Shown here piece by piece: positions 1 to 64,000 of a DNA stretch of 64,000 nucleotides (position 1 is the stretch's first letter; each line of letters begins with the position of its first letter). The DNA comes from Mycobacteriales bacterium (GTDB lineage: Bacteria > Actinomycetota > Actinomycetes > Mycobacteriales > Pseudonocardiaceae). The notes below the pieces were generated by a model, which ran no database searches, had not been told where the DNA came from, and was given only the letters and a program-made list of their open reading frames with translations. A program made the translations under genes and the position numbers. Location of the stretch: positions 20,276 through 84,275 of the forward strand of contig JBBSQN010000002.1 of assembly GCA_038257875.1 (NCBI GenBank). Direction: 5' to 3'.

Positions 1-498
1 ATGGGGGTGCGGGCGCCGCGCGGTATCGTCGCTCTCGGCGTCACGCTCTTCGCGTTCATCCTGATCGCCAACTGGCTGGCCGCGCTGCCGTCGGAGCACT
101 ACCTCCCGCCACCCACTGCCGATGTCAACCTGGTCTATCCCATGATGCTGCTGGTCATCGTCTGGGTGAACGTCGTGGAGATCCGCAGCCGGGGGGTCAA
201 GGACTACTTCGGACACCTGGCCAAGCCGTACGCGTTCCTGGCCCCGTCCGAGCTCATCACCCGGTACTTCTCGCGGCCGGTCTCGTTGGCCCTGCGGCTG
301 TGGGGGAACATCTTCGCCGGCGGGATCATGGTCTCCATCATCGCGTTGATGCCGGCCTACATCCTGTGGGCCCCGAACGTGGCCTGGAAGCTGTTCGACA
401 TGTTCATCGGCCTGATCCAGGCTCTGATCTTCACGCTGCTCACCATCATCTACTTCAGCGAGGCAGTGGGCAGTGACGAAGGGGCAGCGACGCACTAG
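1..498 (+). CDS. atpB: F0F1 ATP synthase subunit a, C-terminal part (5' end lies outside the window)
   Basis: Polytopic hydrophobic protein with the conserved subunit-a motif [12 protein letters not shown] (essential Arg context). It is the first gene of an atpE-F-H-A-G-D-C series. Confidence 0.93.
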
Positions 499-578
499 GC
501 GGCGCGGTCCCCTGCTCCCCAGCAGACGACGCGTGGCGCACCGAGCGAGGTGCGGCACGGGAAAGAACGAGGAGAGAC

Positions 579-866
579 ATGAGTGCGACCACTGTGCTGG
601 CCCAGGCTGCCGCCGAGGGACCGGACCCGCTGCTGCTCGGCCTGGCGATGGTCGGTGGCGGCATCGCACTGGGCGGCGGCGCGATCGGCGCGGCGATCGG
701 CGACGGCCTGGCCGGCTCCGCGGTGATCCAGGGGGTGGCCCGCCAGCCTGAGGCGGCCGGCCGGCTGAACACCACGATGTTCCTGATCATCGGTCTGGTC
801 GAGGGCATGTACTTCATCAACCTGGCCTTCATGGCGCTGTTCGTGTTCGTCACCGGCGCAGCGTGA
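579..866 (+). CDS. atpE: ATP synthase subunit c
   Basis: 95-aa two-helix hairpin with a Gly-rich helix 1 ([18 protein letters not shown]) and a carboxylate helix 2 ([11 protein letters not shown]). It sits between atpB and atpF. Confidence 0.93.
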
Positions 867-876
867 GACGGTCCTC

Positions 877-1422
877 ATGACGACGACACGCGTGCTGGCG
901 GCCGGGACGAACAACTTCCTGCTGCCCAACGCCACCTTCTTCGTCGAGTTCGTGCTGTTCCTGGTCGTGCTGTTCGTGCTCTACCGCTACGTCGTGCCGC
1001 CGCTGTCGCGGGCGATGCGCGAGCGCCAGGACATGGTGCGCAAGCAGACCGAGGACCGCGAGAAGGCGGTCCGTACGGTCCAGGAGGCGCAGGAGCGCTA
1101 CTCCTCGGCGCTGGCGCAGGCGCGTGCCGAGGCGGCCAGCATCCGCGACGACGCGCGGGCGGAGGCTGCGCGGGTCCGTGCGGAGCTGCGCGAGCAGGCC
1201 GACCAGGAGGTCGAGCGGATCCAGCGCCAGGGTGGCGAGCAGCTGGCCGCGCAGCGTGCGGAGGCGATGCGCCGGCTCCGCAGCGAGCTCGGCGGGCTGT
1301 CGGTGCAGCTGGCCGAGCGGGTCGTCGGCGAGTCGTTCGACGATGACGGGCGCCGCCGCTCGACGGTGGAGCGTTTCCTCGCCGAGCTCGAGCGCACGCC
1401 GGCCAGTGGAGGGACGAACTGA
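877..1422 (+). CDS. atpF: ATP synthase subunit b
   Basis: 181 aa with one N-terminal TM helix followed by a long A/E/R-rich helix. Its operon position is right after atpE. Confidence 0.88.
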   Translation: MTTTRVLAAGTNNFLLPNATFFVEFVLFLVVLFVLYRYVVPPLSRAMRERQDMVRKQTEDREKAVRTVQEAQERYSSALAQARAEAASIRDDARAEAARVRAELREQADQEVERIQRQGGEQLAAQRAEAMRRLRSELGGLSVQLAERVVGESFDDDGRRRSTVERFLAELERTPASGGTN

Positions 1423-1958
1423 TGGCAGTCCTGATCTCCGAGATCTTCGCGTTCCTGATCATCCTGTTCGTGCTCTACCGCTACGTCTGGCCGCTCCTGT
1501 CGCGGATGGCGACCCAGCGCCAGGACACCGTCCAGCGCCAGGTCGAGGACAGCGAGCAGGCGGCCCGCGATCTCGAGCAGGCCCAGCGCCGCCTCGACTC
1601 GGCGCTGACCGAGGCGCGCGGCGAGGCGGCCAGGATCCGCGACGACGCGCGAGCGGCCGCTTCGCGGATCCGCGCGGAGCTGCGCGAGCAGGCCGACCGC
1701 GAGGTCGAGCGGATCCGACAGCGCGGGGCGGAGCAGCTGGTCGCGCAGCGCGACCAGACCGTGCGTCGGCTGCAGGCCGAGATCGGCGGGCTGTCGATGC
1801 AGCTGGCCGAACGGATCATCGTCGAGTCGCTGTCCGACGACGAGCGCAAGGCCGCCACCGTGGATCGTTTCCTCGACGAGCTCGACCAGATGGCCGGCCC
1901 CGAGACCGACCAGGGTGTGGGCCGGGAGTCCACACCCGCTGGCGGAGGGATGCTCTGA
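1422..1958 (+). CDS. Second b-like ATP synthase stalk subunit (b'), corresponding to the b-like half of the mycobacterial b-delta fusion
   Basis: 178 aa with the same TM + long-helix architecture as atpF and clearly paralogous to it (shared LYRYV.P.LSR and IRDDARA...R.ELREQAD.EVERI.QRG.EQL.AQR). Its start overlaps the atpF stop (ATGA-type) and its stop overlaps the atpH start (TGATG at 1956-1960). Confidence 0.8.
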   Translation: MAVLISEIFAFLIILFVLYRYVWPLLSRMATQRQDTVQRQVEDSEQAARDLEQAQRRLDSALTEARGEAARIRDDARAAASRIRAELREQADREVERIRQRGAEQLVAQRDQTVRRLQAEIGGLSMQLAERIIVESLSDDERKAATVDRFLDELDQMAGPETDQGVGRESTPAGGGML

Positions 1959-2788
1959 TGGCGCTCCTGCTGCAGCCCACTAGCCGGGAGTCACTCGCCG
2001 AAGCCGGGACACGGCTTGACGCCTACGTCGACACCGCGTCGGGTAGCGACCTCGAGCGGCTCGGCGCCGATCTGTTCGCGGTGCTCCGGCTGGTGCTGGC
2101 CGAGACGACGCTGCGTCGCCATCTCGCCGATCCGGCCGTGCCCGCGGCGGCGCGTACGGCGCTCACCGACCGGCTGCTGGCCGACAAGGTCGGCCGACCG
2201 GCGCTGGACACGGTGTCCGATCTGGTCTCCGCCCGCTGGTCACGCTCGCTCGACCTGGTCGACGCGCTCGAGGCACTGGCGCGACGGGCCGCCCTGGGCG
2301 TGGCCGAGAAGGACGGCACGCTCGACGACGTCGAGGACGAGCTGTTCCGGTTCGGACGCATCCTCGACCGCGAACCGCAGCTCAACACCCTGCTCAGCGA
2401 CCGTGGCACCGCGGGCGACACCCGGGTCGAGCTGCTGCGCGACGTGCTCGGCGGCAAGGTCTCACCCGTCGCGGCGACCTTGCTCGAGCAGACCGTGCAC
2501 ACGCCCCGCGGGCCGAGCCTGGACCTGGCGGCCGAGGAGCTCTCAGAGCTGGCGGCGGCGCGCCGGGAGCGCTACGTCGCGCACGTCCGCACGGCGGTGC
2601 GGCTGACCGCCGAACAGGAGCAGCGGCTCGGTGACTCGCTCAGCCGGCTCTACGGGCGGTCGATCTCGCTGCAGGTCGAGCTCGACCCGGATCTGCTCGG
2701 CGGCCTCGTCGTCCGGGTGGGCGGTGAGCTCATCGACGGAAGCGTGGCGGGCAGGCTGGCCGCGGCGCGCAGGCAGTTGCCGTCCTGA
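1958..2788 (+). CDS. atpH: ATP synthase subunit delta (OSCP), long actinobacterial form
   Basis: In-frame ATG at 1958 inside the 1124..2788 ORF; the upstream part of that ORF is only a shadow frame over atpF/b'. The C-terminus [21 protein letters not shown] is typical of delta/OSCP. It precedes atpA. Confidence 0.85.
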
Positions 2789-2852
2789 GGGGCACCACCT
2801 CGCACGGACATCAGAAGGCTCGGACAACCACCAGCCCCGGACAGCAAAGGAC

Positions 2853-4514
2853 ATGACGACAGCCATGACAGAGCTGACGATCTCCCCGGAGGAGATCCGG
2901 AGTGCGATCTCCAGCTACGTCTCGTCACTGGAGACCGAGACCTCCCGCGAGGAGGTCGGCACCGTCTCCGACACCAGTGACGGCATCGCGCACGTCGAGG
3001 GCCTGCCCTCGGTGATGACCAACGAGCTCCTCGAGTTCCCCGGTGGTGTGCTGGGGGTCGCGCTGAACCTGGACCAGCGCGAGATCGGCGCGGTCATCCT
3101 CGGCCCGTACGGCGGCATCGAGGAGGGCCAGCAGGTCAAGCGGACCGGCCGCATCCTCTCGGTCCCCGTCGGGGACAACTTCCTCGGCCGGGTCGTGGAC
3201 CCCCTCGGGTCCCCGATCGACGGCCTGGGCGACATCGAGGCCGAGACCCAGCGCGTGCTGGAGCTGCAGGCCGCCTCGGTGGTCCAGCGCCAGAGCGTCA
3301 ACGAGCCGCTGCAGACCGGCATCAAGGCCATCGACGCCATGACGCCCATCGGTCGCGGCCAGCGCCAGCTGATCATCGGTGACCGCAAGACGGGCAAGAC
3401 CGCCGTCTGCGTCGACACGATCATCAACCAGAAGCAGAACTGGGAGTCCGGCGACCCCAAGCTCCAGGTTCGCTGCATCTACGTGGCGATCGGCCAGAAG
3501 GGCTCCACGGTCGCCGGTGTCCGGCAGTCACTGGAGGACGCCGGCGCGCTGGAGTACACCACGATCGTCGCGGCCCCGGCGTCGGACCCGGCTGGGTTCA
3601 AGTGGCTCGCGCCCTACACCGGTTCCTCGATCGGCCAGCACTGGATGTACCAGGGTTACCACGTCCTGATCGTCTTCGACGACCTGTCCAAACAGGCCGA
3701 GGCCTACCGCGCGATCTCGCTGCTGCTGCGCCGCCCACCGGGCCGCGAGGCCTACCCCGGCGACGTGTTCTACCTGCACTCGCGGCTGCTGGAGCGCTGC
3801 GCGAAGCTCTCCGACGAACTCGGTGCCGGGTCGATGACCGGCCTGCCGATCATCGAGACCAAGGCCAACGACGTGTCGGCCTACATCCCCACCAACGTCA
3901 TCTCGATCACCGACGGCCAGGTCTTCCTGGAGTCCGACCTGTTCAACCAGGGCGTCCGGCCCGCGATCAACGTCGGTATCTCGGTGTCGCGGGTCGGTGG
4001 GGCCGCGCAGGTTAAGGCGATGAAGACGGTGTCGGGCTCGCTGCGCCTGGACCTGTCGCAGTACCGCGAGCTGGAGGCGTTCGCCGCCTTCGGCTCCGAC
4101 CTCGACGCCGCCTCCGCGGCGGCGCTGGGTCGCGGTGAGCGGCTGGTCGAGCTGCTCAAGCAGCCGCAGTACTCACCGGTCCCGGTGGAGGAGGAGGTCG
4201 TCTCCATCTGGCTGGGCACCTCGGGCCAGCTCGACTCCGTACCTGTCGTGGACGTCCGCCGGTTCGAGACAGAGATCCTCGACCACGTACGGCGCAACCA
4301 CGAGGGCGTCCTGACCGAGATCCGCGACACCGGCAAGCTGACCGACGACACCGTCGAGCGCCTGCGTACGATCGTGGACGAGTTCAAGAAGCAGTTCACC
4401 GCCACCGACGGCTCGTCAGTAGTGCCTAAGGAGGCCCAGGTGGAGGCGCTGGACGCCGACGAGGAGGACCGGGAGTCGGTCAAGGTCCACAAGCCGGCTC
4501 CGGCGAAGAGCTGA
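2853..4514 (+). CDS. atpA: ATP synthase subunit alpha
   Basis: Walker A GDRKTGKT and canonical alpha motifs ([32 protein letters not shown]). The start could be ATG 2853 or ATG 2865; the 2631 start in the ORF track is an upstream extension. Confidence 0.95.
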
Positions 4515-4537
4515 GCGGGTAGGGCGGGCGAAAGACC

Positions 4538-5548
4538 ATGGCGGCACAGATTCGGGTGCTGCGGCGGCGGATTCGGTCGACGCAGTCCATCAAGAAGATC
4601 ACCCGTGCGATGGAGCTCATCGCGACCTCCCGGATCGCCAAGGCGCGGGCCCGGGTGAACGAGGCGAAGCCCTACGCCGAGGAGATGACCCGGGTCCTCA
4701 CGGAGCTGGCGAACAACTCGGCGCTGGACCATCCGCTGCTCGTCGAGCGGGAGAACCCGCGCCGGGCCGCGGTGCTGGTCGTCACCAGCGACCGTGGCCA
4801 GTGCGGCGGCTACAACGCGGGAGTGCTCAGGGAGGCCGAACAGCTCCAGCAGCTGCTGCGCGAGCAGGGCAAGGAGCCGGTGCTGTATGTGATCGGCCGC
4901 AAAGGTGTGAGCTACTACCGGTTCCGCCGCCGCCCCGTTGTGGCGTCGTGGAGCGGGTTCTCCGAACAGCCGACCTACGCGAACGCGGCCGAGGCGGCCC
5001 ACACGCTCGTCGAGGCGTTCATGGTTGGTCAGGACGATGATCCGGACGGGTCGGCGGGCGCGGACGGTGTCGAGGGCGTCGACGAGCTGCACCTAGTCTA
5101 CACCCAGTTCCAGAACATGATCACGCAGACCCCGCAGGCCCGCCGGATGGCGCCGATGGAGGTCGAGTACGTGGGCGAGGAGGAGGACGGGAGCGGCACT
5201 GCCCTCTCCGAGACGCAGACCGGCGGCGCTACCGGCGTCGCGGCAGGTGACGATCGCGGTGACGGTCTGCGGGCGCTCTACGAGTTCGAGCCCGACGCCG
5301 ACACCCTGTTCGACGCCCTGCTGCCGAAGTACGTCAGTGCCCGGCTGTTCGCTGCGTTGCTCGAGTCGGCGGCGTCGGAGTCGGCCAACCGGCAGCGGGC
5401 GATGAAGGCGGCGACCGACAACGCCAACGACCTGATTCGTACCCTGACACTGGAGGCCAACCAGGCACGTCAGGCCCAGATTACCCAGGAGATCAGTGAG
5501 ATCGTCGGTGGCGCCGACGCTCTCGTGAGCGCAGGAAGCGAGGACTAA
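4538..5548 (+). CDS. atpG: ATP synthase subunit gamma
   Basis: N-terminus [28 protein letters not shown] and C-terminus [13 protein letters not shown]...[17 protein letters not shown] are canonical gamma helices. The protein has a long acidic insertion. Confidence 0.93.
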
Positions 5549-6999
<1,451 letters not shown>

Positions 7000-7000
<1 letters not shown>

Positions 7001-7383
7001 TGGCCGAGATGACCGTCGAGCTGGTCGCGGTCGAGCGGCGGATCTGGTCGGGGCAGGCCAGCTTCGTCTTCGCCCGCACCACGGTCGGGGAGATCGGCGT
7101 GCTGCCCGGCCACGAGCCGACGCTCGCCCAGCTCGAGGACGCCGGCGTGCTGCGGATCGACGACACGGACGGCAACTCGATCACGGTGGCGGTGCACGGC
7201 GGCTTCCTGTCCATCACACCCGAGGGCGTGACGGTGCTGGCGGAGTTCGCCGAGCTGTCCGACGAGGTCGACGTGTCGCGCGCCCGCTCCGCACGCGATC
7301 GTGCCGACCCCTCCGATCCGGCCGGCGCGGCCGCGGCCGCCCGGGCGAACGCGCGGTTGAGAGCCGCTGGCGCGGCCGAGTAG
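7000..7383 (+). CDS. atpC: ATP synthase subunit epsilon
   Basis: 127 aa whose start overlaps the atpD stop. The N-terminal beta-sandwich motif ([13 protein letters not shown]...GVLPGHEP) is typical of epsilon. Confidence 0.9.
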
Positions 7384-7394
7384 CTGGGGCCGCG

Positions 7395-7859
7395 ATGGGG
7401 GCGATGGCGCTCGTCGTCAGCATCCTGCTGGTGATCGCCTCCCTCTGTCTCGGATACCTGGCGTTTCGCAGAGTCCGGCTCATGCGGGGCGGCGGGGTGG
7501 ACGCGTGCCTGCGCCGCCGACCCGCCGCCGTGTCCCGGGCCGCGTCCCGGGACGCGTCGGCCGGGTGGCACTTCGGTGTCGGCCGCTACCAGGGCAACAC
7601 GCTGGCCTGGCACCGGCTGACCTCGTTGCGGCCGGGGCCCACGATCGTCCTCGACCGGACGGAGCTGGAGATCGTGGACCGGCGCGCGCCAGCCGGTGCG
7701 GAGACCTACGTCCTCCCGCACGCCGCCTCGGTGCTGCGCTGCCGGGCCGACGGTGTGGACGTGGAGCTCGCCATGGCACCCGGGGTGCTGACCGGCTTCC
7801 AGTCGTGGTTGGAGTCTGCCCCGCCCGGGCGCAACACCGGTTACCGCCAGGCGTCCTGA
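7395..7859 (+). CDS. DUF2550-family membrane-anchored protein (conserved atp-operon-trailing gene in actinobacteria)
   Basis: In-frame ATG at 7395 within ORF 6912..7859. It has an N-terminal TM helix, then GRYQGNTLAWHRL...LELAMAPGVLTGFQSWLESAPPG, matching my memory of DUF2550 proteins that follow atpC. Confidence 0.75.
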   Translation: MGAMALVVSILLVIASLCLGYLAFRRVRLMRGGGVDACLRRRPAAVSRAASRDASAGWHFGVGRYQGNTLAWHRLTSLRPGPTIVLDRTELEIVDRRAPAGAETYVLPHAASVLRCRADGVDVELAMAPGVLTGFQSWLESAPPGRNTGYRQAS

Positions 7860-7886
7860 CGCGCGAACCCGCGGGCTCGCGCGTCA
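7857..7886. terminator. Bidirectional stem-loop between convergent genes
   Basis: Perfect 10-bp stem TGACGCGCGA (7857-7866) / TCGCGCGTCA (7877-7886) with a 10-nt loop. It spans the stop of the DUF2550 gene and abuts the stop of the adenosyltransferase gene. There is no U-tract. Confidence 0.5.
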
Positions 7887-8462
7887 GGGGGCCGTCGGGC
7901 CACCGGGCCGCCACAGTACGTCACCGCCGGGGTTCGCGACCCGGCCGAGGATGAACAGCAGGTCGGAGAGCCGGTTCAGGTAGGTCGCGGTGAGCGGGTT
8001 GGTGCGTTCCGCGTCGAGTTCCAGCAGCGCCCACACCGAGCGCTCGGCTCGCCGGGTCACCGTCCGCGCGACGTGCAGGTAGGCCGCCCCGGCGGTGCCG
8101 CCCGGCAGGATGAACGAGTCGAGTGCCGGCAGCGGATCGTTGAACGCGTCGCACCAGCCCTCCAGCCGCGTCACGTAGCCGTCGGTGACCCGCAGCGGTG
8201 GGTACTGCGGGTTCTCGACGATCGGCGCGCACAGGTCCGCACCCACGTCGAACAGGTCGTTCTGGATCTGTCGCAGCGGGGCGAGCACCGCCTCGGCCAG
8301 GCCCCCCACCGTGACCGCGACTCCGATGGCGGCGTTGCACTCGTCGGTGTCGGCGTAGGCCGCGAGCCGCACGTCGGTCTTGCGGACGCGGCTGAAGTCG
8401 CCCAGGGCGGTGGTCCCGTCGTCCCCGGTCCTGGTGTAGATCCGGGTCAGGTGCACGGCCAT
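7884..8462 (-). CDS. Cob(I)yrinic acid a,c-diamide / cob(I)alamin adenosyltransferase, PduO type
   Basis: N-terminus IYTRTGDDGTT..G..V.K plus FILPGG...A.LHVART..RRAER are hallmark PduO-type ATR motifs. The start is taken at ATG 8462 (MAVHLTRIYT). Confidence 0.85.
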   Translation of the reverse strand: MAVHLTRIYTRTGDDGTTALGDFSRVRKTDVRLAAYADTDECNAAIGVAVTVGGLAEAVLAPLRQIQNDLFDVGADLCAPIVENPQYPPLRVTDGYVTRLEGWCDAFNDPLPALDSFILPGGTAGAAYLHVARTVTRRAERSVWALLELDAERTNPLTATYLNRLSDLLFILGRVANPGGDVLWRPGGPTAP

Positions 8463-8483
8463 GGTGGTGAGCATAGAGTCCGC

Positions 8484-9809
8484 TCAGCGCAGTTTTGCTC
8501 CCACGCCGATCAGCTTCTCGCGGAAGTTCTCGTAGCCGCGGTCGAGGATGGACACCCCCGTCACCGTCGAGTCACCTTGGGCGGCCAGCGCCGCCAGCAC
8601 GTAGGAGAAGCCTGCGCGCAGGTCCGGGACGTGGACGGTGGTCCCCTGCAGCTTCGTCGGCCCGACCACCACGGCCGAGTGCCTGCGGTTTCGCGACCCG
8701 AAGCGGCAGGGGGTGCGTCCGAGGCACTCGGTGAAGACCTGCATCTGGGCGCCGAGCGCCTGTAGCGCCGTGGCGTATCCCAGCCGGTTCTCGTGCACGG
8801 TCTCGTGCAGCACGGTGACACCGTCGGCCTGGGTCAGCGCGGTGACCATGGGTGACTGCCAGTCGGTCATGAAGCCCGGATGCACGTCGGTCTCGATGAC
8901 GAGCGGGCGCGGCATCGACTTCTCCCGCCGGAACGTCACCTCGTGGCCGTCGCTGGAGAAGTCGAACTCACCGCCCGCGCGCCGGTACACGTTCAGGTAG
9001 GTCCCAAGATCGGCCTGCCGCACGCCGCTGACGGTGATCCGGCCGTCGGTCGCGAGGGCGAGGCTCGCCCACGAGGCGGCTTCGAGGCGGTCCGGGATGG
9101 CGGTATGCGCCACGCCGCGCAGCCGGGAGACGCCCGTGACCTGGATGACCCGGCCCGGCTGGACGGTGATGAGCGCGCCCATGCGCTGGAGCAGCGAGAT
9201 CAGGTCGATGATCTCCGGCTCGGTCGCAGCGTTGCGCAGCTCCGAGTCGCCTGCGGCGACGACCGCGCCGAGCAGGAACTGCTCGGTCGCACCGACGCTC
9301 GGGTACTTCAGCTCGACGACGGCGCCCTGCAGCCCGCCGATCTCGGCTGTCAGCTTGAACCCGGTGTCGGTCCGCTCGCTCACCGCGCCGAAGGCGCGCA
9401 GCACCTCCAGGTGCAGGTCGACCGGGCGTTCGCCGATGCTGCACCCCCCGGGCTTCCAGACCTCCGCCTGACCGGTGCGGTGCAGCAGCGGCGCGCAGGT
9501 GAGTACCGGAATCCGGCTGCGGGCGTGGAAGTACTCCAGATCGCTCGTCGCGGCGGTGTGGATGTTGCCTGCTTCGATCCGCAGCTGACCGTCCGCCGGC
9601 TGCGCGGTGCTGCATCCCAACATCTCCAGCAGCTCCCCGACGAGCCGCGTGTCGACGATCTGCGAGATGTTGTGGATGATCACTGGCTCCTCGGTCAGGA
9701 GGGCCGCGACCATCAGCTTGGGTACCGCGTTCTTCGAGCCACGGATCTTGACCGTGCCGCAAAGCGGGATGCCGCCGGTCAGGTGCAGCGTGTCGCCGTC
9801 GTCCGTCAT
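8484..9809 (-). CDS. murA: UDP-N-acetylglucosamine 1-carboxyvinyltransferase
   Basis: 441 aa with full-length MurA/EPSP-synthase-fold similarity (GTVKIRGSKNA..K.MVAALL, catalytic-loop region PGGCSIGERPVDLH). Confidence 0.93.
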   Translation of the reverse strand: MTDDGDTLHLTGGIPLCGTVKIRGSKNAVPKLMVAALLTEEPVIIHNISQIVDTRLVGELLEMLGCSTAQPADGQLRIEAGNIHTAATSDLEYFHARSRIPVLTCAPLLHRTGQAEVWKPGGCSIGERPVDLHLEVLRAFGAVSERTDTGFKLTAEIGGLQGAVVELKYPSVGATEQFLLGAVVAAGDSELRNAATEPEIIDLISLLQRMGALITVQPGRVIQVTGVSRLRGVAHTAIPDRLEAASWASLALATDGRITVSGVRQADLGTYLNVYRRAGGEFDFSSDGHEVTFRREKSMPRPLVIETDVHPGFMTDWQSPMVTALTQADGVTVLHETVHENRLGYATALQALGAQMQVFTECLGRTPCRFGSRNRRHSAVVVGPTKLQGTTVHVPDLRAGFSYVLAALAAQGDSTVTGVSILDRGYENFREKLIGVGAKLR

Positions 9810-10104
9810 GGGGAAGAGGAGCTCCTTGTGTCGAGGTCAGGGTCGACTCGATGGACGCGTGAGGCGTCCCTGGGTTGTACGGCCGGGTCACGGTACCGCG
9901 ATCGGGTGGCGGGATCGTCCGCGGCGGTGCGGATCGCGCCCGACGTGCGGGCGAGGTGTTGCGTTCTGTTAACGAAGCTCGCCCCCAGCCGACCCCCGCT
10001 ATGGCGCTGCGGCGCAGATCCCCTACGTTCGGAGATCCCCGGTGTACCACCGAGGACCGTTGGCTGACGGAGTACCCACGACCGAGGGTGAGGACTACAC
10101 GATT

Positions 10105-11013
10105 ATGGCCGGAGGCACCTGGAGTCGTCGCGACCTCTTCCGCCGTACCGCGATCGCCGGAGCCGTCGCGGTCGGCGGGCCGGCGCTGCTGTCGGCGTGC
10201 ACGGCGGTCCCCGGCGGATCGGGGGCGGGAGGTACCCTCGCGCGGGCCCGCGAGGCTGGCACGATCACCGTCGGCATCGCCGACGAGGCCCCGTATGGCT
10301 TCACCGACGAGCAGGGTCGGGTGACCGGTGAGTCGGTCGAGGTCGGGCGCGCCGTGCTCACCAAGCTGGGAATCGCGAACATCGATGTGGTGACCGTCGC
10401 CTTCGGCGAGCTCATCGCGGGGCTGACCCTCTCCCGCCAGTTCGACATGATCACTGCAGGCATGTTCATCACTCCGGAACGCTGCCAGGCGGCGGCCTTC
10501 TCGGCGCCGGACTACACAGCGCCCACGGCGTTCCTCGTGCCCACGGGCAACCCGGACGGTGTCATGACCTTCGATCAGGTACGCGAGCAGAACCTTCGGC
10601 TCGCCGTTCTGAGCGGGGCCGTCGAGCAGGGCTACGCCACCGACAGCGGTGTCCCGGAAGGCCAGATCCAGGTGCTCGACCAGCAGAACGCGCTCTTGCA
10701 GGCGGTGACCGCAGGCCGCGCCGACTGTGCCGCGCTGACCAACATCTCCCTCAACGACGTGGTCTCGAAGAACGCCGGCGCGGCCGTCGAGGTCACCCCT
10801 GGCTTCTTTCCGGTGATCAACGGTAAGGAGATCATCTCCGCGGGCGCGTTCGTCTTCCGTCCCGAGGACACCGATATCCTCGAGGCGTTCAACACCGAGC
10901 TGACGGGGATGCAGCAGTCCGGGGAGTGGCTGCAGATCGCCGGGCCGTTCGGCTTCACCGCGGAGAACATCCCCGGGCCTGAGGTGACCACGGAGAGCCT
11001 CTGCTCGACCTGA
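10105..11013 (+). CDS. ABC transporter substrate-binding lipoprotein, polar amino-acid family (EhuB-like ectoine/hydroxyectoine type is possible)
   Basis: Tat-like signal SRRDLFRRTAIAGAVAV with a lipobox LLSAC, followed by a type-2 periplasmic binding fold. It is followed by two permeases and an ATPase in the B-C-D-A order I recall for Ehu loci. Confidence 0.82.
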   Translation: MAGGTWSRRDLFRRTAIAGAVAVGGPALLSACTAVPGGSGAGGTLARAREAGTITVGIADEAPYGFTDEQGRVTGESVEVGRAVLTKLGIANIDVVTVAFGELIAGLTLSRQFDMITAGMFITPERCQAAAFSAPDYTAPTAFLVPTGNPDGVMTFDQVREQNLRLAVLSGAVEQGYATDSGVPEGQIQVLDQQNALLQAVTAGRADCAALTNISLNDVVSKNAGAAVEVTPGFFPVINGKEIISAGAFVFRPEDTDILEAFNTELTGMQQSGEWLQIAGPFGFTAENIPGPEVTTESLCST

Positions 11014-11029
11014 CGGCCGGAGGCGCACC

Positions 11030-11740
11030 GTGTTCGACAACATCGGGCTCATCGTCTCCCGGCTGCTCAGTGGGGTACCCGCGACGGTCAGCGCTGCGGT
11101 CGGTGGCATCGCGGTGACGATCCTGCTGTCCTTCGCCGCCGGTCTGGCGTTGCTCGCGCGCTCGCGCTGGGTCCGTGGGGTGGCGCGGACCTACGTCGAG
11201 TTCTTCCGGGGCACCTCGGAGGTCGTCCAGCTGTTCTGGATCTTCTTCGTGCTGCCGGCGCTCGTCGGGTTCCAGATCGTCCCGCTCGGTGCGGGTATCC
11301 TGGTGCTCGGCCTCAACCACGGGGCGTACGGCGCCGAGATCGTGCGGGGTGCGGTCGGGTCGGTGCCGAGGCAACAGTACGAGGGTTGCGTCGCGCTGAG
11401 CATGTCGCCGGCCCAGCGGATGTTCCGGGTGCTGTTGCCGCAGGCGGTGGTGGAGATGCTGCCGTCGTTCAACAACCTGTTCATCCAGCTGCTCAAGAGC
11501 ACGGCGCTGCTCTCGCTGGTCACGGTGCAGGAGGTCGCCTTCCAGGGTCAGGTCCTGGTGCCGAACCTCGGGGTGGGGGAGAAGCTGACGATCTACCTTG
11601 TCGAACTGGTGATATATCTAGTGCTGGCGGTACTGATCACCTTCACCATGCGGCGGATCGAGGGCTGGGCAAGCGCGCGGGTCGGTCGCGCGCCGACCCC
11701 ACGAGCGCGCCGGCCGGTCCTGCCCGGAAAACCGTCATGA
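11030..11740 (+). CDS. ABC transporter permease (His/Glu/Gln/Arg/opine family; EhuC-like)
   Basis: GTG start. Polytopic membrane protein containing the EAA-type loop (GAVGSVPRQQYEGCVALSMSPAQRMFRVLLPQA). Confidence 0.85.
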   Translation: MFDNIGLIVSRLLSGVPATVSAAVGGIAVTILLSFAAGLALLARSRWVRGVARTYVEFFRGTSEVVQLFWIFFVLPALVGFQIVPLGAGILVLGLNHGAYGAEIVRGAVGSVPRQQYEGCVALSMSPAQRMFRVLLPQAVVEMLPSFNNLFIQLLKSTALLSLVTVQEVAFQGQVLVPNLGVGEKLTIYLVELVIYLVLAVLITFTMRRIEGWASARVGRAPTPRARRPVLPGKPS

Positions 11741-12393
11741 TCGACTGGGACTGGGACTACGCGATCAGAATCCTGCCGGCGCTGCTGGGCGGGTTGCGGG
11801 TGACAGTGCTGGCGACGCTGCTCGGCTCCGTGCTGGCGTTCGCCCTCGGCCTGGTGTTCGCGGTCGTCCGACGCAACCGGGTGCCGGTGCTCAACCAGCT
11901 GGTCTGGGGGTTCGTCGAGCTGTGGCGGAGCACCCCGCTGCTGGTGCAGGCCTATCTGATCTTCTTCGTGCTCCCCGATGTGGGGGTCACGCTGAGCCCG
12001 CTGACCGCAGGGGTGCTCGCTCTGGGCCTGCACTACGCCTGTTACACCTCGGAGGTCTACCGCGCCGGTATCGACGCCGTGCCGCAGGGACAGTGGGAGG
12101 CGGCCACCGCGCTCAGCCTTCCGACGTCGCGGGTGTGGCTCGGGGTCGTCCTGCCCCAGGCGATCCCGCGCGTGCTGCCCGCTCTCGGGAACAACGTGAT
12201 CTCGATGTTCAAGGAGGTTCCGCTGCTGCTGGCGATCACCGTTGTCGAGGTCGTCGCCACGGCACGACAGATCACGGCCGGGAGCTTCCGGCCGGTGGAG
12301 CCTTTCACCATGGCCGGCATCCTGTTCCTGCTGATCAGCTACCCGGCTGCGATCCTGATTCGGAGATTGGAGCGTCGTGTCGGTGTCCTCTGA
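11737..12393 (+). CDS. ABC transporter permease (EhuD-like)
   Basis: ATG at 11737 overlaps the previous stop (ATGA). EAA loop AGIDAVPQGQWEAATALSLPTSRVWLGVVLPQA. The upstream part of ORF 11386..12393 is a shadow frame. Confidence 0.85.
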   Translation: MIDWDWDYAIRILPALLGGLRVTVLATLLGSVLAFALGLVFAVVRRNRVPVLNQLVWGFVELWRSTPLLVQAYLIFFVLPDVGVTLSPLTAGVLALGLHYACYTSEVYRAGIDAVPQGQWEAATALSLPTSRVWLGVVLPQAIPRVLPALGNNVISMFKEVPLLLAITVVEVVATARQITAGSFRPVEPFTMAGILFLLISYPAAILIRRLERRVGVL

Positions 12394-13162
12394 ACCGATG
12401 ATCGTCTTCGCTGGCGTGGAGAAGCGCTTCGGCGACAACGTCGTGCTCTCCGACCTCGACTTCACCGTCGCGCCCGCCGAGCACGTCACGTTGATCGGCC
12501 CGTCGGGATCGGGCAAGACGACGATCCTGCGACTGCTCATGACCTTGGAGAAGGTCAACGCCGGTACCATCAGCGTGGGCGGGCGCTACCTCTCGCATAT
12601 GGAGAAGGGTGGCACGCTCGTCCCGGCCGACGAGAAGTACTCGCGCGAGGTCCGCAAGCGCATCGGCATGGTGTTCCAGCAGTTCAACCTGTTCCCGAAC
12701 ATGACCGTGCGGGGCAACCTCATCGAGGCGCCGACCCGAGTCCTCGGGCTCTCCAAGGAGGAGGCGAACTCCCGCGCTGTGGAGCTGCTCGACCTCGTCG
12801 GGCTGGGGGAGAAGATCGACGAGCACCCCTCGCGGCTGTCCGGCGGGCAGCAGCAGCGGGTGGCCATCGCCCGGGCGCTGGCCATGCGGCCCGACGTGCT
12901 GCTGCTCGACGAGGTGACCTCGGCGTTGGACCCGGAGCTGGTGGCCGGCGTGCTCTCGTTGCTGCGTGACATCGGTGAGACCACCGACATCACGATCCTG
13001 TGCGTCACCCACGAGATGGGGTTCGCGCAGGACTTCTCGCACCGCGTCATGATGTTCGACGGCGGGAAGGTGATCGAGGACGCGGCTCCGGACCAGATGT
13101 TCAGCGCGCCGGAACATCCGCGGACCAAGGAGTTCCTGGCGGCGGTTCTGAACCGGAGCTGA
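12377..13162 (+). CDS. ABC transporter ATP-binding protein (EhuA-like)
   Basis: Walker A GPSGSGKT, ABC signature LSGGQQQRVAIARAL and Walker B LLLDEVTSALD. It overlaps the end of the permease gene. Confidence 0.9.
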   Translation: MSVSSEPMIVFAGVEKRFGDNVVLSDLDFTVAPAEHVTLIGPSGSGKTTILRLLMTLEKVNAGTISVGGRYLSHMEKGGTLVPADEKYSREVRKRIGMVFQQFNLFPNMTVRGNLIEAPTRVLGLSKEEANSRAVELLDLVGLGEKIDEHPSRLSGGQQQRVAIARALAMRPDVLLLDEVTSALDPELVAGVLSLLRDIGETTDITILCVTHEMGFAQDFSHRVMMFDGGKVIEDAAPDQMFSAPEHPRTKEFLAAVLNRS

Positions 13163-13180
13163 GTCAGCCAGTGCTCACCA

Positions 13181-13543
13181 TCAGCCCTGGGTCGTGAACC
13201 ATGCGTTGCTGCTCGACCGGTACTGCAACACGGTCGCTGGTAGGACCAGGAGCACGGGCCACAGCCCGATCAGTGTGACCACACTGGCCGCGACCAGCGC
13301 GCATCGGACGTCGACGTCCTGCTTCAGCTTCCTCCCCAGGACGACGACGAGCACCCCGATGCTCATCATGGCGATGACTATCGGGGTTGAGAAGAGCTCC
13401 GGATGGGGCAAGGGCACGAGTCCGCCCAGCACGAGAATCGTCCCGAGGGCTATCCACAGCGACGACGCGATAACAACGGGTCGGGGAACAGCAGGCCGGG
13501 GCGGTGTGGTCGCGCCCGGCGATGAATGGGTGTGTTCGCTCAC
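13181..13543 (-). CDS. Small integral membrane protein (about 120 aa)
   Basis: The C-terminal 100 aa of ORF 13181..14119 form 3-4 hydrophobic helices. A GTG at 13543 is the most plausible start. The upstream part of that ORF is the antisense shadow of the enoyl-CoA hydratase gene. Confidence 0.45.
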   Translation of the reverse strand: MSEHTHSSPGATTPPRPAVPRPVVIASSLWIALGTILVLGGLVPLPHPELFSTPIVIAMMSIGVLVVVLGRKLKQDVDVRCALVAASVVTLIGLWPVLLVLPATVLQYRSSSNAWFTTQG

Positions 13544-13761
13544 GCGGTGGAGTCTGGCGGTTGCTATCGGGGACCGGTCCCCGGTGGCTCGTGGTCCTCT
13601 GCTCCCAGAGATACGTGGGCGTCGAGAGGACGGGTAGCGCCGATGGACGGTGGTCACGGCAGTGTGGGATGGGGTGGCAGCTCGGGGTGGGACGGCGATC
13701 CGTCGTGCTGGTCGTGGCCGTGATCGCCGGATACCTGGTCTACGGCGGCGGTGCGGCGTCG

Positions 13762-14535
13762 TCAGTCGGGCCAGACCGCCGGGCGCTTCTCCAGGAACGC
13801 CGCCATGCCCTCGCGGGCCCCGGGACTCTGCGACAGCGACGCCATCACCTCGACCGCGATCGCGTAGGCGTCGGCCTCGGTGCGGTCGAGCTGCGCGTAG
13901 AGGGTCTGCTTGCCCACGCCCTTGCCGAAGCGGCTGCCGCGGGTGGCGCGGGCCAGCAGGTCCTCGACGCGGGCGTCCAGCTCGTCGTCGGGAACCGCGT
14001 AGTTGACCAGTCCCCACTCGGCGGCGGTCGCCGCGTCGATCGGGTCGCCGGTCAGGGCCAGCTCCATGAGCCGCTTGCGGCCGACACTGCGAGCCACCGG
14101 CACGGCCGGGGTGTGGCAAAACCAGCCACCCTTGCCGCCGGGCAGTGCGAACGAGGCCGACTCGGCGGCCACGGCCAGGTCGCAGGACGCCACGAGCTGG
14201 CAGCCCGCGGCGGTGGCGATCGCCTGCACGCGGGCGATCACAACCTGGGGCACCTCCTGGATGGTGCGCATGACCGTCGTACAGAGCCGCAGCAGGTCGC
14301 GGACCCCTTCCAGATCGCGGGCGGCGACGTCGGCGAAGTCGTGGCCGGCGGAGAACGCCCTGCCCTCGGCGGCGAGCACGATGCCGGTGGCCGCGGATCG
14401 GCCCGCGGCCTCGAACGCGTCGAGGAGCTCGCGCAGGTGGGCCTCGGACAGCGCGTTGCGCCGCTCGGGCCGGTTCATCGTGATCCGCACCGTGTCGCCG
14501 TCGTGTTTGACCAGCAGATTCTCGTAGTCGGCCAT
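13762..14535 (-). CDS. Enoyl-CoA hydratase/isomerase (crotonase) family protein
   Basis: 257 aa with the crotonase fold pattern (ITMNRPERRNALS...FSAGHDF...VIARVQAIATAAGCQL...CD). Confidence 0.9.
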   Translation of the reverse strand: MADYENLLVKHDGDTVRITMNRPERRNALSEAHLRELLDAFEAAGRSAATGIVLAAEGRAFSAGHDFADVAARDLEGVRDLLRLCTTVMRTIQEVPQVVIARVQAIATAAGCQLVASCDLAVAAESASFALPGGKGGWFCHTPAVPVARSVGRKRLMELALTGDPIDAATAAEWGLVNYAVPDDELDARVEDLLARATRGSRFGKGVGKQTLYAQLDRTEADAYAIAVEVMASLSQSPGAREGMAAFLEKRPAVWPD

Positions 14536-14566
14536 GTGGTGACGGTAACCCGGATCGGCCTCTCGG

Positions 14567-15379
14567 TCACCAGTCGAGGAGGTCGATCTCCGCGAGATCC
14601 GGCGGTACCAGCGTGGTCGTCAGCAGCAGTTCGGTGATCAGGTTGTGGTTCAGCGTGTTGCCGACCGGTTCGCCCACCTCGTCCCGGGTCAGGCCCGGCA
14701 CCCCGGCCGCCGAGAGGCGAGTGCGTACCTGTTCGACGAGCCGCTCGACCCGTCGCGTCCCCCAGCTGGCGTCGCCGGTGATCGTGGCGAGGTCTTCGGC
14801 CGCCTGGCCCCAGGCCAGCGGTTGGGCATAGGTGTCGTGGCACAGATAGCGACGGCTCAGGACGAGCAGGGCGAGCCGTTCGTTCGGACTGAGCTTCCAT
14901 ATCTCGGGTCTGCTCGTCGGCTCGCTCCCGCTCCGGTGCCCGGACTGCGGATGCGGAGGCGCCACCACGACCGCCTCCAGGACATGCGCCGGGCCGTGAC
15001 GGTGCTTGACGATGATCGGGGTGTAGCCGGTGGGCATCGGCGTCGACGCACCTGTCAGCAGGTTCACCGATCCTGGCAGCCGTAGCGGCAGCCTGCCGTC
15101 GTTGGCGAGGACCCAGCCGCCGTGGCGGAGCAGGATCCGGCCGTGCTCGCGGCTCATGTAGCGGTCCTCGACGCCGACGGCGACGTGCACGTTCAGCTCG
15201 TCGCGGCCGAAGACGACGGTGAAGTCGCGTGTCGGTGGGACGGTGATGCCACCCTTGGTCGACCGGACGTAGAGCGTTCCCGGCGGCGAGGTCGGGACTC
15301 CGGCGGCCAGGCTGGCCCCGGACGCATCCAGCAGCCGGACTCCCGGCTCACGATCGCTCCGTCCTCTTCCCATGGTCAC
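14567..15379 (-). CDS. FHA-domain protein with a C-terminal helical (HTH-like) region
   Basis: FHA-type core VVFGRDE..V.V.VGVEDRYMSREHGRILLRHGGWVLANDG. It lies directly downstream of the Ser/Thr kinase on the same strand. Confidence 0.7.
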   Translation of the reverse strand: MTMGRGRSDREPGVRLLDASGASLAAGVPTSPPGTLYVRSTKGGITVPPTRDFTVVFGRDELNVHVAVGVEDRYMSREHGRILLRHGGWVLANDGRLPLRLPGSVNLLTGASTPMPTGYTPIIVKHRHGPAHVLEAVVVAPPHPQSGHRSGSEPTSRPEIWKLSPNERLALLVLSRRYLCHDTYAQPLAWGQAAEDLATITGDASWGTRRVERLVEQVRTRLSAAGVPGLTRDEVGEPVGNTLNHNLITELLLTTTLVPPDLAEIDLLDW

Positions 15380-15534
15380 TTCCCCGGTGTGGGCCTCGGC
15401 AGTTCGTTACGGGGCCATCGTGGCGCGTCGTACCGGGGACCGGTCCCCACCACCCACCGGTACTCATCGTGCCCAGCACCCTTCCGGCGACCCCGGGTCG
15501 GCCGAACGCGCTGCTGAGCCACCGCTCGGACCTG

Positions 15535-16793
15535 TCAGGGTGGTGGCAGCGCCGCGGCCACGGTGGTGGCGATCTCCTTGGCAGGCTCGCACAGCTGATC
15601 GTGCGGTAGCGGGCCGAAGAATTCGATCTTGACGTCGACCTCGGTTCCGGGTGTGGGCACCACGCTGACGTCGCAGCGTGCGAACCCGCCGACGTCGGTC
15701 TCGCTGGTGGCAGTGCCGAAACCCTGCAACGCGTCACGGTCGATGAGTGCGCACGGGTCTGCTGTGCGAATGTCGCCCAGCAAACCTGTCGCGATCACCA
15801 GGGTCGAGGTCGCGGGGGGTGGGGCGGCCGGCTCTGGGGGCTGCACCTCGGTGGACCCGGTGGGCAGGAGCGTTCGGAACCCGACTATCAGCGCCACCAG
15901 CGCCACCCCGGCGAGAACGGCCGTGGGTAGCCACCGTCGGTGGCGGCCCAGCAGCCCGGTACCCGTCGGGAGTGGTTCTTCCACAGGGACCGGGGGTCGT
16001 CCGCCGCCTCCCGGAGCAGCGTCGCGCCGTCGTCGGTCTGTCGGGGCGCGCGCCAGCAGCGTCCGCAGCACCGGTTCCAGCGGGCCTGCGCCGGGCGGGA
16101 ACTCGACCTTGCAGCCGCGTATCCTCCGCATGATCATCGATGGGTCTCCGTCGGTCCCGAACGGCGGGGCTCCGAACACGGCCGCGTACAGCGTGGATCC
16201 GAGGGAGAACACGTCCGAGGCTGGAGACTCGGTCTGTCCGTCCGCGACCTCGGGAGACATGTAGGCCGCGGTGCCGGTCGCACCCCCGTCGGTGAACGTC
16301 GCGTCGGCTGCCCGCCGAGCGATCCCGAAGTCGGTGAGCTTCGCGTGGTCGTGCGCGCCATCGCCCTGGATCCGTCGGAAGAGCACGTTGCCGGGCTTCA
16401 CGTCGCGGTGCACCAGTTTGATGTGATGCGCGGCGGCCAGTGCCTCGGCGATCTGGGCGCCGATGCGCGCCGTGCGGCGTGGTTCCAGCCGCCCGCTCTC
16501 GATCAGCTCGGCGAGGCTCGGCGACAGGATGTATTCCATGACCAGCCACGGATGACCGTCGTCGTCGAACACCACGTCATGCAGGGCCACGACATGCTCG
16601 TGCTCCAGGCTCGCGGCGTGCCGGGCTTCGCGGCGCATCCGCCGTGCCTCGTCGGCGTTCCCGGGGTCGCGCGCCTGCTTGAGTGCCACCGTGCGCGACA
16701 GCTGAGTGTCGGTCTCCCGCCAGACACACCCATGCCGCCGGATCCGATCTTGCACTCGAGCCGGTACCGGCCAGCGATGAGTTGCTGCGACAC
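15535..16793 (-). pseudogene. Ser/Thr protein kinase (Hanks type) with an extracellular C-terminal domain, reading frame broken in the P-loop
   Basis: The N-terminus MSQQLIAGRYRLECKIGSGGMGV is in the frame of ORF 16503..16793. The rest (VWRETDTQLSRTVALK...HRDVKPGN...DFG...SPE) is in the frame of ORF 15535..16755. The two frames join if one nucleotide is restored in GGTGTG^TCTGG at about 16724/16725. Confidence 0.78.
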
Positions 16794-16893
16794 ACCACGC
16801 TCCCCGATCCCCCCATTTATGCCGCCGCGGAGTGTAGCGATGGCACCCGTCTGGAGTACCGCTAGCCCGCAGGTGCGCGCCTATCCTGACTGC

Positions 16894-17637
16894 ATGACCA
16901 TATCTGAATCTGGGTCATTCGAACGACAGAGGGAGACTGCAGCCTTGGCTCCGGCCGAGGACCGGGCGGATCGGGTGCTCGACGCGGCGGCGGAGCTGCT
17001 GGTCCGTTGGGGGTACCAGCGGGTCACCATCGACGAGGTCGCGCGGCACGCGGGGATCGGCAAGGGCACCGTGTACCTGCACTTCCGCACCAAGGACGCC
17101 CTGTTTCTCACGGTGTTGCTGCGCGCGCACCGCCATGTCGTCGCCGCGATGGCGGACCGGATGGCCGCCGACCCGGCCGAGGCGCTGCCGGCCCGGATGA
17201 TGCGGTCGATCTACCTCGATCTCGTCGCGGATCCGGTCTTCCGGCCGCTCTACCTCGGCGACGGCGAGATCCTCGGTAGGCTGGCGCACGAGGCCAGCGC
17301 GACGACCGACGAGCTCGCCCGGCGGCGTGAGCAGGTGTTGCGGGCCCAGTTCGACCTGCTCCGCGGCGCGGGCTGCCTGCGTACCGACCTCGACGTCGAC
17401 GCCCAGCTGCACGTCTTCGCGGCCGTCGGGACGGGCTTTTTCGTCGTCGACGCCCAACCGGTGGCACCGCCGGATCCGCGGGTGCGAGCCGACCTCCTCG
17501 AGTACGCGCTCGCGACCGCCCTCCAGTTACCGGAGGCACGGTGGGACGCCGCTGCGCAGGTCGCCCCCGAGATCGCCGAGCGTTACCGATCACTGATCAC
17601 CCACATCGACCACGAATGGCGCCGCCGCGCCCGGTGA
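16894..17637 (+). CDS. TetR/AcrR family transcriptional regulator
   Basis: In-frame ATG at 16894. The N-terminal HTH is YQRVTIDEVARHAGIGKGTVYLHFRTKDALF. The long upstream extension in ORF 15940..17637 is the antisense shadow of the kinase gene. Confidence 0.88.
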   Translation: MTISESGSFERQRETAALAPAEDRADRVLDAAAELLVRWGYQRVTIDEVARHAGIGKGTVYLHFRTKDALFLTVLLRAHRHVVAAMADRMAADPAEALPARMMRSIYLDLVADPVFRPLYLGDGEILGRLAHEASATTDELARRREQVLRAQFDLLRGAGCLRTDLDVDAQLHVFAAVGTGFFVVDAQPVAPPDPRVRADLLEYALATALQLPEARWDAAAQVAPEIAERYRSLITHIDHEWRRRAR

Positions 17638-17647
17638 CCCCGGGCCG

Positions 17648-18904
17648 GTGCCGCCGGAGACGGAGCCCGAGATGACCGCGAACCCGTCCATCGAACCGGA
17701 CCTGATGGACCCCGAGCTGGTCGCCGACCCCCGCGGTGGCTACGGCCGGCTGCGCGAGCAGGCACCGGTGCTGCGCGGACGGGCGATGGACGGCAGTCCG
17801 GCCTGGTACGTGACGCGCCAGCAGGACGTGCGCACCGTGCTGGGCGACCACCGGTTCGTCACCAGCGCCGTGTCCGTGCCGGGCGTGGAGGTCGACACCG
17901 TCCGTGACCACCAGCTCGAGATGCTCGGCGTGCCCCGAGACCTCACCGGCTATCTCACCGACACGATCCTCGACCTCGACGGCGCCGACCACATCCGGCT
18001 GCGCAAGCTGGTGGCGCGCGCGTTCACCGTGCGCCGCGTCGCCGACCTCCGGCCACGGGTCGAGGAGATCGCGGACCTGCTGCTCGACCGCTTGGCCGAA
18101 CCGGTCGACCTGATCGAGTCCTTCGCCTACCCGCTGCCGATCACCGTGATCTGCGAGCTCGTGGGCGTGCCCGAGGCGGACCGCCCGGCCTGGCGGGCGT
18201 GGAGCACCGCGCTGGCGACGATGAACCCGCAGACGGTGCCCGGCGCGGTGCGGGACATGGTCGAGCACGTGCGCGATCTCGTCGGGCGCCGGCGGGCGGC
18301 ACCGGCCGAGGACCTGCTCAGCGGGCTCGTGCACGCCCAGGACGAGAACGGTGACCGGCTCACCGACGCCGAGCTGGTGGCCATGGTGTTCACCCTGGTG
18401 ATCGCCGGTCACGAGACCACCGCGCACCTGATCGGTAACGGCACCGTCGCCCTGCTCGCCCATCCCGACCAGCTCGACCTGCTCCGCCGGGACCCCGGCC
18501 GCTGGCCCGCCGCGGTGCACGAGCTGCTGCGCTGGTGCGGGCCGGTGCAGGTCACTCGGCTGCGCTACGCCGCGGCGGACGTCGAGCTCGGTGGCGTTCG
18601 GATCCGGGCGGGCGAGGCCGTGCAGGCCGTGCTGGTGTCGGCCAACTTCGACCCGCGCGTGTATGCCGACCCCGACCGGTTCGACGTGACGCGGCGTCCG
18701 TCCGGGCGGGGCGACGGGCACGTCGGCTTCGGGTACGGCGCGCACTACTGCCTGGGAGCGGCGCTGGCCCGGCAGGAGGCCGAGGTGGCGCTGCGCGCCC
18801 TGTTCACCCGGTTCCCCGACCTCACGCTCGTCGTCGACGAGCCAGCCTGGGCGCAGATCCCGGGCGTGCGCCGGCTAACCGAGCTACCGGTCCGGCTGCG
18901 CTGA
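17648..18904 (+). CDS. Cytochrome P450
   Basis: Heme-binding loop FGYGAHYCLGAALA, I-helix AGHETT and an ExxR motif (HELLR). The start is uncertain (GTG 17648 or ATG 17672). Confidence 0.9.
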   Translation: MPPETEPEMTANPSIEPDLMDPELVADPRGGYGRLREQAPVLRGRAMDGSPAWYVTRQQDVRTVLGDHRFVTSAVSVPGVEVDTVRDHQLEMLGVPRDLTGYLTDTILDLDGADHIRLRKLVARAFTVRRVADLRPRVEEIADLLLDRLAEPVDLIESFAYPLPITVICELVGVPEADRPAWRAWSTALATMNPQTVPGAVRDMVEHVRDLVGRRRAAPAEDLLSGLVHAQDENGDRLTDAELVAMVFTLVIAGHETTAHLIGNGTVALLAHPDQLDLLRRDPGRWPAAVHELLRWCGPVQVTRLRYAAADVELGGVRIRAGEAVQAVLVSANFDPRVYADPDRFDVTRRPSGRGDGHVGFGYGAHYCLGAALARQEAEVALRALFTRFPDLTLVVDEPAWAQIPGVRRLTELPVRLR

Positions 18905-18958
18905 CGCGCCTGTGCGCGGAAATCGTCGCCGGGGCGACGATTTCCGCGCACAGGCGCG
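18905..18958 (+). terminator. Perfect 26-bp inverted repeat immediately after the P450 stop codon
   Basis: CGCGCCTGTGCGCGGAAATCGTCGCC (18905-18930) is the exact reverse complement of 18933-18958. No T-tract follows. Confidence 0.55.
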
Positions 18959-19009
18959 GAGCGCGATCCCGGGCTCTGCTGCTGTCGCGTCGCCGCCTAC
19001 CCTCGCCGG

Positions 19010-19669
19010 GTGCGTCTCGTCATCGCCCGCTGCCAGGTGGACTACGTCGGCCGCCTCACCGCGCACCTGCCCATGGCGCCGCGCCTGCTGCTGGTCAAGG
19101 CGGACGGGTCGGTGAGCGTGCACGCCGACGACCGTGCTTACAAGCCGCTGAACTGGATGAGCCCGCCGTGCTGGCTCGAGGAGCAGCCCGGCGTGTGGAC
19201 GGTGCGCAACAAGGGCGACGAGTCGCTCGTCATCACCATCGACGAGGTGCTGCACGACACCAGCCACACCCTCGGCGTGGACCCCGGCTTGATGAAGGAC
19301 GGCGTCGAGGCGCACCTACAGGAGCTGCTGGCCGCGCATCCCGGCGTGCTCGGCGACGGATTCACGCTGGTCCGTCGCGAGTACATGACCGCCATCGGTC
19401 CGGTCGACCTGCTCTGTCGCGACGGCGCCGGCGGCAGCGTCGCCGTCGAGATCAAGCGCCGCGGCGAGATCGACGGCGTCGAGCAGCTCACTCGCTACCT
19501 CGAGCTGATGAACCGGGACCCGCTGCTCGCGCCGGTGGCGGGGGTGTTCGCCGCCCAGCAGATCAAACCGCAGGCTCAGACGCTCGCCCTGGACCGCGGC
19601 ATCCGCTGCGTCGTCGTCGACTACGACGCGCTACGTGGCGTCGAGTCCGACGACCTGCGGCTGTTCTGA
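19010..19669 (+). CDS. nucS: Endonuclease NucS (EndoMS), non-canonical mismatch repair
   Basis: 219 aa with an N-terminus MRLVIARC.V.Y.GRL...L and a C-terminal RecB-like nuclease motif (GPVDLLCRD...[20 protein letters not shown]). Confidence 0.93.
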
Positions 19670-19738
19670 TAGTTCTGACGGTGCACGAGGCCGCCGTCGG
19701 CTCGTGCGGCCCCGTGCTCGGGGCATACGCTGGGCGTC

Positions 19739-21223
19739 GTGACCGCCACCGAAGCGCCTGCTGAACTCGCCCCGGCGACCTTCGACTCCCTCGACCCCGG
19801 CACCGGTGCGGTCGTCGGCACCCATCCGGTGCACGACGCGGTCGCCGTCGAGGCCGCGGTCGCGCGCGCCGCGAGCGCCGCTCAGTGGTGGGCCGAGCTG
19901 GGCTTCGCCGAGCGCAGGCGGCGGCTGGGACAGTGGCGCAAGGCCATCGTGCGCCGGCTCGACGACCTCGCCCGGATCGTCTGTGACGAGACCGGCAAGC
20001 CCGTGGACGACGCCCGGCTCGAGTTCGTGCTGGCGATTGAGCACCTGGACTGGGCTGCGCGCAACGCCGAGAAGGTGCTGGGGCGGCGCGCGGTCTCCCC
20101 GGGCCTGCTGATGGGCAACCAGGCGGCGTCGCTGCGCTACGCCCCGATCGGTGTCGTCGGCGTCATCGGGCCCTGGAACTACCCGGTGTTCACGCCGATG
20201 GGCTCGATCGCCTACGCCCTCGCGGCCGGCAACGCCGTGGTGTTCAAGCCCAGCGAGCTGACGCCGGGTGTGGGGGTCGCGCTGGCCGACACGCTCGCCG
20301 AGATCGTCGAGGGCAGGGCGCTGTTCCAGGTCGTGACGGGCTTCGGCGAGACCGGCGCGGCGCTGTGCCGGGCACCGGGTATCGGCAAGATCGCGTTCAC
20401 CGGATCCACCGCCACCGGCAAGCGCGTGATGGCCGCCTGCGCCGAGACGCTCACACCGGTGCTCATCGAGTGCGGCGGCAAGGATCCGCTGATCGTCGAC
20501 TCCGACGCCGACCTGGCCGCCGCCGCCGACGCGACCGTGTGGGGCGCCATGTCCAACGCCGGCCAGACCTGCGTGGGTGTCGAGCGGGTGTACGTGCTCG
20601 ATGCCGTTGCCGACGAGTTCATCGCGAAGGTGGTTGCCAAGGCGCGTGCCCTGCGCCCCGGCGTGCAGTTCGGCCCTATGACGCTGGCCGCGCAGACCGA
20701 GACCGTGCGTAGGCACGTCCAGGATGCGCTGGCCCGAGGCGGACGCGCGGTCCTCGGCGGGGTCGAGTCGGTGCGACCGCCGTTCGTCGAGCCGGTGGTG
20801 ATCGTCGAGGTCCCCGAGGACAGCACCGCCGTCACCGAGGAGACGTTCGGGCCGGTGCTCGTCGTCAACCGGGTGCCGGACGTGGACGAGGCTGTGCGCC
20901 GCGCCAACGCCACCGGCTACGGCCTGGGCGCCACGGTGTTCTCGGCGCGTCGTGGCGAGGAGATCGCGACGCGGCTGCGTTGCGGGATGGTCGCGGTCAA
21001 CAACGTGATCTCCTTTGCGGGCATGCCCAGCCTGCCGTTCGGGGGAGTCGGTGACTCCGGTTTCGGGCGGATCCACGGCGAGGACGGGTTGCGCGAGTTC
21101 ACCCGGCCGCAAGCCGTGGCGCGGCAGCGGTTCGCGTTGCCCATCGCCGTGACCAGCTTTCGGCGCACCGGCCGTGGCATGAAGGCCCTGATCGGGATCG
21201 TGCGGCTGCGCCACGGCCGCTGA
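19739..21223 (+). CDS. NAD(P)-dependent aldehyde dehydrogenase
   Basis: Catalytic motifs ELGGKDP-like (IECGGKDP) and the Cys motif SNAGQTCVGVERVYV. 494 aa. Confidence 0.9.
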   Translation: MTATEAPAELAPATFDSLDPGTGAVVGTHPVHDAVAVEAAVARAASAAQWWAELGFAERRRRLGQWRKAIVRRLDDLARIVCDETGKPVDDARLEFVLAIEHLDWAARNAEKVLGRRAVSPGLLMGNQAASLRYAPIGVVGVIGPWNYPVFTPMGSIAYALAAGNAVVFKPSELTPGVGVALADTLAEIVEGRALFQVVTGFGETGAALCRAPGIGKIAFTGSTATGKRVMAACAETLTPVLIECGGKDPLIVDSDADLAAAADATVWGAMSNAGQTCVGVERVYVLDAVADEFIAKVVAKARALRPGVQFGPMTLAAQTETVRRHVQDALARGGRAVLGGVESVRPPFVEPVVIVEVPEDSTAVTEETFGPVLVVNRVPDVDEAVRRANATGYGLGATVFSARRGEEIATRLRCGMVAVNNVISFAGMPSLPFGGVGDSGFGRIHGEDGLREFTRPQAVARQRFALPIAVTSFRRTGRGMKALIGIVRLRHGR

Positions 21224-21252
21224 GCCGGCGCGCTGACGTCCGTTCACCCTCC

Positions 21253-21552
21253 GTGCCCCGATCTCCTCGGCCGCGACGCTCCGCGCGATTGCCCGAGTAC
21301 CACGTGCCGCTACGGCCGGCGTCGTTCACCCGTGCTGAGAGCGGGCCCGATGGGGAGTGGCTGGTGCGTAGCGTGCCCGGCTCGTCGTCAACGAAGACCT
21401 ACCGCTGCCCGGGGTGCGACCAGCTTGTTCCCGCCGGCACGCCGCACGTCGTGACCTGGCCGGCCGCGGGGTACGGATCCGTGGCGGATCGCCGACACTG
21501 GCACTGCCCCTGCTGGGCTGCCCGCACCCGCCGCCGTCCAGGCAGCCGCTGA
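21253..21552 (+). CDS. Small conserved zinc-ribbon protein
   Basis: 99 aa with paired Cys/His motifs, CPGC...HWHCPC. It occupies the position of a small conserved gene near nucS/fadA in mycobacterial synteny (from memory). Confidence 0.55.
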   Translation: MPRSPRPRRSARLPEYHVPLRPASFTRAESGPDGEWLVRSVPGSSSTKTYRCPGCDQLVPAGTPHVVTWPAAGYGSVADRRHWHCPCWAARTRRRPGSR

Positions 21553-21591
21553 GCGTTGCTCCGGGCTCCGAGGCTCGACGACACCGTGCGC

Positions 21592-22692
21592 TCAGGGTCG
21601 TGTCGAGGACGCTGAGCGCACGGTTCCGGCGATCATGACGTCGGCGGCGGCGCGGTGGTGCGGGGTGGGACGGCGGGTGCTGGTGGTATCTGTGGGCCCG
21701 GCCGATCGGGTGTCATCGCCCGCGGCATCGCGCTCGTCGGTCGCGGGCTCCGGGGTGCTGGTGGTGTGCGCGGCACCAGTGGTGGAGCCGTTCGGAGTCG
21801 TCGCGCCGTTGTGCTGCGGGCCTTTGGCTGGCTTCTCCGGAAGTGGGGTGAGCACGTCGAGGGAGCCCTCCAAGACAGTGCGCATACCGTCCAGTTGTTC
21901 GATGATCCGTTTGCGCAGCACGATGAGCTCCGCGACCTGGCGCTTGACGTTGGCGACGATGGCGCGGGCGGTCGCCGCTGCCGATTCCTGCAGCTTGTCG
22001 ATCTCGCGCTGGGCCTCCAACCGCTCGGCCGCGAGCCCCTCCAGTGCCTCGGCGCGGCGCTGGTCCATCGCGATGGTGAAGTCCTCCTCGACCAACGTCC
22101 GCCGTGCCTCGGACTCCGCCCATACCCGGGCTTGTTCCTGCTCGGCCCGGGCGGCGTCGGCCGCGATCCGCTGCTCGGACGCCGCGCGGTCGGCGGTGAG
22201 CTGCTCGTGGGTCGCCTGCTGCTTCGCCTCGAGCTCGGCGCGAGCCCGAGCGAGATCCTGCCCGACTCGCTCGGCGTCGGCGTGGGCACTGAACCGGACG
22301 GCGTCGGCCTCCGCCTGGGCGGCCGCGATGGTCTGCGCAGCCTGCAGGTCGGCTTCGCGGGTGCGCCGGTTGACCTCGGTCTTGGCGCGGCTGAGCATCT
22401 CGTCCACTTCGTCCTCAGCCAGCCGGAGCATCGAGCGCATCCGCTCGCTCATGCCCTGCACGCTCTTCGGCGGGCCGACGTGGGCGCGCAGCTTCTCGGC
22501 GCGCACCCGGGCTTCGTCCAGCTCCCGGGCGAGTTGGACGGACTGGTCGACCGCGGCGTCGCGATCGGTGGTGAGGATGCGGATCTCGGCGTCCAGCCTG
22601 CGCAGGTGCGTGTCGACCTGCCCCTGCTCATAGCCTTTGCGGACGACCTCGAAGCCGTTGTCGAGCGGGGGCACAGCGGGGTCTCCGGCCAT
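21592..22692 (-). CDS. DivIVA-domain coiled-coil protein
   Basis: Start at ATG 22692 (MAGDPAVPPLDNGFEVVRKGYEQGQVDTHL, a typical DivIVA N-terminus), followed by about 250 aa of A/E/R/Q-rich coiled coil. The part of ORF 21592..23166 upstream of 22692 is read-through shadow. Confidence 0.75.
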   Translation of the reverse strand: MAGDPAVPPLDNGFEVVRKGYEQGQVDTHLRRLDAEIRILTTDRDAAVDQSVQLARELDEARVRAEKLRAHVGPPKSVQGMSERMRSMLRLAEDEVDEMLSRAKTEVNRRTREADLQAAQTIAAAQAEADAVRFSAHADAERVGQDLARARAELEAKQQATHEQLTADRAASEQRIAADAARAEQEQARVWAESEARRTLVEEDFTIAMDQRRAEALEGLAAERLEAQREIDKLQESAAATARAIVANVKRQVAELIVLRKRIIEQLDGMRTVLEGSLDVLTPLPEKPAKGPQHNGATTPNGSTTGAAHTTSTPEPATDERDAAGDDTRSAGPTDTTSTRRPTPHHRAAADVMIAGTVRSASSTRP

Positions 22693-22759
22693 CCGCACAT
22701 GGTAGCGGCCGTACACCCGGCCGGTGACTGAACGCCCCGCTTCGGAATCTCCTCGCCTG

Positions 22760-23197
22760 TCAGTGCGTGCTGTGCGCCGCGGGTTCGACGAGTTCGACGA
22801 GTACCCCACCGGCGTCCTTCGGGTGCACGAAGTTGATCCGCGAGCCCGCGGTGCCCCGGCGCGGCTCGTCGTAGAGCAACCGCAGGCCCTTGCTCCGCAG
22901 GGCCGCGCAGGCCGCGTCGACGTCGGTGACGCGGTAGGCCAGCTGCTGGATGCCGGGGCCGTTGCGGTCGAGGAACCTGCCGATCGGCGAGTCCGGCCGC
23001 AGCGGGGCGAGGAGCTGGACCGCGGCCCCGGTGTCGCCGGGTGCGCAGAGCATGGCCTCGCGGACACCCTGTTCCTCGTTGGTCTCGGTGTGGGTGACCA
23101 CGAGACCGAACGTCGAGGCGTACCACGCGATGGCCGCGTCGAGGTCGGAGACTGCGATGCCGACATGGTCCACCCCGACGACCGTGTGCTCTCCCAT
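22760..23197 (-). CDS. VOC-family protein, methylmalonyl-CoA epimerase-like
   Basis: 145 aa from ATG 23197: [14 protein letters not shown]...FG...H.E......V...ML......VQLL.P......I..FL...G.G.QQLAYRV.D...A...L...G. The remainder of the 735-aa ORF 22760..24967 is a shadow frame. Confidence 0.85.
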
Positions 23198-23335
23198 GCC
23201 GGAAATGTAATCCGAGGCGCTCTGACATGGGCTTGTGCGGCGCATCACGACTCCGATCGGGATGCGAGCCGGGATCGTCGCAGACCTCGCCGGGTATCGT
23301 CGGTTAACCTCGCCACTGCAGCCGCTGGAGGAACC

Positions 23336-24493
23336 GTGTCCGGATCGGTCATCGTGGCCGCGGCTCGCACCCCGATGGGACGGCTGCTGGGCTCGCTGCG
23401 GAACTTCTCGGGTGCCCAGCTCGGTGGGGTCGCGATCAAGGCTGCGCTGGAGCGTGCCGGTGTCTCCCCGGGCCAGGTGCAGTACGTGATCATGGGCCAG
23501 GTACTCACGGCCGGGGCCGGCCAGATCCCCGCTCGACAGGCCGCGGTGGCCGCGGGTATCCCCATGGACGTGCCGGCCCTGACGATCAACAAGGTGTGCC
23601 TGTCCGGCATCGACGCGATCGCGCTCGCCGACCAGCTCATCCGCGCCGGCGAGTTCGACGTCGTCGTGGCCGGTGGCCAGGAGTCGATGACCCAGGCCCC
23701 GCACCTGCTCGGCAAGTCCCGCGAGGGTTTCAAGTACGGCGACGTCAGCATGCTCGACCATATGGCCCACGATGGCCTGTTCTGCGCGTTCGACCAGGTC
23801 GCGATGGGCGCAGCCACCGAGAAGTACAACGGCCGCTACGCGCTGACGCGCGCCGAGCAGGACGAGTTCTCCGCCCGCTCGCACCAGCGCGCTGCCCTCG
23901 CCGCGACCAACGGGGTGTTCGACGAGGAGGTCGCGCCGGTGTCGATCCCGCAGCGCACGGGCGATCCGATCGCGTTCGCCATCGACGAGGGCATCCGCGC
24001 CGACACCACCACGGAGCGCCTCGGCAGGCTCCGTCCGGCATTTTCTTCCGACGGCACGATCACCGCCGGATCGGCCTCGCAGATCTCCGACGGCGCCGCT
24101 GCCGCCGTGGTGATGAGCGCAGCGAAGGCCGCGGGGCTGGGCCTGCCCTGGCTGGCCGAGATCGGTGCCCACGGCGTCGTCGCCGGGCCGGACGCCAGCC
24201 TGCATGAGCAGCCGGCCAACGCGATCGTGAAGGCGTGCGCCAAGGAGGGCATCGAGCCTGCCGATCTCGACCTCGTGGAGATCAACGAGGCGTTCGCCGC
24301 CGTCGGCATCGTGTCGGCGCGCAAGCTGGGGCTCGACGAGGAGAAGGTCAACGTCAACGGCGGGGCGATCGCGCTCGGTCATCCGATCGGCATGTCCGGT
24401 GCCCGCATCGTCGGGCACCTCGCATTGGAGCTCAGGCGCCGCGGTGGCGGCGTCGGCGCGGCGGGGCTCTGCGGGGGCCGGTGGCCAAGGTGA
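23336..24493 (+). CDS. Acetyl-CoA C-acetyltransferase (thiolase II) with an aberrant C-terminus (apparent +1 indel)
   Basis: GTG 23336 is preceded by GGAGGA. Motifs present: active-site Cys context [32 protein letters not shown] and GLCGG. After LCGG the frame reads RWPR*, but dropping one C at 24478/24479 restores the canonical [14 protein letters not shown]... ending at 24527. Confidence 0.88.
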
Positions 24494-24578
24494 CGCCCTG
24501 ATCGTCCGCGTGCCGATGACGCGCTGAACTCGGCTGAAGCGGGCTCGGTGGTGCCGACCTGGCCCGGTGCGGCGGCGG

Positions 24579-25748
24579 TCACGGCGTGGTGCCGAGCGCG
24601 GACAACCGCGCCGGGATCCGCTCGGAGCCGATGCTCCTGGCCAGCTCCCGCGCGGCCCGCGCGTGCTCAGCTGCCTCGTCCGGACGGGTGGTCGCGAGCG
24701 CGAGCGCGAGGTCGGCGTGGACGGCCGCCCGGTGCCGGGCCGATCGGGGGCGGGCGGCGAGCGCGCGCTCCAGCAGACCGACAGCGGTCGCGTCCCCGAG
24801 CTCGACCAGCGTGCGACCGTGCCAGCGGTGCAGGTCGGCCAGCTCCACCACCGGGCTTCCCCGGCGGGTGACCACGTCCACCGGGGTGCGGCGCCAGCTC
24901 CGCTCGGCCGCGGTGATGGCCTCCCGGGCCGCCGTGTCCTCGCCCGCCGCGGCGCAGGTGAGGGCACGTGCCGCGGCCAACCGGACCTGCGCGTTCTCCG
25001 ACGCGGTCGGGTCGGCGTGGTCGAGCAGCGCGCCGGCCGCCGCCACCTCGTCCACGTCGACCAACACCGCGGCCTGCCCGGCGACGGCGACAGCCACGGG
25101 CAGTCCGGCCTCCTGCGCCGCGGTGCGGGCGCGGTCGTACCGGCGCCAGGCCTCGTCGTGGCGACCGCGGTCGAGCGCCTGGGACCCGGCCAGCGCCGCT
25201 GCCCCTGCCAGGACGCCCGCCACCGCGGTGCGCGCCGCGGGCGCGAGCGTGTAGGTCAGCGTGTCGTCGAGCTGCTCGACCTGCGCGCGGACCAGCTCGC
25301 CCGCCCCGGCCGCGCCCAGCTCGTCGTCGATCCTGCTGGCGACGGCGAGCTGTTCCCGCCACAGGTCCAGCGCGGTGTGCTCGACCGCGACGGCAGCAGC
25401 GATGCCGGCCCGGAGCCGGTCCGCCGCGACGGGCGGAGTGCTCTGGTCCGGGCCTTCGACACCGAGCTCCTGGGGAGTGCGGCCGTACAGCTCGCCGAGG
25501 AGAGCCCGGTACTGCGACTCCGGTAGCGCGTGGCCGTTCTCCCATCGGGACAGCAGTGTCTTCAGGCTGGCCGCCACCGCGACCGGCTGGCCCCGGGCCC
25601 GGGCCAGGGCCGCCAGCTCCCGGGCCGCATCGGCCTGCGACCAGCCACGTGCAGTGCGGGCCGCGCGCAGGCCCGTGGATACAGCTCGATCGGTCACGTC
25701 AGCTCCTCGCTGGCTTGTCACACGCCCCAGACTGTCGGAGTCGGCCAT
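24579..25748 (-). CDS. XRE-family HTH regulator with a long C-terminal helical-repeat (TPR-like) domain
   Basis: HTH LRAARTARGWSQADAARELA...LSRWENG, then about 280 aa of Ala-rich helical repeats. The likely start is ATG 25748 (MADSDS); the ORF-track start is a TTG at 25757. Confidence 0.75.
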   Translation of the reverse strand: MADSDSLGRVTSQRGADVTDRAVSTGLRAARTARGWSQADAARELAALARARGQPVAVAASLKTLLSRWENGHALPESQYRALLGELYGRTPQELGVEGPDQSTPPVAADRLRAGIAAAVAVEHTALDLWREQLAVASRIDDELGAAGAGELVRAQVEQLDDTLTYTLAPAARTAVAGVLAGAAALAGSQALDRGRHDEAWRRYDRARTAAQEAGLPVAVAVAGQAAVLVDVDEVAAAGALLDHADPTASENAQVRLAAARALTCAAAGEDTAAREAITAAERSWRRTPVDVVTRRGSPVVELADLHRWHGRTLVELGDATAVGLLERALAARPRSARHRAAVHADLALALATTRPDEAAEHARAARELARSIGSERIPARLSALGTTP

Positions 25749-25752
25749 TACT

Positions 25753-25784
25753 GTCAACGGCGTTGACGCAACAGCGCGTCAACG
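25753..25784. promoter_or_regulatory. Candidate operator: three GTCAAC/GTTGAC half-sites forming two overlapping palindromes
   Basis: GTCAAC-GGC-GTTGAC spans 25753-25767. A perfect 9-bp-arm palindrome, CGTTGACGC-N6-GCGTCAACG, spans 25761-25784. Both lie directly upstream of the XRE start and of a divergent small ORF. Confidence 0.4.
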
Positions 25785-25802
25785 GCTGTCGAGGAGGCGG
25801 AC

Positions 25803-26027
25803 ATGAATCTGACGACATACTCGTTATGCGTGCTGGCGGGATCGACCGGTGGGATGATCACCGGTTACTACGCGGGTCGGGGGCGCCCTCGACGGCGGCC
25901 GGCGAGCCGGGCAGCACATCGTCAGACGATGCGGTCCTGGCCGGGTCCCCGCCGTCGCGACCCACGGCGGCCCGACGGTGGTCGGGACGCGGGAACCGGT
26001 CGGCCGGGCGGCGGACCGCGCACGTGA
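25803..26027 (+). CDS. Hypothetical small protein (74 aa; hydrophobic N-terminus, Arg/Pro-rich tail)
   Basis: Strong RBS GAGGAGG (25791-25797) 5 nt before ATG 25803, divergent from the XRE gene. The composition of the tail is shadow-frame-like, so coding status is uncertain. Confidence 0.3.
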   Translation: MNLTTYSLCVLAGSTGGMITGYYAGRGRPRRRPASRAAHRQTMRSWPGPRRRDPRRPDGGRDAGTGRPGGGPRT

Positions 26028-26058
26028 CCGCGTCCTACCGGCTTGTGGCGCAGGACCG

Positions 26059-26562
26059 TCAGTCGAAGTCGCCCGCTGCTCGGCGCACCTTCCCGAGCAG
26101 GTCGGTCAGCTGGGTCTCCTGGTCGGGAGTGAGTCCTTCGAGGCCGAAGTCGATCTCGGTGACCGACTTCGTCGCGTCCTCCAGCAGGGCGGACCCGGCG
26201 TCGGTGATCTCCACCAGTGTGGCGCGCCGATCCGTCGGATGCGGGGTTCGGCGTACGAGCCCCTCGGCCTGCAGCCGGTCCACGATATTGGTCACGCTCG
26301 TCGGGTGCAGCTGCAGCCGCTCGCCCATCACCCGCATCGGCAGCCTCCCGGCCCGGGAGAACGTCAACAGCACCAGCGCCTCGTACCGGGCGAAGGTCAG
26401 GCCGTGCGGGCGCAGGGCTGCGTCCACCGCGGACAGCAGGATCTGTTGCACCCGCATCACACTGGTCACAGCCGCCATGGTGCGCGCGGGCCCGATCCGC
26501 TCGTCCCAGAGTGCCGCGGCCCGCATGATCGGGTCGAACGGCAGCGGGTCACGGCGGGCCAT
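26059..26562 (-). CDS. MarR family transcriptional regulator
   Basis: Winged-helix region LTFARYEALVLL....G.LPMRVMGERLQLHPTSVTNIVDRLQAEGLVRR.PHPTDRRATLVEIT. The start is taken at ATG 26562. Confidence 0.85.
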   Translation of the reverse strand: MARRDPLPFDPIMRAAALWDERIGPARTMAAVTSVMRVQQILLSAVDAALRPHGLTFARYEALVLLTFSRAGRLPMRVMGERLQLHPTSVTNIVDRLQAEGLVRRTPHPTDRRATLVEITDAGSALLEDATKSVTEIDFGLEGLTPDQETQLTDLLGKVRRAAGDFD

Positions 26563-26955
26563 GACCGGCGACGCTAGCAGTGCGGCACTCGGACCCCGGG
26601 CCACGGCAGCCTGGCGCAATCGGTCGGGGGGCGAGGTCGGACTCGGTGGCCGGAGGTCGCGAGCGCCGCCGTCGTTGCAGCAGGCTGTCGGCCATGCTCT
26701 TCGCCTTCAGCATTGCTCCCGCGGGGATCGGCTCGGACAGCGTCGGTGACGTCACCTGGGATGAGGGGATGACGGTGGTCAGGCCAAGGTCCAGCGGGTG
26801 GAGCGGGCGCTCGAGGATGAGGAGGGAGCGCGGTAGGCGAGGCGTCCGGGTGGTTCCGGGCCGATCGCGGTCACAGCCAGAAGGTCGCCAGCTGATCTTC
26901 CAGGGTGAGCCTCTGGCTCGTGACTGCGATCGGAGGCCCGGTTGCGGTGACCGCG

Positions 26956-27249
26956 TCAGAGCCGGGCGATGTTCAGGGTGAAGAAGAAGACACCGACCAG
27001 GATGGCCGCCAGACCGAGAAACATGGCGATCTTCGCCTGCTTCTCGGAGACCGGGCGGCGGACGGCGGCGGCACCCAGACCGATCGCGGTGGCGCCGAAG
27101 ACCCACCCGAGGATCGAGATCGGGCTGGCGAGCAGCGCGAGAGCACCGACAATCAGGGCCACCTTGCCGAGGGTGGTGCTCTCACTCTTGGCGGTCTTCT
27201 TGCGGGCGTCGTTGAGCAGGCGGTCGGCGACGGTGTTCTCCGTGCTCAT
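26956..27249 (-). CDS. Small membrane protein (DUF4190-like, two TM helices)
   Basis: 97 aa from ATG 27249, preceded by GAAGGAA. Two hydrophobic helices (VALIVGALALLASPISILGWVFGATAIGLG; IAMFLGLAAILVGVFFF). Confidence 0.55.
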   Translation of the reverse strand: MSTENTVADRLLNDARKKTAKSESTTLGKVALIVGALALLASPISILGWVFGATAIGLGAAAVRRPVSEKQAKIAMFLGLAAILVGVFFFTLNIARL

Positions 27250-27841
27250 GCAGGTTCCTTCGGGTGCGGAAGCCGCGTATCGCGGCCGAGCGGATGTCCG
27301 GGCTGAGCGGCACGAGTGTCGCTCACACCTCGTCAACGAGTGACATCGGTACCTGGGTGCTCCGCCGATCGGTGATCGCTCAGGGGTGCTGCACCCCGAG
27401 GGATCGGCACTGCGACTGCGAAGCGTGACCGAAGTCGACCGGATCGGGGGATATTTCACGAAGACCTCTACGAGCGCCGACCGGCTTCCGCAAGGCGCGA
27501 TCCACCGCGCTTCGCGGTGCTTGCTCGGTGCCGAATTCGGTGAGCACCTCGGGAGGTGACGTCCCAGCGCTGTTCACCGAGGCCCGGAGCCTTCTCCGGG
27601 ACGCTTGTCCTCCTTGCCGACGACCACGCGACGAACCCTGCGGGGTCGCACCGGAGGGTGGGAGAGGCATCACGGGTGGTTCACTGAACGTGACCTACCC
27701 GCTGATGGCGTGCCGATGACGCAATGCCGGGCCCTGTGTGTCGCGGTCGAGGCGCACGCCGACCTCGATGCGTGCCAGGATAACAGCGTGTCCCGACCCG
27801 ATCCTCGCACGCGCACCCAGACGGCCCCGTTGTCGTCCGCC

Positions 27842-28753
27842 ATGGCCAGCGCAGTCGATCTCTCCGCCCTGAAGGCCCGCTCCGACGCATCCGCTCGTCC
27901 GCAGCCGCTGGCGGCGGGTCCGAGCAGCGGCACGAGTTTCGTCATCGACGTCACCGACCAGAGCTTCCAAGCCGACGTCCTGGAGCGGTCGCTGGACGTC
28001 CCGGTCATCGTCGACCTCTGGGCTACCTGGTGCGGCCCGTGCAAGCAGCTCTCCCCAGTGCTGGAGCGCCTCGCTCAGGCCGGCAACGGGGCCTGGATCC
28101 TGGCCAAGGTCGACGTCGACGCCAACCCGCGGATCGCGCAGGCCTTCAGCGTCCAGTCCCTCCCGATGGTGGTGGCCGTCGCCCAGGGGCAGCCGATCGA
28201 CGCGTTCACCGGGGCCCAGCCGGAGCCCCAGATCCGCCAGTGGATCACCTCGTTGCTCGACGCGATGCGCGAGCGGATGGCGGCGATCCACGCGGCGGAA
28301 GCCGGTGGCGGTGCCGTCGGCGACGAACCGGCCGAGGAACCTGAGGACCCGCGCTTCACCGCCGCCGAGGACGCCCTGCAGCGAGGTGACTACCTCGCGG
28401 CGGAGGCCGCCTACGAGCAGATCCTCACCGCCGAGCCAGCTAACGAGCAGGCTACGGCAGCGCTGTCTCAGGTGCGGTTCCTGGCGCGGGCGGCGAAGGT
28501 GGACCCGGCGGCCGTGGCCCGCGCCGACACCGCACCGGACGACATCGACGCGCAGCTTGCCGCAGCCGATGTCGAGGTGGCCGGTGACCGGGCCGAGGCG
28601 GCGTTCGCACGGCTCGTGGCGACGGTAGGCCGGACCTCCGGTGCGGAGCGGGATCGTGTCCGCGAGCACCTCGTCGGCCTGTTCGAGCTGTTCGTGGCGG
28701 ATGACCAGCGGGTCGCCGCAGCTCGACGGGCACTGGCCCGCGCCCTGTTCTGA
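27842..28753 (+). CDS. Thioredoxin-domain protein with a C-terminal TPR-like domain (YbbN/CnoX-like)
   Basis: In-frame ATG 27842. Thioredoxin motif [11 protein letters not shown], then helical repeats ([13 protein letters not shown]...). It matches the thioredoxin-like gene expected in this synteny block. Confidence 0.88.
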
Positions 28754-28783
28754 GCCGAGGTCCTGCTCCCGTAGTGCCAGCGG

Positions 28784-30148
28784 TCACGGCGTCGGCAGGC
28801 AGCGGTCGGGGCCGTCCAGCAGCCCGGCACGGAATCGGCCGACGCGGTCGAACCCGTGCGCGCCGTGCTCGGCCACCCCGGTGGCGTCGCGTGCGGCCCA
28901 GTCGCCCTCGAGCAGCACCTGCACCGCCTCGTCGAGATCGCCGGGGGAGAGCGAGAAGGTGCCGTCGGGGTCGATCAATCGGCCGGTGTACGCGCCGGCC
29001 AGGCACACCGCGGCTGCACCTGCTGCCGACCCGGTGGTGTCCGCGCCGGCCGCATCCAGGGCGGCCAGGCCGTAGCGGCTTGCCACGAGCGTGGCGCCGG
29101 CGTAGTCACCGAGTCGCTGGTGAAACGGACCGAGCTCGTCGGGGTCGACGGACACCGCGCCGTCGGCTGCGCAGAACCGCGCCGGTCCCTGTGCGGCGAG
29201 CTCGCGGGCCGGGCACCCTCCGGTGGCACGCAGCGGCGGCGCCTGCCAGCCGGGTACGCGCCCGGCCGCCACGGTGGTGAACCAGTCGCGCGCGTCGTTC
29301 TCCACGGCGGTGAGCAGCTGGGACAGCGGGAGGTCGCCGCCACGGGTGAGGTCGTCCACGGAGCCGAACCTGCGCTGGGTGAACGCGCGGTTGTCCAGGC
29401 TCATGTCGGCGCAGCGGGTGGCACCGTCGAGATAGCCGTCCTGGAACGCGGAGACGCGGTCGAACGCGTTGCCGTGCGCGCTCTGGTGACTCGGGTCCAC
29501 CCCGAGCGGGTCGCGGAACCCCACGAGAGCCAGCAGCGCCTCGTCGCGCTCGCTCGCGCCGAGGGGCAGGCCCGCGATGGGCCGGTCGGCCAGGTGGGCG
29601 AGCGCGACGCCCGCGTAGCAGTCGGCCATGGCCTCCAGCAGGATCGTCGGGTACCGCCCAGGATTGCGGGCCTGCGCCTCGTCGAGCCCGAGTCGGGTCT
29701 GCACCGCGTGCCCCACCTCATGGGCCAACACGACCACGACGCCGGCGGGCCCGAACCTCTTGTGCAGTTCGGGGATGAAGCCGTCGGCGTCCCAGACCAC
29801 GGCGTCGGCTGTTGTGCAGTAGAGCGCCTGGTTCGCGAGCTCGGCGACGCGATCGAGGCACGGTGGGGCTGGGGCGTCGGCGTCGGCGGTGTCCACGGGC
29901 GTGAAGGTGGCGATGTCGGTCCACTCGCGGCCGAACGTGGCGGGGAACCGGTCACGCCAGAGCTCCTGCAGGGTGGCGGTGGCAGTGGCGGCGACCTGCT
30001 CGGCGCTCAGCGGGAGCGCGACGGTGGGTCGCACGGCTGTCGCCTGGCCGGGTACGACCTGCGCGCAGCCCGTGACCAGGACGGCCAGCGCGACCCCGGC
30101 GGCGAGCGCGACCGTGCGGAGGGTGTGGTCCGGAGTGCGCGTCGACAC
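28784..30148 (-). CDS. Putative neutral zinc metallopeptidase lipoprotein
   Basis: Signal/lipobox LAVLVTGCAQ and HExxH motif VVLAHEVGHAVQ. 454 aa. Confidence 0.78.
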   Translation of the reverse strand: MSTRTPDHTLRTVALAAGVALAVLVTGCAQVVPGQATAVRPTVALPLSAEQVAATATATLQELWRDRFPATFGREWTDIATFTPVDTADADAPAPPCLDRVAELANQALYCTTADAVVWDADGFIPELHKRFGPAGVVVVLAHEVGHAVQTRLGLDEAQARNPGRYPTILLEAMADCYAGVALAHLADRPIAGLPLGASERDEALLALVGFRDPLGVDPSHQSAHGNAFDRVSAFQDGYLDGATRCADMSLDNRAFTQRRFGSVDDLTRGGDLPLSQLLTAVENDARDWFTTVAAGRVPGWQAPPLRATGGCPARELAAQGPARFCAADGAVSVDPDELGPFHQRLGDYAGATLVASRYGLAALDAAGADTTGSAAGAAAVCLAGAYTGRLIDPDGTFSLSPGDLDEAVQVLLEGDWAARDATGVAEHGAHGFDRVGRFRAGLLDGPDRCLPTP

Positions 30149-30306
30149 AGCCTCATCATCCCTGCCGAGTCACCGCGCGAGAGCGGTTAGCCGCTGACAG
30201 ACCGGCGTGCAGCGGTAGGGGTCGCGGGTGCCCGTCCTGCGGAGTGGTCGCCGCGTTCGGGATCGGCCAGTGCCCAGCCGGAGCGACCGACACCGTCTGT
30301 TCGAAC

Positions 30307-30744
30307 TCATTCGTCGAGTGCCGCAGGGTGGTCCCGCAGCGCCGCGAGGAACGATCGCAGGTCTGCCGAGCCCGAGATTGCGACGGCATGGAGGCGCACC
30401 AGGTCGAGCCGCCCGTAGTTGTGGACGAGCAAGTTGCGGAACCCGGCCGCTCGGGCGAGCCGTTCGGCGAGCTCGACCGGGACCACGTCAGCCTCGGCGA
30501 GCTGGCGGAACCCGTCGGCATAGGTGGGTGGGCTGCCCAAGCCGAGCCGCACGCACGACGAGACGGCCAGGTCGAGGACTACCTGGATCGCCTGCCATAG
30601 GTGCAGGACGACTGTGTCCGTCGTCGAGGTCATCGGTTGCAGGTCCGTCGGATCCGTGGGCAGGTGCGCGGCGACGCGGTCGAGGTGGCGCTCAACGGTC
30701 GCGGCCCGTTCGGCGAGCAGCTCGCGGTCGATGCCCGGGTTCAT
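30307..30744 (-). CDS. hepT: HepT-like (DUF86) RNase toxin of a type VII toxin-antitoxin pair
   Basis: 145 aa from ATG 30744, with an Rx4HxY active-site motif (RNLLVHNY). The start overlaps the stop of the upstream nucleotidyltransferase gene (ATGA at 30741-30744). Confidence 0.85.
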   Translation of the reverse strand: MNPGIDRELLAERAATVERHLDRVAAHLPTDPTDLQPMTSTTDTVVLHLWQAIQVVLDLAVSSCVRLGLGSPPTYADGFRQLAEADVVPVELAERLARAAGFRNLLVHNYGRLDLVRLHAVAISGSADLRSFLAALRDHPAALDE

Positions 30745-31127
30745 CCCAACGCCGCCAGCACCTCGTCCTGCGCTGCCCGGATCACCGGTCCCGCGTCGCA
30801 CCAGAACCGTACGGCCTCGATCTGGAACTGCTCGAACTCGCCGGCAGGTTGCTCGATCAGTGGTGCGCCGTCCCGGGCTGTACGGAACCGCAGCAGTGCG
30901 CTCGCCGTGGCGAGGTCGACGACGTCGACTGCGTCAGTACCGAGAACGGTGATGAGCGCGACGACCAGCCCGGTGATGTCGAAGTGGTTGTCGGCCAGGA
31001 ACGCGAGGTCCCAGTCCGAGTGTGGTCCCGCGTCGCCCCGGCCGTGCGAGCCATGCAGTACCAGCAGGCGCAGCCCGGCTACCTCGGGGCGGCCGTGCAG
31101 CTGGGCTGCAAGCTGGTCGGGCGTCAT
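30741..31127 (-). CDS. mntA: MntA-like minimal nucleotidyltransferase antitoxin
   Basis: 128 aa with the GSxxRG...DxD polymerase-beta NTase motif (HGSHGRGDAGPHSDWDLAF). Confidence 0.85.
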   Translation of the reverse strand: MTPDQLAAQLHGRPEVAGLRLLVLHGSHGRGDAGPHSDWDLAFLADNHFDITGLVVALITVLGTDAVDVVDLATASALLRFRTARDGAPLIEQPAGEFEQFQIEAVRFWCDAGPVIRAAQDEVLAALG

Positions 31128-31251
31128 GGGAGGCCAGCGTACGCGTCGCCGCCGTTGTCGATTCGTTGAGCGCAGGCAGCGGCTCGTCTGTGTGCAGGTT
31201 CGCGCCCACCGCGTCTGTCTACGTTCCTGCGATCAGGTGGGGAAGCGGTCT

Positions 31252-31771
31252 TCAGCGGGGCCGTTGCTGGGGGTCGATCCAGGGGGGTGGGGTGAACTCG
31301 GGGAGCCCGTTGTGGAGATGGACCTGCCAGTCGGAGTGGTGGATCAGCCGGTGCTGGATCCGGCAGAGCATGGTGAGGTTGTCGAGCGCGGTCTCACCGC
31401 CGTGTTCTCAGACGATCAGGTGGTGGATCTCGCACCAGGACGGGGCGACCGCAGCCGGGATAGGCACACCCGAGGTCGCGGGCGATGACCGCACGGCGCA
31501 GCCCGTCGGGGATCGTGCGGGTGGCGCGGCCGACGTCGAGGGGCTGACCGGTGCCGTTCATGACGATGGGGACGACGGCTGCGTCGCAGGCCAGCATCCG
31601 CAGCGACTCCGGCGACAGGGTGCCGCCGAAGTCGAGCATCGCGGCCCGGGCCCGGTTCTCCAGGTCTTCGAGCTCGATGAGCACAGTGAGGTGCGGGCGG
31701 CGCCCACCGGTCTCGGGGACGATGCGGTCACTACGGAGTCGTTCACACCCATCGACTCTATGAGCAGGCAA
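31252..31771 (-). pseudogene. Remnant of a DUF222/HNH endonuclease gene (13E12-repeat-type)
   Basis: Only the C-terminal third is present (..LRRAVIARDLGCAYPGCGRP..). The HNH core continues in another frame as CEIHHLIV*EHGGETALDNLTMLCRIQHRLIHHSDWQVHLHNGLPEFTPPPWIDP with an internal stop. The large N-terminal DUF222 part is missing. Confidence 0.75.
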
Positions 31772-31801
31772 GTTGCGCCGACTCGGGGATCCTCCCCGAG
31801 T

Positions 31802-33325
31802 TCAACCCCGGACAGTCGTCCCCAGCCTTTCAGGGACAGGCGGCGGCTTACCCCGCCGGGAACTGCTGCCAGCCGGCTGTGCGCTGTCCAGCCGGCTGCG
31901 ATGCCGTATCAGCGCCTTGCGGGCGGCCTTGGCGATCGCCTTGGTCGGGTGATGGGAGCCGAGCGCGTCGAGCACGTCGGGCAGCCGTGGGTGGTCGATC
32001 CGCCAGATGCTGTCCAGGAACTCGCGTTGCTCGTCCTGCGGCTGGTTGTCGAAGAAGGCGACAGCCTCCGGTCCACCGGCGACGTCCAGCATCGCGGCGA
32101 GGGTGTCGATGAGGCCGGCAACGAGCCGGGCGGGGTCCACCGTGGCCGGATCGATCGCGTCCTTGCCGAGCAGCCAGTACAGCACCAGCCCGTCGTGCGG
32201 GCCGCCGAGCTGGGTCCGGAGCGCGGCGACGGCCGCGTCGCCGGCCAGCTCGTCGATCTGTCCGATGCCGGACATCACCGTGAAGGTGTCGCGGTGCTCG
32301 GCGGTGATCTCGGTGGCCAGCGCGACGATCGCCGCGGACGGGTCGGGTTGCGCGGCGAACCACACTGCCGCGTCGTGCGCCCACTCCTGCTCGTCGCTGG
32401 TGCCGATCAGGTCGACGATCGTGGCGGCGTCGGCAGTGTCGGGCTCCGACCGGACGTGCACCTCGACGCCGGTCCGCCGGGTCAGCTCGACCGTGACCGG
32501 CACCCCGGCCGCGGTGATCGCGGCACGCCCGACCCGGTGGTCCGGCAACCCGCAGTCTGCACACAGGATGTCGCTGAACGTGACCATCCCGAGCTGGGCG
32601 AGCCGGTCCAGATGCAGGCGCGTCCAGTCGGGGAGCATGGGACCCAGCAGCTCGTGGAGCCCGGGGAACGCTGCAGCCAGGATCCGGTTCGTGTGCTCGG
32701 CGAGAATGTCGATCTCCGCGCCGGTGTCGCCGAGCCTCACTAGCTGGGTGAGCAGCGCGACCGCGCACTGGTCGATGACGGCGTGCACCTGAGCCAGAAC
32801 GGGGAACATGAACGTCCTGTGCGGGCTTGTCAGGCCGGCGTCGATGGCGGTGAGCACCACCTTCTCGTGCGCTGCGCACTCGTCCAGCGCGGCGAAGCGG
32901 GCCACCGCGAGCAGCCTGCCCTGCTGTCGGCGGACGACACCGGCCTCCACCGCGAGGTTGACGAGCCGGTTCAGCTCGGGCAGGTCCTCGGCGGAGCGCA
33001 GGCTCCGGCGGCCGTCCATCGTCGGGTCGTCACCGGTTGCGAGGGTCTCGACGAGATGGCGGGCGTCGGTCAGCCGCAGGTTTCCCTTGGCCGTCAGCGC
33101 ACGCCCGGGTGGCGCGCAGTAGTCGGCGAGCGTGTGCAGCTGCCGCATCACCGGGGCATTCCGGATGGCGGCGAGCCGGTCGGCCTCGGCGGGCAGCCGG
33201 ACCGGGTCGATCGCCGGTGGCTCGGCGTCGTCGGCGGGCCGGCGACCCAGCACGAACTGCCCGCCCAGCTCGTCGCGACGCGCGACGTGGGGGTCCGTGG
33301 TCTCGGTGTCGAACGGGATTCGCAT
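31802..33325 (-). CDS. Hypothetical protein (507 aa), no recognisable catalytic motif
   Basis: Long ORF in the only frame with natural-looking composition in this interval. The sequence looks globular and non-repetitive. I cannot place its function. Confidence 0.6.
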   Translation of the reverse strand: MRIPFDTETTDPHVARRDELGGQFVLGRRPADDAEPPAIDPVRLPAEADRLAAIRNAPVMRQLHTLADYCAPPGRALTAKGNLRLTDARHLVETLATGDDPTMDGRRSLRSAEDLPELNRLVNLAVEAGVVRRQQGRLLAVARFAALDECAAHEKVVLTAIDAGLTSPHRTFMFPVLAQVHAVIDQCAVALLTQLVRLGDTGAEIDILAEHTNRILAAAFPGLHELLGPMLPDWTRLHLDRLAQLGMVTFSDILCADCGLPDHRVGRAAITAAGVPVTVELTRRTGVEVHVRSEPDTADAATIVDLIGTSDEQEWAHDAAVWFAAQPDPSAAIVALATEITAEHRDTFTVMSGIGQIDELAGDAAVAALRTQLGGPHDGLVLYWLLGKDAIDPATVDPARLVAGLIDTLAAMLDVAGGPEAVAFFDNQPQDEQREFLDSIWRIDHPRLPDVLDALGSHHPTKAIAKAARKALIRHRSRLDSAQPAGSSSRRGKPPPVPERLGTTVRG

Positions 33326-33407
33326 CGGGGAAGTGTGGCGAGCCGATGAGGTGGCCGCCGAGCCGGGGCCTGTCGGGCAGTGGGGCTATCGTGCCGCCGT
33401 GGATTCG

Positions 33408-33728
33408 ATGACACGTTCGGAGCTCGACCACCTGGTCGAGGAGGCCACGGTCGACTGCTACGACGACGCCGAGCAGCGCGCCGGCCTCTATACCATGATT
33501 GTCGATCATCTCGTCGTCCCGTTCGAGACGGTCGTGCTGGCCATGCCGGTCACCGTCACCGAGGTGGATATCGACCGCTGTGACCGGCTCGTGGCTCGGT
33601 GTGTGCGCGGCGCCGCAGAGCAGTGGATCTCGCTGCTGGATCTTCCGCTCCCGACGCCCCCACCCGCCGGAGCGGAGTGGATCGTGGCGTACCAGCACTG
33701 GTTGATGCTGGGTGGCTGTGGTGAGTGA
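33408..33728 (+). CDS. Hypothetical small protein (106 aa)
   Basis: In-frame ATG 33408. The sequence (..EEATVDCYDDAEQRAGLYTMIVDHLVVPFETVVLAMPVTVTEVD..LDLPLPTPPPAGAEWIVAYQHW) resembles a widespread uncharacterised family I recall but cannot name. Confidence 0.5.
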   Translation: MTRSELDHLVEEATVDCYDDAEQRAGLYTMIVDHLVVPFETVVLAMPVTVTEVDIDRCDRLVARCVRGAAEQWISLLDLPLPTPPPAGAEWIVAYQHWLMLGGCGE

Positions 33729-33835
33729 ATCCAGTACTTCGAGTTCGTGGCGGTCGACCGTGACGTGCTCCCTGATTCGATTGACCGGCGGGTGAGGCAG
33801 GATCTCGTCGCCGGTCAAGGGAGGGAGGTCGGGCG

Positions 33836-34252
33836 GTGTCGCTGAAGGTCAGCGAGGTGATCAAACTTGTCGAGGCCGATGGTTCGTACTTGGATCGTGT
33901 CACCGGTAGCCATCGCCAGTTCCGTCATGCTGTCAAGCCAGGCACGACCACGATCGCGGGCAAACCGAGCGACACGTTGCCACCGGGTACCGAGGAGCAT
34001 CCTGAGGCAGGCAGGCATTGGGCTGAGGCAGCGTTGACTGGGTACGCGGTGATCCTGGAGCGGGGTGATGACGGCGGATATGGGGCGTGGAGCCCTGACC
34101 TGCCGGGTTGCGTGGCCGTCAGCGACTCATACGACGAGTGCGTTCGTCTGATGCGTGAGGCGATCTCGTTGCACGTTGACAGCTTGCGCAGGCACGGGGA
34201 GCCGATCCCGCAGCCATCGACCGTCGGGGTCCTGACGATCGGAGCTGCGTGA
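33836..34252 (+). CDS. hicAB: HicA toxin / HicB antitoxin read as one in-frame fusion (apparent 1-nt insertion near the hicA 3' end)
   Basis: Residues 1-52 match HicA/YcfA (VSEVIKLVEADGSYLDRVTGSHRQFRHAVKPGTTTIAGKPSDTLPPGT). Residues about 68-138 match HicB (YAVILERGDDGGYGAWSPDLPGCVAVSDSYDECVRLMREAISLHV). Removing one C at 33990/33991 gives the canonical HicA tail GTRSILRQAGIGLRQR* (stop 34035-34037), overlapping a TTG start at 34034 for HicB. An RBS GGGAGGGAGG lies upstream of 33836. Confidence 0.8.
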   Translation: MSLKVSEVIKLVEADGSYLDRVTGSHRQFRHAVKPGTTTIAGKPSDTLPPGTEEHPEAGRHWAEAALTGYAVILERGDDGGYGAWSPDLPGCVAVSDSYDECVRLMREAISLHVDSLRRHGEPIPQPSTVGVLTIGAA

Positions 34253-34331
34253 GTCGCGAAATCGATTGCCTCCCGTGTCCACGTGCGGCTTGACCACTGC
34301 GACGAGGAGAGACGCGCCGCAGCGGACGGGC

Positions 34332-35513
34332 TCAGCGTGGCGACGTCACATATGGCGCGAGTCGTTCACTGAACACCACGGTGCGGGGCAGGCGCGGGCC
34401 CTTGTACCACCACGGCTTGTGGTGGCGGAGCAGCGCCTCCCCGTCGGCGGCCCACGAGAACCCCGGCCGGTGGGTCAGCCACCCGAACACCTGGTCGGCC
34501 TTGTCGTGGTCACGCTCAGCGAGGCGGACCAGCGGCACCGGGGTGACGGAGTCGTCGGTCAGGTACTTCTTGATGAGCCGACGGTACTTGCGCTCGCGGA
34601 TCAGGTGGGGGTTGGCGAAGACCTCCTCGGCCATCCGGTAGTCGGCGAACGCCCCCAGCCCGTCCTCCTCGTCGTAGATGAGCCCGATCGTCACGGCCCT
34701 CGGGGGCAGCTGGTCGAACATCGCCGACACCCAGTCGTCCGTCACCGGTGAGCCGCCGTACTCCCGCATCCGCGCCCTCAGCTCCGTCACCTCGAGCACG
34801 ACGGTGTCGGCGCCGAAGTGTTCGACGAACGCCGTTCGCTGGGTCTGCTGGATCTCCCATGCCCGGGCCAGCCGGTGGGGGTTGCGATACACCTGCGTGG
34901 GGTGCCGCATCGCGGTGTCGGCGGCGATCTTCAGCAGCTCCTCCCGGTCGTCGGCTGGGAGCATGGCGGACACGCCGCTGACCAGCCATTCGTCGTGCAC
35001 CGGCACGACGCGGGTGATGACGAAGCTCCCGGCTGGCGCCTGGTCGAAGACCTCCAATCTGACGTTGGCGCGAATCCGGTACTCGAGTTCGTCGATCAGG
35101 TTGACCGCAAGGAGCACCGGGCCTTCATGGCCGATCACCTCGAAGTGGCCCTGCACGACGTCGTGCCAGCCGAGCAGGAACTCCCGTTCGGGCTGTGACA
35201 GGTCGGTTCGCTCCTCCAGGAAGCAGTCGATCACTGTGCGGCCGTCGGGCAGGCGGTACTGCTGGACGAACCAGTCGAAGAAGTTATCGAGCTCCTCCGC
35301 TTCGGACGTCATCAGCGCGCCAAAGCGGCGTCGAAGCTGCTGTCTCAGCGCCTGCTCGAACCGGGGATCCGTCGCGAAGATGAGCAGCTCCCGCTTGAGG
35401 GTGCCACTGCGTTCGACCAGCTCGGCTATCCCCACGATCCTTGCCCCTTCGCGTTGGTGGTGTCGGCAGGCTAGCCGGGGCGGGGGGTGAGGCTGTGCCG
35501 TGGTCCACGGCAT
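34332..35513 (-). CDS. Hypothetical protein (up to 393 aa)
   Basis: Long ORF with natural composition and no motif I can assign. The true start may be the internal GTG (VGIAELVERS) near 35435. Confidence 0.6.
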   Translation of the reverse strand: MPWTTAQPHPPPRLACRHHQREGARIVGIAELVERSGTLKRELLIFATDPRFEQALRQQLRRRFGALMTSEAEELDNFFDWFVQQYRLPDGRTVIDCFLEERTDLSQPEREFLLGWHDVVQGHFEVIGHEGPVLLAVNLIDELEYRIRANVRLEVFDQAPAGSFVITRVVPVHDEWLVSGVSAMLPADDREELLKIAADTAMRHPTQVYRNPHRLARAWEIQQTQRTAFVEHFGADTVVLEVTELRARMREYGGSPVTDDWVSAMFDQLPPRAVTIGLIYDEEDGLGAFADYRMAEEVFANPHLIRERKYRRLIKKYLTDDSVTPVPLVRLAERDHDKADQVFGWLTHRPGFSWAADGEALLRHHKPWWYKGPRLPRTVVFSERLAPYVTSPR

Positions 35514-35525
35514 CGGGTGTCTATG

Positions 35526-35615
35526 GAGGCTTATTCAGGACGCGCGTACGGTTCAGCATCACCGCAGCTCAGACGTGGTGGAGCATGATCTACTTCTCGC
35601 CCGTGAATAAGCCTC
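35526..35615. repeat. AT-rich 12-bp perfect inverted repeat pair bounding a 90-bp segment (MITE-like or structured RNA candidate)
   Basis: GAGGCTTATTCA (35526-35537) and TGAATAAGCCTC (35604-35615), in an intergenic stretch whose GC content is locally lower. Confidence 0.3.
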
Positions 35616-35890
35616 ATGGTTGTTCGAAGGCCCGTGGACGCCCGAAACCGCGGGCCACTGGGGTCGTCTGGGCTACGCCGAGCCCTGCCGTACCGACCTT
35701 GGATCGCGCGCTGCCGGTGGTCTGCGACGTGTCCGCTTCCTGCCCATGATCGCCGATGGGGAGCGTTTCCCGGTCATATCTGACGGTTTGTGCGCCGAAA
35801 CGGTGATCATGGATCTGATCCGGGACAGCACTGCGGTGTCGGCGCCGATCCGGGCGGAGACTGTCGGTGCCTCGTGCCACTGTTGTGGAC

Positions 35891-36199
35891 ATGAGCAACT
35901 ACTTCGATCTGGACGACGAGCTCGACGGCTACCTGTCCTGGGATGACGACGACGAGCCAGCACCTCCCCTGAACCTCGATCCGGGGCAGCGGGAGGCCCT
36001 CGCGGCCGCCGTCACGGCGGGCCTGCAGGAACGCGGGTGCGACCACTCACTACGGGCCGCGCGTGAGTGGGCCGCCGGCGCGGGTGTGGCCTGGCCGGCG
36101 TTGCAGGTGGCGCTCGAGGGCAACGGCGGCTACTGCGACTGTGAGGTCCTACTCAACGTCTTACCGCCCGACGACCCCGAGCCGGACGGCCCCTGCTGA
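35891..36199 (+). CDS. DUF2695-like small protein
   Basis: ATG 35891. The C-terminal part (ERGCDHSLRAAREWAAGAGVAWPALQVALEGNGGYCDCEVLLNV) matches my memory of DUF2695. Confidence 0.6.
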   Translation: MSNYFDLDDELDGYLSWDDDDEPAPPLNLDPGQREALAAAVTAGLQERGCDHSLRAAREWAAGAGVAWPALQVALEGNGGYCDCEVLLNVLPPDDPEPDGPC

Positions 36200-37709
36200 A
36201 CGGATCCCTGACCTCGCACACCTTCTTGTGTCCTCGCGCATGTTGGACGCGCTGATCCAGTCGAAGACCCACTTCGAGACGCTGGTGTTGTTGCAGACCA
36301 CGATGAACACGGGCGGGGTGGCGCCGGTCAGCGCCTCCGCACTGGCCTCCCACTCCTCGAACCGGCGCTGGTAGGCGCCGTAGAGCGCGCGCAGCGCCGT
36401 CTCCAGGACGTCGGGGACCTGCGTCGGGTCCAACGGGGCCTGGCCGCGCCGGCCACCCTTGGGCAGCTCGTCGCGGATCTGGGACCACAGGTCGAGATAG
36501 GTGACGGTGCGCGAGACCTGGTTGTCATCCACCGGCATGCGCGGGATCTTCACGATGCCCGACTCGATCGCGTCGGTCAGCGAGAAGTCGCTGACCGCCC
36601 ACGGGAACAGCGTGCCCTCCTGGTAGCCGGAGCCGCGCAGGAAGAACGGGGTGGCGGACAGGTCGTAGACGGTCTTGACGCCGACCGCCTTCTTGATCGC
36701 CGCCACCCCGGAGAACCAGACGCGGGCCTGCTCGTTGCGCTCGGTGGCCTCCGTGCGGTCGGCGCCGGCCAGTTTCACCTCGTCCGCGCGTCCCCGGTAG
36801 CAGTGGTGCGCCTCGTCGTTGAACACGACGAGCTCCTGGCTGCCGCCGAGGTCGCGGAGCACCCGGGTGACGACCTGGGCATCGGTCTCGGTGAACGGGC
36901 TCGGCCCCCCGCCCGGGTTGAGCACGTCCTTCGTCAGCCGGCTCACACCCCGGGCCGCGGCGAGCTCGCGGGGCAGGAAGGTGTGGTAGTTGGTGATCGC
37001 GATCTGCGCCTGGCCGAGCCCGCCGCGCAGCTCGGGCGGCACGAGGTCGCGCAGCAGGAAGTAGTTGTCGGGGTCCGACGGCAGGAGCACCCGGAGCCGG
37101 TCGCGGATCGTCAGGCCGGGCGTGACGACGAGGAAGCGCTTGGTGTAGGTCTTGCTCTGCGGCGTGGCGATCTTGTTCAGTACCTGCCAGGCGATGAGCA
37201 TGGCCATCACGACCGTCTTGCCGGATCCGGTGGCCATCTTCAGCGCCACCCGGTTGAGCCCGTCGTTGTGCTGGGCGTTGAGGGTGTCGAGGTCGTTGCG
37301 GATCCAGACGTCACCGGTGCGCGGCGCCACCTCGGCGGCGAAGATCGCGGTCTCGGCAGCCTCGCGCTGGCAGAACAGCACCCGGTTGTCGCGCTCGGGG
37401 TCGGCCCAGTACTCCAGCAGTCGCCGTGTCGTCGGGGTGACGTTCGAGTAGCCGGCGTGGCGCCACCGTGTGACGTGCTCCCGGATTCGGTTGATCAACG
37501 GGTTGGGCTGGATCTGGTCGGCGGTCAGCTCGGTCAGCTCCAGCTGCTGCCCGCCCTTGCGCGACTGCGGGACCGGGACGAAGTACTGACGACGGGCGAC
37601 GGCTCGCCGCCACCTGGTCGGTGATGCCGTCGGCGTCGAACTCGAAGTGGCAGGTCGGCTCGTCGTAGGGGCGGTTCAGGATCGGGTTCTCGATCACCGT
37701 GTCCGCCAC
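36161..37709 (-). pseudogene. Type III restriction enzyme Res subunit (SF2 helicase), frameshifted and C-terminally truncated; no Mod gene nearby
   Basis: N-terminus MADTVIENPILNRPYDEPTCHFEFDADGITDQV...RRPSS (frame of ORF 37311..37709) continues as YFVPVPQSRKGGQQLELTELTADQIQPNPLINRIREHV in the frame of ORF 36161..37498; there is one extra nucleotide at about 37586. Helicase motif I MATGSGKT and motif II FNDEAHH are present. Motifs IV-VI and the nuclease domain are absent, and similarity stops near 36235. Confidence 0.8.
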
Positions 37710-37805
37710 CGGGCCCCCTCTCGATCGTCGACAGCCGTCACCCTAGCGGCGGGGCCAAGCGCCACAGGTACGCGCCGCCTTCCCATGACGACGAGTCGGA
37801 CTGGC

Positions 37806-37856
37806 GGATCCTGGAGCGGTGACGGTTCCTCCATGATGTACCCGGCATCCTGGTCA
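37806..37856. repeat. Repeat R1 (copy of the right half of R2)
   Basis: GGATCCTGGAGCGGTGACGGTTCCTCCATGATGTACCCGGCATCCTGGTCA matches 39629-39679 at 45 of 51 positions by my count, in the same orientation. Confidence 0.8.
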
Positions 37857-37984
37857 GCCGCGGGTCGGGGCAGTGGGTAGAGATGGCTGGACATACCGGA
37901 GGGGACTCCGCGCGGCATCGCACGTCGGTGCCGTGACCGTCGCGTGCCGGTGTCCGGTGTCGGCTGGGGTGGCCGGGACTGTCG

Positions 37985-38935
37985 GTGGTCACCCGTAGCG
38001 TCCGTGATGTGCCGTCGAGTCTGCATGAGGTGTTGATCGAGATGTTTCGGCAGCGTCCGTCGCTGGCCGCTGAGCTGCTGGCAGACGGGCTGGGAGTCCA
38101 GCTGCCGGGTTTCGAGCACGCTGAGGTGGAGTCCGGGGAGTTCACCGTGCTGACCCCGACGGAGTATCGGGCGGATGCGGTGGTGGTGTTGTCGGTCGCG
38201 GGGGTGGCGGTGTGGGCGGTGGTGGTCGAGGTCCAGCTGGGTCGGGATCCGGATAAGCGGTGGAGTTGGCCGGTCTACCTGGCCACGCTGCGTGGGCGGT
38301 TCCGCTGTCCGGCGGTGCTGTTGGTGGTCTGCGTCGATGCCGCGACGGCTGCCTGGTACGCCGCTCCGATCGAGTTGGGGCCCGGTGCGGTGGTGACGCC
38401 GATGGTGGTGGGTCCTGATCGGGTGCCGGTGGTGACCGACGTCGAGTACGCGGGTCGGGCTCCGGAGTTGGCGGTGCTCTCGGCCATCGCGCATGGGGGC
38501 GATCCGAACCGGAGCAAGGTGTTGGATGCGCTGCTGGCCGCGCTCGCGACGGTCGATCCTGATCGTGGTGGGCTGTACTGTGACCTGGTGTTGGCTGTGT
38601 TGCCGGAGGCTGCGCAGCGTTACTTGGAGGGGCTCATGGCCACGGGAACGTATGAGTACCGCAGTGACTTCGCACGTCGCTATTTCTTCGAGGGTAGGGA
38701 GGAAGGCGAGGCCGCAGGCAAGGCCGCGGGCAAGGCCGCGGGTAAGGAGGAAGGCATAGCGGAGGGCGAGGCCGCGGGTGAGGCTCGGGCGGTGCTGGCG
38801 GTGCTCGACGCCCGCGGGATCGACGTTCCCCCCGACACCCGCACCCGCATCGCCGAGTGTGCCGACCTCGACCAGCTCGACACCTGGGTGCGTCGCGCGG
38901 TCACCGCCGAGACCATCCACGACCTGTTTGACTAA
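37985..38935 (+). CDS. Rpn/YhgA-like PD-(D/E)XK putative recombination-promoting nuclease / transposase-like protein
   Basis: N-terminus SSLHEVLIEMFRQRPSLAAELL...TPTEYRADAVVVL...VVVEVQL. The C-terminal part has (EGxA/GKAA) repeats and ..RAVLAVLDARGIDVP...RIAECADLDQLDTWVRRAVTAETI.DLF, as I recall for this family. Confidence 0.6.
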   Translation: MVTRSVRDVPSSLHEVLIEMFRQRPSLAAELLADGLGVQLPGFEHAEVESGEFTVLTPTEYRADAVVVLSVAGVAVWAVVVEVQLGRDPDKRWSWPVYLATLRGRFRCPAVLLVVCVDAATAAWYAAPIELGPGAVVTPMVVGPDRVPVVTDVEYAGRAPELAVLSAIAHGGDPNRSKVLDALLAALATVDPDRGGLYCDLVLAVLPEAAQRYLEGLMATGTYEYRSDFARRYFFEGREEGEAAGKAAGKAAGKEEGIAEGEAAGEARAVLAVLDARGIDVPPDTRTRIAECADLDQLDTWVRRAVTAETIHDLFD

Positions 38936-38976
38936 CCCCTCGACCCGTCGGTGCTCTGCGAGTTCCGCCCCGAGCC

Positions 38977-39289
38977 GTGGAGCACGGTCTGGAGGCGTGG
39001 GTGCTGGGTCTGCTGCTGCCCACCCTCCAGACCGAGGGTCTGGTAGCGGCGGGTGGAGCTGGCCGGGGAGAGCGTGCGCGCCTGCTCGGAGGCCGTGGCG
39101 GTGGTCGCGCCAGAATGGCTGCCTGCGGTGATCGACCTACCGGACTGGGGACGTCGCTACGGCGCCTGCGTCGCCACCTGGCGGTTGCCGACCTCGCAGA
39201 CCAAGCGCACCAAGCTCGCGATGGCCTATGGCAACGACGTGCTGGTGCTGCTGCGCGCGGTCCACGTCACCGAGGCCCCAGTGTGGTGA
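38977..39289 (+). pseudogene. Internal fragment of an IS1182/IS5-like transposase gene
   Basis: APEWLPAVIDLPDWGRRYGACVATWRLPTSQTKRTKLAMAYGNDVLVLLRAV resembles the central region of IS1182-type transposases. The adjacent frame carries a degraded ..LQTEGLVAAGG.. piece. No DDE domain and no terminal repeats are present. Confidence 0.45.
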
Positions 39290-39609
39290 CCCGCTGGTTC
39301 TACGTCGAGCTGCACTGCCAGGGCGAACCCACCGAGGACCTCGACGTCATCATGATCGCGCTGGACGTCGAGCCGGGTGAGGCCGACGCCGATGTTGGTG
39401 CGGACCTGGAAGCTGGCACCGTCGAATTCTGTGTGTCGGTGCTGGCCGACAACCCTGGCGAAGCTTTGCACCGGGCGCAGGCGTTCGTTCGATCCGCGCT
39501 GCACGCGGCTGGCACCAGTACACCGGGGTGGGAACGGATCACCGAGCTCGTCGACCGCGGCGAAGCTGTCGCGACCGTCCGTCCTTCCGCGCTGCTTGTC
39601 AGCTCCTGA
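39286..39609 (+). CDS. Hypothetical small protein 'X' (about 107 aa)
   Basis: GTG 39283/39286 overlaps the preceding stop, and the composition looks natural (acidic). Its last codons and stop (GTC AGC TCC TGA) lie inside repeat R2. Confidence 0.35.
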   Translation: MTRWFYVELHCQGEPTEDLDVIMIALDVEPGEADADVGADLEAGTVEFCVSVLADNPGEALHRAQAFVRSALHAAGTSTPGWERITELVDRGEAVATVRPSALLVSS

Positions 39610-39679
39610 ACAGCGGCGCTCCCGGATACGATCCTGGTGCTGTGACGATTCCTCCATGATGTACCCGGCGTCTTGGTCA
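39598..39679. repeat. Repeat R2 (composite: left half matches R3, right half matches R1)
   Basis: Left half 39598-39629, GTCAGCTCCTGAACAGCGGCGCTCCCGGATAC, matches 43387-43418 at 30 of 32 positions. Right half 39630-39679 matches R1. The junction CCCGGATAC/GATCCTGG is itself an imperfect palindrome. Confidence 0.8.
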
Positions 39680-39712
39680 CCGTCACGGCCGGGGCCGTGG
39701 GCTGTTCGTGCC

Positions 39713-42277
39713 TCACCGACGAGGCGTCACGCGTGTACGACTCCGCGCCTGGACTCGGAGGGCGTCGCGGATCTGCGCGTAGATGTCGGCCTGGACTGTC
39801 GTGTGCATTTCGATCGACGCGATGAGTCCGTATCGGATCGCGGAGTTGGGCCAGCCGGTAGCGATGCGGCAGTCGACGTTGACGGCGACGGCGTCGCCGG
39901 ACACGAACGCAAGGGCGGAGTTGCCCTCCAGGATCTCGTGTTGCACCGTACCTCTCCCGACCGCATGGTAATCCGCCTCGCATCGTGTGACCCCGTAGGC
40001 GTTGGCGGGTGGCTCGATCGTCAGCTTGGCCATGCGGTGGCGTTGGGACCGCGGGTTGACCGGTGATATCCACGCCAGTGTGAGCGTCAACCGGCGCCAC
40101 TCCTTTGTCGCGTGCAGCGCAGGCGGCAGTGGCAGGCTGAACTGCTGGCGCTGCTTGTCCATGATGGAACCGGCACCGAGCATAACGGCGCGGGTTCGGG
40201 CTGCGGTAGCGACACGGTGGGGATCGACCCGTCCGTATCCCAGAGCCTTCGTCAGTCCACCCCTGTTGAGCCCGAGCACGTCGGTGAGGGGAGCCGCCAG
40301 GTCTCGCCAGCTGGCGCTGTGCACCAGGAGTGCCTTGGCCAGCACCGGATGGTACTGCGGGTCCGGAAATGGGAAGCTGCTGCCTTCGGCGGTGAGTTCG
40401 TCGAGTACGTCGAAGATTCCGTGGCTCATCCGAGTGGCGAGCGCCGTCGCGTGGCTCGTGCCGACACCGTAGGCCGTGGCGTCAGCGCCGAATGTCCCAG
40501 GGGAGGCGACGAGCAAGCCGGGTCCACGAGCGGTCTGGCGGGCTCGCTGAAGCTCAACGGCGCCACGCGCCCCGGGTAGCGGGCGCTGGAACAGTTGCCG
40601 GCCACCGGGCATCAGCACTTCCGGTTTCACCGACCGCTGGTGTCCGGTACCGGCGGCACTGTAGCTGGCGGGCATCCCGCGCCCGACCGCGTCGAGCACG
40701 GTGTCCGACGGAGGAATCTCCGTCGCGTCGTCGTGAACGGCTCCGACCGTCACTACGTTGACGGCCTCGGCGGGAGACAGGAGCCGTCGGTGCCGTGCTT
40801 CTCCGTGCAGGGTGTGGAGCATCTCCTTCCGCATCCCGTCGACATCGCTCACCGCCTCGACAGAGACCACCGGTGAGCCCGGGTGGTTACCGGCGCTCAC
40901 CAGGATCAACAGGTTGTAGTGATCGGCCAGCCAGTCGAGCAGTGTGGCGAGCGGGCTGACCCGACGCACGAACACCCGTGCCGGGTCACCGAGAGACAGG
41001 TTGACGATGCGCACGCTCGGAGCTACCGCCGGATGCGTGCCGTCGCCTTCGAACATGCGGTGGAAGCAGCGGTGCAGCAGGTCGACGAGCAAGCGGTCCC
41101 GGGCGAGGGTTTCGGTGTCGAAGTACGGGTGTGGCTCCATCACAGGTCGCACGTAAAGCCGGCTGGACAGCGGCCGACCGGGTGACGATAGGTCGCCGTG
41201 ACAGATAAGCGACGCCATGGCTGTGCCGTGGTGCTGCCGAGCGCTGGTGTACCGAGAGGCGTAGTCGTCCGGATCGTCGACGAGGAGCCGGCCGGTGAGT
41301 GTCGTGTGGTTGACCAGCGGCAGGCCGTCAAGCAGCGCTGTCCGCGGCCTGCTCTCCGCGGGCAGCACGGCGTCGGCCGGAGACAGATACTCTGCCGGTT
41401 CGAGACCAGGGAGTCCCATCGGCTGAGCGGGCGCCACGAACGCGATCGTGTCGGAAACGAGCAGCGCGATCGCGTCGGGACCTTCGGCCAGGACTGTGTC
41501 GATCTGGTTGGGCGGCAGGTCCACGAGCAGCGCGTGGTACCGGATGGCCGGGATCACTGCGGAGCTCACGACGGTGCCATGGGCGTCCGCCACCAGTTGC
41601 GTAACCCGGGTCTGCACGGCAGCGCGTTTGCGATCGTCTACTCGAAACCATAGCTCGATCTCCACACGCGACAAGCCCCGGCCGCCCACGACGGCGACCT
41701 CCTCACGCCAGGCCTCCAGCAGCCCGGTCTCGCGGACCCGGTCGGCTGGCCCCCACCGGCGCACTGCCCTGAGCTGCGCGAACGCTGTCCTGAGCGGGGC
41801 CAGTCCGGCAGGGAAGGGCTCGTCTGGGTCGGCTTTCCACCGTGTGAAGAGCCGAACCAGCTCAGCGACCGCGCGTGCGTTCGACATCACCGTGTACAGC
41901 GTTTCCGGGACGGGCTGGCTGGTGGGACCCTCGGCCTTGACGATTGCGAAGTCTGCGTCGGCCTCGGCCTCGTCCTCGGTGAGCTCGGCGAGGAACTCCA
42001 GCCCGTCGATCCCGGCCACCGACCGGTGAAACTCGGTGACCGTGCCTGCCAGATCGAAGACGACGACCAGTTCAGGGTCCTGCTCATCGGTGGTCGCCAT
42101 GGTCCTGGCGCGCTCGGCCGTCAGCGCCTCGCTCAGTGCCATGAACTGGGGCTTTAACCGCTCGCCCTGACGTTGCGCTGACGGTCCGCGCGGTGGGCGA
42201 GGGAACCGTGGAGGTCCAGGAGGAATCGGCTCGCTGATCGGTGGTCCGAACGCCAGCAGTGGACGTGCGTCGGTCAT
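39713..42277 (-). CDS. ietS: S8 subtilase-domain protein with a large uncharacterised N-terminal domain (IetS-like)
   Basis: 854 aa with no signal peptide. Subtilase triad contexts: Asp (TALLDGLP), His (HHGTAMASLICH), oxyanion Asn (LVSAGNHPG) and Ser (GVGTSHATALA). It is translationally coupled to the upstream AAA ATPase gene. Confidence 0.8.
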   Translation of the reverse strand: MTDARPLLAFGPPISEPIPPGPPRFPRPPRGPSAQRQGERLKPQFMALSEALTAERARTMATTDEQDPELVVVFDLAGTVTEFHRSVAGIDGLEFLAELTEDEAEADADFAIVKAEGPTSQPVPETLYTVMSNARAVAELVRLFTRWKADPDEPFPAGLAPLRTAFAQLRAVRRWGPADRVRETGLLEAWREEVAVVGGRGLSRVEIELWFRVDDRKRAAVQTRVTQLVADAHGTVVSSAVIPAIRYHALLVDLPPNQIDTVLAEGPDAIALLVSDTIAFVAPAQPMGLPGLEPAEYLSPADAVLPAESRPRTALLDGLPLVNHTTLTGRLLVDDPDDYASRYTSARQHHGTAMASLICHGDLSSPGRPLSSRLYVRPVMEPHPYFDTETLARDRLLVDLLHRCFHRMFEGDGTHPAVAPSVRIVNLSLGDPARVFVRRVSPLATLLDWLADHYNLLILVSAGNHPGSPVVSVEAVSDVDGMRKEMLHTLHGEARHRRLLSPAEAVNVVTVGAVHDDATEIPPSDTVLDAVGRGMPASYSAAGTGHQRSVKPEVLMPGGRQLFQRPLPGARGAVELQRARQTARGPGLLVASPGTFGADATAYGVGTSHATALATRMSHGIFDVLDELTAEGSSFPFPDPQYHPVLAKALLVHSASWRDLAAPLTDVLGLNRGGLTKALGYGRVDPHRVATAARTRAVMLGAGSIMDKQRQQFSLPLPPALHATKEWRRLTLTLAWISPVNPRSQRHRMAKLTIEPPANAYGVTRCEADYHAVGRGTVQHEILEGNSALAFVSGDAVAVNVDCRIATGWPNSAIRYGLIASIEMHTTVQADIYAQIRDALRVQARSRTRVTPRR

Positions 42278-43236
42278 GAGGTCGGTTGAGCCCTCCGTTG
42301 ACGGAGCCGGCTACACACGATCTCGTTGAGGTCAGCGCTGGGAAGGGCCAGGACGTAGCGTCGCCGGACGTCGTGCGCGAACTGCTCCAGCTCGGCATAG
42401 CTGGCTCCCGGCAGCCGGTCGGCCAGCGTGCGGGGCGCCAGACCCAGGCCGCCACCGAGGTGAGCGACCAACGACTGCAGGAACCGAGTGGCCTCGGCCC
42501 GAGACGGCGGGCTTAGCGTCAGGCGCAGCTGGAAGCGTCGCCACGCGGCACGGTCGAGCAGTTCGCCGTGATTGGTGGCGCACACGACGATGACGTGTGC
42601 AGGCAGTCGGTCGATCTGCAGCAGCAGCGTGGAGACCACGCGTTTGATCTCTCCTGTCTCGTGCGTGTCGGCCCGCTCCTTGGCAAGGGTGTCGAACTCG
42701 TCGAAGAACAGCACGCAGCGGCGGGTGCGGGCGAACTCGAAGACGTGGTCGAGCCGGCCAGCCGTCTCCCCGAGGAAACTTGACACCACACCCTCGTAGC
42801 GCACAACGTAGAGCGGTAGCAGGGTCTCCGCGGCGATGGCCTCGGCGAGGCTAGTTTTGCCGTTGCCCGGCGGGCCGTCGAGCAAGATGCGGTTGCGCGG
42901 TTCGATGCCATGACTGCGCAGCAGCTCAGCTCGATGGTGCTCCTCGATCACCTCCGCGGTCGCGCTGGCTACTTCCTCGCTGAGTTGCACGTCGACGAGC
43001 CGGCGGCGAGGGACGATCTCGTGCAGCAGGTCGGCCATCGGCCGGGCGCGGTCGTCGCGGGTCAGCAGCTCTGTGCTTCCCGCGGTGGTGATCAGCTCCG
43101 ACAGCCGGTCGGCGACGAGATGGTGCTGGTTGCTGCGCTCCTCGGCAATGATCGCTTCCACCAGCACCCGAAAGCGCGCGACGTCCCCGCGCCGCTGCGC
43201 CTCGACGAGGTCGATGACCAGGTCGGACCGCGCCAT
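42274..43236 (-). CDS. ietA: AAA-family ATPase (IetA-like)
   Basis: Start ATG 43236 preceded by GGAGGGG. Walker A GPPGNGKT, Walker B VLFFDEFD, sensor-1 VVCATN and an RRF arginine region. The stop overlaps the start of the S8 gene (42274-42277). The ORF-track start at 43425 reads through repeat R3 and is unlikely. Confidence 0.8.
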   Translation of the reverse strand: MARSDLVIDLVEAQRRGDVARFRVLVEAIIAEERSNQHHLVADRLSELITTAGSTELLTRDDRARPMADLLHEIVPRRRLVDVQLSEEVASATAEVIEEHHRAELLRSHGIEPRNRILLDGPPGNGKTSLAEAIAAETLLPLYVVRYEGVVSSFLGETAGRLDHVFEFARTRRCVLFFDEFDTLAKERADTHETGEIKRVVSTLLLQIDRLPAHVIVVCATNHGELLDRAAWRRFQLRLTLSPPSRAEATRFLQSLVAHLGGGLGLAPRTLADRLPGASYAELEQFAHDVRRRYVLALPSADLNEIVCSRLRQRRAQPTS

Positions 43237-43386
43237 CACCCCTCCATCCCGCCGTAGCTCTTTGGCAACTCTACGGCGCACCCCTGTCAATGACCTGGTG
43301 CCTCGCGGCATTTGATGCTGCCGCCCACCCGTGGAAGATCGGTTCGAGCGGTAGACTGCGATGCTGAACCGGTTGAGCTGGTCGCC

Positions 43387-43418
43387 GTCAGCTCCTGAAC
43401 CGCGACGCTCCCGGATAC
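43387..43418. repeat. Repeat R3 (copy of the left half of R2)
   Basis: GTCAGCTCCTGAACCGCGACGCTCCCGGATAC. The about 70 nt to its left look like a degraded copy of the 3' end of gene X (about 65-70% identity by eye, with indels). Confidence 0.75.
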
Positions 43419-43521
43419 TGTTCACGCAGGTCGCGGACCTTCAGTGGAGCAACGGATCACTCAACGGCTCTGTGAGCTGCCGTAGGGGTCGTGTACACCA
43501 CGTGGAAGGAGCTGGGACGAC

Positions 43522-43556
43522 GGAGGCCGCGCCGTGGTGATGGGGGCGCGGCCTCC
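43522..43556 (-). terminator. GC-rich stem-loop downstream of the DUF397 gene
   Basis: 12-bp perfect stem GGAGGCCGCGCC (43522-43533) / GGCGCGGCCTCC (43545-43556) with an 11-nt loop, 18 nt beyond the stop of the minus-strand DUF397 gene. Confidence 0.5.
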
Positions 43557-43573
43557 GGTGGTGGGTTGAACGG

Positions 43574-43798
43574 TCAGGTGAGGTCGTCGAACTTGCCTGC
43601 CTTGACGCCGGTGATCCAGGCGTCCAGCTCGGCGCGGGTGAACAGGACCGCGCCCTGGTCGGGGTGGTTGCTGTTGCGCACGGCGACCCGGCCGTCTCGT
43701 AGCGGGGCGACCTCGACGCAGTCCGGGACGTCCGCGCCGCCGCCGCCGGAGAAGCTGCTCTTGCGCCACCGGGCGTGGGCCAGTGCGTCGTCGGTCAT
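43574..43798 (-). CDS. DUF397 domain protein
   Basis: 74 aa with WRKSSFSGGGG..CVEVA.....VAVRNS..P....L.FT..E..AWI..VKAG.FD, the typical DUF397 signature. Confidence 0.88.
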   Translation of the reverse strand: MTDDALAHARWRKSSFSGGGGADVPDCVEVAPLRDGRVAVRNSNHPDQGAVLFTRAELDAWITGVKAGKFDDLT

Positions 43799-43819
43799 CC
43801 CGCGACCTCCTTCAAGGGG

Positions 43820-44749
43820 TCATCCGTAGCCGTTCGCGGCATCGGTGATCAGCTTCACCGAGTCGGCCGGGGACAGGGACTGCTCGGTGAGGATACCGAA
43901 GCGCAACGTGTAGGTCCGTACGCGCTCCCGATCTTCGAGGTAGACCGCGCGGCCCGATCCCTCGGCGTAGCCGACGTCCGGCATGGGATCGGGCAGCGTC
44001 AGGATCGAGAACGGTCCCTCCAGCGCGGGGCTGGCTCCCACGGACTTCGGCAGCACCTGGATCGTGACGTGCGGGGCGTCCGCCGCCTCGACGAGCCGGC
44101 GGAGCTGGTTGCGCATCACCAGCGGCGACCCGACCGGTCGTTCGAGCACCCCGGCGTCCAGGATGGCGTGCAGCCGGGGTGGTGTGGCGCGGGTGAGGAG
44201 CTGCTGGCGGGTGAGGCGGGCGGCGACCCGCCGTTCGACCTCGCCCTCGGCGAGGTCCGGGTGGATGCCGCTGATCAGCGCGCGGGCGTACTCGGCGGTC
44301 TGGAGCAGCCCTGGCACCAGCAGCGTCTCGAACTGGCGGCGCGCCACCAGCGCGGCCTCCCACTCGAGCATCTCGTGGAAGTTCCGCGGGACGTTCTTGC
44401 GGATGTCGACCATCCAGCCGCGCTCGTTCGCGGTGCTGGCGAGCTCGAGCAGCCAGTCGCGGAGGTCCTGGTCGGTCACGCCGTAGACATCGAGCATCTG
44501 CTCCACCTCGCGCGGCTTGATGCCGTGCAGGCGGTTCTCGATGCGGGAGAGCTTGGGGCGCGACCACCTGCCCGGCCCTTTGCGCAGCTCGGCGACGACC
44601 TGGTCATGGGTGAGATCGGCCTGTTCGCGGAGCTGGCGAAGCTTCTCGGTGAGCTGCCACCGCCGGACCGTCGCGCTGACAGGGCCGCTGTCCTGGGTCA
44701 CGATCAACCTCCGCACTGACGAGTGCTGACGCACGCGTCCGTACGCCAT
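43820..44749 (-). CDS. XRE-family HTH regulator with a DUF5753-type C-terminal domain (partner of DUF397)
   Basis: HTH LRQLREQADLTHDQVVAEL..S.SKLSRIENG, followed by the C-terminal domain that commonly accompanies DUF397 genes in actinomycetes. Confidence 0.85.
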   Translation of the reverse strand: MAYGRVRQHSSVRRLIVTQDSGPVSATVRRWQLTEKLRQLREQADLTHDQVVAELRKGPGRWSRPKLSRIENRLHGIKPREVEQMLDVYGVTDQDLRDWLLELASTANERGWMVDIRKNVPRNFHEMLEWEAALVARRQFETLLVPGLLQTAEYARALISGIHPDLAEGEVERRVAARLTRQQLLTRATPPRLHAILDAGVLERPVGSPLVMRNQLRRLVEAADAPHVTIQVLPKSVGASPALEGPFSILTLPDPMPDVGYAEGSGRAVYLEDRERVRTYTLRFGILTEQSLSPADSVKLITDAANGYG

Positions 44750-44845
44750 TCGAGTGAGTATATAGACGTTCGTTTTAAATCTGGACGTCCATGTCTATCA
44801 TGATCCTACGAGGAACATCCGTGTACGTACGGTGCGTAGGAGGAC

Positions 44846-45244
44846 ATGATGGTAGCCGCGGTAGATCAAGCACCTGCACCTGAGGTCGATGGGGACCAGC
44901 GCGAGGAAGAACCGGCGGAGGACGTCGACCCGTCCGCGTTGCCCCCGCTGTGTGACGAGGCGGAGTTCACCGAGCTGCTCGACAGGATGGTGGCCAGCGC
45001 CGCACCTCGCCTGTTCGCCGTGGTCCAGGTGTACGGCGAGCGGGCGGACGCCCGGATCGCGGCGTGGGGTCTGGCGTTCGAGGACCACGCCGCCGTGATC
45101 CTCGGGGAGGGCGATGCATGCGTGCGCCTGCCCTCACCGGAGGTCGCGGTGGACGGGTTCGCCCGTCGTCCACCCCTCACCGGCCGCCTGGTGTGGGTCA
45201 GTCCCGAGGCCGCCGGCCAGCTGGACGATGACGACACCGCGTGA
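44846..45244 (+). CDS. Hypothetical acidic protein (132 aa)
   Basis: RBS AGGAGGA 1-8 nt upstream of ATG 44846. It is divergent from the XRE gene across an AT-rich spacer (44755-44815). Confidence 0.5.
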   Translation: MMVAAVDQAPAPEVDGDQREEEPAEDVDPSALPPLCDEAEFTELLDRMVASAAPRLFAVVQVYGERADARIAAWGLAFEDHAAVILGEGDACVRLPSPEVAVDGFARRPPLTGRLVWVSPEAAGQLDDDDTA

Positions 45245-45339
45245 CCGGACCCACCGACACGCCCGGACGCGCTGCTGACTGCGGGTATGCCGACCCGAGC
45301 AACGGTGGATCGCGGGAGAACCGACGAAAGGGGTGTTCT

Positions 45340-45489
45340 ATGAGCTGGGATGGGACGCGACCGACGACGACGCCGGTCGGATGGGTGTCGCTGGCCCCCC
45401 ACCGTGACGACGGGCTCACGATCCGAGGGCGCCACCACTGCCGACGGGGTCCGTATCCGCTGATCGGCCAGGAGTCGCGCCGTGGATGA
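45340..45489 (+). CDS. Hypothetical small protein (49 aa)
   Basis: ATG 45340 with AAAGGGG upstream, high third-position GC, and a stop that overlaps the next start. Confidence 0.3.
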   Translation: MSWDGTRPTTTPVGWVSLAPHRDDGLTIRGRHHCRRGPYPLIGQESRRG

Positions 45490-45706
45490 CTCCCCACTTG
45501 TCGAGTCCCTCGCCCGTCAGCGCGCCCTGGTCGACCGGGTCCTCGCCGAGCACGTCGACGACGGCAACGGCCGCTGCACGGCCTGCCCGCGCAGCGGACG
45601 GCCTGAGTGGCAGCACTGGCCATGCCGGCTACACAGCCTCGCGACCCTCGCCCACGAGAACCTGACCGCCGCCCCCGACGCCCACAGCACCGGAGGCACC
45701 CGCTGA
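45482..45706 (+). CDS. Hypothetical small Cys-containing protein (74 aa)
   Basis: GTG start overlapping the previous gene. The sequence (..GRCTACPRSGRPEWQHWPC..) has natural composition. The stop overlaps the next ATG (TGATG at 45704-45708). Confidence 0.4.
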   Translation: MDDSPLVESLARQRALVDRVLAEHVDDGNGRCTACPRSGRPEWQHWPCRLHSLATLAHENLTAAPDAHSTGGTR

Positions 45707-45984
45707 TGCTGATCCGTTCTCGCTGTCGCACGTGCGGCCGCGGCATCGACCTACCCCCCAACGGCGACCCGCCACCGCGGCTGTGCCGCCGCCACCGCAT
45801 CCGCCACCGCCTCGGCGTCCTCATCGCCACCGCCGCCACCCGGGTACGCGACGCGCTGGTCCGACCGGCTCGTCGGATGCGGCTCAGGGCCGGCGGCCGC
45901 CACCGGGCACCCGGCGCGGTGAAACCCGACAGCCCACCCCACCCCCCCCCACCCCACCCGACCCTCCCCCAGCGACTGGCGTGA
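45706..45984 (+). CDS. Hypothetical zinc-ribbon-like protein with a poly-proline tail (92 aa)
   Basis: CRTCGRGIDLPPNGDPPPRLC motif and very high third-position GC in this frame. The C-terminal PPHPPPPHP is encoded by a C-rich tract that includes a C9 run. Confidence 0.4.
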   Translation: MLIRSRCRTCGRGIDLPPNGDPPPRLCRRHRIRHRLGVLIATAATRVRDALVRPARRMRLRAGGRHRAPGAVKPDSPPHPPPPHPTLPQRLA

Positions 45985-46062
45985 CCCCTCCCCCGCAGAC
46001 GGTCCCGGACCGGATGCACGACCACCCCGGCCGGAACCTCGATTAGCCCGGAAGGCCCACCC

Positions 46063-46524
46063 ATGACCAGTGTTCCCGACACACCCCTGCACCCTGACGA
46101 CCTGCCCAGCACCGTCCCGTTGAACCGGCTCCTCGACGGCTACCTCGACCACAGCCGCAGAGTGGTCCGCGCCCGCACCCGCGCCCACGTCGAGCTCCAG
46201 TCGCAGACACGGGCCGACGTCGCCCAGTTCGCCCTGGCCGGGCTCGTGTGCGCCGGTGTCCTCGTCGACCGGGTCGCCACCGACCGCTGGCACCTCGCCC
46301 ACGAGGCACTGACCCACGGCGCCACCGTCGACGACCTCGCCACCGCCGCCGGGCTCGATATCGACGAAATACAGGTCGGCCTGGCCAGCTGGGCCGACAC
46401 CGAGCGCGCACACGGCCGACTGACCCAGAACGAGCACAACGTCATACTCGAACTGATCGAATGCGAGCAGGACGACCCGCGCCGACGTCGTCAGGGTCCG
46501 CCGACACCACGGATCAGTAGATGA
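46063..46524 (+). CDS. Hypothetical protein (153 aa)
   Basis: ATG start and natural composition. It is the last gene of the small-gene chain. Confidence 0.5.
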   Translation: MTSVPDTPLHPDDLPSTVPLNRLLDGYLDHSRRVVRARTRAHVELQSQTRADVAQFALAGLVCAGVLVDRVATDRWHLAHEALTHGATVDDLATAAGLDIDEIQVGLASWADTERAHGRLTQNEHNVILELIECEQDDPRRRRQGPPTPRISR

Positions 46525-47044
46525 CGCTGTACCACTGCGCCGTCTCGCCGGGAATCGGCGCCAACCGCACGTTCGTGCCGCCCGGGTGGTCGAACATGCG
46601 CACGCCGTCACCGAGCAGCACCGGAGCGACGAGCACCAGGATCTCATCGAGCAGCCCCGCCTCGATGCACTGCTTGGCGACGTTCGCGCCGAGAATGTTG
46701 ACGTAGTCCTTATCGCTGGCGGCCCCCTTGGCTTGCGCGACCGCGCTGTGCAGGTCGCCCACGAAGGTGACGCCCGCGGGTGGCTCGGCCGGCGGCCGGT
46801 GGGTCAGCACGAACACCGGGCCGTGGTACTCGCCGCCGTACGCGCCTTCCCTGCCGGTGCCGCGGTTCGGGTCATCGCCGCCGAAAGTTCTGTTGCCGAC
46901 CAGGATCGCGCCGAGGTTGGCCAGCAGGCGGTCCGCCGCAGGGTTCTCGCCCACAATATGCTCGGTGAGCCAGGACATGTCGCCGCCGGGGTTGGCGATG
47001 TAGCCGTCGAGCGACATGGTCGCCGAGTAGATCAGCTTGGCCAT
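46514..47044 (-). CDS. Dihydrofolate reductase-like protein (RibD C-terminal domain family)
   Basis: ATG 47044 preceded by GGAGGGAG. MAKLIYSATMSLDGYIA...GR.TF......W....V.VLTHR... is the typical pattern for this family. Confidence 0.85.
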   Translation of the reverse strand: MAKLIYSATMSLDGYIANPGGDMSWLTEHIVGENPAADRLLANLGAILVGNRTFGGDDPNRGTGREGAYGGEYHGPVFVLTHRPPAEPPAGVTFVGDLHSAVAQAKGAASDKDYVNILGANVAKQCIEAGLLDEILVLVAPVLLGDGVRMFDHPGGTNVRLAPIPGETAQWYSVIY

Positions 47045-47076
47045 GGTTCTCCCTCCGCAGGTCACCAGGCCGGTAG

Positions 47077-48336
47077 TCAGGACGTGTCGCGCCATAACCA
47101 CTCCACCGGCGCAACGGTGAGCCGATCACCGATCCGCTGAGCCTGATCACCGGTGTTGAGCAGCAACCCTTCCACGAACCGCTCACCGAGCCGCTCGCGC
47201 AGGTGCACCAGACCGCGGACCGTCGCGGAGCCGACCTGGCTCCCGGCCTTCACCTCGATCGCGACGACCCGCCCGTCGTTCGCCTCCAGAACCAGAGCGA
47301 CCTCCAGGCCGTCGGCGGTCCGGTAATGGTGCGGGCGAGCCGCGGTCTCCGACCACCCGAGCTGCTTGATCACCTCGGTCACCACGAACGTCTCCAGCAG
47401 GGCTCCGAAGTGCTCCGCACCGACCGGATCGTTCGGTGCCAGCCGACTTGCATCGAGACCCAGCAGATGCGCGGCGAGACCGCTGTCGACGAGGTGGATC
47501 TTCGGTCGCTTCGTCGCCCGCGAGGACGGGTTCGTCGACCAGGCCGGTAGCTCGACGGTCAGGTAGACCAGCTCCAGCAGTCGCAGGTAGGTCGCTGCCT
47601 GGTCGCGGCCCAACCCGACGTCCCGGCCGAGGTCGGCGGCGTTACGTGTCTGCCCGGTGTTCGCCGCCGCCAGCCTCAGGAACCGCCGCAGGGTGTCAGA
47701 GCGGCGGACGGTCGTCACGTCGTCGGAGATCCGCTCGACGACGAGCTCGGCCAGGTTGGCGAACCACCGCGACCGCGCATCGGCGGGCAAGCCGACTGCG
47801 ATCGGATAGCCACCGCGCAGCACGATCTCCACCAGCTCGGCACGGCTTATCGCCGAGGTGCGGCGTCGCGGAACCTCGCCCGCGAACAGCCGGTCGACGA
47901 CCGAAGAAGCGCCGGGCTCCAGCTCCGCCATCGCGAACGGCCACAGCCGGAGCAGCTCCACCCGGCCGGTCAGATAGTCGGCGAGCTCGGGCACGGCGTC
48001 GTGCCGGGCGGATCCGGCCAGCAGGAAGCGGCCAGGTCGCCACTCTCGGTTCAGCTCGGCCTTGATCACACCGAGCAGATCGGGCACCCGCTGGAACTCG
48101 TCGATCACCACCGGCTCGGGGAGGTCGCGGACGAACGCGGCCGGATCGGCGGCGGCCAGTCGCCGCACAGCCGGATCGTCGAGATCGACAAGCGTGCCGC
48201 CGGTCCGGTCGACGACCGTTTGGGTCAGGGTGCTCTTGCCCGCGGTTCGTGCTCCGGTGATCGCGACGACCGGGCTGGTTCGCATCGCTGCATCCAGGCC
48301 AGGAGCAACACGGCGAGCGACCTGACCCGACATCAC
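47077..48336 (-). CDS. AAA-superfamily ATP-binding protein with a DUF4143-type C-terminal domain
   Basis: Walker A ITGARTAGKST, Walker B-like VVIDEFQRVPDL, and the C-terminal region typical of the AAA_14/DUF4143 architecture. Confidence 0.85.
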   Translation of the reverse strand: MMSGQVARRVAPGLDAAMRTSPVVAITGARTAGKSTLTQTVVDRTGGTLVDLDDPAVRRLAAADPAAFVRDLPEPVVIDEFQRVPDLLGVIKAELNREWRPGRFLLAGSARHDAVPELADYLTGRVELLRLWPFAMAELEPGASSVVDRLFAGEVPRRRTSAISRAELVEIVLRGGYPIAVGLPADARSRWFANLAELVVERISDDVTTVRRSDTLRRFLRLAAANTGQTRNAADLGRDVGLGRDQAATYLRLLELVYLTVELPAWSTNPSSRATKRPKIHLVDSGLAAHLLGLDASRLAPNDPVGAEHFGALLETFVVTEVIKQLGWSETAARPHHYRTADGLEVALVLEANDGRVVAIEVKAGSQVGSATVRGLVHLRERLGERFVEGLLLNTGDQAQRIGDRLTVAPVEWLWRDTS

Positions 48337-48476
48337 GAGAGCAGTCTACCCGACAATTCGAGGTATGATGGCCTGACAACCCACGGGCCGAGCATCCGAC
48401 AACAGGACGGGTCGCCTCACTCATCCGAAGACCCAGGTTTGAGATGACTACACGTTCATGAGCACTGCGGTACTTG

Positions 48477-50708
48477 TCAAGGCGAGCCCTTGGACGGCTG
48501 CGGGACCAGCCACAGCACGCCAGCCGGGGGTAGTCGTAGCTTCGCCGACGCCGGGCGGCCGTGCCAGGGTCGGTTCGTGGCCTCGACGGTGCCGAGGTTG
48601 CCTACGTCGGACCCGCCGTAGGCCGCCGCGTCGGTGTTGAGCAGCTCGTGCCAGCGGCCGGCGAACGGCAGGCCTACTCGGTAGTCCTCGTTCGGGGTGC
48701 CGGCGAAGTTGGCGATGCAGGCCAACACCACCGGCTGACCGTCGGCGTCGACGCCGTGGCGCAGGAAGCTCAGCACGTTGCCTGAGGCGTCGTTGGCGTC
48801 GATCCAGGAGAAGCCCTCGGGTGTGGTGTCGTGCGTCCACAGCGCCGGGTGGGACCGGTAGGCGCGGTTGAGGTCGCCGACGAGCGCCTTGATGCCCGCG
48901 TGCAGCGGATCGTCGAGCAGGTGCCAGTCCACCGAACCCGACTCCGACCACTCCCGCTCCTGGCCGAGCTCGCCACCCTGGAACAGCAGCTGCTTGCCCG
49001 GGTGCGCCCACATGAAGGCTAGCAGCGTACGGAGCCCGGCGGCCTTGTTCCAGGCGTCGCCGGGCATCCGCGTCCACAGCGAGCCCTTGCCGTGCACGAC
49101 CTCGTCGTGGGACAGCGGCAGCACGAAGTTCTCGCTGAACGCGTACATCAGCGAGAACGTCAGCTGGTTGTGGTGGTAACCGCGATACAGCGGATCGCGC
49201 CCGACGTACTCGAGCGTGTCGTGCATCCACCCCATGTTCCACTTGAACCCGAAACCCAGCCCGCCGAGATGCGTGGGGCGGGAGACGCCGGGCCACGCCG
49301 TCGACTCCTCGGCGATCGTGATCACGCCGGGGTGGCGCCGGTACACCGTCGCGTTCATCTCCTGCAGGAACGCCACCGCGTCGAGATTTTCCCGGCCGCC
49401 GTGGACGTTGGGTAGCCACTGCCCCTCGGGGCGGGAATAGTCCAGGTAGAGCATGCTCGCCACCGCATCGACCCGCAGGCCGTCGATGTGGAACTCCTCG
49501 AGCCAGTACAGCGCGTTGGCGACGAGGAAGTTGCGTACCTCGGTGCGTCCGAAGTTGAAGATGAACGTGCCCCAGTCGAGCTGCTCGCCGCGGCGCGGGT
49601 CGGCGTGCTCGTAGAGCGGGGTGCCGTCGAAGCGCGCCAGCGCCCACTCGTCACGCGGAAAGTGCGCCGGCACCCAGTCGATGATCACGCCGTAGCCGGC
49701 CTGGTGCAGGTGGTCGACGAAGTAGCGGAAGTCGTCGGGCGCGCCGAACCGTGCGGTGGGGGCGTAGTAGGAGGTGACCTGGTAGCCCCAGGAGCCGCCG
49801 AACGGGTGCTCGGCCACGGGCAGCAGCTCGATGTGGGTGAAGCCCGTCTCGTCCAGGTACTCGACGAGCTGGTGCGCGAGCTCTCGGTAGCTCAGCCCCT
49901 GGCGCCAGGACCCGAGGTGCACCTCGGAGACGCTCATCGGGCCCGCGTGCGCCGGACGCTGCGCCCGCGCCGCCATCCACTCGGCGTCGGCCCATTCGTG
50001 GCTCGAGACGTCGACCACCGACGCCGTCGCCGGCGGGACCTCGGTGGCGAAGGCCATTGGGTCGGCCTTGTCGCGCCAGTGCCCGTCGGCGCCGAGGATG
50101 CGGAACTTGTAGCGGGTGCCCGGCCCGACGCCCGGGACGAACAGCTCCCACACCCCCGTGCTGCCCAGCGCGCGCATCGGGTGCGTCCAGCCCGACCAGC
50201 CGTCGAAGTCGCCGGTGACGCGCACGCCCTGCGCCGTCGGCGCCCACACCGCGAAGCTGGTGCCGGTGACCGGACCGGCGGGTGTGTCGTAGCGGCGAAC
50301 GCGCGCGCCCAGCACGTCCCACAGCCGCTCGTGGCGACCCTCGCCGATCAGGTGTAGGTCCACCTCGCCGAGCGTGGGCAGCCAGCGGTAGGGGTCGTCG
50401 ACGACGTCGACGTGCTCGCCGTAGCGGACGGCCAGCCGGTAGTCCCCGGGCGGTCCGGGCACCACCCCGGAGAACAGGCCGGCGTCGTGCACCTTGACCA
50501 GCGGGTGACCCGTGCTGCTGCCCTCCCGCACGACCTGCACCGCGTCGGCGTGCGGCCGCAGGGCGCGGACGAGGATGCCGTCGGGATGGGCGTGGGCGCC
50601 GAGCACCGCGTGCGGATCGTGGTGTGCACCGGCGAGGATCCGGTCGACGGTGGCCGGGTCCGGGGCGCCGGGGTTGATCGTCGGGGTGGGGTTCTCCTCG
50701 TGATCCAC
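48477..50708 (-). CDS. glgB: 1,4-alpha-glucan branching enzyme
   Basis: 743 aa of GH13 family with conserved regions ([42 protein letters not shown]). Confidence 0.95.
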
Positions 50709-50801
50709 TCCGGCACCCTAGTGCGCTGCGCGGCCGGCTGCCGACCCTGACGCCAGGTTCGCCCCACCTGGCGTACGGACCCAGCAGGTGAGCCGCTCCG
50801 G

Positions 50802-51452
50802 TCAGGCTGGGAAGAGGAGGGGGCGCTCCGACTCTTCGGTGTCCGGGACGATCCGGATCCCGCGGGCTAACGTGTCGATGTCGTCGATGCTCTGGATGAG
50901 CCGGGCGAGGTCCGGGCAGGAGGTGAACAGCCAGATGTCGGTGTTGTGCTCGTCCACCCGCCACGCGTAGTTCAGACTCGCGTAGAGCGCTCCCGGCGCT
51001 GGCGGGGCGTCAGGGCCGGGGTCGAACGGGCAGTACCGCAGGGTGCGCAGCCCCTTACCCAGGTGCTCGGTGGTGAAGACCTCGACGATCGGTGCTTCCA
51101 CCGCATCCGGGTCCTCGACTCCGGTCAGCTCGAGCAGTGCCGCGTCCCGCTCGCCCGTGGCGTCCCAGGCGCCCAGGCATACCTGCAGTGGCATCATCCG
51201 CGGATCGGGCAGGTGCAGGAAGAAGTCCTCGGCGGGTAGCTCACCGGACTGCAGTCGCTGCGCGAACATGGCCAACGTGAGCGCCAGGTTGTCCAGCTCG
51301 CCCTCTCCGGGGGTCATCCCGGAGTCGCCCCAGCAGGCCTCGGCGATGTCCCGCGCCCAGACCTGGTGGTCGGGCCAGGTGTCTTCGCACCAGATCCTGG
51401 GCAGCTCGATCCACACCGCCGGGTCGTAGTCGGTCTCGGGCCAACCGCTCAC
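50802..51452 (-). CDS. Hypothetical protein, 'Q' family copy 1
   Basis: 216 aa. The start overlaps the stop of P copy 1 (4-nt overlap at 51449-51452). It loosely resembles 53832..54443 and 61989..62564. Confidence 0.6.
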   Translation of the reverse strand: MSGWPETDYDPAVWIELPRIWCEDTWPDHQVWARDIAEACWGDSGMTPGEGELDNLALTLAMFAQRLQSGELPAEDFFLHLPDPRMMPLQVCLGAWDATGERDAALLELTGVEDPDAVEAPIVEVFTTEHLGKGLRTLRYCPFDPGPDAPPAPGALYASLNYAWRVDEHNTDIWLFTSCPDLARLIQSIDDIDTLARGIRIVPDTEESERPLLFPA

Positions 51453-52078
51453 GGCCGCCTCCAGCGGAACGTCGTCATGATCGCGTCGAAGAGCTCGACC
51501 AGCAGCTGCGCGAACTCGTCGGTCGGGTCACCCGACCCCAGCGTGCTGAACGAGACGATGACCCACCGGTCCGGATCTTCCGGAACCGGCAGCACGTAGT
51601 CGACCCGTCGGGATCCGTGCTCGACGCCCTGCTCGGCGTCCGCCGCCGCGACGTGCTCGGTCCTGGTCCCGGCCGTCCCGGCGAGCTCGACCGTGCTGGT
51701 GTGGTCGCTGTCGGCGACCAGCCGGGCGACCAGCATCGCCGGGTCCATCGGCTCTGCCGACACCAGCGACATTTCCGCGACCACGAACGACGCGGCGGCG
51801 GTGACCTCGCCCATCTGTCCCGTCGGCAGGTACAGGTCCAGCCCGCAGCTCTCCCGGGCGCGCCCGGCCAGGTCCCGCAACCGCAGCTGGAGCTCGTGGC
51901 GCAGCGAGGCCACCCGGTCGCGGGGCAGCCCGGCGAAGGCCCGGTCGAGGATCCTGCCGATCGCTTGCTCGGTGCCACGGCGCAGCGGGATCCGCGACCA
52001 CCCCGGGGGCAGCACCATCGTGTACCCGGACGGGGCGGGCGCCGCGTCGTGAACCGGCGACGGGTCAGGAGCGGCCAT
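51449..52078 (-). CDS. Hypothetical protein, 'P' family copy 1
   Basis: 209 aa. It shares LPPGW..IPL, LPRDRVA.LR.EL and the C-terminal LFDAI....RW motif with 62561..63181, and more distantly with 52722..53372. Confidence 0.6.
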   Translation of the reverse strand: MAAPDPSPVHDAAPAPSGYTMVLPPGWSRIPLRRGTEQAIGRILDRAFAGLPRDRVASLRHELQLRLRDLAGRARESCGLDLYLPTGQMGEVTAAASFVVAEMSLVSAEPMDPAMLVARLVADSDHTSTVELAGTAGTRTEHVAAADAEQGVEHGSRRVDYVLPVPEDPDRWVIVSFSTLGSGDPTDEFAQLLVELFDAIMTTFRWRRP

Positions 52079-52087
52079 CAGCGCGGC

Positions 52088-52545
52088 TCACCGTTCCCGC
52101 CACACGTACAGCAGGATCAACGTCGCCACTCCGGTGATCAGCGCAGCGGCCAGCCCGATGCGGAACCCGCCGATCAGCCCTATCCCACCGTTGAGGATGG
52201 ACAACCCACCAGCCGCGACGATGGACTCCCGCAGCCAGAACACCCGGCGGCGCGCGGGCCGGCGGCACACGATCACCGCCACCAGGCTGGCGACCCCGAG
52301 CAGTGCGAAGATCTCCAGCGACAGGATGCGGACGGATGGGGACTCGATCACCGGACCGACGTCGGGATCGGTGAGGATACCGAGGGCGGCGAACACGACC
52401 ACGGTGATGATCGCGACCACGCGCAGGGCCAGCAAGGTACGCTCGCCGCTCGCCGGTCCGCGGCCTCCTGGCGGGCCTGTTCCGGGGTCGGAGGTCGGTC
52501 GTCGCGCACCGTCGCGTTCGGATCCTCGCCACGTTCGCTCACCAC
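52088..52545 (-). CDS. Small membrane protein (3-4 TM helices), apparent 1-nt frame break near the 5' end
   Basis: TM part in the frame of ORF 52088..52588 with very high GC3. An N-terminal polar part (VVSERGEDPNATVRDDRPPTPEQARQEAADRRA) is in the frame of ORF 52348..52545, with higher GC3 than the listed frame and GGAGGTGG upstream of GTG 52545. The frames meet at GCGAGCGGCGAGCG, about 52450. Confidence 0.45.
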
Positions 52546-52721
52546 GTGGAGCCCACCTCCGTCCTGAAGTGGCCCTTCGCGTCGCCATAGCTCTGAACTC
52601 CGCCTACCTCCAGCAATCCGGGCAGTGGTGATCGCTGGCGACTGAGAACAGTGTCTGCGTCAGCTGCGCGGTTCGGCGAACTGACCCGATCAGGTCCGTT
52701 CTTCGTCGGTCCGCGGGTCCG

Positions 52722-53372
52722 TCATGTCGGTTCGTTGGCGCTGACCCAGCGCAGCGCCCCGGAGATGGCGTCGAACAGCTCCAGCAGCGGCTGGCGCAAG
52801 AGCACCATGGGGGTGCCGAAGGCGAGCTGCACCAGCCCCCCGCCATCGGGACGTTCGAGCCAGTAGTCCGCGATCAGCGATGGCATGGGCTCAGCGCCTT
52901 GCAGCTCGGCGGGCTGCTCATGCACCCGGCGCAGTACCGTGCCGGCTGGCATCTGCCCGAGATCGAGCACGAACCCCGGCGGTGTCGCCACTCCCGGCGT
53001 GGGCCGGAGCTCATCCTGGAGGCCCAGCAGGAGCGACCCGTCGCCCGGCGTGCTGTCGGGACGGGCAGCGATGTCGATCCAGTGCACCACCAGCGACGCC
53101 GGCACCGGGATACCGCCGACCTGCTGCAGGCTCAATGCCATCAACCGTGCGTCGGACGCCGCCGCCGTCCCGGCCTGGGCCAGTAGCTGTTTGCGAGTAT
53201 CTACACGCAGCAGTGGTTGGTCGTCGACCCCGGCGAACTGCCGCTCGACCAGTCGCTCCACCGACCGTTCCCGGGCCTCGGGCGGCTGCAGCGGGATCGC
53301 CCACCAGTGGTCGGGCAGCACCACCCGGACATCGACGACGGTGACCACGCTCGGCTCAACCACCGCTGCCAC
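52722..53372 (-). CDS. Hypothetical protein, 'P' family copy 2 (divergent)
   Basis: 216 aa with LPDHWWAIPL near the N-terminus and LLELFDAISGALRW at the C-terminus. Confidence 0.6.
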   Translation of the reverse strand: MAAVVEPSVVTVVDVRVVLPDHWWAIPLQPPEARERSVERLVERQFAGVDDQPLLRVDTRKQLLAQAGTAAASDARLMALSLQQVGGIPVPASLVVHWIDIAARPDSTPGDGSLLLGLQDELRPTPGVATPPGFVLDLGQMPAGTVLRRVHEQPAELQGAEPMPSLIADYWLERPDGGGLVQLAFGTPMVLLRQPLLELFDAISGALRWVSANEPT

Positions 53373-53832
53373 CCCGCTGCCTCCGCGACGCGGCCCGCCG
53401 GAGCACCAGTTGGCTGTCGATGACAGCTCCGAGACCCAGCGCCACGGAGATCGAGCCGAGTACGTACGGCCAGGCTGACGTTCCGTCCCATTTGATGATC
53501 AGCGCCGTGAACCCCACGACGGGAAGGACTCCCACATAGCTCAGGAGCCAGTTGTCGAGCGCCGGCACGTAGGGTCCCTCGCCACGACGGAACAGCTCGA
53601 CCCGGGGCAGCCAGTAGCCGGTGAGGACACCGACGATCGCGAGGGCGAACAGGGCGGTCAGCCAGCCGAGCGCCACCAGGGACCAGTAGTCGGGCAGCGA
53701 CCCGCTGATGTTCGACGACACCACCGCGACGAGGAAGAGGACCACCCCGACGAGGAGCAACAGCGGAATGCCGGGAATGCTGGCCAAGGACCCTGTCCCG
53801 GCGATACGAGCGATCAGCTGCCGGTCTGTCAT
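53356..53832 (-). CDS. Integral membrane protein (158 aa, 4 TM helices)
   Basis: ATG 53832 overlaps the stop of the upstream gene (ATGA). The sequence is strongly hydrophobic. The upstream part of ORF 53356..54237 is a shadow frame. Confidence 0.55.
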   Translation of the reverse strand: MTDRQLIARIAGTGSLASIPGIPLLLLVGVVLFLVAVVSSNISGSLPDYWSLVALGWLTALFALAIVGVLTGYWLPRVELFRRGEGPYVPALDNWLLSYVGVLPVVGFTALIIKWDGTSAWPYVLGSISVALGLGAVIDSQLVLRRAASRRQRGGSGG

Positions 53833-54443
53833 CAGCCGAACGCTCCTTCCAGGGTGACGCGCAGGGTGTCGAGCACAGCCGCCGCGTCGACTGCGAGCTC
53901 GTCGCCGCGATCGATGGCGAAGGTAAGGAACGTCAGTTCCAGCGCGTCGGAACAACTGGGCGGGAAAACAGTGTAGATCACGTTCTCCTGCAGCGTCTTG
54001 CGCCATGAGTACCAGCGGGAGTCCGGACGGGCGATGATCTCTCGCACCATCAGGGCCGGACCCGCGGGCACCTCGATCTCGTCGACATGGCGACCGAAGA
54101 CCTGATGCCCGGTGCGCCGGTCCGGGTCGATCAACCCACGGTAGGACGCCCGGTCCAGTGGGCGGCCGTCGTCCGGCATCACCCAGTCGACCGTCATCAG
54201 CCCGGCCACCTCGGGTATCGCACGGTCGGGAACCCACACCGCGAGTAGCAGGTGTGGATCGGCGATCAGCTCGGGATGGATGCGCTCCAGCCGGGCGGCC
54301 AGTGCGTCCTGCGGCTCCTGGCCGTCACACAGCAGCATCGCAGTGTCCTGGGCCCATCCCGGATCGCCCTCGCTCACCGGGATCAACCCCCAGGTGTCGG
54401 GAGCAGACAGCTCGTAGGAGCCCAGGGGGCGCAGGTTGCTCAC
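53832..54443 (-). CDS. Hypothetical cytoplasmic protein, 'Q'-like (candidate immunity/accessory protein)
   Basis: 203 aa. The GTG start overlaps the stop of the effector gene (GTGA at 54440-54443). Confidence 0.6.
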   Translation of the reverse strand: MSNLRPLGSYELSAPDTWGLIPVSEGDPGWAQDTAMLLCDGQEPQDALAARLERIHPELIADPHLLLAVWVPDRAIPEVAGLMTVDWVMPDDGRPLDRASYRGLIDPDRRTGHQVFGRHVDEIEVPAGPALMVREIIARPDSRWYSWRKTLQENVIYTVFPPSCSDALELTFLTFAIDRGDELAVDAAAVLDTLRVTLEGAFG

Positions 54444-55915
54444 CGTGGGGCTCCTGCACCAGCCATATCGGTCTGGCGGTCGGCAGGGGGAAGGCTGAGC
54501 GCATCGGCTGGCGAGGGTGAAGGCACCAGGCCAGCGCCTGTTGTCGTCGTGACAAGAGTCGCGGACGCGGTCGATCCGTAGAACAGATGGCTCTGCCGAA
54601 CAGCATCCGACAAGTGGGGGGCGACCTCGTCGCTGGCCCGGACGACATCGTGAACCCTGCTGATGTCCTGCACGCCGCTGGCCGCGTCATGCTGTCCGAG
54701 GGCCTGCATCGTGCTGGGCCGCCCACCGTGTCGGGCCTGGCTCAGGGCCTCGCCCCAGTCTGCATTGCGCAGAGCGCGGACGTTGCTGCCGAACTCGCCG
54801 GGTAGAGCTCGCAGGTCACGCCCGATATTGCCAGTCGACGGGAGGAGACCGTGTGCCCGAGACTGCTGGGCGGCGGTACGGGCCGCTCTCCTGGTCATCG
54901 GGTTCGCCGTACCCAGCATCGACCGGATAGCCGTCATCGAGTTGCCCGAGGACGGTAGCCCGGCGGCGGCCCGGGCCGCCGGGGACTGGGCGGCCAGCCG
55001 TCCAGCGGCCAGCCGGGAGGCACCGCGCGCCCCTTGTACCGACACCTTGAGTCCGGCCATCGCGGCCCGGCCGATGCCGAAGCTCAGCACCCCGATGGCC
55101 GACCACGCGACGGCCGACCACTCGGCCTGGCCGGTGGCGGCCAAGGCGACGTTGCCCAGCAACGACACCAGCGAGGCGACCAGCGCTATCGTGCCGAGGA
55201 CGGCGGCCAGCGCTTGACCGATGATCGGGATCCAGCCGACGAGAAGCGCCAGCACACCGGCGACCACCGCCACCACGTCCGCGATCTTGACAATCCACTT
55301 GACGACCTTGGCGCCCCAGTTGTCCCACCAGCTGTCATTGAGGTCCCCGGAGTCCTTGACCTCGTGGATCAGGCTCGACGCGCGTTGTGCGGCGGTGTCT
55401 CGGGCGTCGGTTGCCTGATCCAGGCGTCGTTGAGCCGCTGCGCGGGCGTCGGTAGCAGCGTCGGCAGCAGCGAGTGCCCGCCGGTGGGAGCCCTGGTCGG
55501 TGGTGGTGTCGGTACCGTCGGGCGCGGCGTCTATTCGCCCCTGGGCTGCGCTGGCGAGCCGGTTGGCGGTGAGCTCGTCGGCCTCGGCTTGTTTGGCCTG
55601 CACCAGCGCGGCGGCCGACTCCGACTGCGCGTCGCGGAGCTCTGGTGCGTAGCCGATGAGCGCCTGCCCGACACCGTCGTAGCGTTCGTGCGCTCGGGTG
55701 ATGTCGTCGGCAACCTCACGTGCGGTGGCGCGGAACGCCTCCACCGCGTCACTCTGCATGTCCTGGTGGTCGGCGATGCGGCGCAGCTTCGCCGCGGCGT
55801 CATTGATCGCCTGTGCGACTCGCCGGTAGTGCCTGCCCAGCTGCTCGACCCGATCCGGGTCTCCCGGTACCGGGTCACTACCCGCCAGCGGCGACCAGTC
55901 GACCGGGCGGCTCAC
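54440..55915 (-). CDS. Putative type VII secretion substrate: N-terminal helical (LXG/WXG-like) domain, central multi-TM block, polar C-terminal domain
   Basis: 491 aa. The N-terminus W.PLAGSDPVPGDPDRVEQLGRHYRRVAQAI is followed by about 190 aa of helical A/D/Q/R-rich sequence, then 4-5 TM helices (VKWIVKIADVVAVVAGVLALLVGWIPIIGQALAAVLGTIALVASLVSLLGNVALAA...). It sits directly after WXG100-type genes and opposite EccC. Confidence 0.6.
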   Translation of the reverse strand: MSRPVDWSPLAGSDPVPGDPDRVEQLGRHYRRVAQAINDAAAKLRRIADHQDMQSDAVEAFRATAREVADDITRAHERYDGVGQALIGYAPELRDAQSESAAALVQAKQAEADELTANRLASAAQGRIDAAPDGTDTTTDQGSHRRALAAADAATDARAAAQRRLDQATDARDTAAQRASSLIHEVKDSGDLNDSWWDNWGAKVVKWIVKIADVVAVVAGVLALLVGWIPIIGQALAAVLGTIALVASLVSLLGNVALAATGQAEWSAVAWSAIGVLSFGIGRAAMAGLKVSVQGARGASRLAAGRLAAQSPAARAAAGLPSSGNSMTAIRSMLGTANPMTRRAARTAAQQSRAHGLLPSTGNIGRDLRALPGEFGSNVRALRNADWGEALSQARHGGRPSTMQALGQHDAASGVQDISRVHDVVRASDEVAPHLSDAVRQSHLFYGSTASATLVTTTTGAGLVPSPSPADALSLPPADRQTDMAGAGAPR

Positions 55916-56202
55916 TGCTGCCCCCGCAACGCGGCGGCGAACTCCTCGTCCAGGCTCTCGAAGGCCTCCGCGACACCGGTTGCCGTGTCGGCGAGCTTCG
56001 CGATGTTCTCCAGCATCTTCGTCCGCCGGTCGTCCCAGTTGTGGGCGAAGGAACGTATCGCGCCGGCAAGACCGGAGTGTCCGAGCGCGTCGGCCGCGTC
56101 GTCACTGTTCGTGTTCGCGTGTTCGAACTCGGTCGCGACGACGCGCAGCTGCATACCGGCCTCCCGCAGCAACAGCGTGTCGACCCGCAGCTGTGCAACC
56201 AT
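55912..56202 (-). CDS. Small helical protein, probable secretion partner/chaperone of the downstream effector
   Basis: 96 aa, predicted all-helical with a WXG100-like size. The stop overlaps the effector start (4 nt). Confidence 0.55.
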   Translation of the reverse strand: MVAQLRVDTLLLREAGMQLRVVATEFEHANTNSDDAADALGHSGLAGAIRSFAHNWDDRRTKMLENIAKLADTATGVAEAFESLDEEFAAALRGQQ

Positions 56203-56346
56203 AATGGGTCCCCTATGGCGTCAACTGATTACTGACCTGGGCGTGGACAGCTTTCCTCGCCCTCATGCAAACGAGCAGCGACCCGCCGATCCGCGAAAGG
56301 AAATGAACCCGCGGTCGCTGATCGTTCGATGACGTCCTGTCGACCG

Positions 56347-56643
56347 TTACCGGTTGAGCTGCTGCGAGAGCTGCTGGTCTGTCTGCTGGAAGGCGTCCGC
56401 GGCGGCGTTGAGGTACTGGTTCATGCCCTCCAGGCCCTCGATCGTCTTGCGGGCGCCCGTATTGAACTCGTCGTAGGACGTCTGGAACTGCTTGCTCGAC
56501 ACGTCGGTGACATACCCCCCGGAGACGAGCTGGTCCACCTGGCTCTTGAGCTGCGTCAGGCGAGACTCGATGTCGTTCTGACCGGCCTGCAGCTGCCTCC
56601 CGGCGTTCCGCATCTCCTCATAGGTCACGTTCACGTTCGGCAT
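56347..56643 (-). CDS. WXG100-family (EsxA/YukE-like) protein with a degenerate WXG turn
   Basis: 98 aa from ATG 56643, with RBS GGAGAGGAAA. Colinear with YukE/EsxA-type proteins (V.VTYEEMRNAG..L......I...L..L...V..L...GY....S..F...YDEF...........L......L..AA.AF..TDQQL). The turn reads SGGY instead of WxG. Confidence 0.8.
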   Translation of the reverse strand: MPNVNVTYEEMRNAGRQLQAGQNDIESRLTQLKSQVDQLVSGGYVTDVSSKQFQTSYDEFNTGARKTIEGLEGMNQYLNAAADAFQQTDQQLSQQLNR

Positions 56644-56852
56644 GGTGGCGTTTCCTCTCCCCGGGACAACATGGAACGGTTGGCCTACCGTGAATGCTGT
56701 CCGATCCAGATCCGCAGCAGACCGCCGCAACGTAGCATACCCGGCTGTTTCACCTCGTCGCCGACCTGCGGGGTCATCCGGCGCCGGTGCTAACCTGGGT
56801 GGGCGGCGTGAGCACCCCGCATGTTACGGGCCGTGGCAGGAAGGGGGAGCGG

Positions 56853-59800
56853 GTGCGCCTGACGTGCACGGTCGTCGACCCGAAGGTCGAGAGTCGTACC
56901 GATGTCGCCATCGACGCCGAGCCGGAGGCGACGGCACGCCAGATCAGCACCGCGATCACCGGCCTCGTTCGTCCGGGCGTGCGCGCAGCGGTCCTCTACG
57001 TCGACGGCGCCGCGCTGGTTCCGGAACTGCAGTTGTCGGGCTCGCCGTTGCGTGATGGCGCGATCGTCAGCCTCGGCAGTTCGGCCGGCTGCCCGCGTCC
57101 GGAGCCGGACGGCCTGGTTGAGGTGCGGGTGGTCAGCGGCCCCGACTCGGGCGGGGTGTTCCGGCTGGATCATGGGGTCGTCCGGATCGGCGGTGGTCCG
57201 GACGACGCGATCGCGGTCGACGATCCCAGCGTGCCGCCGGGTGCGATCGATCTCGAGGTCAGGGCCGACAAGACCTGCATGGTGGTGCCGAAGGGTGCGG
57301 TACAGACCTGGCTGGACGGCGAGCAGCTCGCCGCGTCCGCCCCGTGGTCGGTCGGGGGTCAGCTGGCCGTCGGGTGGACCGTCTTCGAGCTGTCCGTTGT
57401 GTCAGCACCGGACGCGGCGGTGCAGCCGTCGGAGGACGGCGCGGGTCTGGACTACAACCGGCCGCCCCGGCTCCGACCGCCGCCCCGCAAGACCAAGTTC
57501 CGGATACCGGCGGCCCCCACCCAGGGCGAGCGCCGACCGTTCCCGATCCTGATGGCGATCGCCCCGCTGGTGCTGGCCGTCGGGATGGTGTTCCTCCTCA
57601 AGAACCTGCTGTTTCTCGGCTTTGCGCTGCTCAGCCCCGTCATGGTGATCGGCAACTACGTCACCGACCGCCGCCACGGCCGCAAGTCCTACCGGCAACG
57701 GCTGATCGAGTACCGGGAGCGCAAGGCCGCGATCGAGGCGGAGGCCCGGGAGGCACTGCACGTCGAGGAGGTGGCTCGCCGCGTCGACGCACCGGATCCG
57801 GCCACCGCGCTGCTCACCGCGGTCGGCCCGCGCAGCCGGCTGTGGGAGCGCCGCCGCGACGACCCCGACTACCTGCTGATGCGGGTCGGCACCGGCGATC
57901 TGCCCTCGGAGGTCGTGCTCGACGACCCGACCCGGGAGGAGCACCGGCGGGCGGTGACCTGGACCGCGCTGGACACGCCGGTCACCGTGCCGCTGCGAGA
58001 GCGCGGTGTGCTCGGCATCGCCGGCCCGGCCGAGACGCCGCGGGCACTGGCGCGCTGGGTCCTCGCCCAGGCCGCGGTCCTGCACAGCCCCCATGACCTG
58101 CAGCTCTACGTGCTCACCGACACTCCGGGGCGGCGTCGGTGGGAATGGGTCCGGTGGCTGCCGCACGCTCGCCCGTTCGACGTCCTGAACGCCACCGCGC
58201 TGGTCGGCACCGACGCCGACACCGTGGGTCGCCGCGTCGCGGAGCTGACCGCGATCGTGACGGCCCGGCGCAAGGCGATGCAGGAGTCCTCGGCGGTCAC
58301 GTTCGTCGAGCCGGACGTCGTGGTCGTCCTGGACGGTGCTCGGCGGCTGCGGCTGCTGCCCGGGGTGATCCAGATCCTGAAGGAAGGCCCCGCGGTCGGC
58401 GTGTACGCGGTGTGCCTGGACGCCGACGAGCGGCTGCTCCCCGCGGAGTGCCAGGCCACCGTGGTGGTGGATCCGGCCGGTGGCCTGCGGGTACGCCAGG
58501 CCGGCGAGGAGCAGGTGGAGAACGTGCGCCCCGAGTGCGTCACCCCGGCCTGGTGCGAGCGGCTGGCCCGCGGGCTGGCCCCGCTGCGCGATGTCAGCGG
58601 TGACGAGGAGGAGGCCGCGCTGCCCGGCGCGTGCCGGCTGCTGGACCTGCTGGCGCTGGAGCCGCCGTCCCCCGACGCGATCGCCGCCCGCTGGACGGTC
58701 GGCGGGCGCAGCACGGAGGCACTGATCGGGATCTCGCTCGACGGCGCGTACGCGATCGACCTGAAGCGCGACGGTCCGCACGGGCTGGTCGCCGGCACTA
58801 CCGGGGCCGGGAAGTCCGAGCTGTTGCAGACCGTGGTGGCCTCGCTCGCGGTGGCCAACCGGCCGGACGCGATGGTGTTCGTCCTGGTCGACTACAAGGG
58901 CGGCAGCGCGTTCAAGGACTGCGCGGACCTGCCGCACACCGCCGGCATGGTCACCGACCTGGACGCGCACCTGGTCGAGCGGGCGCTGGAGTCGATCGCG
59001 GCCGAGCTGCGCCGCCGGGAGCGGCTGCTCGCCGACGCCGGTGCTCCCGATATCGAGGCGTACCTGCTCGTCGCCGGCGCCAACCCGGAACTGCCGCCGC
59101 TGCCACGGCTGCTGATCGTGATCGACGAGTTCGCCTCGCTGATCCGCGAGCTGCCGGACTTCGTCACCGGCCTGGTCGACCTGGCCCGGCGCGGGCGGTC
59201 CCTGGGCATCCACCTGATTTTGGCCACCCAGCGGCCCAGCGGCGTGGTCTCCCCGGAGATCCGGGCGAACACCGACCTGCGCATCGCGCTGCGGGTCACC
59301 GACGCCGCCGAGTCCGCCGACGTGATCGACGCCCCGGACGCGGGCCGGATCGCCAAGTCCACCCCGGGCCGAGCCTACGTCCGGTGCGGCGCCAGCTCGC
59401 TGGTCCCGTTCCAGGCCGGTCGGGTCGGCGGCCGCCGACCCGGTACCGGGCCGGTCGAGCTGCCCGAGCCGTGGGTCGCCACCCTGGACCCGGCGAGGCT
59501 CGGCCAGCCACCACCCGTACCACCCCGGCGTACCACGGCCGACGAGGAGATCACCGACCTGGCCGTCCTGGTCGAGGCGGTCGCCAAGGCCACCCAGGCC
59601 CTCGGCATCCCGTCCCAGCCCAGCCCCTGGTTACCGGCGCTGCCCGACAGCCTCACCCTCGACGATCTGCCCGAGCCGGAGTCCACGTCCGGCGGGTTGG
59701 CGCCGGTGCCGTACGCGCTCGACGACCTGCCCGCGCAGCAGCAGCAGTCCGCCGCGTGCCTGGACTTCGCCGCCCTCGGCCACCTGTTCGCGGTCGGCGG

Positions 59801-61217
59801 CCCGCGCACCGGGCGCTCGCAGATCCTGCGGACGATCGCCGGCTCGGTCGGCCGGCTCCACTCGGCCGCGGACGTGCACCTCTACGGGATCGACTGCGGC
59901 AACGGCGGGTTGCTGCCGGTCGCCGAGCTGCCGCACTGCGGCGCGATCGTGCGCAACACCCAGACCGAGCGGGCGGTCCGGCTGATCGGTCGGCTCACCG
60001 TCGAGATGCAGCGCCGCGTCGAGATGCTCAGTGAGGGCGGCTTCGCCGACATCGGCGAGCAGCGGGCCGCGTCGCCGCCCGAGCGGCGGCTGCCGCACCT
60101 GGTGGTGTTGATCGACCGGTGGGAGTCGTTCACGATCTCTCTCGGCGAGATCGACAACGGCCGGCTCACCGACGAGATCCAGCGCATCCTGCGGGAGGGC
60201 GCCAGCGTCGGCCTGCACCTGGTCATCACCGGAGACCGTTCGCTGCTGTCCGGACGGATGTCCACCCTGACCGACACCAAGATGGTGTTCCGGCTGCCCG
60301 ACCGCAGCGACTTCTCGTTGATCGGCATCAACCCCCGCAAGGTGGCCGACACGATGGCGCCAGGCCGGGCGCTGCGGGCCGAGTCCGGGGTGGAGACCCA
60401 GGTCGCGCTGCTCGCCCCGGACCCGACCGGCCAGGGTCAGGCCGCGGCACTGGCCCGGATCGCGGCCCGGGCGCGGGAGCGCGACGCCGACCTGCCGATC
60501 GGGTCGCGACCGTTCCGGGTGGACGTGCTGCCGGCCCGGCTGGGCTTCGAGCAGGCCTGGGCGCTGCGGGAGGCCACTACCCCGACCAGCCCGATGTGGG
60601 CGCTGGTCGGGGTGGGCGGCGACACGCTGTGCGCATACGGGCCAGACCTGGCCACCGGCATGCCGGCCTTTGTGGTGGCCGGGCCGCCGGGTTCCGGCCG
60701 CAGCACCGTGCTGCTGACCATGGCCCGGTCGCTGCTCGGTGCCGGGACCGGGGTCGTCGCGGTCACTCCCCGACAGTCACCGCTGCGCCAGCTGGCAGAC
60801 CAGCGCGGCGCCGCCGTGCTGACCGGCTCCGGCCTGGACCCCGCCGATCTGGCCGCGGCACTGGCCGCCGTGCCCGAGCCCAACGTTGTGATCATCGACG
60901 ACGCCGAGCTGTTGCGGAACTGCCAGGCCGATGACGAGCTGCTTGCGCTGTTGCGCGCCGGCGCCGGTTCCGGTCGGGCGCTGGTGATCGCCGGTGACGC
61001 CGAGGGCGTCTGCTCCGGTTTCTCCGGCTGGCAGGTGGAGATGAAGAAGGCCCGGCGCGGGCTGCTGCTCGCGCCGCAGTCGATCACCGAGGGTGACCTG
61101 ATCGGCGTCCGGGTGTCGCGCAGCGTCCTGGGCCAGCCAGCCCAACCCGGACGCGGCCTGCTCCACCTCGGCGACGGTGAGCTCCGCACCGTCCAAGTCC
61201 CCCACGCGGTCGACTGA
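56853..61217 (+). CDS. eccC: Type VII secretion FtsK/SpoIIIE-family ATPase (EccC/EssC-like) with N-terminal ubiquitin-like and FHA domains
   Basis: GTG 56853 preceded by AAGGGGGAG. An N-terminal beta-grasp-like segment of about 90 aa (..LRDGAIVSLG) is followed by an FHA-like segment (VVSGPDSGGVFRLDHGVVRIGGGPDDAIAVDDPSV), two TM helices, and three P-loop domains (GTTGAGKSELL; GGPRTGRSQIL; GPPGSGRSTVL). Confidence 0.92.
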   Translation: MRLTCTVVDPKVESRTDVAIDAEPEATARQISTAITGLVRPGVRAAVLYVDGAALVPELQLSGSPLRDGAIVSLGSSAGCPRPEPDGLVEVRVVSGPDSGGVFRLDHGVVRIGGGPDDAIAVDDPSVPPGAIDLEVRADKTCMVVPKGAVQTWLDGEQLAASAPWSVGGQLAVGWTVFELSVVSAPDAAVQPSEDGAGLDYNRPPRLRPPPRKTKFRIPAAPTQGERRPFPILMAIAPLVLAVGMVFLLKNLLFLGFALLSPVMVIGNYVTDRRHGRKSYRQRLIEYRERKAAIEAEAREALHVEEVARRVDAPDPATALLTAVGPRSRLWERRRDDPDYLLMRVGTGDLPSEVVLDDPTREEHRRAVTWTALDTPVTVPLRERGVLGIAGPAETPRALARWVLAQAAVLHSPHDLQLYVLTDTPGRRRWEWVRWLPHARPFDVLNATALVGTDADTVGRRVAELTAIVTARRKAMQESSAVTFVEPDVVVVLDGARRLRLLPGVIQILKEGPAVGVYAVCLDADERLLPAECQATVVVDPAGGLRVRQAGEEQVENVRPECVTPAWCERLARGLAPLRDVSGDEEEAALPGACRLLDLLALEPPSPDAIAARWTVGGRSTEALIGISLDGAYAIDLKRDGPHGLVAGTTGAGKSELLQTVVASLAVANRPDAMVFVLVDYKGGSAFKDCADLPHTAGMVTDLDAHLVERALESIAAELRRRERLLADAGAPDIEAYLLVAGANPELPPLPRLLIVIDEFASLIRELPDFVTGLVDLARRGRSLGIHLILATQRPSGVVSPEIRANTDLRIALRVTDAAESADVIDAPDAGRIAKSTPGRAYVRCGASSLVPFQAGRVGGRRPGTGPVELPEPWVATLDPARLGQPPPVPPRRTTADEEITDLAVLVEAVAKATQALGIPSQPSPWLPALPDSLTLDDLPEPESTSGGLAPVPYALDDLPAQQQQSAACLDFAALGHLFAVGGPRTGRSQILRTIAGSVGRLHSAADVHLYGIDCGNGGLLPVAELPHCGAIVRNTQTERAVRLIGRLTVEMQRRVEMLSEGGFADIGEQRAASPPERRLPHLVVLIDRWESFTISLGEIDNGRLTDEIQRILREGASVGLHLVITGDRSLLSGRMSTLTDTKMVFRLPDRSDFSLIGINPRKVADTMAPGRALRAESGVETQVALLAPDPTGQGQAAALARIAARARERDADLPIGSRPFRVDVLPARLGFEQAWALREATTPTSPMWALVGVGGDTLCAYGPDLATGMPAFVVAGPPGSGRSTVLLTMARSLLGAGTGVVAVTPRQSPLRQLADQRGAAVLTGSGLDPADLAAALAAVPEPNVVIIDDAELLRNCQADDELLALLRAGAGSGRALVIAGDAEGVCSGFSGWQVEMKKARRGLLLAPQSITEGDLIGVRVSRSVLGQPAQPGRGLLHLGDGELRTVQVPHAVD

Positions 61218-61241
61218 CGACCGTACGACGCTGCTACGCGT

Positions 61242-61928
61242 CTACCCGACAGGCACGCGCCCAGGTATCAGCTCGGACACCTCAGACGGTATCTCGGTTG
61301 TCTCAGGTGGTATCTCGGTTGTTGTCTCAGGCGGTACCTCGGATGTCTCAGATGGCGCTGAAGTGGATGTCGTGGTGGTGTCGGGTGTGGTGGACGGTGA
61401 CGGTGACGGCGTCGTGGTCGGGTCGGGTGTCGGTGTCCCCGTCGGCTGATTGCCCTGGTTTTCCGGGTTGCCCCCCGGACCGTTGGGCTCCCCGCCTGAC
61501 CTACCCGGTGCACCGCCCCCGCCACCTCCCGGCGGCACGGCGCCGCCACCCGGTGGGAAGCCCAGCGGAGGTGGAGGTAGAGGTATGAACGGTTCATTGC
61601 TCTGTGGGTTGCCCGGTGTGACCGTCGCCGGGGGCGTGACCTCACTCGCAGGCTGAGAGAGAAGCTTCGGTATGCCGTATACCCCGCCCACGATCAGCGC
61701 GCCGGCTGTGACCACGGAGACGATCGGCCAGAGGAAACGGTGCATCGGATGGCGTGACTCGTCCGCGGGGTCGGCACCGACGGCCAGCGACCGATCCGGT
61801 CTGTTGCGCCCCCGCCCGCCAGTCACCAGGTCGCCGTAACGCCCCTCGTCCGCGTCCGGTTCCTGGCCGCCCCGAACCTCCCACCAGCGACGCCCTGAAC
61901 CCTCCGGCTCGGTGTTCGCCCCTGACAT
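61242..61928 (-). CDS. Single-pass membrane protein with a Pro/Thr/Gly-rich extracytoplasmic tail
   Basis: ATG 61928 (MSGANTEPE), TM helix FLWPIVSVVTAGALIVGGVYGI, then low-complexity P/G/T sequence ending in ETT(T)EIPP repeats. It is convergent with eccC. Confidence 0.55.
   Translation of the reverse strand: MSGANTEPEGSGRRWWEVRGGQEPDADEGRYGDLVTGGRGRNRPDRSLAVGADPADESRHPMHRFLWPIVSVVTAGALIVGGVYGIPKLLSQPASEVTPPATVTPGNPQSNEPFIPLPPPPLGFPPGGGAVPPGGGGGGAPGRSGGEPNGPGGNPENQGNQPTGTPTPDPTTTPSPSPSTTPDTTTTSTSAPSETSEVPPETTTEIPPETTEIPSEVSELIPGRVPVG
61281..61350. repeat. Three tandem 21/24/21-nt repeats inside the Pro/Thr-rich gene
   Basis: CTCAGACGGTATCTCGGTTGT / CTCAGGTGGTATCTCGGTTGTTGT / CTCAGGCGGTACCTCGGATGT. 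These are in-frame and encode the ETSEVPP/ETTTEIPP/ETTEIPS units on the minus strand. Confidence 0.7.
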
Positions 61929-61988
61929 TGTTTCCCTCCGAGAGCGTATGCCACCCACGTGCTCGCGTGGGCAGTGTTCCGCGAGCGG

Positions 61989-62564
61989 CTACGCTGTCAA
62001 GGACTGGGCCAACTCGTCAACCGCTGTGATCCAGGTGCTGGCGGCTACCAGGTCGACGAAGGCCGTGGACACGGTGACCACGACGTCCTCGTGATCGCTC
62101 CCGGAGACGAGCCAACCGTACGCGACGTGCTCGCGGATCTCTTCGACGCCGGGGGAGAGCAGCTCCCGGTAGCGCTGCACCAGCCGCACCGCAGGCCCAA
62201 CCGGTGTCTCGATGACCGAGCGGTCGCGCGGAACCTCCAGCATCTCCGTGGGTATGCACAGCTCGTCGCCCAGCGCGTCCAGTGTGAGCCCGGGGGCGGC
62301 GTCGAAGGTCCGCAACCCGACGACGGTCACGACGGGCTCGTCAGCGGCCGGGTACAGCAGCAGCGCCGCCTGCAGCGCGGTCGTGTCGATGCTGTCGACG
62401 ATCCGCGCGACGCTCGCGATGATCGCCTCGGTGCGCGCCGGATCGTCGCCGAGCTGACGCTCCGCCCACCGTCGGCGCACCGTGGTGGCCGCCCAGGCCT
62501 GCGGCGTCGCATTCGGGTCGGCCTCGACCCAGCGGCGGTCGTAGTCGAGCCGTACGTCGGTCAT
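61989..62564 (-). CDS. Hypothetical protein, 'Q' family copy
   Basis: ATG 62564 overlaps the stop of the upstream P gene (ATGA at 62561-62564). 191 aa. Confidence 0.6.
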   Translation of the reverse strand: MTDVRLDYDRRWVEADPNATPQAWAATTVRRRWAERQLGDDPARTEAIIASVARIVDSIDTTALQAALLLYPAADEPVVTVVGLRTFDAAPGLTLDALGDELCIPTEMLEVPRDRSVIETPVGPAVRLVQRYRELLSPGVEEIREHVAYGWLVSGSDHEDVVVTVSTAFVDLVAASTWITAVDELAQSLTA

Positions 62565-63181
62565 GTCTGCTTCCAACGCAGCGACCCCGCGATCGCGTCG
62601 AACAGCGTGACCATCGCGTCGGCGATCGGGTCGATCGGCGTGCTGAACGACAGCAGCAGCATCTCCGCCTTGTTCGGCACCGGCACGTACACCTGCAGGC
62701 GGGTGACCGGAAGCTCCCCGGTCGAGAGGCCGTCCACCTCGTCCACCGACTCCCGCCGCCGTACCCGGGCAGCCGGCGCCCCGGCCACCTCCAGCACACC
62801 CACCTCATCGTCGGGTTGATCGCCCATCATCGCCGCCAGCTCCGCTGCCGGCAGCTCCGTTCCCACACCGGTCGGGACCACGGTGACCAGGCACGACGCC
62901 GCCACCGGCAGCCCGCGCATCAGATCGACGCTCAGGTACATGTCGGTCGCGCCGTTGCGCACCGCCCGCTCGGCCATCCGGGTCAGCTCGACCTCCAGCT
63001 CCCGGCGCAGCGTGGCCACCCGGTCCCGCGGCAACGACGCCAACCGGTTGTCGAGCAGCGCCGTGACCGACTGCCCGCGGCGCTCGTCCAGCGGGACGTG
63101 CCACCACCCCGGCGGCAGCATCAGCGACCATCCGGCCGGCCAGCTATTCTCGACGACTCCGTCGGTGGTTGGACTGCTCAT
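62561..63181 (-). CDS. Hypothetical protein, 'P' family copy 3
   Basis: 206 aa from ATG 63181. Clear paralog of 51449..52078 (LMLPPGWWHVPL; ASLPRDRVATLRRELEVEL; VTLFDAIAGSLRWKQT). Confidence 0.62.
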   Translation of the reverse strand: MSSPTTDGVVENSWPAGWSLMLPPGWWHVPLDERRGQSVTALLDNRLASLPRDRVATLRRELEVELTRMAERAVRNGATDMYLSVDLMRGLPVAASCLVTVVPTGVGTELPAAELAAMMGDQPDDEVGVLEVAGAPAARVRRRESVDEVDGLSTGELPVTRLQVYVPVPNKAEMLLLSFSTPIDPIADAMVTLFDAIAGSLRWKQT

Positions 63182-63209
63182 CAGTTGCTCACCTTCGACG
63201 GTACGGTCC

Positions 63210-63416
63210 TCACTCTGTGGGACCTGTTCCCCGGCTCGATCCCGCCTCCCGGGTGAAGCTCGGCTTAATGGCCTCGAACACGAGCGTCGTGCCCGGATCG
63301 TCGGCTGTCTCGGCCCCGGCGTCCAGACCCATCTGCTGCGCGATCCGCCTGAGATGTCGGGCCAGATCACTGGAGACAGCGGCAGGGTCAGCTACATGCT
63401 TCTCGTTATCCACCAC
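63210..63416 (-). CDS. Possible small protein (about 68 aa)
   Basis: GTG 63416/63413. The high-GC part of ORF 63210..63617 (..HVADPAAVSSDLARHLRRIAQQMGLDAG..) is coding-like. The upstream part of that ORF crosses the low-GC segment and is probably not coding. Weak call. Confidence 0.25.
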   Translation of the reverse strand: MVDNEKHVADPAAVSSDLARHLRRIAQQMGLDAGAETADDPGTTLVFEAIKPSFTREAGSSRGTGPTE

Positions 63417-63570
63417 CGCTCCCACCTGACTGTCGAGCCGCAGCAGAGCGGTCCGTAATGATCCAGGGGCCTGCCACCTGTGGCAACCCGAACCGTTGAT
63501 ATGTCTGCTTGTTGTAACCAAGGGTCGCTCCATTGCTGGTGGTCTTATCTGAAGTTGGGTTGGACTGAAC

Positions 63571-63810
63571 TCAGGGAGAATCTGCGTCATAGTCCAAGAA
63601 GAACTCTTCCTTTTCATTTTTCATGGTGCCGCCTAGCGATTTAAGGAATGCCGCTAAAGTGTCTACTGGTATCGGGAAAGAATCAACCATTGGATCCGTA
63701 GCTGCAATGTTTAGTGCTGATCGAAACCACTCTCTGACGAGATCGTTGACTTGTATCTCAGTCAGTAGCTTTTCGCCGTCCCGCTCGTAACCGCGGATAA
63801 CCCAACTCAT
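63571..63810 (-). CDS. Putative immunity protein for the upstream rRNase toxin (79 aa, low-GC gene)
   Basis: ATG 63810 overlaps the toxin stop (ATGA, 63807-63810). The protein is acidic and of small size. GC content is conspicuously lower than the rest of the window (about 45% by eye). Confidence 0.65.
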   Translation of the reverse strand: MSWVIRGYERDGEKLLTEIQVNDLVREWFRSALNIAATDPMVDSFPIPVDTLAAFLKSLGGTMKNEKEEFFLDYDADSP

Positions 63811-64000
63811 GGATCGACCCTACGTCTCGGATTCGCAGGCTTTGTTTGTTCGCCTGTATTGGGATCGAACTCCCCGACGTGACGACCTTTCTTATTGTAA
63901 ACTTCTACTGCGCCATGTTGGCGGTCCCACTCATATATCTTTCCCTCGGGATCTTTCCAGCGCGGGCGCAGGCCGCCGCCTCCCTGGACGGGTGTTTTAG
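63807..64000 (-). CDS. C-terminal end of a polymorphic toxin with a colicin E3-like (16S rRNase, 'cytotoxic') domain; the gene continues beyond the window
   Basis: Not in the ORF track because the frame is open to the window edge. The minus-strand translation is ..KTPVQGGGGLRPRWKDPEGKIYEWDRQHGAVEVYNKKGRHVGEFDPNTGEQTKPANPRRRVDP*. It is colinear with the colicin E3 C-terminus as I remember it (GGGKRKRWTGDKGRKIYEWDSQHGELEGYRASDGQHLGSFDPKTGNQLKGPDPKR). Confidence 0.8.
   Translation of the reverse strand, partial: KTPVQGGGGLRPRWKDPEGKIYEWDRQHGAVEVYNKKGRHVGEFDPNTGEQTKPANPRRRVDP

Follow-up and report, generated by a model that had tools for sequence, protein, structure and literature searches.

In PAISt of Streptomyces turgidiscabies, three palindromic direct repeats split the element, which lies at the 3′ end of a gene, into modules, and the structure has become fixed by erosion (PMC4057263); cis-mobilizable elements (CIMEs) are known to undergo accretion in tandem (PMC5704250). 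Here we analysed a window of 64 kb (64,000 nucleotides, the whole stretch of DNA considered), and within it 5.6 kb of accessory DNA on a Pseudonocardia chromosome, where two direct repeats, named A and B, mark off two head-to-tail modules with matching ends. The original prediction had taken these repeats for boundaries of exchangeable cargo; its observation is partly confirmed, and its interpretation partly supported, by the results reported below. Our leading, and still tentative, reading is that this accessory DNA may be what remains of two non-autonomous modules that had their ends in common and were stacked by an enzyme acting in trans.

Geometry of the Repeats

The features of the locus are collected in Table 1.

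Table 1. Features of the accessory stretch and of its flanks (window coordinates).
Feature	Position	Strand	Description
Left flank	36161..37709	-	BPTD_3080-family restriction endonuclease, reduced to its N-terminal half and frameshifted; ORFs 37311-37709 and 36161-37498
A1 (R1 of the original prediction)	37807..37877	+	Left-end repeat of module 1; 45/50 core, 62/73 columns against A2
Rpn-like multicopy unit	37913..38938	+	Gene 38009-38935, 308 aa; independent repeat family without A1
IS1182-family transposase remnant	38940..39289	+	ORF78 at 39053-39289; tblastn 52-60% aa identity to annotated IS1182-family transposases
Gene X	39286..39609	+	Conserved 107-aa protein; ferredoxin-like fold
B2	39598..39629	+	Repeat at the right end of module 1; final 3 codons and stop codon of X, then 20 nt; 30/32 against B3
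A2	39630..39701	+	Left-end repeat of module 2; abuts B2, stops 11 nt short of the IetS stop codon
IetS	39713..42277	-	S8 peptidase, 854 aa; PADLOC PDLC04233, 937 bits; Pfam Peptidase_S8
IetA	42274..43236	-	AAA ATPase, 320 aa; PADLOC PDLC04232, 471 bits; exact protein P0029
B3 (R3 of the original prediction)	43387..43418	+	Repeat at the right end of module 2; sharp at both edges; lies 150 nt upstream of the IetA start
Right flank	43574..44701	-	DUF397 (43574-43798) and XRE/DUF5753 (43820-44701); Pfam, genes called in strain contigs

The core of A, 37807-37856 against 39630-39679, is identical at 45 of 50 positions, a slight refinement of the 45 of 51 first given, and when three gaps are allowed the match extends to 37877/39701, with 62 of 73 aligned columns identical. 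For B (39598-39629 against 43387-43418) the identity of 30/32 was reproduced, and the edges are sharp on either side. Local alignment scores were 85 for A and 54 for B, to be compared with shuffle maxima of 34 and 29, and both repeats are real, well above chance expectation. The copies of both repeats all point the same way, and the spacing between B2 and A2 is zero. The three related sequences, the composite nature of the middle one (R2) and the layout originally proposed all hold, the layout being A / Rpn-like gene, IS1182 fragment, X / B·A / IetS, IetA / B. Since B2 abuts A2 exactly, module 1 and module 2 are both of the form A...B. The two copies differ by about 10% for A and about 6% for B. 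The left edge of A1 is sharp at 37806/37807 and, as read from the sequence, nothing resembling B lies to its left. Pattern searches found no third copy of A or B in the 64-kb window (chance expectation, 0 matches); a 13-nt copy of the start of A at 34051-34063 falls within a HicB-like ORF and was judged a chance match. A coding role for A was rejected: its substitutions suit no single frame, and the one ORF of any length runs antisense to the Rpn-like gene.

Repeats of this kind could in principle have a cis-regulatory or structural role (as operators, terminators or a small RNA), or represent an intergenic motif of the REP type, dispersed and without relation to the cargo boundaries, an explanation that we regard as very improbable. 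Every copy is indeed intergenic or at the end of a gene, and a short hairpin can be seen in A2 beside the IetS stop codon. However, folding z-scores of the repeats ranged from −1.5 to +2.0, none of them significant, no Rfam match was returned, and neither promoter-like nor terminator-like sites were found at the repeats; moreover, each repeat occurs twice in 64 kb and not at all in the 41 kb covered by further contigs of this genome, and 50-72 nt at about 90% identity far exceeds the length of an operator. As the repeats gave no tRNA either, a tRNA or structured-RNA origin was rejected, and so was an Xer/dif-like site, dif-like arms not being visible by eye in A or B.

Cargo and Flanks

The Rpn-like unit shares 90-92% nucleotide identity with two paralogous loci of the same genome across exactly 37913-38938. 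Its protein gave no Pfam or NCBIfam match, even at E ≤ 10, and a fold search returned weak matches to PD-(D/E)XK nucleases (E ≥ 0.08), which leaves the name 'Rpn-like' without backing from the two databases and with a faint hint of that fold; D56, E74, Q76 and K83 are invariant in the family. We discarded A as the upstream region of this gene, because the homology among the paralogues begins at 37913 and these differ from A further upstream. The claim of an IS remnant proved right, ORF78 being a fragment of an IS1182-family transposase. Since the repeats do not flank this remnant, a long target duplication of the IS1182 type was ruled out as the origin of A.

On the left, the truncated endonuclease matches positions 1-51 and 70-484 of the 970 of the NCBIfam profile NF046055. 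GC3 is 0.78-0.84 for the genes within the block and 0.92-0.95 in both flanks (0.95 on the left and 0.92-0.93 on the right). The surroundings as a whole are a junkyard of accessory and defence genes, with HepT/MntA, the restriction endonuclease remnant and IS fragments.

The identification of IetS and IetA was upheld by PADLOC at the scores of Table 1; the two genes are adjacent in one operon with an overlap of 4 nt and qualify as an IetAS anti-phage system. IetA is 78-93% identical among Pseudonocardia, Blastococcus, Mycobacterium and Cellulomonas, the nearest IetAS relatives (92% aa) lie in unrelated neighbourhoods, and IetAS is demonstrably horizontally mobile. What these relatives share with our locus is only 39720-43248, i.e., the coding sequences plus 12 nt; the homology ends at the coding sequences, and comparable direct repeats were not found around the closest relatives. 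A and B were on these grounds rejected as native flanks of IetAS, in a comparison of little power at 77% nucleotide identity.

The horizontal transfer of IetAS would also suit homologous recombination at a hotspot with conserved A and B flanks, occupied by X-type or IetAS-type cargo depending on the strain: a circularised donor A-IetAS-B, crossing via B (or A) into an A-X-B recipient, would give the tandem. The observed order is obtained in this way from a single crossover, and the junkyard character of the region fits as well. The minimum homology for RecA-dependent recombination is close to 32 bp. B, at 32 bp, would thus be near the limit; in addition, no strain with a single allele was seen among those compared, and the circularisation exactly at the start of A and at the end of B is left unexplained. 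We consider such a stacking of alleles unlikely.

Gene X and Its 3′ End

Gene X has 28 homologues with a conserved C-terminus, and its own C-terminus agrees with the family consensus ...ATVRPSELLVxS*; its AF2 model has a pLDDT of 81.5, and the fold matches are all to a generic beta-alpha-beta arrangement. B2 takes in the final three codons and the stop of X, as originally claimed for this repeat, and they recur in B3. By contrast, the original prediction had supposed that an incoming element brought a replacement end, leaving a degraded X 3′ end in the ~70 nt before R3, and this did not stand: the C-terminus of X is native, not replaced, and the decayed duplicate is undetectable. The DNA local score equalled the shuffle mean, an alignment anchored at B gave P ≈ 0.3 against random genomic segments, and an HMM of the X family run on six-frame peptides did not match the peptide ending at the B3 stop. 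The detectable duplication of the 3′ end of X is the part included in B. As B starts within native codons of X, a model of stacked modules has to assume that X was part of the ancestral element, which counts against that model. No B-like sequence was found downstream of the X homologues. In a distant relative, DUF397/DUF5753 genes come after a homologue of X and IetAS is missing from the space between (L016-L018).

These data bear directly on the first model proposed for the locus, in which A2-IetS-IetA integrated into the 3′ end of X via a 32-bp att core, with B2 as attL and B3 as attR, the integrase being lost later and the A pair being an unrelated duplication. In its favour, B overlaps X at the 3′ end and directly flanks the IetAS operon; removal of the segment leaves a natural convergent pair of X and DUF397 with a hairpin, as in L016-L018; and actinomycetes are known to have elements that integrate into a protein gene at its 3′ end (PMC4057263). 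The model, however, has no detectable decayed copy of X behind it, leaves A1 unexplained, with no B-like sequence to the left of it, and neither an integrase nor an empty site was found. A simple attL/attR reading covers the B pair only, and not the A pair nor the exact B/A abutment; we think it improbable.

Inverted Ends and Junctions

The outer ends of module 1 are inverted relative to each other at 11 of 13 positions (empirical P ≈ 0.002 in this window, with ±3 nt slack), in agreement with the weakly inverted ends first described, whereas those of module 2 match at just 9 of 13 (P ≈ 0.09). The inverted-repeat termini are GGATCCTGGAGCG / GTATCCGGGAGCG. When the start of A1 is set against the end of B, as at R2, a near-palindrome results, CGCTCCCGGAT-ACG-ATCCTGGAGCG, of which the present A2 version is more eroded; sites used by recombinases or transposases have this shape. 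Over their outer boundaries R1 and R3 have CGGAT[C/A]CTG in common (8/9, empirical P ≈ 0.04), a 9-nt core that is all they share; in R2 it is doubled by 5 nt, GATAC·GATCC standing in place of one core. On inspection, no target-site duplication is present between the flanks ...GGACTGGCG and TGTTCACGC. To the alternative originally raised, a cassette bounded by terminal inverted repeats, the ends of module 1 come closer than those of module 2; no target-site duplication goes with them, and no further copies were found in the window, the fetched loci or the collections.

The main rival is a tandem duplication of A-IetS-IetA-...-(Rpn, IS)-X/B followed by reciprocal loss, copy 1 losing IetAS and copy 2 losing Rpn-IS-X, so that only A and B stay double and neither a mobile element nor a dedicated enzyme is involved. 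In this way the exact B/A abutment, the common orientation and the sharp inner edges would be accounted for, as would the native X codons in B, the uniqueness of A and B to this locus, the missing recombinase and the comparable degree to which the two pairs have diverged (10% and 6%); also the GATAC/GATCC junction, as read from the sequence, fits fill-in and end-joining of two 5-nt-staggered breaks at two similar sites, CGGATCCTG and CGGATACTG. On the other hand, three events are required, the duplication has to escape homologous collapse, and the 11/13 inverted similarity between the start of A and the end of B is left to chance (P ≈ 0.002). Furthermore, no residual overlap is seen between the leftover pieces 37878-37912 and 43237-43386, nor between the 3′ region of X and the sequence before B3. 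We rate duplication and loss as rather unlikely, but as a serious competitor.

Further Copies, Enzymes and Strains

Beyond the contigs of the same genome, scans of genome, metagenome, viral and plasmid collections, of limited power, returned no further copy of A, B or the terminal motif. With a 21-mer of A the genome scan gave a single match, by chance, in a Bacteroidota genome, and the metagenome scan for B gave 8 matches, all within one unrelated low-GC gene; since that scan missed a JGI contig known to hold B2 and B3, a negative for the same species carries little weight. Viral scans for the repeats gave nothing, and plasmid blastn and tblastn gave nothing relevant. Further copies, for which the original prediction had suggested a genome-wide search, were not found in the window, the 41 kb or the collections. 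The repeats are not a dispersed REP-like motif.

The 3.8-kb segment holds no integrase, as first stated, and Pfam/NCBIfam scans found no recombinase in it or among the ~45 window ORFs tested; serine recombinases, tyrosine recombinases and IS110 and ISL3 transposases, used as tblastn queries, gave no match in the window. Further copies of the ends, such as a cognate autonomous IS would carry, were found neither in the window, nor in the fetched loci, nor in the collections.

In nine samples, 99.8-100% identical, R2, R3 and the gene order are the same in all, and the only differences are IS3 insertions. Empty sites or alternative cargo, expected by the original prediction, were both missing from these samples, and junction polymorphism, the other test that it had set, was not seen in them: the only departure is the distant relative, with X beside DUF397 and no IetAS. 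Because no second copy, enzyme or strain polymorphism was found, the repeats look like old, fixed recombination scars. They lie exactly at the cargo boundaries. The idea of a modular swap site is plausible as history, but nothing shows current mobility.

A Possible Stack of Non-Autonomous Modules

If two modules were stacked, the interval between the restriction endonuclease remnant and the DUF397/XRE pair would consist of two cargo modules, head to tail, both opened by the left end A (~50-70 nt) and both closed by the 32-nt right end B. Module 1 (37807-39629) would carry X, the Rpn-like multicopy gene and the IS1182 element having been inserted later, and module 2 (39630-43418) would carry IetS-IetA. 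R2 would be the end-to-end B/A junction, as in a circular form or a tandem dimer, with R1 and R3 as the outer junctions between module and chromosome. We infer that an enzyme encoded elsewhere may have recognised the inverted-repeat termini and joined the modules, or integrated them, at one site; it may have been a transposase of the kind that moves mobile insertion cassettes, or else a site-specific recombinase like those behind CIME accretion. The structure would now be fixed and eroding, with copies 6-10% diverged and the R2 palindrome degraded. What the data themselves establish is how the repeats are arranged, where the boundaries lie, that the ends are inverted and that IetAS moves horizontally; the enzyme, the sequence in which things happened and any mobility in the past are deduced from this.

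The stacking of modules is supported by the direct duplication of A and B with B2 and A2 in exact contact, the inverted termini and the near-palindrome that they form, the R1/R3 core, the precedents of PAISt and the CIMEs, the lower GC3 of the block, the mobility of IetAS and the relative with X beside DUF397; in addition, the modules differ in cargo content and orientation. Against it stand the missing copies, recombinase and target-site duplication, the uniformity of the nine samples, the doubled core, the 9/13 ends of module 2, the start of B within native X codons and the IetAS relatives around which no comparable repeats were found.

A far more daring extension, to which we give little credence, is that A and B are the cis-acting ends of small cargo cassettes, devoid of an enzyme and forming a family in Pseudonocardiaceae that has yet to be described. 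Such cassettes would carry defence operons, IetAS among them, from one chromosomal hotspot to another and stack end to end; their mobilisation in trans might conceivably fall to the multicopy PD-(D/E)XK (Rpn-like) nuclease of the first cassette, cutting CGGATMCTG with a 5-nt stagger. If the ends were functional, they would represent a minimal vehicle, with no integrase on board, for the movement of a defence operon in actinomycetes, and would account for the 78-93% identity of IetAS proteins among distant actinobacterial genera; if they are scars of duplication and loss only, the locus is a tidy, ordinary case of gene-order shuffling in a defence island. Either way, the repeats are exact handles for PCR and BLAST.

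Comparison with Known Systems

Unlike REP-like repeats, A and B are present in two copies each and have no significant fold. With integron cassettes and pdif (Xer) modules the locus shares cargo stacked at recombination sites and an enzyme that would be encoded outside the module, but it has no attC-like folded site and no IntI, its repeats show no dif-like XerC/XerD arms when read from the sequence, and its modules end in two unlike sequences instead of carrying a single type of site. Tandem duplication with random loss would give precisely the A...B/A...B arrangement, with repeats found nowhere else and no need for an enzyme; inverted-repeat termini are not among its predictions, and homology left over from the duplication was undetectable here.

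Mobile insertion cassettes (MICs; concept as cited in PMC4337579) and other non-autonomous cargo carriers that are bounded by terminal inverted repeats and mobilised in trans have passenger genes between short terminal inverted repeats and no internal transposase. Our modules resemble them in this organisation, and the abutted ends recall the junction of an IS circle or tandem dimer. Here, by contrast, target-site duplication and other copies are lacking, the inverted repeats are short (11/13) and weaker in module 2, and no cognate IS is known with these ends.

From PAISt and CIME accretion the locus differs in that all three att sites of the known cases share one clear identity segment, whereas R1 and R3 have just 8/9 nt in common; moreover, no integrase was found in 64 kb, both modules, at 1.8 and 3.8 kb, are tiny, and there is no known excision, empty site or second locus. 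The likeness lies in the three direct-orientation sites that cut the island into two modules, in the composite middle site, made here of a right end plus a left end, and in the overlap of one repeat with the 3′ end of a protein gene, together with a near-palindromic core. As in CIMEs, the modules have no recombinase of their own, and erosion can fix the structure (PMC4057263; PMC5704250).

Two repeat pairs at the boundaries of the cargo

As originally noted, the region carries two repeat pairs in direct orientation, here called A and B. Sequence reading and a repeat finder placed the A pair at 37807-37856 and 39630-39679, with 45/50 identical positions; a gapped local alignment carried the similarity on to 37877/39701, with 62 identical columns out of 73 and a score of 85 (shuffled sequences reached at most 34). 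In the B pair 30 of the 32 positions were identical (score 54, shuffle maximum 29), and the edges in the local alignment were abrupt at both ends. The last base of B2 is 39629 and the first of A2 is 39630, which makes the composite middle site, R2, an exact junction of B with A. A degenerate-pattern search of the 64-kb window, with up to 3 mismatches, returned just these copies, against 0 expected by chance, and neither repeat occurred in 41 kb of other contigs of the same genome, in agreement with the proposal that they are cargo boundaries rather than a dispersed REP-like motif. At the repeats there was no tRNA and no Rfam family, no promoter-like or terminator-like site coincided with them, and none of the three sites (R1, R2, R3) folded better than shuffled sequence; a regulatory or REP-like role is a lesser alternative, which we consider highly improbable.

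Features of the repeat-bounded interval and its flanks, from left to right
Feature	Position	Strand	Remarks
BPTD_3080-family restriction endonuclease, N-terminal half, frameshifted	36161-37709	minus	profile positions 1-484 of 970
A1 (R1)	37807-37877		right of the endonuclease remnant, left of the 'Rpn-like' gene
'Rpn-like' gene	38009-38935		308 aa; no match in Pfam or NCBIfam
IS1182-family transposase fragment, ORF78	39053-39289		52-60% identity to annotated IS1182 transposases
Gene X	39286-39609		right of the IS1182 fragment; its 3' end lies within B2
B2·A2 (R2)	39598-39701		from the 3' end of gene X to shortly before IetS
IetS	39713-42277	minus	PADLOC 937 bits
IetA	42274-43236	minus	PADLOC 471 bits
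B3 (R3)	43387-43418		between IetA and DUF397
DUF397 + XRE/DUF5753 pair		minus	right of B3

Both modules, 37807-39629 and 39630-43418, are built A...B, and their cargo is unlike in content and orientation. The genes within the block had a GC3 of 0.78-0.84 and those on either side (restriction endonuclease, DUF397, XRE) one of 0.92-0.95, a contrast giving modest support only, since a few ordinary genes of the window are equally low. The endonuclease remnant, whose frameshift lies near 37311-37498, is probably a pseudogene. A few kb leftward (30307-31127, 31270-31720) we observed an MntA-family antitoxin gene with an adjoining small ORF, a possible HepT toxin partner, and a DUF222/HNH-like remnant with about 75% nucleotide identity to the gene adjoining the Rpn-like paralogue in comparison locus L041; the accessory region therefore spans about 30 to 47 kb. 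Among the window ORFs tested, no integrase, resolvase or transposase turned up beyond the IS1182 fragment.

The Rpn-like gene as a multicopy unit

The Rpn-like gene has at least two paralogues in the same genome (93% and 84% aa identity), which match the window DNA at 90-92% identity across exactly 37913-38938; about 47 nt more upstream are common to the paralogues and unlike the window sequence. Between A1 and this unit are 35 nt, which excludes A as the upstream region of the gene. The unit has sharp edges, the left one about 96-145 nt ahead of the start codon and the right one 3 nt beyond the stop (L038 9672-10918 and L041 9857-10826 for the other copies); possibly it is a selfish element the size of one gene. 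Like the IS1182 fragment, it most plausibly entered module 1 as a later insertion. Its homologues, more than 1000 in Pseudonocardiaceae and relatives, are not covered by a Pfam family and have D56, E74, Q76 and K83 invariant. The AF2 model (pLDDT 81) gave weak matches to PD-(D/E)XK nucleases (E≥0.08) and to no other fold, so that its assignment to the Rpn family is not established. Position 38885, at the 3' end of the gene, is a common breakpoint of four independent Logan assemblies, which fits the near-identical 3' sequence of the paralogues.

Gene X retains its native end

Gene X belongs to a narrow, real family of 28 homologues, placed in Pseudonocardiales by one source name; its AF2 model (pLDDT 81.5) had a ferredoxin-like fold of generic type and matched nothing informative. 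The family conserves the C-terminus ...ATVRPSELLVxS*; the 12 coding nt with which B opens are therefore X's own native end and not, as had been suggested, a replacement brought by an integrating element. The degraded second copy of the X 3' end claimed before R3 was not recovered either. In the 148 nt from the IetA start to B3 the local score was 11.5, against a shuffle mean of 11.6; a B-anchored alignment was equalled or bettered by 30% of random genomic segments; and the X-family HMM found X (E=6e-59) but not the peptide terminating at the B3 stop codon. Thus, B3 is a clean copy of 32 nt to which nothing detectable is joined. Apart from the decayed copy, the original observation was sound. 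A single integration into the 3' end of X, the model first proposed, would explain only the B pair, and we regard it as very unlikely.

Distant X homologues (68-77% aa) were found in three settings, none with A- or B-like sequence: after a kdp operon, within a serine-recombinase element and, in a Pseudonocardiales MAG, followed by a small ORF, DUF397 and DUF5753 with no IetAS between, this DUF397 being just 46% identical to that of the window. In sister samples of the MAG the gene directly upstream of the X homologue is a 169-188-aa ORF (L016/L017) or AbiEii (L018), which is a real cargo polymorphism beside X in another lineage. In L019-L022 the homologue closes an operon of an integrative element that also carries a large serine recombinase, an HTH_17 excisionase-like gene, DUF2637 and a D5_N primase; together with a weak match of X to a Gordonia phage protein (36% aa, E=1e-3), this ties X loosely to mobile elements.

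Distribution of the repeats and of the locus

An exact A 21-mer had a single chance match among one genome per species, and the B pattern (21 specified bases) had 8 in JGI metagenomes, every one of them in the same unrelated low-GC gene; nothing was found in viral contigs, plasmids or phages. The JGI contig Ga0136617_10001673 (L010) has B2 and B3, yet was absent from the metagenome matches; the collection thus seems to lack or mask same-species sequence, which makes these negatives weak. The 13-nt terminal motif showed no enrichment in the window: with ≤1 mismatch it matched 9 times, where 3.9±2.2 were expected, and 3 of the 9 are the sites themselves. The start of A, GATCCTGGAGCGG, has an exact 13-nt copy at 34051-34063 within a HicB-like ORF, followed by a 5-nt insertion and TGACGG, which also matches A; this copy was judged to be due to chance.

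Exact-protein look-ups retrieved contigs 99.8-100% identical to the window from nine samples (ENA, Logan and JGI metagenome assemblies and the MAG GCA_051004515.1). Gene order was the same in all nine, R2 and R3 were identical base for base, and the only structural differences were IS3-family insertions at 38163 and 39347 (L001/L007 head; L009/L010 tail), one breaking the Rpn-like gene and the other gene X. The repeat copies diverge by 6-10% and the strains by only about 0.1-0.2%, so that the underlying events are far older than the sampled population. As history, the cassette-boundary reading is reasonable, but current activity is unproven.

IetA is 78-93% identical in Pseudonocardia, Blastococcus, Mycobacterium and Cellulomonas, and the two nearest IetAS loci (92% aa) lie in unrelated neighbourhoods (DUF5710-IetAS-GmrSD and PHP-IetAS-Rieske), indicating that IetAS is horizontally mobile. 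Their DNA homology to the window covers only 39720-43248, both coding sequences plus 12 nt; no flanking repeats comparable to A/B were found there, and at 77% nt identity these relatives are too distant to show whether A and B travel along.

Origin of the arrangement

The exact abutment of B and A could be accounted for in two ways. Our tentative reading, quite possible, is that the interval consists of two non-autonomous modules with a common left end A and right end B, which an enzyme encoded elsewhere would have stacked by tandem accretion, as for integrative elements and CIMEs, or which could equally well have moved in trans as TIR-bounded cassettes. It draws on the inverted termini and a common core. 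The outer termini, GGATCCTGGAGCG and GTATCCGGGAGCG, match at 11/13 positions, a level reached by only 0.23% of random position pairs in the window with ±3 nt slack; those of module 2 match at 9/13 (P≈0.09). With the better-kept A1 version, the junction of B with A would be a near-palindrome, CGCTCCCGGAT-ACG-ATCCTGGAGCG, degraded to 8/13 in the present R2. Across their outer boundaries R1 (37805-37813) and R3 (43412-43420) have a core in common, CGGAT[C/A]CTG (8/9, empirical P≈0.04). In R2 (39623-39636) the sequence is CGGATAC·GATCCTG, this core with the middle 5 nt present twice, as expected from cuts with a 5-nt stagger at two similar sites. Stacking is weakened in that no further copy, enzyme, target duplication or polymorphism was found.

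Alternatively, one ancestral segment A-IetSA-...-X/B would have undergone tandem duplication before each copy shed one half, a history that we hold possible but rather doubtful. This requires no unknown element, accounts for A and B being unique to the locus, and could yield the junction of GATAC with GATCC by fill-in joining of two staggered breaks; however, under it the inverted termini would be a coincidence, and no leftover homology supports it. That alternative hotspot alleles were stacked through homologous recombination seems unlikely.

Most likely the locus is a recombination scar, now fixed and eroding, among a clutter of defence and accessory genes. Its interest is modest; A and B offer precise handles for whole-genome comparison of close relatives. 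Stacked modules match the tandem accretion known for integrative elements and CIMEs (PMC5704250), as well as PAISt, a three-repeat modular island at a gene's 3' end, fixed by erosion (PMC4057263). The mobile insertion cassette is likewise a TIR-bounded cassette moved in trans. The locus is a fresh instance of an already known kind of structure.

Follow-up and report, generated by a model that had tools for sequence, protein, structure and literature searches.

An intact IetAS module of the ~855-aa IetS subfamily, probably horizontally acquired, with a candidate zymogen-like protease in a Pseudonocardia-like actinomycete

The founding member of the IetAS family is the pair carried by the Agrobacterium Ti plasmid pTiC58, which was first described as a plasmid-stability toxin-antitoxin system (PMC13069673). 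The toxin is the protease and the antitoxin is the ATPase, an ietA mutant was not clonable, and the defence conferred by the tested IetAS homologues needs protease activity (PMC13069673). The ietAS of B. cereus shows abortive-infection behaviour that is triggered by yosG of SPbeta (10.1101/2022.08.27.505566). On its own, E. coli ietAS gave limited protection in one study. A related system, ietHAS (Liu-DS4), consists of ietAS and an SNF2 helicase (PMC13069673). As late as 2026, the mechanism of IetAS was given as unknown (PMC13069673), in agreement with the preliminary description of the present locus.

The locus compared here lies in a window of 64,000 nucleotides, which is the whole stretch of DNA analysed. 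Two intact genes are found on its minus strand, ietA (42274..43236), encoding a 320-aa classic-clade AAA+ ATPase according to PADLOC, Pfam, PDB sequence matches and motifs, and ietS (39713..42277), an ATG open reading frame encoding an 854-aa S8 (subtilase) protease that is predicted to be cytoplasmic (PADLOC, Pfam and AF2). Their reported coupling is directly readable as an ATGA stop/start overlap at 42274..42277 on the minus strand, in the context TCATGA. The AAA open reading frame is listed as 42274..43425 (minus strand), and the start of ietA is assigned to the ATG at 43236, which upholds the length of 320 aa given earlier. This assignment is made because a Shine-Dalgarno-like GGAGG lies 4 nt upstream (43241..43245, minus strand), because the homologues of 79 loci align from residue 1, because the PADLOC IetA model (PDLC04232, E 6.1e-142) aligns with aa 1-317 over its positions 1-319 of 330, and because DNA homology to the nearest relative ends at 43248. 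Consensus scans found no promoter or terminator. The current annotation labels the products only as ‘S8 family peptidase’ (IetS) and ‘ATP-binding protein’ (IetA).

All of the AAA and subtilase motifs quoted in the preliminary description are present at the mapped positions. IetA carries GPPGNGKT (aa 121-128) with the Walker A K127 (42856-42858, minus strand), VLFFDEFD (aa 175-182) with the Walker B E180 (42697-42699, minus strand), VVCATN (aa 217-222) with the sensor-1 N222, and WRRF (aa 232-235) with the arginines 233-234. With Walker A, Walker B, sensor 1 and RR intact, IetA is predicted to bind and hydrolyse nucleotides. Pfam AAA (PF00004) matches at E 1.5e-28 (100.3 bits against a gathering threshold of 21.2). 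The pore-loop-like SFLGE occupies aa 153-157, and SSFLGE aligns with the VAT pore loop SKWVGE such that FLG (154-156) falls on WVG, the aromatic-hydrophobic-Gly motif. IetA thus has every feature of the classic AAA clade, namely PF00004, the pore loop and the second-region-of-homology arginines. PDB sequence matches are to VAT/p97/NVL at ~1e-39, and the nearest solved relatives are the unfoldases VAT, p97, PAN and FtsH.

Likewise, IetS has LLDGLP (aa 315-320), HHGTAMASL (349-357), SAGNHPG (461-467) and GVGTSHATA (604-612), which supply the catalytic D317 (41327-41329), H350 (41228-41230) and S608 (40454-40456) and the oxyanion N464 (40886-40888), all on the minus strand. The Asp-His-Ser order of the triad is kept (D317 < H350 < S608), and the four residues are invariant in 45 homologues and at least 95% conserved in 78 cross-phylum homologues. 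Peptidase_S8 (PF00082) matches aa 340-682 at E 1.3e-16 (61.2 bits against a gathering threshold of 21.8). With triad and oxyanion residue in place, IetS is predicted to be catalytically competent. A simple hydropathy scan found no signal peptide or transmembrane segment in IetS (maximum KD19 1.42 overall) and no hydrophobic segment in its first 70 aa (maximum KD12 0.98), which agrees with the earlier reading of a non-secreted protein and points to a cytoplasmic location. A secreted subtilase or proprotein convertase was considered and ruled against, as hydropathy gives neither signal peptide nor membrane anchor.

The preliminary description had proposed an IetAS-like candidate, and the profile search goes further. 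The PADLOC IetS model PDLC04233 matches at E 2.6e-282 (aa 1-847 on model positions 1-851 of 855), three more IetA models and seven more IetS models also match, and ietA directly precedes ietS in the same orientation, as PADLOC defines the system. Since both models match end to end, the pair is classed as an IetAS system and not merely as IetAS-like; by PADLOC criteria it is a plain further member of an already catalogued anti-phage/toxin-antitoxin family. Its IetS belongs, as judged from sequence, to a large, cross-phylum subfamily of ~855 aa. The NCBIfam equivalog cut-offs are not reached either by IetS (IteS_antiphage NF042956, 68.6 against 900 bits) or by IetA (IteA_antiphage NF042959, 212.7 against 510 bits), so that the pair represents a different subfamily and not an equivalog of the phage-tested type. 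As the subfamily differs from the NCBI IteA/IteS equivalogs and from pTiC58 IetS, the phenotype considered here is extrapolated from other IetAS subfamilies. To our knowledge, there is no phage-tested member of the ~855-aa IetS subfamily and no phenotype for it.

The AF2 model of IetS (pLDDT 81.9, pTM 0.86) gives an architecture that differs in one respect from that described before. The S8 catalytic domain (about aa 306-688; 40214..41362, minus strand; PF00082 and Foldseek subtilase matches) had been placed in the C-terminal half, but it is central (about aa 308-688) and is followed by a separate beta-sandwich domain of ~165 aa. This domain (about aa 689-854 and the stop codon; 39713..40213, minus strand; AF2 and BLASTP) has its strands within aa 696-824 and contains the invariant W736, R748, G776-T777-x-Q779-H780 and C803. 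The BLASTP alignment to pTiC58 IetS reaches aa 836, and hence the C-terminal domain is common to both proteins. The N-terminal region (aa 1-305; 41363..42277, minus strand), delimited by AF2 secondary structure and conservation by segment, is modelled as a Pro-rich tail (1-33), a long helix (34-54) and two ferredoxin-like beta-alpha-beta-beta-alpha-beta modules (about 71-174 and 203-283). A hypervariable linker follows at 286-307, with 13% identity against 35-46% in its flanks.

The N-terminal ~330 aa had been called unrecognisable, and indeed no Pfam family covers the region and no PDB sequence matches it at E<=10. The structure prediction and fold search suggested for it returned, besides the two modules, weak Foldseek matches to tandem ACT/ferredoxin-like proteins. 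For IetS as a whole the best Foldseek matches are subtilase pro-forms (3afg at 1.6e-17, PCSK9, pro-Tk-subtilisin). IetS may therefore be built like a zymogen, with the conserved tail, the helix and two ferredoxin-like modules ahead of S8; the second module would be placed like the I9 propeptide of subtilisin and joined to the S8 domain by the hypervariable linker, a reading based on secondary-structure topology and Foldseek ranking and not on residue-level superposition. A search with the N-terminal region matched 1133 cluster representatives. In the best 150 of these, in which the architecture was read, the region always starts proteins of ~850-880 aa or fragments, and no other architecture carries it. 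Across the 78 cross-phylum homologues, it is about as conserved as the S8 catalytic domain. This conservation and, for the 150 best of the 1133 matches, the confinement to one architecture argue for a regulatory, autoinhibitory or IetA-docking role rather than a rapidly diversifying phage sensor. The preliminary description had proposed a sensor or substrate-recognition module for this region.

The surroundings of the cassette are rearranged. A junction repeat lies just downstream of ietS (39598..39679; L 39598-39629, R 39630-39679; repeat families D13 and D5, blastn). A repeat search and blastn place a second, 94% identical copy of the 32-nt L 150 nt upstream of ietA (43387..43418) and a second, 90% identical copy of R to the left of the adjacent 1.8-kb segment (37807..37856). 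The ‘repeat-bounded slot’ of the preliminary description holds in that the L copies bracket the cassette, but the repeat is short and belongs to a more complex pattern with three copies. Upstream of ietA there is an intergenic region and then a DUF397 gene, and downstream of ietS the repeat and an unrelated gene. The adjoining ‘TA module’ is an XRE/DUF5753 and DUF397 pair, which is not a demonstrated toxin-antitoxin system. The restriction remnant 2 kb away is real; it corresponds to the N-terminal half of an endonuclease of the BPTD_3080 family and is frameshifted. The cassette is also flanked by a candidate defence gene (PDC-S01). A search for mobility genes from 31 to 48 kb was negative, and the whole window yielded no tRNA. 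Horizontal acquisition of the cassette, as two bare genes inserted in a variable chromosomal region of a Pseudonocardia-like actinomycete, is suggested by nucleotide homology to the nearest relative that is confined to 39746-43248, by the atypical GC3 of the cassette genes (0.79/0.835 against 0.93 for glgB) and by the occurrence of IetS relatives on 94 plasmid records, 42 of them conjugative.

Taken as a whole, the locus is probably a genuine, intact and horizontally acquired IetAS module of the ~855-aa subfamily, with a zymogen-like IetS restrained by IetA. Its mechanism can be outlined by analogy with what has been published for other IetAS pairs. IetS would be a toxic cytoplasmic protease and IetA an ATP-hydrolysing, Cdc48/VAT-like hexameric remodeller that keeps it harmless. 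A phage-encoded or phage-induced signal would break this restraint, and the freed IetS would cleave cellular (or phage) proteins, leading to growth arrest or abortive infection. In view of the retained pore-loop Ar-Phi-Gly motif of IetA, we infer that the ATPase probably acts on the N-terminal region of IetS, holding or resetting an inactive state. Regulation could differ from that of known IetS proteins, since this region has no detectable sequence relation to IetS of pTiC58 or of the Klebsiella plasmid.

The relatives were surveyed at 80 species-level loci from many phyla (Actinomycetota, Proteobacteria, Planctomycetota, Chloroflexota, Firmicutes and others). In 79 of the 80, ietA is directly upstream of ietS; IetA and IetS alone are common to the loci, the other neighbours not being conserved, and no conserved housekeeping neighbourhood was seen across the 80. 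Next in frequency come genes of type I R-M and of BREX type 3, and the pair is inside or beside operons of these systems in about 27 of the 80 loci. HsdM/S/R neighbours occur in up to 15 loci, usually in the order hsdM-hsdS-ietA-ietS-hsdR, and the BREX type 3 order BrxC-PglXI-[ietA-ietS]-BrxH-PglZ in 10-12 loci. No R-M or BREX partner accompanies the pair in about 50 of the 80 loci, among them almost all of those from actinobacteria. The neighbourhoods bear out a conflict role over housekeeping proteolysis as first suggested. The preliminary description had named missing IetA/IetS profile hits, housekeeping neighbourhoods and a secreted protease as findings that speak against it; the profiles matched, the neighbourhoods vary and IetS is predicted to stay in the cell.

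PrrC is an anticodon nuclease (ABC-ATPase-like) whose gene lies within the type Ic R-M operon EcoprrI. A comparable scheme for the whole ~855-aa subfamily, unlikely as it stands, would have an IetS zymogen autoinhibited by its N-terminus, IetA as the resetting factor and the pair often serving as a PrrC-like guard of R-M or BREX type 3. The IetA hexamer would continuously thread or reset the N-terminal tail, helix and propeptide/ACT-like modules of IetS, and the pair would fire once phage anti-restriction proteins disable type I R-M or BREX type 3. That the pair is in general not autonomous but an accessory or PrrC-like guard of restriction systems, kept latent by (or watching over) an R-M or BREX complex until such proteins disable it, with the window copy as an orphan beside a decayed restriction gene, is rather improbable. 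The roughly 27 partnered loci, the BPTD_3080-family pseudogene near the cassette and the non-random co-localisation of RM III and ietAS in E. coli (10.1101/2022.08.21.504612) would agree with it. However, most loci lack such a partner, cloned two-gene ietAS work alone (PMC13069673; 10.1101/2022.08.27.505566), and unrelated autonomous systems are commonly embedded in R-M/BREX operons too (10.1101/2024.01.29.577857).

It is similarly improbable that the locus is chiefly an addiction (post-segregational killing) module, which stabilises mobile DNA or the islet and has no dedicated anti-phage role here. The original description of ietAS on pTiC58, the plasmid-borne relatives and the rearranged, repeat-bounded slot are in its favour, but the window copy is chromosomal, with no mobility gene found from 31 to 48 kb and no tRNA in the window, and its relatives recur within R-M/BREX operons and not beside replication or partition genes; addiction and defence are, moreover, not mutually exclusive. 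A housekeeping two-component ATP-dependent protease (FtsH/Lon/proteasome-like), in which an AAA+ ring unfolds substrates for S8, would suit the obligate pairing, the unfoldase relatives and the pore-loop motif of IetA, but is very hard to reconcile with the patchy cross-phylum distribution, variable neighbourhoods, atypical codon composition, homology confined to the cassette, carriage on plasmids and toxicity of the protease without the ATPase in published genetics (PMC13069673).

The window locus is not special in itself. Its interest lies in a very large cross-phylum IetS subfamily whose architecture is fixed and whose N-terminal region is highly conserved and lacks relatives of solved structure, in an IetA that keeps the hallmarks of an unfoldase, and in the repeated occurrence of the pair nested within operons of type I R-M and BREX type 3. 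From these come the hypotheses of zymogen-like autoinhibition, of resetting by the ATPase and of a guard role, for which actinobacterial homologues are suggested as test material. If the zymogen and guard reading were true, IetAS would gain a first mechanistic model, and DNA-targeting immunity a new case of a guard layered within it.

Among known systems, pTiC58 IetAS (compared through a locus whose DNA is 100% identical to NC_003065.3) shares with the window pair the order of an AAA+ ATPase gene followed by an S8 protease gene, and both pairs match PADLOC IetA and IetS models. Its IetA-like protein is 36% identical to the window IetA over aa 1-255 (tblastn), and its IetS has the S8 and C-terminal domains in common (24% identity over aa 208-836, E 5e-10, BLASTP). 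However, its matches to PADLOC IetS are weak (E ~1e-25 against 2.6e-282), its first ~200-300 aa have no detectable relation to the window IetS (hhalign of the N-terminal region against pTiC58 or Klebsiella-plasmid IetS gave a probability <1%), and it is plasmid-borne whereas the present copy is on a high-GC actinomycete chromosome. The Gao et al. 2020-type IetAS (IteA NF042959/IteS NF042956) has the same two-gene AAA+ and S8 content, but its IteS aligns with only aa 419-656 of the window IetS. With ietHAS the pair shares the IetA/IetS core; some relatives have a helicase alongside, whereas the window cassette has no adjoining helicase gene and hence no SNF2 component. Such helicases are a large SNF2-like one directly upstream of ietA in relative L026 and RecD-like SF1 helicases upstream of the pair in L010, L015 and L016.

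The I9-propeptide subtilase zymogens (Tk-SP, pro-Tk-subtilisin, PCSK9, furin/Kex2), to which the AF2 model of IetS is structurally closest, resemble it in a beta-alpha-beta-beta-alpha-beta module directly before S8 and a beta-sandwich after it; a family profile run against PDB sequences gave no match reaching E 1e-3. The zymogens are secreted and their propeptide is autocleaved, whereas IetS is predicted to be cytoplasmic and has an extra module, the helix and the tail. PrrC has an unrelated effector (an ABC-ATPase-like nuclease against an AAA+ ATPase and S8 protease), and, unlike PrrC, the window copy is not embedded in an R-M operon. Relatives of the window pair, on the other hand, sit between hsdS and hsdR, a position that suggests a guard arrangement comparable to that of PrrC.

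Both products of the cassette are matched end to end by the corresponding PADLOC profiles: IetS (854 aa) aligns with PDLC04233 over aa 1-847 (positions 1-851 of 855; E 2.6e-282), and IetA (320 aa) with PDLC04232 over aa 1-317 (positions 1-319 of 330; E 6.1e-142). The only Pfam matches in the pair are Peptidase_S8 (IetS aa 340-682) and AAA (IetA aa 117-240). This profile search had been proposed in the preliminary description, whose reading of the pair as an IetAS-like candidate anti-phage system is supported. Its two-gene minus-strand arrangement with a stop/start overlap is likewise confirmed by the ORF list and by the junction, which reads ...CCG ACC TCA TGA CC...; the ATGA at 42274-42277 is common to the ietA stop and the ATG start of ietS (39713-42277, minus strand). 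The AAA frame of ietA (minus strand) ends at 42274, and its start is placed at 43236 by a GGAGG read directly 4 nt upstream of this ATG, by the homologues from 79 loci, whose alignment then begins at residue 1, by the span of the PADLOC IetA match, and by the DNA homology (77% at the nucleotide level) shared with a Pseudonocardiaceae MAG, the nearest relative; this homology covers 39746-43248 only, that is, just the two genes, and stops on the ietA side at 43248. A longer GTG start at 43425 was rejected on the model span, the homologue alignments and the end of the DNA homology. All the ATPase and subtilase motifs quoted earlier were found in their contexts. The residues D317, H350, N464 and S608 of IetS are invariant in 45 close homologues, and their conservation is at least 95% in a set of 78 spread over many phyla. 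Hydropathy gives neither a signal peptide nor a membrane segment in IetS, as had been claimed for the signal peptide. Scans for sigma-70 promoter and terminator consensus around the cassette gave nothing above shuffled expectation.

The subfamily is large and widely distributed. IetS matches more than 3,300 database clusters; the matches listed are mostly of about 855-870 aa, with a few shorter ones, and the best name among them is 'S8 family peptidase' (Pseudonocardia, Blastococcus, Mycobacterium). With each species represented by one genome, a scan for relatives gave 567 loci, of which 80 were kept. Within these, IetS is 48-74% identical in Actinomycetota and 36-43% identical in Proteobacteria, Planctomycetota, Chloroflexota, Firmicutes, Spirochaetes and others, and the alignment runs from about aa 5 to 850 in every case. 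In 79 of the 80 loci, ietS is immediately preceded by a co-oriented gene for an IetA homologue (49-91% identity); the sole exception begins at a contig end. Among plasmid records, 94 contain an IetS relative, and 42 of these are conjugative; a tblastn search of 50,697 phage records with IetS gave no match. In Propionibacterium freudenreichii, IetAS is present in 54% of strains (PMC12755874). Defence-finder tools routinely report IetAS, actinobacteria included, and the locus in the window adds one more member; its interest rests on the unsolved mechanism of IetAS and on the hypotheses raised here.

The full-length AlphaFold2 model of IetS (pLDDT 81.9, pTM 0.86) has subtilases as its best PDB matches in Foldseek, the top ones being pro-forms and enzymes with C-terminal beta-domains. 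These include ProN-Tk-SP (1.6e-17), PCSK9, pro-Tk-subtilisin (8.5e-11), EpiP, S1P and furin/Kex2; mature subtilisins, by comparison, score about 2e-7. The N-terminal part is predicted to form a Pro-rich tail, a long helix (34-54) and two beta-alpha-beta-beta-alpha-beta modules (about 71-174 and 203-283). Modelled in isolation, it matches PDB entries weakly (tandem ACT/ferredoxin-like folds, TM 0.2-0.3) and BFVD viral structures not at all at E<=1e-3. A PDB sequence search matched neither the N-terminal profile (E<=10) nor the full-length IetS profile (E<=1e-3); there is no solved IetS structure. The tail has a pLDDT of 80-89 in the full-length model versus 45-56 in the isolated one, which suggests that it packs against the remainder of IetS.

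Conservation across phyla is similar in the N-terminal segments (33-46% identity), the S8 domain (45%) and the C-terminal domain (41%), and drops to 13% in the hypervariable linker 286-307. The conserved charged and aromatic residues of the N-terminal region include R40, R173, W175, D179, R180, E206, E208 and W210. As a query, the first 335 aa of IetS retrieve 1133 cluster representatives among 1.84 billion, and the best 150 of these are all the N-terminus of proteins of about 850-880 aa or their fragments. Judging by this one position and one protein architecture, the region is not a shuffled module. It had been put forward as a phage sensor; its high conservation and its confinement to a single architecture argue against a diversifying sensor, and it may still bind a conserved ligand or IetA. 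The nearest solved relatives of IetA are VAT, p97, NVL and AFG2 (about 1e-39). In the alignment with VAT, the pore loop 'SKWVGE' of that protein falls on the 'SSFLGE' of IetA.

IetAS was first described as a plasmid-stabilising toxin-antitoxin pair in which the protease is the toxin and the ATPase the antitoxin; defence needs the protease activity, an ietA-mutant construct was not obtainable, and the anti-phage mechanism 'remains unknown' (PMC13069673). The ietAS of B. cereus shows abortive-infection behaviour and is toxic upon expression of SPbeta yosG (10.1101/2022.08.27.505566). No paper on the IetAS mechanism was found in the literature. By analogy with these published systems, we infer that IetA restrains a toxic IetS in the window pair as well. 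IetA would be an ATP-driven remodeller acting on a cytoplasmic protease, infection would lift the restraint, and proteolysis by the freed IetS would lead to cell arrest. The predicted topology and the conservation of the zymogen-like N-terminal region of IetS suggest that the restraint may work through it. A pure addiction role for the window pair is also plausible and is compatible with a role in defence.

The neighbourhoods of the relatives bear on a further role. When the ORFs flanking the pair in all 80 loci were clustered and the clusters identified with PADLOC, only IetS (80) and IetA (78) were generally common, and the next clusters occurred in 15, 13, 11, 10, 10 and 9 loci. These next-commonest clusters are HsdM, HsdR and HsdS of type I R-M, and BrxC, PglXI, BrxHI/HII and PglZ of BREX. 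Such genes accompany the pair in about 27 of the 80 loci, those of type I R-M in 15 and those of BREX or BREX-type helicases in 12. The typical nested order is hsdM-hsdS-ietA-ietS-(hsdS)-hsdR for type I R-M (loci L022, L024, L030-L033, L047, L055, L066, L068, L070, L073 and L074) and brxC-pglXI-ietA-ietS-brxH-pglZ for BREX type 3 (L025, L028, L036, L039, L041, L042, L045, L046, L067 and L069), and these operon-nested pairs come from distant phyla. The literature searched, its most pertinent papers included, does not mention an IetAS pair within BREX or type I R-M operons; such nesting may nonetheless have been reported. A PrrC-like guard function over R-M/BREX systems is suggested by this embedding and by the co-localisation of RM III and ietAS reported in E. 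coli (10.1101/2022.08.21.504612), but it cannot hold generally, since most loci are stand-alone. The actinobacterial and acidimicrobial loci mostly consist of a stand-alone pair, with occasional RecD-like helicase, type IIG or type II restriction-like genes as neighbours. The surroundings vary across the 80 loci and are rich in R-M/BREX genes, contrary to what a conserved housekeeping neighbourhood would show. A housekeeping ATP-dependent protease is unlikely, given the distribution of the pair, its published toxicity and its composition, with a GC3 of 0.79 in ietS and 0.835 in ietA as compared with 0.93 in glgB and 0.91-0.95 in several neighbours.

Downstream of the cassette, at 36161-37709 on the minus strand, lies a pseudogene of a BPTD_3080-family restriction endonuclease (NCBIfam NF046055). 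It covers model positions 1-51 and 70-484 of 970, with a frameshift between them and the C-terminal half missing; the restriction remnant noticed earlier is real and is the frameshifted N-terminal half of this endonuclease. A relic of 58-72 nt from the 5' part of the same gene lies at 33745-33817 (83% nucleotide identity to 37470-37527). What had been read as a TA module is probably the gene pair next to the cassette on its upstream side (43574-44749, minus strand), which encodes a small DUF397 protein and a regulator of the XRE-type HTH/DUF5753 kind; no toxin-antitoxin family was matched. They are followed by a RibD_C protein, by a PDC-S01 candidate defence ATPase with AAA_14 and DUF4143 (47077-48336, minus strand; full-length PADLOC match, E 6.6e-145), 4 kb from IetAS, and then by the housekeeping gene glgB (48477-50708). 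The 316-aa ORF at 37985-38935 (plus strand) matches nothing in Pfam or PADLOC and nothing meaningful in NCBIfam. Its relatives form a large multi-copy hypothetical family of Pseudonocardia/Pseudonocardiaceae (up to 93% identical, several paralogues per MAG), which points to a Pseudonocardia-like source for the window DNA. The ORF carries a 12-nt tandem repeat (38689-38784) encoding (E/K)AAG repeats. No Rfam family was found, either at 35-46 kb (E<=1) or in the whole window at gathering score. A tRNA scan of the whole window found none, so there is no tRNA-linked island boundary. The GC content is 0.59 in the last kilobase (63001-64000) and about 0.70 elsewhere in the window.

The repeats of the supposed repeat-bounded slot do exist, but they are short and form an odd three-copy pattern. 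Repeat L (32 nt, 94% identical; 39598-39629 and 43387-43418) brackets the cassette, and the adjoining repeat R (50 nt, 90% identical; 39630-39679 and 37807-37856) brackets the neighbouring 1.8-kb segment, giving the layout x.R - segment - L.R - ietSA - L.y. Further copies were seen neither elsewhere in the window nor in the fetched loci of relatives or in metagenome contigs. A classical att-site reading was rejected, since no core sequence is shared by all three copies at the L|R breakpoint. The repeats are also not the ends of the 316-aa multi-copy gene family, as the homology to a Pseudonocardia paralogue stops short of them. Such a pattern could have been left when a circularised alternative allele of the slot integrated by a single crossover, or it could be an array of two cassettes.

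Several comparisons can be drawn with known systems. Large helicase genes directly upstream of ietA recall the published ietHAS variant; they encode an SNF2-type helicase that clusters with BrxH in one relative (L026, 6096-8969) and RecD-like SF1 helicases in three others (L010, 5786-8779; L015, 34-3447; L016, 169-3915). The NCBI equivalog models, which represent the phage-tested type, score far below their cut-offs, IteA at 212.7 bits (cut-off 510) and IteS at 68.6 bits (cut-off 900), the latter aligning with aa 419-656 only. The founding IetAS pair was taken from an Agrobacterium Ti plasmid, and its DNA is 100% identical to pTiC58 (NC_003065.3). Its IetA-like protein is 36% identical to the window IetA over aa 1-255, and its IetS is 24% identical to the window IetS over aa 208-836, C-terminal domain included. 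The first 200-300 aa of IetS have no detectable relation to those of the pTiC58 or Klebsiella-plasmid proteins (hhalign of the N-terminal profile, probability <1%). Taken together, the profile matches, the sub-cut-off equivalog scores and the pTiC58 comparison identify the window pair as a true member of the IetAS family, in a subfamily distinct from both the pTiC58 type and the NCBI equivalog type.

Follow-up and report, generated by a model that had tools for sequence, protein, structure and literature searches.

A toxin operon at the window edge

The window (the whole stretch of DNA that was analysed, 64 kb in length) ends within a minus-strand toxin gene, which is followed by a small gene for an acidic protein, a short non-coding tail and a group of genes with similarity to components of type VII secretion systems (T7SS). 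The features that bear on the operon are listed below.

63805..64000, minus strand: 3' end of an rhs toxin gene, consisting of the last 63 codons (63998-63808) and the stop codon TGA (63807-63805), recognised by translation and by Pfam and PDB matches
63807..63810, minus strand: ATGA overlap, in which the toxin TGA and the immunity ATG share bases, read from the sequence and its translations
63571..63810, minus strand: putative immunity gene for a 79-aa acidic protein (pI 4.3; Pfam DUF7683), assigned by ORF, profile, predicted fold and linkage
63400..63570, no strand: non-coding tail past the immunity gene, taken as the downstream edge of the cassette; GC 0.56, rising from 47 % toward the genome level
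61242..63181, minus strand: three genes between the ATPase and the cassette (206 aa, 62561-63181; 191 aa, 61989-62564; 238 aa, 61242-61958), given for context only
56787..61217, plus strand: EssC/EccC-like T7SS motor ATPase of 1476 aa with an FHA-like N-terminus, FtsK/SpoIIIE and further P-loop NTPase regions (Pfam, NCBIfam)
56347..56643, minus strand: gene for a WXG100 (EsxA-like) small T7SS substrate (PF06013, E = 3.1e-18)
55912..56202, minus strand: gene for a small helical protein of 96 aa, EspC-like (PF10824 at a sub-threshold E of 0.0038)
54440..55915, minus strand: gene for a 491-aa paralogue of the N-terminal delivery module of the toxin, with T7SS_signal and a hydrophobic block (PF21725, E = 5.8e-10)

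Translation of minus-strand frame 3 from 63998 down to 63808 gave KTPVQGGGGLRPRWKDPEGKIYEWDRQHGAVEVYNKKGRHVGEFDPNTGEQTKPANPRRRVDP, directly followed by the TGA. A preliminary description of this DNA, made from its letters and open reading frames, had rendered the peptide correctly as far as it went, but ended it four residues early (...PANPRR* for ...PANPRRRVDP*). The window itself holds only these 63 codons, whilst the remaining 1384 fall past its edge; the toxin sequence beyond this point was taken from ten near-identical metagenome contigs from different samples, which matched the window with 99.6-100 % identity across 0.9-10.4 kb. An identical toxin protein of 1447 aa, free of internal stop codons, was encoded by all ten contigs, and its C-terminus (P0128, L001:5661-10004) was 100 % identical to the 63-codon fragment. 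On the matching contigs, the operon consists of genes for a 106-aa helical partner, the 1447-aa toxin and the 79-aa immunity protein. The extension past position 64000 that the preliminary description had called for thus yielded the whole toxin body, comprising an N-terminal delivery domain of the T7SS type and an Rhs cage.

Along the full-length protein, Pfam T7SS_signal (PF21725) was found at aa 17-180 (48.3-52.5 bits; cut-off 27), followed by a single hydrophobic block (~aa 205-260) and a DUF6531 plug (aa 313-384, 82.2 bits). The Rhs shell, as encoded by the matching contigs, was recognised by PF05593 RHS_repeat in eight stretches (288 bits) and by YD_repeat (TIGR01643) in ten, and the Rhs_assc_core (TIGR03696) scored 75.2 bits at aa 1282-1356. 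The motif DPLGL occurs at residues 1330 and 1352, and the core ends with WIDPLGL (1352-1356) directly before the C-terminal tip. The nearest Rhs homologues of the toxin are named as Pseudonocardiaceae MAGs.

Type VII secretion genes near the operon

The ATPase gene and the immunity gene are 2.4 kb apart. The ATPase matched FtsK_SpoIIIE in two stretches (E = 9.5e-53) and the FHA-like family Yop-YscD_cpl with 38.3 bits (cut-off 33.2), and amongst the NCBIfam models it scored 556 bits with EssC, 421 with EccCa and 299 with EccCb, each under the respective equivalog cut-off. Beyond the adjacent WXG100 gene, the 491-aa paralogue aligned with the N-terminus of the Rhs toxin at 40 % identity over 300 aa (E = 3e-42) and had no recognisable toxin domain. 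The stop codon of the 96-aa gene overlaps the start of this T7SS_signal gene, which mirrors the arrangement of the Rhs toxin and its 106-aa partner; the ORF of that partner, located upstream, overlaps the toxin start, and its EspC and WXG100 matches were weak (E ~0.04). Between the ATPase and the cassette, the 206-, 191- and 238-aa gene products had no match in Pfam or NCBIfam; the first two are not paralogous to each other, and the 238-aa product contains a hydrophobic segment and a tail rich in Pro and Thr. Genes of corresponding sizes, in the same order, come after the immunity gene in the orthologous locus L012. Amongst ~35 ORFs of the window scanned with Pfam or NCBIfam, none was recognised as part of a T7SS membrane core (EccB/EccD/EccE/MycP or EssA/EssB/EsaA), and such a core may be encoded elsewhere in the genome or by unannotated ORFs.

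Because an EssC/EccC-like ATPase, a WXG100 gene and genes for small helical partners lie nearby, export of the toxin by a T7SS is likely. It might be argued instead that the toxin/immunity pair is real and that the toxin leaves the cell by lysis, by membrane insertion of its hydrophobic helices or through a T7SS encoded elsewhere, the adjacency to the ATPase gene being the coincidence of an integration hotspot. This would be in keeping with the membrane core genes not recognised in the window and the sub-cut-off NCBIfam scores of the ATPase, as well as with the orthologous operon of Saccharopolyspora hirsuta, which is surrounded by housekeeping genes, none of the genes within 6 kb belonging to a T7SS. 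The N-terminal domain of the toxin, however, lies above the Pfam threshold for T7SS_signal; the small helical partner overlaps the toxin start in three loci and keeps a YxxxD motif in each; a WXG100 gene stands immediately upstream of the operon in L012; and the window holds a second pair of partner and T7SS_signal genes, adjoining both the WXG100 gene and the ATPase. Moreover, relatives of the toxin are named 'putative T7SS-secreted protein' by NCBI, and the equivalent logic of a locus has been confirmed experimentally for the ESX-4 toxin EatA (PMC13444075). As such, we regard export by a route other than the neighbouring ATPase as unlikely, and retain export through the neighbouring T7SS as our reading.

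A colicin E3-type tip

The preliminary description had likened the end of the toxin to the catalytic domain of colicin E3 and had suggested a search with the Pfam Cytotoxic profile. When this search was run, the fragment inside the window matched PF09000 with 105.5 bits (cut-off 22; E = 1.8e-30) over profile positions 19-79 of 80, and the full-length toxin did so over positions 1-79 of 80 with 123.4 bits (E = 4.7e-36). The best PDB matches of the tip were colicin E3 chains (1e44_B at E = 9.1e-16), and in the alignments with 1e44_B and 2b5u_A every tip residue opposite E3 residues D510, H513, E517, H526 and R545 was identical (EWD, QH, VE, RH and RR). The likeness is thus far above chance, and homology identifies the tip as a genuine rRNase domain of the colicin E3 type. 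Its identity to colicin E3 is ~50-55 %, and the predicted released form (~91 aa, 1357-1447) is basic, with a pI of 9.8.

Colicin E3 acts on the decoding centre of 16S rRNA, and by this precedent the same target is expected for the tip described here; cleavage of 16S rRNA is predicted because 50-55 % of the sequence is identical to E3 and all catalytic residues are kept. A tip that acts on another RNA, or an attenuated enzyme, with an effect other than cleavage of the decoding centre, could be imagined at this level of identity, particularly as H513 lies outside the invariant columns of the tip alignment and as the corresponding histidine, H58, is not universal in the family, for which an emended active site that includes H526 has been proposed (PMC3482391). 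Nevertheless, all five implicated E3 residues are identical here, the match spans the full length of the domain, and the retention of a partner with a predicted ImmE3 fold suggests that neither the toxin surface nor the mode of inhibition has changed. We therefore consider such a change of activity very improbable, and continue with the decoding centre as the predicted target.

The immunity gene and DUF7683

An acidic 79-aa ORF with an ATGA overlap at 63807-63810 had already been reported in the preliminary description and proposed as the immunity partner of the toxin. The ORF is present as reported, and the overlap is an arrangement typical of translational coupling; a toxin/immunity overlap of the same 4 nt was found in L012, L015 and L017. 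The only Pfam family matched by the 79-aa protein was DUF7683 (PF24731; E = 3.9e-9, 37.1 bits, cut-off 27), with no direct match to Cloacin_immun (PF03513), a family that was touched by one of 12 relatives at E <= 10 and by four of 107 at E <= 0.01.

A link to the colicin E3 immunity protein, ImmE3, emerged from the deep family profile of 107 sequences, which it requires: with an alignment of seven homologues, since superseded, the model reached a pLDDT of 68.5, the best Foldseek match had E = 0.77 and hhalign gave ImmE3 a probability of 1.3 %. With the 107-sequence family alignment, hhalign matched ImmE3 with a probability of 90.2 % (E = 1.5e-6, 72 columns). A profile search of the DUF7683 family across the PDB found ImmE3, aligned over its full length, at E = 0.0015, and a Synechococcus member of the family matched ImmE3 directly at E = 0.0024. 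The AF2 model of the 79-aa protein had a pLDDT of 89.9, and with this model Foldseek returned ImmE3 (3eip_A) as the top match (TM 0.62/0.59, probability 1.00), the next match having a TM of 0.23.

In the profile search, PDB chains of 'Multidrug resistance protein 1' were also returned (E ~1e-4 to 8e-4); these matches were short and partial, involved a multi-domain protein and a 'DPM/L-F' stretch, and were judged to be due to chance. Matches of the Burkholderia immunity protein to calmodulin (E ~0.05) were likewise dismissed.

DUF7683 ORFs directly follow E3 tips on the same strand in L012, L015 (a weak match, E = 0.005), L016, L017 (a Burkholderia Rhs gene) and L018 (Synechococcus), so that E3 tips with DUF7683 downstream span three phyla (Actinobacteria, Burkholderia and Synechococcus). 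Furthermore, one protein call (P0033) is a natural fusion of tip and DUF7683, and another DUF7683 gene is located in a polyimmunity island. In total, the family comprises 274 clusters at E <= 0.001. A scan of GTDB species genomes with the immunity alignment returned no more than two stretches, both distant and irrelevant, one in a spirochaete and one in a Bacteroidales MAG, and neither DUF7683 nor PF21725 is named in any paper of the literature searched.

Profile comparison and the predicted fold mark the 79-aa protein as ImmE3-like, in agreement with the immunity role initially proposed, and place DUF7683 as a family distantly related to ImmE3. More broadly, DUF7683 is very probably a widespread chromosomal branch of the ImmE3 fold, on which reading the E3 rRNase and its ImmE3-like partner would move as one ancient cassette amongst colicin plasmids and the Rhs toxins of three or more phyla. 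That the 79-aa ORF should instead be a chaperone, an adaptor or a non-functional passenger of the tip, as might be argued from the label of unknown function in Pfam and the silence of the searched literature, is scarcely credible given the 274 clusters of its family with members directly after E3 tips in three phyla, the member in a polyimmunity island, the acidic charge that complements the basic tip, and the profile and fold homology to the experimentally characterised ImmE3.

A swappable low-GC cassette

Orthologues of the toxin whose bodies are 70-74 % identical over 94 % of the query bear other tips, which belong to PF15526, to PF15657 or to no Pfam family. The alignment of these orthologues collapses exactly past the motif W[IL]DP[LF]GL, and the tips beyond it are unrelated. 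As bodies of such high identity diverge completely right after DPLGL, the tip is swappable.

Base composition changes at the same place. GC at third codon positions (GC3) is 0.77 in the toxin body, 0.49 in the tip, 0.49 in the immunity gene and 0.91 in the next gene, and a corresponding dip was seen in L012, L015, L017 and L018. Overall GC is 55.6 % in the tip and 47.1 % in the immunity gene, compared with 69.9 % for the whole window. The preliminary description had placed the cassette at roughly 45 % GC; a low-GC cassette in a high-GC window is indeed present, but the value for 63460-63960 is 49.9 %. Even so, it is the lowest-GC stretch of 500 nt in the 64 kb, ~6 sd under the mean.

The upstream boundary of the cassette coincides with the DPxGL recombination/cleavage motif. 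The breakpoint amongst orthologues and the drop in GC3 show that the tip and the immunity gene form a horizontally exchanged cassette placed after DPxGL; the suggestion of a swappable toxin-tip/immunity cassette is thus borne out. In the non-coding tail (63400..63570), neither an orphan tip nor a second immunity gene was detected, nor any terminator-like site. A tblastn search of the window with 120 Rhs C-termini found no orphan tips or further Rhs fragments, a promoter and terminator scan of 63000-64000 gave nothing informative, and an Rfam scan of the window returned 0 matches.

Proposed mechanism

Taken together, we propose that the window edge holds the 3' end of a polymorphic toxin operon of the Rhs type from a Pseudonocardiaceae-like actinobacterium, in which the tip is an E3-type rRNase, the antidote is ImmE3-like and export proceeds through the neighbouring T7SS; we give this reading as a whole a probability of about 0.8.

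Judging from its domains and locus, the helical N-terminus of the toxin, together with the small YxxxD partner, would target it to the neighbouring EssC/EccC-type ATPase. From what is known of the family, the tip would be enclosed by the Rhs shell and left free inside it once the aspartyl autoprotease of the Rhs core had cut after DPLGL; of these elements, the motif itself is seen in the sequence. Once in a neighbouring cell, the tip would cleave the decoding centre of 16S rRNA (A1493/G1494, E. coli numbering) and translation would stop. In the producer, the acidic ImmE3-like protein, translationally coupled to the toxin and tied to this role by observed homology and linkage, would bind the basic tip and block its access to the ribosome.

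On this scheme, a T7SS would export an Rhs cage that brings a ribosome-cutting enzyme into neighbouring actinobacteria. The fullest version of the proposal, in which DUF7683 is a branch of the ImmE3 fold and, at the same time, the cassette of Pseudonocardiaceae is carried by an Rhs cage of ~157 kDa that is associated with the membrane and exported by an FHA-bearing EssC-like T7SS, so that a ribosome-cutter reaches neighbouring monoderm actinobacteria, is put forward tentatively, at slightly less than even odds. We know of no system in which the passage through a T7SS of a folded cage of ~157 kDa bearing hydrophobic helices has been explained, nor, to our knowledge, has export of such an Rhs cage delivering a ribosome-cutting enzyme been demonstrated experimentally for any T7SS.

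Implications

If the predictions hold, the killing mode of colicin E3, a single cut in the decoding centre, is also found in soil-type actinobacteria on a type VII/Rhs platform, where toxin and antidote move together in a swappable cassette of low GC. The pair is compact, with 91 aa for the toxin tip and 79 aa for the antidote. In addition, a Pfam family of unknown function, DUF7683, would gain a function as an ImmE3-like immunity protein, and a DUF7683 gene can therefore flag an E3-type toxin nearby, including in ORFs that were not called (e.g. in L016). A cultured relative, S. hirsuta, offers a route to asking whether an actinobacterial T7SS exports an Rhs cage. The general picture of polymorphic toxins is unchanged by these findings.

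Comparison with known systems

The closest functional precedent is colicin E3 with ImmE3, encoded on plasmid ColE3 (and likewise cloacin DF13 and pyocin S6). Both toxins share the PF09000 catalytic domain, with the five aligned residues identical, and in both cases the toxin gene is directly followed by a small gene for an acidic immunity protein with an ImmE3 fold, a fold that is predicted for the protein described here. The delivery parts, in contrast, are unrelated: plasmid, lysis gene and the colicin domains for receptor binding and translocation are all missing here, and the toxin instead has a helical N-terminus of the T7SS type and an Rhs cage, encoded on the chromosome of a high-GC Gram-positive organism. 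The immunity protein, moreover, has diverged from ImmE3 so far that Pfam places it in DUF7683 rather than in Cloacin_immun.

In architecture, the toxin resembles the prePAAR class of T6SS Rhs effectors, in which an Rhs cage surrounds a C-terminal toxin, release occurs at DPxGL and hydrophobic helices lie between the delivery domain and the cage. That class pairs PAAR with the T6SS of Gram-negatives, whereas T7SS_signal and an actinobacterium take their place here.

The preliminary description had implied that an E3 tip on an actinobacterial T7SS substrate would be novel, a claim that turned out weaker than suggested. In 2012, Zhang, de Souza, Anantharaman, Iyer and Aravind catalogued toxins with this tip (Tox-ColE3) in Actinobacteria, in combination with RHS repeats and with trafficking domains of the T7SS (WXG, LXG) (PMC3482391), and NCBI names an orthologue (P0178) 'colicin E3/pyocin S6 family cytotoxin'. 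The toxin described here belongs to this Tox-ColE3 class and is thus a further member of an already catalogued class of weapon, not a new class. For Tox-ColE3, the immunity families given were Imm-Cloacin, restricted to plasmids and gammaproteobacteria, and Imm45 (PMC3482391); DUF7683, the partner found here, is not amongst them.

The orthologue P0178 is from S. hirsuta; it has 1404 aa, contains the same six Pfam domains and is 52 % identical over 99 % of the query. Its operon is of like shape, in that the start of the toxin gene is overlapped by the gene for a 113-aa partner and the stop by an 82-aa gene, but it occupies the different, T7SS-free neighbourhood described above, and its 82-aa partner matches DUF7683 weakly (E = 0.005).

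LrhA of Listeria monocytogenes, predicted to be an Rhs toxin of a T7SSb, shares the helical N-terminus, DUF6531, the Rhs repeats, a C-terminal toxin, upstream helical partners and an adjoining FHA-bearing EssC (PMC10327511). It differs in its firmicute host, its three partner genes, a toxin domain of unknown fold and an N-terminus without a known family; a hydrophobic block, of which the toxin described here has one, is not reported for LrhA (PMC10327511).

Lastly, the mycobacterial system EatA/TapA1-A2/EatI comprises an ESX-4-dependent antibacterial toxin and provides experimental evidence of interbacterial killing mediated by a T7SSa (PMC13444075). Its payload, a cell-wall arabinanase that acts extracellularly, its lipoprotein immunity and its lack of an Rhs cage set it apart, and the main text of that paper makes no mention of Rhs or colicin (PMC13444075). 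Nevertheless, the locus is likewise actinobacterial and has the same gene order, with one or more small helical Tap partners, a toxin with a helical N-terminus and an immunity gene, and EatA/Tap/EatI loci are broadly distributed across Actinomycetota (PMC13444075).

A colicin E3-type toxin and its partner gene

The finding of an E3-type toxin tip with an immunity gene at the window edge is genuine, and the interpretation of this module in the preliminary description is supported. Read on the minus strand from 63998, one frame encodes KTPVQGGGGLRPRWKDPEGKIYEWDRQHGAVEVYNKKGRHVGEFDPNTGEQTKPANPRRRVDP and ends in a TGA stop at 63807-63805, with stops abundant in both other minus-strand frames; the peptide originally given was correct in sequence, but lacked the last four residues. 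Its proposed colicin E3-type identity held when the 63-residue fragment was searched against the Pfam Cytotoxic profile (PF09000; E = 1.8e-30, 105.5 bits against a cut-off of 22 bits, profile positions 19-79 of 80), and colicin E3 chains were its top PDB matches (1e44_B at E = 9.1e-16). When aligned to these chains, the fragment has identical residues at the positions of E3 D510, H513, E517, H526 and R545. The described ATGA overlap between the toxin stop and the 79-aa ORF (63571-63810, minus strand) is present in the sequence, and the pI is 9.8 for the predicted free tip versus 4.3 for the acidic 79-aa product.

An exact-sequence look-up placed the 79-aa protein on 14 contigs, ten of which (from ENA, JGI, NCBI and Logan assemblies) were compared with the window and found to be 99.6-100 % identical to it across 0.9-10.4 kb. 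Extension beyond position 64000, as had been proposed, thereby yielded a complete toxin ORF of 1447 aa with an N-terminal T7SS_signal domain (L001:5661-10004, on one of the near-identical contigs). The toxin protein was identical in all ten, with no amino-acid differences and no stop codons. Features other than the hydrophobic block were placed with Pfam and NCBIfam.

Features of the 1447-aa toxin
aa 17-180: T7SS_signal (PF21725, 48 bits)
aa 205-260: single, long hydrophobic block
aa 313-384: DUF6531
aa 672-709: best of 8-10 stretches of RHS/YD repeats
aa 1282-1356: Rhs-associated core (TIGR03696)
aa 1330 and 1352: DPLGL motifs
aa 1367-1445: whole Cytotoxic domain (E = 4.7e-36)

The toxin start is overlapped by a 106-aa ORF with weak similarity to EspC and WXG100 (E about 0.04) and a YxxxD motif, which is kept in the counterpart ORFs of an orthologous locus (L012) and of Saccharopolyspora hirsuta. 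Upstream of the toxin operon, past window position 64000, L001:1-5300 holds the selenocysteine-machinery genes selA and selB, together with genes for an HTH protein, a STAS-domain protein and a regulator of the WhiB family.

A swappable, low-GC cassette

The nearest full-length relatives of the toxin come from Pseudonocardiaceae MAGs; those 70-74 % identical across 94 % of the query are without an E3 domain, their tips matching PF15526, PF15657 or no Pfam family. Alignment of the last 260 residues of 17 proteins showed good conservation as far as W[IL]DP[LF]GL, beyond which the C-termini were unalignable, save for the three E3-tipped proteins. GC3 falls from 0.77 in the Rhs body to 0.49 in both tip and immunity gene, and reaches 0.91 in the next gene; a dip of the same kind was observed in L012, S. 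hirsuta, Burkholderia and Synechococcus. Together, the divergence after the conserved motif and the drop in GC3 bear out the earlier reading of a swappable tip/immunity cassette. Overall GC is 47.1 % for the immunity gene, 55.6 % for the tip and 69.9 % for the window. The value of ∼45 % previously ascribed to 63460-63960 was too low (measured, 49.9 %), although this is still the lowest-GC 500-nt stretch of the window. No orphan tips or additional Rhs fragments were found within the window.

DUF7683 as a putative ImmE3-like family

The 79-aa protein matched Pfam DUF7683 (E = 3.9e-9), and neither PF03513 (the ImmE3 family) nor Imm45 in the same kind of profile search; no mention of DUF7683 was found in the literature searched. 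The same tip and DUF7683 pair is present in L012, whilst in S. hirsuta the toxin is followed by an 82-aa gene with a weak DUF7683 match. In Burkholderia an Rhs-E3 gene and an 84-aa DUF7683 gene share 4 nt, and the gene order in Synechococcus PCC 6312 is giant Rhs gene, stand-alone E3 tip, 79-aa DUF7683 gene. Directly 3' of the E3 gene of Streptomyces sp. NPDC007988, an ORF (L016:3492-3818, plus strand) matched the family HMM at E = 2.6e-14; it is absent from the public annotation, where a 215-aa opposite-strand gene is called across it instead. Tip and DUF7683 occupy one continuous frame in P0033, a 191-aa gene call from a JGI metagenome, which is either a natural toxin-immunity fusion via stop-codon loss or an artefact of assembly or gene calling. 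On a metagenomic contig (L011:900-4750), DUF7683 is grouped with Imm32, DUF7660 and DUF7674 in an immunity-type gene island with no toxin called nearby, which looks like a polyimmunity locus with an orphan E3-type immunity gene.

The best PDB match of the Synechococcus DUF7683 member was the colicin E3 immunity protein, ImmE3, over its full length (E = 0.0024). An exhaustive DUF7683 profile search returned 274 clusters at E ≤ 0.001, from which 107 sequences were drawn for a family alignment. This alignment matched ImmE3 in hhalign with a probability of 90.2 % (E = 1.5e-6, 72 columns), and a search of the whole PDB with it recovered ImmE3 at E = 0.0015. The AF2 model built from this alignment (pLDDT 89.9) has the element order beta-beta-alpha-beta-alpha-beta, and its sole convincing Foldseek match was 3eip_A, the colicin E3 immunity protein (TM 0.62/0.59, probability 1.00; next hit, TM 0.23). 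From the genomic association, and the profile and fold homology to ImmE3, we conclude that DUF7683 is probably a diverged ImmE3-like family and the 79-aa gene the predicted cognate immunity gene of the E3-tipped toxin, with binding putative.

Secretion neighbourhood

An ATPase, a WXG100 gene and a second EspC-like/T7SS_signal pair all lie less than 10 kb away in the window.

Genes near the cassette
54440-55915, minus: 491-aa protein, T7SS_signal and hydrophobic block
55912-56202, minus: EspC-like ORF (96 aa), stop overlapping the start of the 491-aa gene
56347-56643, minus: WXG100 gene
56787-61217, plus: ATPase (1476 aa), FHA-like N-terminal domain (aa 114-203) and FtsK/SpoIIIE modules
61242-63181, minus: 206-, 191- and 238-aa ORFs (the last with a hydrophobic stretch and Pro/Thr-rich tail), between ATPase and cassette

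The top model for the ATPase was firmicute EssC (556 bits), with the actinobacterial EccCa and then EccCb models behind, all under equivalog cut-offs; the ATPase, from a Pseudonocardiaceae-like genome, is EssC-like in build. The 491-aa protein is 40 % identical to the first ∼300 aa of the toxin (E = 3e-42); no toxin domain was recognized in it, and its Ala/Ser-rich C-terminal ∼200 aa had no family matches. The protein may serve as a further substrate or, structurally, as a partner to the delivery module. Within the window, GC is second-lowest at 56000-56350 (0.61-0.63), across the EspC-like gene and the gap that separates it from the WXG100 gene. The 206-, 191- and 238-aa ORFs had no Pfam or NCBIfam matches; in L012, the region after the immunity gene has genes of corresponding sizes in the same order. 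EccB/D/E, MycP, EssA/B and EsaA were not recognized among the window ORFs scanned (17597-63400); the T7SS locus appears to be a minimal one, or else its core genes lack annotation or lie in another part of the genome. At 39713-43425 (minus strand), an 854-aa subtilase (Peptidase_S8) adjoins a 383-aa AAA ATPase; both failed the filter for likely genes (GC3 > 0.82) that most neighbours passed, and we raise as a question whether they are MycP/EccA-like and T7SS-related. Based on its domain, partner gene and neighbourhood, as well as published precedent, export of the toxin by a T7SS is the best-supported inference.

Comparison with known systems

Tox-ColE3 has been listed for Actinobacteria with T7SS (WXG, LXG) and RHS, with Imm-Cloacin or Imm45 as immunity partners (Zhang et al., 2012, PMC3482391). 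In NCBI, the name 'colicin E3/pyocin S6 family cytotoxin' is already given to the S. hirsuta orthologue, and relatives are labelled 'putative T7SS-secreted protein'. ESX-4, an actinobacterial T7SS, has been shown by experiment to export an antibacterial toxin encoded in a partner-toxin-immunity locus, and such loci are reported across Actinomycetota (Benedict et al., 2026, PMC13444075), the main text of that study making no mention of Rhs or colicin-type payloads. Similar in general build to the toxin described here is Listeria LrhA, a predicted T7SSb Rhs toxin (PMC10327511). How a T7SS would handle a membrane-associated Rhs cage is a question general to this class of toxin. E3-tipped T7SS/RHS toxins are already a known class, to which this locus adds one more; the new element is a modest one, namely that DUF7683 is predicted to share the ImmE3 fold and, across phyla, to belong with E3-type tips.
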